From: a bacterium
Lineage (GTDB): Bacteria > SAR324 > NAC60-12
Direction of reading: 5' to 3'
NCBI GenBank assembly: GCA_965233585.1
Contig: CBDDTI010000208.1
Location: 1 to 13,568 of the forward strand
Length of the DNA stretch: 13,568 nt
Positions within the stretch are counted from its first letter, which is position 1, and the number at the start of each line of letters is the position of its first letter. The notes under the pieces are model-generated. The model was not told the origin of the DNA, made no database searches, and was given only the letters and a program-made list of their open reading frames with translations. Position numbers and translations under genes: made by a program. Below are positions 1 to 13,568 of the stretch, in pieces.

Positions 1-9
1 CTGAAGTTT

Positions 10-480
10 CAGAGCCTGGAGGCTTTACCTACATTCAGGATAGTTAGGATAATTAGCCTTCCAAAGGCTCTTCGGACTGCTAGTTATCTTTATTTTCTTA
101 ATTAATTAGAATAATTCGGATAGGTAGCTTTCGAAGGCTCTTCGGAAGGCTAATTATCCTGATTATCCCAGCTAATAAATTAATAAGATACTTCAGATAA
201 TTATCAATTATCAAACCAAGAGGTGTGGAGCCCGTGGGCTTTAGCAATAATTTCAACTCAATAAGGAGAATTAGCTTTCCAAAAGGGTATCTGGATTGCT
301 AATGTTCCTAATTATCTTCATTGATTAGGAGAACTAGAATAGTTGGGAACCGAAAGGTCTGGAGCCTGGGATGTTACCAATAATTAAGATAGTGTGGACA
401 ATTAGCCTTCCAAAAGGTTTCCCGGAATGCTGATCCCCAGAATTTTGGTAAGTGTCCTAACAATACTGAGGATAATTAGT
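10..480. repeat. Degenerate array of ~43-bp imperfect hairpin units (aggataattagccttcc...ggaaggctaattatcct-like)
   Basis: Related units at ~46-90, 118-160, 264-309 and 396-440. The reverse complement of 118-160 matches the start of the 46-90 unit. A second motif, (g/a)gagcc..gg..tta(c/g)c, recurs at ~10, ~225 and ~360. Confidence 0.7.
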
Positions 481-727
481 GACACAATCTGTTTTTGAGG
501 CAACTAGTGCACACACATATGTACTTGTGAAGCTGTTTTTTTTTACTTCAGTTTGTTTTTTTTGCGAAAACAGTTGCATATGGTTACTTTACTTGAGAGA
601 GTTTACCTGAGATCTATGGCTATATAAATTTGTATTTACAACATTTGCTTGAGAGACCCTACGCAATGTAGTTTCGATAGCGTCAGCTAATTAACGGTTA
701 GTTCGTGGGATTGTTGGTGTCAACAAC

Positions 728-781
728 GATGTGGGAAAATACGATGGCCGGACGTGCTTGGCCATCGTATTTTCCCACATC
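728..781. repeat. Perfect 22-bp inverted repeat with 10-nt loop
   Basis: gatgtgggaaaatacgatggcc (728-749), loop ggacgtgctt, ggccatcgtattttcccacatc (760-781); the arms are exact reverse complements. Confidence 0.95.
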
Positions 782-1039
782 AACTTGCGGGTGAAACCCA
801 CTTACATGTGAAACCCAAACTTCTCAAAACATATATACAATACATAAGTAATCTCACAAATCTACAACTGCAGATGCAACGCAAAGGTTTTCGGAAAGAC
901 TGCATCATAAGGATCCTTATTATGCAAATGAAGCGGTAGGTAATATATATATATATGTGTACATATGCATATATGATTATATAGTAGCAAATAATAGGTG
1001 AATAATAAAACAAAAGGTGTGTAAATGGGAGGGTTTATT

Positions 1040-1845
1040 TTAATTGTTTTTGATTAATTCTGAAAGGCCCCAGGCCCAAACTCTCGTTGAACTCACCGAG
1101 GAACTGCTGACAGGGGGGTAAAGAGGTTTGGTGGGTGGTGTGTGTGTGTGTGCAGGTGGGGTTCTTACTATTTCTTGAGTCTATATCATATTTATTTATC
1201 AAATATATGTCAGGAAAATATCTATCAAATAAATGTCATAAATATATGTATGTCTTGAAAAAGGATGGAAGGCCTGAAAGTGCGAAGCACTGAAAAAATG
1301 TACACATATATATATATATGAATGAATCTTGTTTGATTAATTGTGAACTTGCTAATCCATCGACCCCCATCGGGGGTGTGCATCAGCGCTTCTTGTCACC
1401 TGACATCCTGACAACAGGGGGGTGCATAAAGAAAAAATATATGACACATTGTTGGGAGTGTCCCCATAAGAAAAGGGTATGAAATATTTTTGGGAGTGTT
1501 CCCATAAGATGAGGATGTGTAAATGGGACTATGTCTACAATAATGGGAGTATAATGGGGTTAGTTATGATTAAATGGGGATCACTTAACATTATATATAT
1601 ATATAAATGGTGGTTAGTTATGATTAAATGGTGTTTTTGCTTACTGTACCGCCTGCATATATATATATACATTTATTTACCCAAGATATTATGGATGATT
1701 ATGCTTATGCTCCTTAAATAATTTTATGCGAGGATGTGTATATTATGTATCGCTGACCTCGCCGAGCTGCTTGAAGATAAGAACGCTCATCCATCATCTT
1801 CCCTTTTTTCCGGGGTCGGCGGCGGGGGCAGCAGCCCTTATATGT
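1040..1845. mobile_element. Putative decayed non-autonomous element with internal short direct duplications and a GC-rich terminus
   Basis: Paired direct copies: ttgattaatt(c/g)tgaa (~1050, ~1333), ctgac(aac)aggggggt (~1106, ~1409), ttgggagtgt(c/t)cccataaga (~1452, ~1490) and ggttagttatgattaaatgg (~1558, ~1611). The block ends in ggggtcggcggcgggggcagcagccct (1812-1838) followed by tatat. Boundaries and class are inferred. Confidence 0.35.
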
Positions 1846-1959
1846 AAACACATGTTCCATGTCTGATTTGACCTTTTCCATTTTTGATTTGTTTAGTTTG
1901 ATCTGGTTTTACCTGCCTGTATGCACACAACCTCGCAAGTCTGAAGACTCCCCAAAAGC

Positions 1960-2075
1960 TCTGGTTAGGCTAATTCCTGCCTATTAGGTTATTTTAGTTT
2001 TTAAGGTTAAATTCGATCTATTAGGTTCTGTCTTTTAGGTTATTTGCTTTTTGCCTAAATAGTGTATTTAACCTA
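1960..2075 (+). repeat. Subterminal short repeats (tattaggtt-like) of the palindrome left end
   Basis: tattaggtta (~1983), taaggtta (~2002), tattaggtt (~2019), tttaggtta (~2034); mirrored by taacct(a) copies at ~5890-6050. Confidence 0.6.
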
Positions 2076-2415
2076 AAAACTGTCTTGTTTGAGACTTGGT
2101 TTTTCTTTCACTAAACTATATTTTCAACAGTTTAAACTAAAGACACAGTCTTTTTCCATATTTGTTTCCTTTGGGATTTTTGAATTACATGTTCTTTTTG
2201 GCAAATAGTTTTTCAAATGTTTCTTCGTTATTTTGTGAGTGATGTATGTCGTTTTCTTTTCATATATGCCGATCTGAAGTGATTTTTTGTGCTAAAGTGA
2301 AGCCTTTTGTGCTAAAGTAAGTCGATAAATTTCAGTCGGATATGTTTTAGATGGGGCAAGCCAACACAGCATGGAAGCAACAAAAACACATATCCAAAAC
2401 AATATATGGGCAAAT

Positions 2416-2501
2416 GGGTGTCTCAAAATGAGGTGTCCTTTTTTGACCCCAAAACGGTTACTTTAAAAGGGAAAAAAGGTCACCTCATTTTCAGACATAC
2501 C
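2416..2501. mobile_element. ~86-bp mini inverted-repeat element (MITE-like) nested in the left arm
   Basis: gtgtctcaaaatgaggtgtcctttttt (2418-2444) pairs with aaaaaaggtcacctcattttcagacat (2472-2498), 3 mismatches in 27. Confidence 0.7.
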
Positions 2502-2759
2502 TAAGCAAGAAAAAAAACATATTTTGCAACAATGGCAATGGATAGTTTTTGGGAGCGCCAAGCCAGCACAGGATGAAAAACCAAAAACAAGAAGAAAAAT
2601 GAAACCAACAAATGCAAAAACAACAGCACAAAGTAATAAATCAAAAAATGTGAAAACAATTGTCCGAAACCGAACTTGTCAGCTGCATCGTTTATGAAAC
2701 TCAGAGGAGTTCACGTGAATCCGCGGGTGCTCATTGCTCATGGGTGTTCATGTGTGTTT

Positions 2760-2918
2760 TTCATTTTTTTCGGCTGCCACCCATTTAGCTTACTCAGTGG
2801 GTTTCCGTGCTCAAAAAGAAAAATCAAAGTAAGTTTTCGTGAGGTTCGCGCGCGATTTTTGGGTATAAAATGGCTGCCCCCCGGCGCGCGAACCCAACCA
2901 AGAAAACAAGTTTAGACA
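2760..2918. other. ~160-bp segment present only in the left arm, with a GC-rich hairpin
   Basis: The right-arm counterpart (~5070-5116) joins the two flanks directly. Contains ggttcgcgcgc (2843-2853) / gcgcgcgaacc (2884-2894), a perfect 11-bp inverted repeat. Confidence 0.6.
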
Positions 2919-3769
2919 CTTGCTGATTTGGTTGGTGGTTTTGTCTCATGCGCTGCTATTTGGCTGCAATACCTTTGTCTTGGTGACCAGATGGCCTGAG
3001 TTCTTGGTCAGCTTGGACTCGATTGTTATTTTTAAGATAAATTTGGGGCTAGAGAACCCCAAATCATTGGCAAACCCTGGCCTTGAAGGGCATTTTTTGA
3101 AATCAACTTGAACGTTGGCCAGTAACACATTCATAAACAAAAGCTGTCAAGACTGGAAGGTTTTTCACTTGTAAGAAAGTAGTGGCAAGCACAAAATGTT
3201 TGAAGAATTGCTTGGTGAGGATTGGTTGTATTCAAGTTGTTTTTGCAAAAACTAAACGGAGCAATCCAGCCAAGACTTGATCAATCACTAAGGGGGTCTC
3301 CATCCCTCAAACCTTTTTACATCAAAACACCTGCCCAAAGATTTGCAATCACCTGGGGCTCTCCATCCTTGGCCTTTCTCCCCATTGAAAAAAACCAACG
3401 AAACCACCAAACAATGCAAATGACTTGAGGTGATCAGCATTCATGTCTTTGAGGCAAGTAAACCCAGAATATACCCAAAATAAAGAGAAGGGTTGTCAAT
3501 CCCAGAGCCCATCCATTACTACGTTTTTTTCTCAAACCTATTTGCAACAAATGCAATCCAACCCAGAGGTAATCAATCACTTGGGCCTTCACATGCCAAT
3601 CCATTTCCTGAAAACTAACCCACTTGTTTTGCAGTGACTTGGGGCCCTCCAGTCATCAAATTCATTCACATGTGCATGGGAAAATTTCTCCCAGAAAGTG
3701 TATGGTTGAAGATTTGTTGATGGAAAAAAGTGATTGACCAAACATGTTTTTGACAAAAAACATTTAAAG

Positions 3770-3895
3770 AAAACAAGATTTGTTTAAATAAAATCAAGAT
3801 TTTTGCTGAATAAACATCATTTGTTTGACTAAAAACCAAGATTTTTTGGAACAACACCAATATTTTTTTGAAAAAATCCAATATTTTTTGAAGAT
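3770..3895 (+). repeat. Six degenerate 21-bp A/T-tract repeats (aaatcaagatttttt...)
   Basis: caag/caat cores at 3774, 3795, ~3815 (degenerate), 3837, 3858 and 3879; mirrored at ~4165-4290. Confidence 0.75.
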
Positions 3896-3910
3896 GTTCG
3901 AGGAAATGAG

Positions 3911-4147
3911 GTGCAAATTTGATGTAAGTTTGCATCAAAATTACACTTTTGAGGTGTAAGTTTACATCAACCTTACACTGAGAAGTGTAGGTTTGCACTT
4001 GTATGTGTAAGTTTGATGTAAACTTACACTTGTGATATGTAAGTTTGGTGTAAACTTACACTCTTGATGTGTAAGTTTAGTGCAAGTTTGATGTAAATTT
4101 ACACCTCAAAAGTGTAAGTTTGATGCAAACTTACATCAAACTTACAC
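3911..4147. repeat. Axis array of 25-bp palindromic sites gtgtaagttt-N5-aaacttacac with 32-bp period
   Basis: Full units at 3922-3946, 3954-3978, 4005-4029 (perfect arms), 4037-4061, 4080-4104 and 4112-4136; partial units at 3911, 3985, 4069 and 4138. Confidence 0.9.
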
Positions 4148-4164
4148 CTCATTTCCTTGAAAAC

Positions 4165-4290
4165 CTTCAAGAAATCTTGGATTTATTCACAAAAATCTTG
4201 GTTTTATTCAAAAAACTTGGTTTTTAGTTAAAAAACATTTTTATTTAAAAAAATGATTTTATTCAAAAAATCATTTTTTTTTAAAGCATG
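4165..4290 (-). repeat. Mirror copy of the ~21-bp A/T-tract repeats
   Basis: aatcttggatttattc / aatcttggttttattc / aacttggtttttagt with cttgg cores at 4176, 4197 and 4216; more decayed further out. Confidence 0.65.
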
Positions 4291-5103
4291 TATTTGTTCA
4301 AAAAAAAATGATCAGTCACTTTTTCCATGAAAAAAAATCAACCACACACATTCTCGGAGAGATTTTCCCATGCAGATGTGAATGAATTTGATGACTGGAG
4401 GGCCCCAAGTCATTGCAAAACATTTGGATTAATTTTTAGGAAATGGATTGGCATGGAAATGCCCAAGTGATTGATTAACTCTGGATTGGATTGCATTTTC
4501 TTGAAAATAGGTTTGAAGACGAAAAAAACACGTAGTAATGGATGGGCTCTGGGATTGACAACCTTTTTCCTTCTTTTTGTAAACATGCACCTGAAAACTG
4601 CAAAACCCAAAATTTAAACGCAGCTTCCAGGTTTAACTGCATAGAAAATATGGATGCTGAACACCCCAAGTCATTGTTTTTTTTAGTCGCATTTTTCTTT
4701 GGCATAAATGTCAAGGATGGAGAGCCCCAGGTTATTGTTAATCTTTGTGTTGGTTTTATAATATCGAGGGCTGGAGGCCCTTTAGTGATTGATCAAGTCT
4801 GGGCTGGATTGGCCGTTTAGTTTTTGCAAAAAAAACTTGAATACAACTAATCCTCACCAGGACTTTCTTCAATTTTTTTGCCGACCACTGCTTTTGACAA
4901 ATGAAAGGCCATCCAGTCTTGACAGTTTGTCTTTATAAAACTATTGCTGCCCGAACTGATTTCAAAAAAGGCCCCTTCAAACCCTTGGATTGCCGACAAT
5001 TCAAGAAAGAAATCAGCCCAGGGCTGGGACCTCCATCTCAAGTTCATTCTTTTAAGTTCAAAGAAAGTGGATGGAAGCAAAACAAAACGACAAACAAGCA
5101 AAA

Positions 5104-5204
5104 ACACATGAACACCCATACACACGCATGAACAACCATGAACATCCATGGACGCCCATGAGCACTCGAGCGCGCATGAGCACCCATGAACTCACATGAA
5201 CTCG
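5104..5204 (+). repeat. 10-bp minisatellite (catgaacacc-like), ~10 copies
   Basis: cacatgaaca cccatacaca cgcatgaaca accatgaaca tccatggacg cccatgagca ... catgagcacc catgaactca catgaactcg. A shorter inverted counterpart lies at ~2706-2758. Confidence 0.8.
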
Positions 5205-5434
5205 TGTTTTTCCAAATACAATGCAGCTGGCAAATTACTTGTTGAACCATCTGTCTCACAGTTTTTGAGTTCTTATTTTGGGTTGTTGGCTATGAGAGTT
5301 TTTGATTTGATTGTTTTTTCTTGAACTGAACATTATTTCTATTTTTATGTTTTATGTTTTTTTTGTTTTGTCCTGTGGTGGCTTCGCGCCCCAAAAAAAT
5401 CCTTGCCGATTTTTGCAAAACATGATTTTTGATT

Positions 5435-5672
5435 AATATATATGTATATAGTCATTTATTTATTTATTCAAATATATATATATATGTGTGTAATGTTATG
5501 TATTTATATATACAGTACAAGTATATATATATATATACGTGTGTTTGTGTGTGTGTGTGGGGGGGGGCTGCCTCAAAATGAGGTGTCCTTTTTTCCTCTC
5601 AAAGAACCCTTTTTGGAACCAAAAAAGGACAGACATATCCATGTATATACAATATATATATATATACATATT
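5435..5672. repeat. (TA)n/(GT)n microsatellite tracts flanking a truncated mirror copy of the 2416-2501 mini-element (~5566-5640)
   Basis: TA runs at 5436-5537 and 5652-5670, GT run at 5539-5559. ctcaaaatgaggtgtccttttttcc...aaaaaaggaca matches the reverse complement of 2416-2501. Confidence 0.8.
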
Positions 5673-6199
5673 TTTTGACAGGTGTTTTTTTAAATCCTGT
5701 GTTGGTTTGTCCCATCCAAAATATATGTTTTCTGGTGTTCTTTTGTATGTAGTTTTTCAGCATCATTTTATCGGAAAAATTGTATCAAACCAAAAAGTGG
5801 TTCATTGGAGATTACAAAATAGATAGATATATTTATATATAGAGAAAACGAAGTTGATCCAAAAAAAGGTACCAAAACAGGTTATTCATATAAATAACCT
5901 ATAAGAAAAAACATATTCATATAAATAACCTAAAGAAAAAAGGTTATTTGATCATTCTGACTATTAGGTAAAACAGTTGTTTTACCTAATATATAGGTAA
6001 AAACAAAATTTAACTAATAGTCAGAAAACCAGATATAACCTAATAAATAGAATTTAGCCTAACCAGAGCTTTTGGGTCATTTCAATTGCATATGCATGAA
6101 CGAAAAACATGCAATTTTCTGTCTGCTAGAAGGTCCATATGTATGGACCACAACGGCCCAAAATCCATACGCATTTTTTCTAGTGGCAAGAAACCGATT

Positions 6200-9100
6200 A
6201 TACTAACACGCGAAGACAAGAAGAGAAATGCAAAGAAAAGGCAACAGTTGACCAAAGCTGGCCAAACCTGCCCTGAAGAACACAGTTTTTCAATGCGGCA
6301 ACAGCACTCAGGTACTTACAAGACAAAAGTAAAGAGGCGTAGGCAGGCATGGAGTTGAAGAATGGTTTTTGGCTTAGCCTTGTCTAGATAGCCCATCCTT
6401 CTACCACCAAGCCAAGGAGATGGTCTGTGGATTACAGTAAGATGCAGAGGACAGGATATTTTTTCAAAGATTTGCTTCACTGTCCCTAGAGGTGGCAATG
6501 TGCCCAGTCCCAGAAAGAGCACACGAAGACAAGACAAGGAATGCTAAGACAAGACAGCAAGTGAGAGAACCTGGCCCAGCCTTTTCTAAAGACAACCATG
6601 CCAGTGCAGCAAGTAAAACAGACAACAAAAAATGAGACGGGGAGCAAAGACATTTTGTCGGCCCATATCGGCCCAAATCGGCCCAAAATTTGTCTAGTGA
6701 GCTAACCTTTCCACCTGAGCAGCAATTAAAAAAAGAACCTGACAAAAGACGCAAAGGATAGAAGATGGTTTCAACCAGCCCTTGCCCCACAACCAAAGCT
6801 ATTTCATGTCAAGAGGAATTAAATAGCCCCCCTGTCCATCCCAGAAGCAATGAGCAAATACAAGAAAAGGAAAGCAAACGAAATACAACAGTTGAGAGAA
6901 GCTGGCCCGCCTCACCTCAAGAGCCCTTCCACTGCAGCAACAGCAACTAGATACAAGACAAGGAATGTAAACGCCAAAGAGTGATAATTGATTATCATCT
7001 TAAATTTGTTTAGAGAGAAACCCTTCCACCCCAGAAACAAGAAGGAGATACAACACACATCAACACACAAGAGGTACAACAGAGGGGAAGTTGTTTCAAG
7101 AAAACTTTGCCCAATCATCTTGGCTACGTAGAAGAAGCGTTGCCTCATACTGTAGTCCCTAAAAGAGCAGCCTGTCCACCCCAGAAACAACAAACAACCA
7201 CAAGAAGACGACTGCAAAGCAAAGGCGGCAGTTGAGAAGGTGGCCCAGCAACAGCAAGACCGTAGATAATTACAAGGCAAGAATGTACACAATAAAGAAG
7301 GAAGTGATAATTGAATATCGGCCAAATTCTTTGGAGAGCAACCTGTCCACTCCGGAAACAAGAAGCAGATACAACACACAAGAAGTGCAAAATACGGGAA
7401 GTTGTTTCAAGGAACCTTTGCCCATCGTCTAGGCTACTTGGAAGAAGCGTTGCCTCATACTGTAGTCCCTAAAAGAGCAGCCTGTCCACCCCAGAAACAA
7501 CAAACAACCACAAGAAGACGACTGCAAAGCAAAGGCAGCAGTTGAGAATCTGGCCCAGCAACAGCAAGTAGATAATGACAAGACATCAAATGTAAACGTG
7601 AAAGAAGAAGGTGATAGTTGATTATCGGCCAAAGCTTGTTTAGAGAGAAACCGTTCCAGCCCAGAAACAAAAAGGAGTAACGATACACAAGAGGTGCAAG
7701 GTTGTTTCAAGAAACTTTTGCCCCTTCATCTAGAGTTGCCCCTAAAGAGGCAACCTGTCAACCCCAGCAACAACAAACAAGTACAAGAGAAGGAATGCAA
7801 AGGAAAGACGACACAGCTGAGAGAAGCTGACCCCATCCCTTCGAAAGCCCTTTCACGCCAGCAACAGTAACAACAAACAAGACAAGAAAGGTTTAAGTGA
7901 AAACCTCAAAGAGCAACCTGTCCACCCCAGAAACAGCAAACAACCACAATAAAAGAAATACAAGGCAAAGAGAACAGTTGAGAAGCTGGCCCAGCAAGAG
8001 CAAGTAGATAATCACAAGACATCAAATGCAAACGTAAAAGAAGGAAGTGACAATTGATAATCGGCCAAAGCATGTTTAGAGAGAAACTTTTCTACCCAGC
8101 AACAATAAGGAGATACAATAGACAAGAGGTGCAAAAGAGGGAACGTTGTTTCAAGTAATCTTTTCCCCATGGTCTAGAGCGTGGCTAGGTCAAAGAAGTT
8201 TTGCCTCATGGCCCGTAACGACGGCAACCTGTCCACCCCCAGCAACAACAAGCCAGGACATGAAAAGGAATGCAAAGGAAAGACGGCACAGTTGAGAGAA
8301 GCTGGCCCCTTTCAAAAGAATTTCCACCCCAGCAACAGCAACTGGAAACAAGACAAGAAACATAAAAGAGAAAAAAGGAAATTGGAGTACTGATTCTCGG
8401 CCGAACCTTGCGCAGAGAGCAAACCCTTCCAGCCCAGTAATTGAAAGGAACTATATACAATTCTTTGACAATTCCCGAAAAAATACAAAAATGACGGTAA
8501 GTTTTTTTGAAGTAACTTTTGCCCCATCATCTAGGCTACTTGGAAGAAGCGTTGCCTCATACTGTAGTCCCAAAAAGAGCAGCCAGTCCACCCCAGAAAC
8601 AACAAACAAGGACAAACAACCACAAGAAGAGGACTGCAAAGCAAAGGCAGCAGTTGAGAAGGTGGCGTAGCAACAGCAAGTAGATAGTCACAAGACATCA
8701 AATGTAAACGTGGAAGAAGAAGGTGATAGTTGATTATCGGCCAAAGCATGTTTAGAGAGAAACCGTTCCACCGCAGAAACAAGAAGGATTAACGATACAC
8801 AAGAGGTGCAATAGAGGGGGTTGTTTCAAGTAACCTTTGCCCCATCATCTAGAGTTGTCCCTAAAGACGGCAACCTGTCAACCCCCACAACAACAAACAA
8901 GTACAAGAGGAGGAATGAAAAGGAAAGACGACACAGCTGAGAGAAGCTGACCCCATCCCCTTCGAAAGCCCTTTCACACCAGCAACAGTAACAACAAACA
9001 AGACAAGAAAGGTGGAAGTGAAAACCTCAAAGAGCAACCTGTCCACCCCAGAAACAGCAAAGAACCACAATAAAAGAAATACAAGGCAAAGAGAACAGTT

Positions 9101-11452
9101 GAGAAGCTGGCCCAGCAACAGCAAGTAGATAATGATTTCTTCCTCAAAAACAATAAGGAGATACAACAGACAAGAGGTGCAAAAGAGGGAACGTTGTTTC
9201 AAGTAACCTTTTCCCCATCGTCTAGAGCGTGGCTAGGTCAAAGAAGTTTTGCCTCATGGCCCGTAACGACGGCAACCTGTCCACCCCCAGCAACAACAAG
9301 CCAGGACATGAAAAGGAATGCAAAGGAAAGACGGCACAGTTGAGAGAAGCTGGCCCCTTTCAAAAGAACTTCCACCCCAGCAACAGCAACTGAAAACAAG
9401 ACAAGAAACATAAAAGAGAAAAAAGGAAATTGAGTACTGATTCTTGGCCGAACTTTGCGCAGAGAGCAAACCCTTCCAGCCCAGTAAGAAAAAGGAGTTA
9501 CGATTAAAATAAAGAAAAAACAAAAGACGGTAATTAAGTTGTTTCAAATAACCTTGGCCCCATCACCTAGGCTACTTGGAAGAAGCGTTGCCTCATACTG
9601 TAGTCCCTAAGAGAGCAAGCTGTCCACCCCAGAAACAAGAGACAACCACCAGCAGAGGAATACACAGCAGAGAGAACAGCTGAGAAGCTGGCCCAGCAAC
9701 AGCACGTAGATAATCACAAGACATCAAATGTAAACGTAAAAGAAGGAAGTGACAATTGATAATCGGCCAAAGCATGTTTAGAGAGAAACTTTTCTACCCA
9801 GCAACAATAAGGAGATACAATAGACAAGAGGTGCAAAAGAGGGAACGTTGTTTCAAGTAATCTTTTCCCCATGGTCTAGAGCGTGGCTAGGTCAAAGAAG
9901 TTTTGCCTCATGGCCCGTAACGACGGCAACCTGTCCACCCCCAGCAACAACAAGCCAGGACATGAAAAGGAATGCAAAGGAAAGACGGCACAGTTGAGAG
10001 AAGCTGGCCCGGTCCCCTTCAAAAGAATTTCCACCCCAGCAACAGCAACTGAAAACAAGACAAGAAACATAAAAGAGGAAAAAGGAAATTGAGTACTGAT
10101 TCTCGGCCGAACTTTGCGTAGAGAGCAAACCCTTCCAGCCCAGTAAGAAAAAGGAGTTACAATTAAAAACAACAAAAGACGGTAAGTTGTTTCAAATAAC
10201 CTTGGCCCCATCATCTAGGCTACTTGTAAGAAGCGTTGCCTCATACTGTAGTCCTTAAAAGAGCACCCTGTCGACCCCAGAAACAACAAACAACCACAAG
10301 AAGAGGACTGCAATGCAAAGGCACCAGTTGAGAAGCTGTCCCAGCAACAGCAAGTAGAGAATCACAAGACATCAAATGTAAACGTGAAAGAAGAAGGTGA
10401 TAGTTGATTATCGGCCAAAGCTTGTTTAGAGAGAAACCGTTCCACCCCAGAAACAAAAAGGAGTAACGATACACAAGAGGTGCAATAGAGGTGAGGTTGT
10501 TTCAAGTAACCTTGGCCCCATCATCTAGAGTTGTGCCTAAAGACGGCAACCTGTCAACCCCAGCAACAACAAACAAGTACAAGAGGAGGAATGCACAGGA
10601 AAGACGACACAGCTGAGAGAAGCTGACCCCATCCCCTTCGAAAGCCCTTTCACGCCAGCAACAGCAACAACAAACAAAACAAGAAAGGTGGAAGTGAAAA
10701 CCTCAAAGAGCAACCTGTCCACCTCAGAAACAGCAAACAACCACAAGAAGAGGAGTACAAAGCAAAGAGAACAGTTGAGAAGCTGGCCCACCAACAGCAA
10801 GTAGATAATGATTTCTTCCTCAAAAACAATAAGGAGATACAATAGACAAGAGGTGCAAAAGAGGGAACGTTGTTTCAAGTAACCTTTTCCCCATCGTCTA
10901 GAGCGTGGCTAGGTCAAAGAAGTTTTGCCTCATGGCCCGTAACGACGGCAACCTCTCCACCCCCAGCAACAACAAGCCAGGACATGAAAAGGAATGCAAA
11001 GGAAAGACGGCACAGTTGAGAGAAGCTGGCCCGGTCCCCTTCAAAAGAATTTCCACCCCAGCAACAGCAACTGAAAACAAGACAAGAAACATAAAAGAGA
11101 AAAAAGGAAATTGAGTACTGATTCTCGGCCGAACTTTGCGTAGAGAGCAAACCCTTCCAGCCCAGTAAGAAAAAGGAGGTGCGAGATACAAAAAGTGCAA
11201 AAGAGGGGAAGTTGTTTCAAGTAGCCTTTGCCCCATCATCTAGGCTACTTGTAAGAATCGTTGCCTCATACTGTAGTCCCTAAAAGAGCAAGGCAGGACA
11301 TGTACGCGAGAAAGGTTGATTGTCGGCAAAACTTGTTTAGAGGGAAACTTTTCTACCCGGGAAACAAGAAGGAGATAAAAACAAAAAACTCACAATAAGT
11401 GAAACAGAGGAAAGGTTGTTTCAAGTAAACTTTGGCTCATCATCTTGTCTAC
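6200..11452 (+). repeat. ~5.2-kb tandem satellite, 300-445-bp monomers, higher-order A-B-C organisation
   Basis: The junction motif gttgtttcaagtaacctttgccccatcatctag recurs. Monomer starts: 7119(A), 7429(A), 7730(B), 8174(C), 8531(A), 8849(B), 9222(C), 9567(A'), 9876(C), 10215(A), 10525(B), 10898(C), 11240(A, internally deleted). Strongly decayed copies lie at ~6200-7118. Confidence 0.95.
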
Positions 11453-11457
11453 CTACA

Positions 11458-11517
11458 ATGAATATGTTATGCTGGTTTTTGATCATCAGCATGGCTGAAA
11501 AAGCCCGCCGCAGGGAC
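11458..11517 (+). CDS. Putative exon 1 (or 5'-truncated exon) of an uncharacterised spliced gene: MNMLCWFLIISMAEKARRRD
   Basis: Open frame from ATG 11458 to a GT donor (GAC|gtgccc), phase 0. No AG|G acceptor is visible upstream; the satellite ends at ~11452. Confidence 0.4.
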
Positions 11518-11533
11518 GTGCCCAAATAGACCC

Positions 11534-11645
11534 TGTTTTTCCATGCCACGGGGTACCCCCAGTTTTCATCCATTTTTGTTTGGGATTTTCCATTAGAAAT
11601 CATGAACATTTTTGGGGTACCCCCTATTTGTGAAAACCTCCACAT
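11534..11645. mobile_element. Intronic MITE-like element with ggggtacccc palindromic subterminal boxes
   Basis: ggggtacccc at 11550-11559 and 11614-11623 enclose catccatttt...gggattttccatt. It resembles a short repeat I recall as abundant in Symbiodiniaceae introns (not verified by search). Confidence 0.65.
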
Positions 11646-11692
11646 GACCAGTCCAGATACTGAAACCAGTCCATCGTGACATATCGTGACAG

Positions 11693-11746
11693 GATGACGA
11701 TTCAAACGAAGAAATTGACAGATCCCAAATCAGCAAGTCATTTGAT
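11693..11746 (+). CDS. Putative exon 2: DDDSNEEIDRSQISKSFD
   Basis: acag|G acceptor and GAT|gttcgc donor; 54 nt, phase 0-0. Confidence 0.5.
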
Positions 11747-11786
11747 GTTCGCGCTTGAAAGGGGCTGGTGATTCATGGTTGCATTT

Positions 11787-11880
11787 CCCATAGGATCCAT
11801 GTATGGTATATATGCTAACATTTTGGGTATATTGATGGTAAATGTTACCATATATAGCAGCACCATGGATCCGTCATGGG
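11787..11880 (+). mobile_element. ~94-bp MITE-like element (cccataggatccatg...catggatccgtcatggg)
   Basis: Imperfect terminal inverted repeats; a second inverted copy lies at 12455-12540. Recalled as a high-copy Symbiodiniaceae repeat (not verified by search). Confidence 0.8.
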
Positions 11881-11888
11881 TTTTGGAG

Positions 11889-11924
11889 GGCAAGGGGCGA
11901 AGATTCGATTTCTCCATGCTTACC
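11889..11924 (+). CDS. Putative exon 3: GKGRRFDFSMLT
   Basis: gag|G acceptor and ACC|gtgagc donor; 36 nt, phase 0-0. Confidence 0.55.
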
Positions 11925-12027
11925 GTGAGCCCAACCCCAAGTTGAGATGGAGGCTGTGAGAGTTGTTTTTTTCGACCATGAATCCCAAGAAATTGTACCT
12001 TTTTTGGAATATACACATTTGCTTCAG

Positions 12028-12090
12028 GATGACTTTTTGGTGGGGTCATCAAGTCATCAGCTTTTTTTAAAAATCTCGGATGACTCAGAT
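12028..12090 (+). CDS. Putative exon 4: DDFLVGSSSHQLFLKISDDSD
   Basis: cttcag|G acceptor; only frame 0 is open. Donor GAT|gtgata keeps phase 0 (alternative donor after 12127). Confidence 0.55.
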
Positions 12091-12308
12091 GTGATATGGG
12101 ATGACAATCTCCCCTCATCCCTAGACGGTGTCCTTGGACCTAGCGGGTTCCGGTAATCCCCAATGGAAACGATCCATCAGAGCATCAGTTTCGCAATAGC
12201 CATGTGCAAATGTTGAATTATTTATATTTATATTTATTATTTAATTTATTTAATTTATTCATATCAATTTAGCCATCTTGAAATGGGGTGTGATACCATC
12301 TTTAGTAG

Positions 12309-12388
12309 GACATCGTGAGTGAAATGGCATGGCCATTTCATGCTGGGATGACCGAGATCCGACTTCACGGTGCCAGACTAGCAGATGG
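12309..12388 (+). CDS. Putative exon 5: DIVSEMAWPFHAGMTEIRLHGARLAD(G)
   Basis: tag|G acceptor. Donor GG|gttggt (phase 2) joins in frame to the last exon; an alternative donor G|gtgcc after 12369 would give the C-terminus GPTTASSRS*. Confidence 0.5.
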
Positions 12389-12454
12389 GTTGGTAGAACC
12401 CTTCTAGAACCATCCGTGCCACGTCTCATTGGTTGTTTGGACCATCATATCTTC

Positions 12455-12540
12455 ATCCATGGTGCTGCCATATATGGTAACATTTACCATTAATATACCC
12501 CACATGTTGGCATATATAGCAGCACCATGGATCCTATGGG
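12455..12540 (-). mobile_element. Inverted, slightly truncated copy of the 11787-11880 MITE-like element
   Basis: atccatggtgctgccatatatggtaacatttaccattaatatacccc...catggatcctatggg is the reverse complement of the first copy with few changes. Confidence 0.8.
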
Positions 12541-12811
12541 CTATATCACATCATATCCGATTGTATAGCCTAGATCTCCGCGATATTCCCAGTGGCAATG
12601 CCGGCAATGCCCATCATTTCCATATCATATCCCCATCTCATATCCACCATAAAAAAATCCCATGGTCTCCCATCTTTCTCCCTAGTATTTCCATGGACTT
12701 TCCCATTCTATGGGAGTTTCCTATTGCGACTTTGGGATCAGTCGGAAACCTCCATCGTTTGTTGAGTTATATGCTGATTTACAGATCTGAATATATTTGA
12801 TATATACACAA

Positions 12812-12885
12812 TTATATATATATAGATAGATATAGATATAGATATAGATAACATATATATATATATATCATATAGATATACATAG
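12812..12885. repeat. (TA)n / (GATATA)n microsatellite
   Basis: tatatatatatagatagatatagatatagatatagataacatatatatatatatat. Confidence 0.9.
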
Positions 12886-12969
12886 AAGCCTTCCGTTTTT
12901 CCAGGTTTTGGGGCTCCCCAAAAATCCCTTGGATCCCTTGGATCCCCAAGGGATCCCCAAGGGATCCAG

Positions 12970-13054
12970 GACCGACGACGGCTTCCTCAAGAAGTTGACC
13001 ACCTTCACACAGGGCAACAGCGTGGCGCGGCGTGGCAACAAGTCGCACTACTGA
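12970..13054 (+). CDS. Putative terminal exon: (G)TDDGFLKKLTTFTQGNSVARRGNKSHY*
   Basis: ccag|G acceptor; 25 of 27 codons end in G/C in this frame; TGA at 13052-13054. Confidence 0.65.
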
Positions 13055-13182
13055 GAGCCCGGCAGAGATGGTGCCGGAAAAGATGGTGACTGCGTAGATG
13101 GAAAATAGATGGAAAATGATCATAACATATGATTATCTTGAAAAAATAGATGGAAAATGATCATAAAAATCATAAAATATGA

Positions 13183-13476
13183 TTATCTAATGATTATTTT
13201 ATGATTCTCTTGATGATGTTGCCATGAAACGATGACTTGGGAACGTGATGGGACTTTTTTTGTGCATCTCTCCCGTATCCCAGTGGTTGAAGATCTTTTC
13301 AGCTGAAATGTCACATGACTTGCGCAGCGGAATCGGCCCCAGCGGAATCGGCCCCAGCGGAATCGGCCCCAGCGGAATCGGCTGTGGAGCGCTCTCGCAG
13401 AGATCTGTGTAATCAAAACAGGGCTGCGATTGCTGGAGGGGCCACTATGACTGAGCCCACCCGCGATATTGAACAC
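13183..13476 (-). CDS. Putative exon of a convergent uncharacterised gene (..FL|VFNIAGGLSHSGPSSNRSPVLITQISARALHSRF..); 3' boundary uncertain
   Basis: On the - strand, donor TTCCTG|gtgagt (intron 13562-13477, 86 nt) and acceptor ctccag|G at 13476. The frame is open to the stop at 13183, but the frame and true exon end are unproven. Confidence 0.4.
   Translation of the reverse strand: MFNIAGGLSHSGPSSNRSPVLITQISARALHSRFRWGRFRWGRFRWGRFRCASHVTFQLKRSSTTGIRERCTKKVPSRSQVIVSWQHHQENHKIIIR
13325..13382. repeat. 15-bp minisatellite cagcggaatcggccc, ~3.9 perfect copies
   Basis: Units at 13325, 13340, 13355 and 13370 (partial). Confidence 0.95.
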
Positions 13477-13568
13477 CTGGAGTGGCTGATTTTGCTGATG
13501 GTTTTTCAACGATTTTGCCATATCATGAATCCAGCACTTGGGGAATCTACCAGGGGACTCACCAGGAA

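Follow-up and report, generated by a model that had tools for sequence, protein, structure and literature searches.

A 4-kb foldback element with CACTA-type ends: a probable non-autonomous DNA transposon of a Symbiodiniaceae alga

Organization of the inverted repeat

The stretch of DNA analyzed here (13,568 nucleotides, hereafter the window) contains at 1951-6076 a 4-kb inverted repeat, which our analysis confirmed as real and as an imperfect palindrome. A search with its 23-base terminus, allowing up to 3 mismatches, recovered exactly two matches in the window, one at each extremity of the repeat and in opposite orientations (Table 1), a number reached in none of 200 shuffles of the sequence. 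Between these ends BLASTN aligned the outer block (1951-2001 with 6025-6076) at 85% identity, and further inwards 2340-2497 with 5569-5726 (70%), 2512-2758 with 5141-5430 (65%) and a core, 3069-4994, that is self-inverted at 74.3%. Profile searches with nhmmer paired 1951-2501 with 5554-6076, 2512-2769 with 5130-5430 and 3060-5001 with itself, leaving unaligned about 290 bp of the left arm and about 130 bp of the right. Judged against a local-score shuffle control, 12 of 14 sliding windows along the left arm scored above the best of 30 shuffles, the exceptions being 2101-2250 and 2851-3000. The first-pass annotation had described two colinear mirror arms of about 2 kb with sharp ends: the ends are indeed identical over 23 bp and most blocks align, but the whole arms agree at only about 61% in a global alignment (1417 identities in 2332 columns) and the spacers are unalignable. 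As the arms are 61-90% alike, its appeal to the instability of perfect palindromes does not apply.

Table 1. Features of the inverted repeat and its borders (positions in the window)
Feature	Position	Strand	Evidence
Left target-site duplication, TC, 2 bp	1949..1950	+	sequence, flank comparison, empty allele
Left terminal inverted repeat, 23 bp, begins CCCAA	1951..1973	+	terminus search
Left subterminal TWAGGYT cluster (5 forward, 1 of these within the terminal inverted repeat; 1 reverse)	1965..2076	.	motif count
Arm block B left, with ~80-bp mini-hairpin at 2419-2497	2340..2497	+	BLASTN
Arm block C left, pairs with 5130-5430	2512..2769	+	BLASTN, nhmmer
Left spacer, partnerless in right arm	2770..3059	+	alignment, nhmmer
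Inner arm D left, ACTTGGGGC-like boxes, 21-bp A/T repeats at 3770-3892	3060..3902	+	
Central array, ~32-bp units, each a 9-bp inverted repeat flanking 5 bases	3903..4157	.	
Inner arm D right, 20-bp repeats at 4166-4272	4158..5001	-	
Right spacer, partnerless in left arm	5002..5129	-	BLASTN, nhmmer
Arm block C right, overlaps 10-bp minisatellite at 5107-5201	5130..5430	-	nhmmer
(AT)n/(GT)n microsatellite, right arm only	5431..5553 (approx.)	.	
Arm block B right, with second mini-hairpin copy	5554..5726	-	BLASTN, nhmmer
Right subterminal TAGGTT/TWAGGYT motifs and small hairpin at 5955-6026	5896..6063	.	
Right terminal inverted repeat, 23/23 bp same as left	6054..6076	-	terminus search
Right target-site duplication, TC, 2 bp	6077..6078	+	sequence, flank comparison

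The modules named in that annotation were largely recovered, namely the terminal repeats (as TWAGGYT motifs at both ends), the nested mini-palindrome (the mini-hairpin of block B), the A-tract repeats and the central site array. Two need amending: the 10-bp minisatellite is expanded in the right arm only, and the ACTTGGGGC-like boxes, of which there are 4 in the left arm and 3 in the right, occur twice outside the element as well. The mini-hairpin is also found outside this family, and loose contig ends fall at 2419 in 3 runs. By eye, the left spacer contains a GC hairpin with an 11-bp stem at about 2843-2894. Folded as DNA, the whole element forms 1201 base pairs along its main axis, and 3540-4510 gives z = -31. 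The fold axis lies near 4030 inside the central array, and the number of units in this array varies between copies, as seen from the joints 4136->3951 and 4147->4111 in run contigs.

As had been claimed, there is no ORF: the longest stop-to-stop frame in the element is of 129 amino acids, none of its 10 frames matched Pfam and no match to Rfam was found. The element thus combines long modular inverted arms and internal tandem repeats with a lack of coding capacity, the structure by which foldback elements are recognized. In the RNA run X15 the element and its flanks are covered at similar depth, as DNA would give, which provides no evidence of expression of the element.

Dispersed copies, target duplications and empty sites

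The terminus has 26 exact matches in 25 metagenome loci, which divide into 10 left-type, 13 right-type and 3 variant ends. Only two of these loci (L008 and L025) share the flanks of the window, the other 23 having different ones, and the left and right ends are distinct types, fixed across the family at unrelated flanks. Across 27 ends, selected by the terminus itself, the flanks diverge immediately before the CCC. All three copies with both ends available are framed by a 2-bp target duplication (TC in the window, TA in L005 and AA in L012), and a fourth, AG, would come from L013 and L015 if these are correctly paired. When left and right ends are paired at random the dinucleotides agree at a rate of 0.17 (129 pairs), so that three matches would arise by chance with a probability of about 0.005. 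Paralogous empty sites tell the same story: C287, compared with the flanks of L012, has a single AA target copy, and C108 and C13, compared with those of the inferred L013/L015 pair, have a single AG. An empty allele of the window locus itself, with the joint 1948->6078 and one letter between, is present in 2 of 4 runs; it shows GC where TC is expected, and the shorter side of the joint has only 30 letters. The same ends and target duplications, whose recurrence the first-pass annotation had proposed to check, do occur elsewhere.

These observations bear on two readings offered earlier. The homology of the arms, which covers most of their length, could suggest two copies of one 2-kb element lying head to head. 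However, the two fixed end types co-occur in L005 and the window, there is no terminus at the center, and the single framing duplication together with the empty allele refutes such a pair, to which we give next to no credence. The central array of short palindromes resembles repeated binding or resolution sites, as might be found at the fossil junction of a hairpin-ended replicon or at a structural chromosomal locus. Against this, the ends are dispersed with duplications, and the terminus matches nothing in the viral contigs or the prokaryote genome contigs searched. Since part of the population lacks the insertion, both versions are largely refuted and their probability is negligible; the element has no bearing on replicon ends or chromosome structure. 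The inner motif was likewise without matches in genome contigs. Short matches (29-89 bp), mainly to a single T-rich tract, were present in 8 of 100 bacterial relatives and were taken as chance, and a match of contig C413 to L019 proved to be a microsatellite.

Comparison of the copies indicates that corresponding arms are closer than opposite ones. Of 7 comparisons of the same arm in different copies, 6 gave identities of 0.91-0.94 and the one with L023 gave 0.79, whereas 4 comparisons of a left with a right arm gave 0.67-0.75 (all over ungapped columns). Intact palindromes, which the first-pass annotation had also proposed to look for, were not seen to recur: no second full-length foldback was recovered from the 25 loci and 4 runs, the other copies extending through no more than about 1 kb of either arm, where the contig stops or the sequence diverges. 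Nevertheless, the depth of the interior is about twice that of the left flank (5402-5592 being uncovered because repeats were skipped, and runs X19-X24, with small or no share, being left out), and this depth together with the diverged interior contigs hints at a second long copy. By BLASTN, pattern search and nhmmer the element is single-copy in the metagenome bin, but this bin represents only a small part of the algal genome and the result is uninformative on copy number.

In the 4 runs the element is nowhere covered from end to end by one read or contig, and the window contig belongs to a mixed bin, as might be expected of an assembly or amplification artefact in which one sequence of about 2 kb was folded back chimerically. 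Such an artefact would give near-identical arms, whereas those observed differ by 10-35% with indels. Moreover, both junctions are found again in L025 and L008, from other assemblies, the empty allele omits exactly the span of the element, and separate contigs cover both arms in all 4 runs, one of them (4006-4136) crossing the axis. An artefact is accordingly very unlikely.

A further alternative is a nested composite, in which an outer CACTA-type element of about 2.2 kb with degenerate long arms later received an unrelated foldback of about 1.9 kb (3060-5001). The inner arms, with 75-92% identity in local windows, match each other better than the outer blocks do (65-75%), and unalignable spacers bound the inner region; the inner block is in no fetched locus, and the alignment with L023 breaks off at 2820. 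On inspection, though, neither sharp ends nor a duplication are present at 3060 and 5001. Both boundaries are bridged by contigs, in part diverged, from other runs (2877-3393, 2856-3076, 4880-5250 and 4945-5250), and there is neither a step in depth at these points nor, among those listed, a loose end. We therefore regard a composite origin as unlikely.

Affinities of the ends and of the body

In plant CACTA elements such as En/Spm, short motifs, the TnpA-binding repeats, are clustered in both orientations beside each terminus. An arrangement of this kind is suggested here: the element contains 10 TWAGGYT motifs, 9 of them no more than 150 bp from a terminus, and the remaining 9.4 kb of the window has none. 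Though the motif was picked after seeing the sequence, its count at left-type ends was reached in none of 300 shuffles for 5 of 5 ends; at right ends, where up to 50 of 300 shuffles match the 1-2 copies of this likewise post hoc motif, the signal is weak. These motifs might be binding sites for a transposase or TnpA-type protein. Plant CACTA elements begin with CACTA and make 3-bp duplications, as opposed to the CCC and 2 bp of the present element. Tc1/mariner, piggyBac and PIF/Harbinger elements use the fixed targets TA, TTAA or TWA and are excluded by the varied dinucleotides adjoining the 27 ends (TA 8, CA/TG 6, AA/TT 5, AG/CT 4, GA/TC 3, AT 1).

Outside plants, CCC termini with a 2-bp duplication serve as the signature of TRC/CACTA elements, a rule drawn from animal examples in the available parts of PMC1636069 and PMC4298943. 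As described there, SmTRC1 of Schistosoma and Spongebob/EnSpm-4N1_HM of Hydra resemble the window element in their CCC termini with a short perfect inverted repeat, in the 2-bp duplication checked against paralogous empty sites, and in having internally deleted copies of many sizes and internal tandem repeats. The present family differs from these examples in its dinoflagellate host, in arm homology that continues for about 2 kb past the perfect repeat, and in that none of the copies seen carries a Transposase_21 gene. Counting against the CACTA-type reading is the statement, in the portion of PMC12730594 available, that most CMCT elements end in CA..TG rather than CC.

The body, on the other hand, is reminiscent of Tetris from Drosophila virilis, which, in the available text of PMC4079207, has long modular inverted arms, internal tandem repeats, no ORF, many rearranged forms, terminal segments common to long and short members, and an autonomous partner that was not found. 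However, Tetris is placed in Mutator with 8-10-bp duplications; flanks sharing 2 bp only reject a Mutator-type foldback here by the criterion of that source. Galileo, cited there with FB, belongs to the P superfamily, and the kinship with FB/Galileo proposed earlier gives way to ends that indicate CACTA/TRC. Unlike Tetris, FB and Galileo as presented in that text, the window family has old, divergent arms (61-90%) and no middle domain. The suggestion of a very large non-autonomous foldback family holds in that the same ends occur at many sites with duplications and empty sites; "giant" was an overstatement, given Tetris arms of up to 1,735 bp (PMC4079207, available text) and the other kilobase foldbacks common in the same metagenome bin. 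The ends of 31 long inverted structures were surveyed, and none of the others listed was CCC-ended.

The transposase families PF02992, PF13960, PF18759 and PF06869 were not detected in the 12-Mb bin (about 9 Mb of eukaryote DNA), a search in which no control genome cleared the cut-off, and no recovered copy carries a transposase gene, such as the first-pass annotation had proposed to look for in longer copies. The superfamily assignment consequently rests on the end signatures. This leaves some room for the same non-autonomous family being mobilized by a non-CACTA/TRC enzyme that also leaves 2-bp duplications, either of another CMC branch such as Mirage or of an undescribed dinoflagellate lineage. 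The animal basis of the CCC/2-bp rule and the placement of most foldback bodies in Mutator (PMC4079207, available text) are compatible with such an enzyme. Yet the CCC, the variable 2-bp duplication and the subterminal motif clusters, the last clear at left ends and weak at right ones, are three independent features fitting CACTA/TRC, and we consider a different enzyme rather improbable.

Host, proposed history and significance

An exon adjoining the variant end in L004 has 89-91% identity to named Symbiodiniaceae proteins, as against 67% to a coral one. This supports a Symbiodiniaceae alga as the likely host of the family, for L004 and not directly for the window contig, and the dinoflagellate origin suggested earlier is to that extent upheld. 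The spliced-leader motif was not detected in the bin or the loci. In the available part of PMC9412976 the repeats of Symbiodiniaceae are mostly unclassified.

Fixed CCC ends, variable 2-bp duplications, occurrence at many sites, empty sites and the lack of coding capacity together point to a non-autonomous transposon. The element is probably a DNA transposon that moves by cut and paste in a Symbiodiniaceae alga and combines the non-plant CACTA/EnSpm (TRC) end signature with a foldback body; it is best read as recently mobile in this coral symbiont. A DDE transposase from an autonomous partner elsewhere in the genome would bind the termini and the TWAGGYT repeats, excise the unit and reinsert it with a 2-base stagger. 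The arms might go back to the ancient duplication, in inverted orientation, of a single arm in which the mini-hairpin was already present, with their divergence predating the spread of the present copies, while transposase binding would have held the outer 23 bp identical. Deletions and the shuffling of modules could account for the shorter members. In the long form there would be no gene-bearing loop, the arms joining at the variable tandem array.

A more far-reaching scenario, which we entertain only tentatively, is that the foldback body evolved independently of Mutator and P in dinoflagellates, within a lineage of transposons that make 2-bp duplications; this lineage would be a deep branch of CACTA or would use an undescribed transposase. 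Here the loop-less 4-kb form would move intact, stabilized by the old divergence of its arms, and the central palindrome array would be the site where fold-back priming made the mirror, now changing in length.

The family is new and assembled from known parts, its one unusual trait being the combination of a foldback body with CACTA-type ends, and it may already sit unnamed in Symbiodiniaceae repeat libraries. A limited literature search gave no case of a CACTA-derived foldback body; searches for foldback elements in dinoflagellates gave only unrelated work, as far as titles and the beginnings of abstracts indicate, and those for a Symbiodinium CACTA transposase, in the text available, only work on Merlin. 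If the partner is a CACTA transposase, one more superfamily would be known to yield foldback bodies. The family also offers a handle for testing transposon movement under heat stress, and its exact ends, measured duplication and presence/absence polymorphism make the window locus a possible strain marker.

Architecture of the element

The two mirror arms with matching ends proposed in the first-pass annotation proved to be real: the window contains two inverted occurrences of the 23-bp terminus, an arrangement that was recovered in none of 200 shuffles. BLASTN self-comparison identified a core (3069-4994) with 74% self-complementarity, together with three outer arm blocks at 85, 70 and 65%, while alignment of the whole arms yielded 1417 identical positions in 2332 columns. 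Among windows of the left arm, 12 of 14 scored above all 30 shuffles and the remaining two did not. The colinearity claimed for the arms holds for most of their length and fails at two partnerless spacers (2770-3059 and 5002-5129); a microsatellite is present in the right arm only. The modules named in the annotation were all recovered, and the absence of an ORF was borne out, with no gene found in the element; known RNA families were also not found in it. When folded as single-stranded DNA, the region 3540-4510 reached -329 kcal/mol, against a mean of -109 for 20 shuffles, and the main axis of the whole-element fold comprised a raw count of 1201 pairs. A TWAGGYT motif, selected post hoc upon inspecting the sequence, is present in 10 copies in the element and absent from the remainder of the window; nine of the copies lie no more than 150 bp from an end. 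Left ends are clearly enriched for it, right ends only weakly. The unpaired left spacer also displays, by eye, an 11-bp GC-rich stem with a TATAAAA-containing loop (2843-2894), possibly a promoter remnant of an autonomous parent.

A dispersed family with two distinct ends

Exact matches to the terminus were recovered 26 times over 25 metagenome loci (21 from a single assembly). Classified by their continuation, 10 resemble the left end of the window element, 13 the right end and 3 are variants. The window's own junctions recur in loci L025 and L008, and at the other 23 loci the flanks are unrelated and similarity breaks off precisely at CCC. The element belongs to a family that is dispersed and whose two ends differ. 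In other copies the arms could be followed, until the contig ended, for at most about 900 bp on the left (L020) and about 1000 bp on the right (L019 and L017). The family also includes short two-ended members of 1423 bp (L005) and 795 bp (L012), which share interior modules with L014 and L023 in differing combinations, some of these modules being absent from the window. The number of units in the central 32-bp array likewise varies among copies.

Target duplications and empty sites

Two-base target duplications flank the window element (TC), L005 (TA) and L012 (AA); given that random left/right end pairs match at a rate of 0.17, three matches out of three would be expected by chance with a probability of about 0.005. 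An empty paralogue of the L012 site, in bin contig C287, has a single AA. Similarly, the flanks of L013 and L015 are joined through a single AG in empty paralogues on bin contigs C108 and C13, which suggests that these two loci represent one insertion. At the window site, in contigs from sequencing runs X3 and X11, position 1948 is followed by 6078 after a single intervening letter, which defines an empty allele with one target copy and GC instead of TC, the shorter side of the joint being just 30 letters; this joint was not seen in runs X1 and X15. If filled and empty alleles coexist, the depths are roughly consistent, with their sums approximating the total (45 + 19 versus 60 in X3; 114 + 69 versus 185 in X11). 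Interior contigs show about twice the left-flank depth in X1, X3 and X11; because depth is no copy number, this does no more than hint at a second long copy. No contig spanning the whole element was found in the runs, and the fold axis is crossed by one X11 contig (4006-4136). The flanks of the 25 loci show a target preference: T occupies position -2 at 18 of 27 ends, and no target dinucleotide is all G/C; several copies are inserted within other repeats or microsatellites.

Origin of the mirror

When different copies are compared over their outermost 300-1000 bp, a given arm is 0.91-0.94 identical in six of seven comparisons (L023 being at 0.79), and left and right arms are 0.67-0.75 identical in four comparisons. 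Because same-arm identity exceeds left-right identity, the arms must have diverged before the compared copies spread, and the mirror did not form at the window locus. The mini-hairpin lies at mirror positions in both arms and is also found in other contexts (bin contigs C207 and C466 and, in three runs, loose ends at 2419), which suggests that it was already part of the ancestral arm prior to inverted duplication. Candidate routes to such a mirror are arm extension in the course of gap repair and priming by fold-back at the short palindromes of the centre.

Such structures have a measurable background in G000, the metagenome bin containing the window. When the longest inverted match of each of its 742 smaller contigs was tallied, loops of at most 200 bp were accompanied by arms of at least 900 bp in 6 contigs and at least 500 bp in 24, a tally that includes at least one array of palindromic units (C413, rejected as a true foldback). 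Therefore, long foldbacks are ordinary in this DNA. G000 is rich in long inverted repeats in general, with arms of at least 500 bp in 101 of the 742 contigs. Two related elements of about 26.7 kb (C207:3679-30501, where the middle of contig C207 is locus L034, and C466:~4122-30732) possess inverted arms of about 5 kb that are 86-87% alike, with ~245-bp tandem arrays. Their ends begin with AACC and, by eye, are bordered by apparent 4-bp duplications (AAAA and TTGT). The two represent a giant long-TIR transposon family. None of their 12 interior frames matched Pfam, and the 80-bp mini-hairpin is the sole part they have in common with the window element.

Relationship to known transposons and potential mechanism

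At its ends the element behaves like a TRC-type CACTA transposon, with CCC termini and 2-bp duplications. The same combination is described for SmTRC1 and its insect relatives (PMC1636069) and served to classify Spongebob of Hydra (PMC4298943). In a recent survey, the wider CMCT group is given duplications of 2-5 bp and mostly CA..TG ends (PMC12730594). The body is built like that of a foldback element: the account of Tetris describes modular arms of up to 1,735 bp without an ORF and assigns most foldbacks to Mutator, Galileo being among the exceptions (PMC4079207). PMC6431247 and PMC11219922 yielded nothing specific to this comparison. The duplication length of Mutator is not matched by our element. 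Zebrafish contains long-TIR non-autonomous EnSpm elements, which would reduce the novelty of a foldback with CACTA-type ends. A search of the bin with four Pfam transposase families (PF02992, PF13960, PF18759 and PF06869) gave no matches; the putative CACTA membership is supported by the end signatures. In the literature we found no description of this family or of any foldback with CACTA-type ends. The family is real, recently mobile and undescribed, and a variation on known kinds.

Alongside the observed ends, duplications, empty sites and lack of coding capacity, a potential mechanism can be outlined. A transposase supplied in trans might bind the termini and subterminal motifs, excise the unit and reinsert it with a 2-base stagger. 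Selection for binding could hold the 23 bp identical while other arm sequence drifts, and the resulting arm divergence might render the foldback tolerable to replication.

Host and genomic context

The window is a complete contig within a 12-Mb bin of 747 contigs, of which the five largest (2.9 Mb) are gene-dense and 675 have low ORF cover; we read this as a bacterium binned together with eukaryotic DNA. The bin is prokaryote-labelled and by markers 92% complete with 2% contamination, and most of the approximately 9 Mb beyond the five largest contigs appears to be eukaryotic. Among named matches, an exon adjoining the variant end in L004 is closest to Durusdinium (91%), followed by Effrenium and Symbiodinium (both 89%), with a coral at 67%; the sequences flanking L010 and L017 match contigs of the bin at 96-100%; and the element is present in 20 of the 24 runs listed, drawn from 10 studies, where element-bearing runs with a readable organism label are coral metagenomes. 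Therefore, the host is a Symbiodiniaceae alga, as demonstrated for one family member and inferred for the window's contig. The minus strand of L004:1-8023 encodes an ABC-class ATPase (PF09818) with short exons and, by eye, apparent GC donors; the gene lies downstream of a variant element end, which is truncated.

Additional features of the window
Feature	Position	Characteristics
Short-period repeat	1-440	contains inverted pair 38-168
Separate hairpin	728-781	54 bp
Satellite-like array	6200-11450	purine-rich, strand-skewed; ~310-350-bp subunits
Inverted pair	11804-11870 and 12455-12521	91% complementary, 584 nt apart
Last-exon-like segment	12970-13054	GC-rich, after AG acceptor, ends in TGA

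The satellite-like array contains higher-order repeats at offsets of 655, about 1050 and 1702 bp that are 80-95% alike, and extends into L008. The inverted pair is similar to a common short repeat of Symbiodiniaceae. If the last-exon-like segment is truly an exon, a long intron or an upstream region may contain both the element and the satellite.
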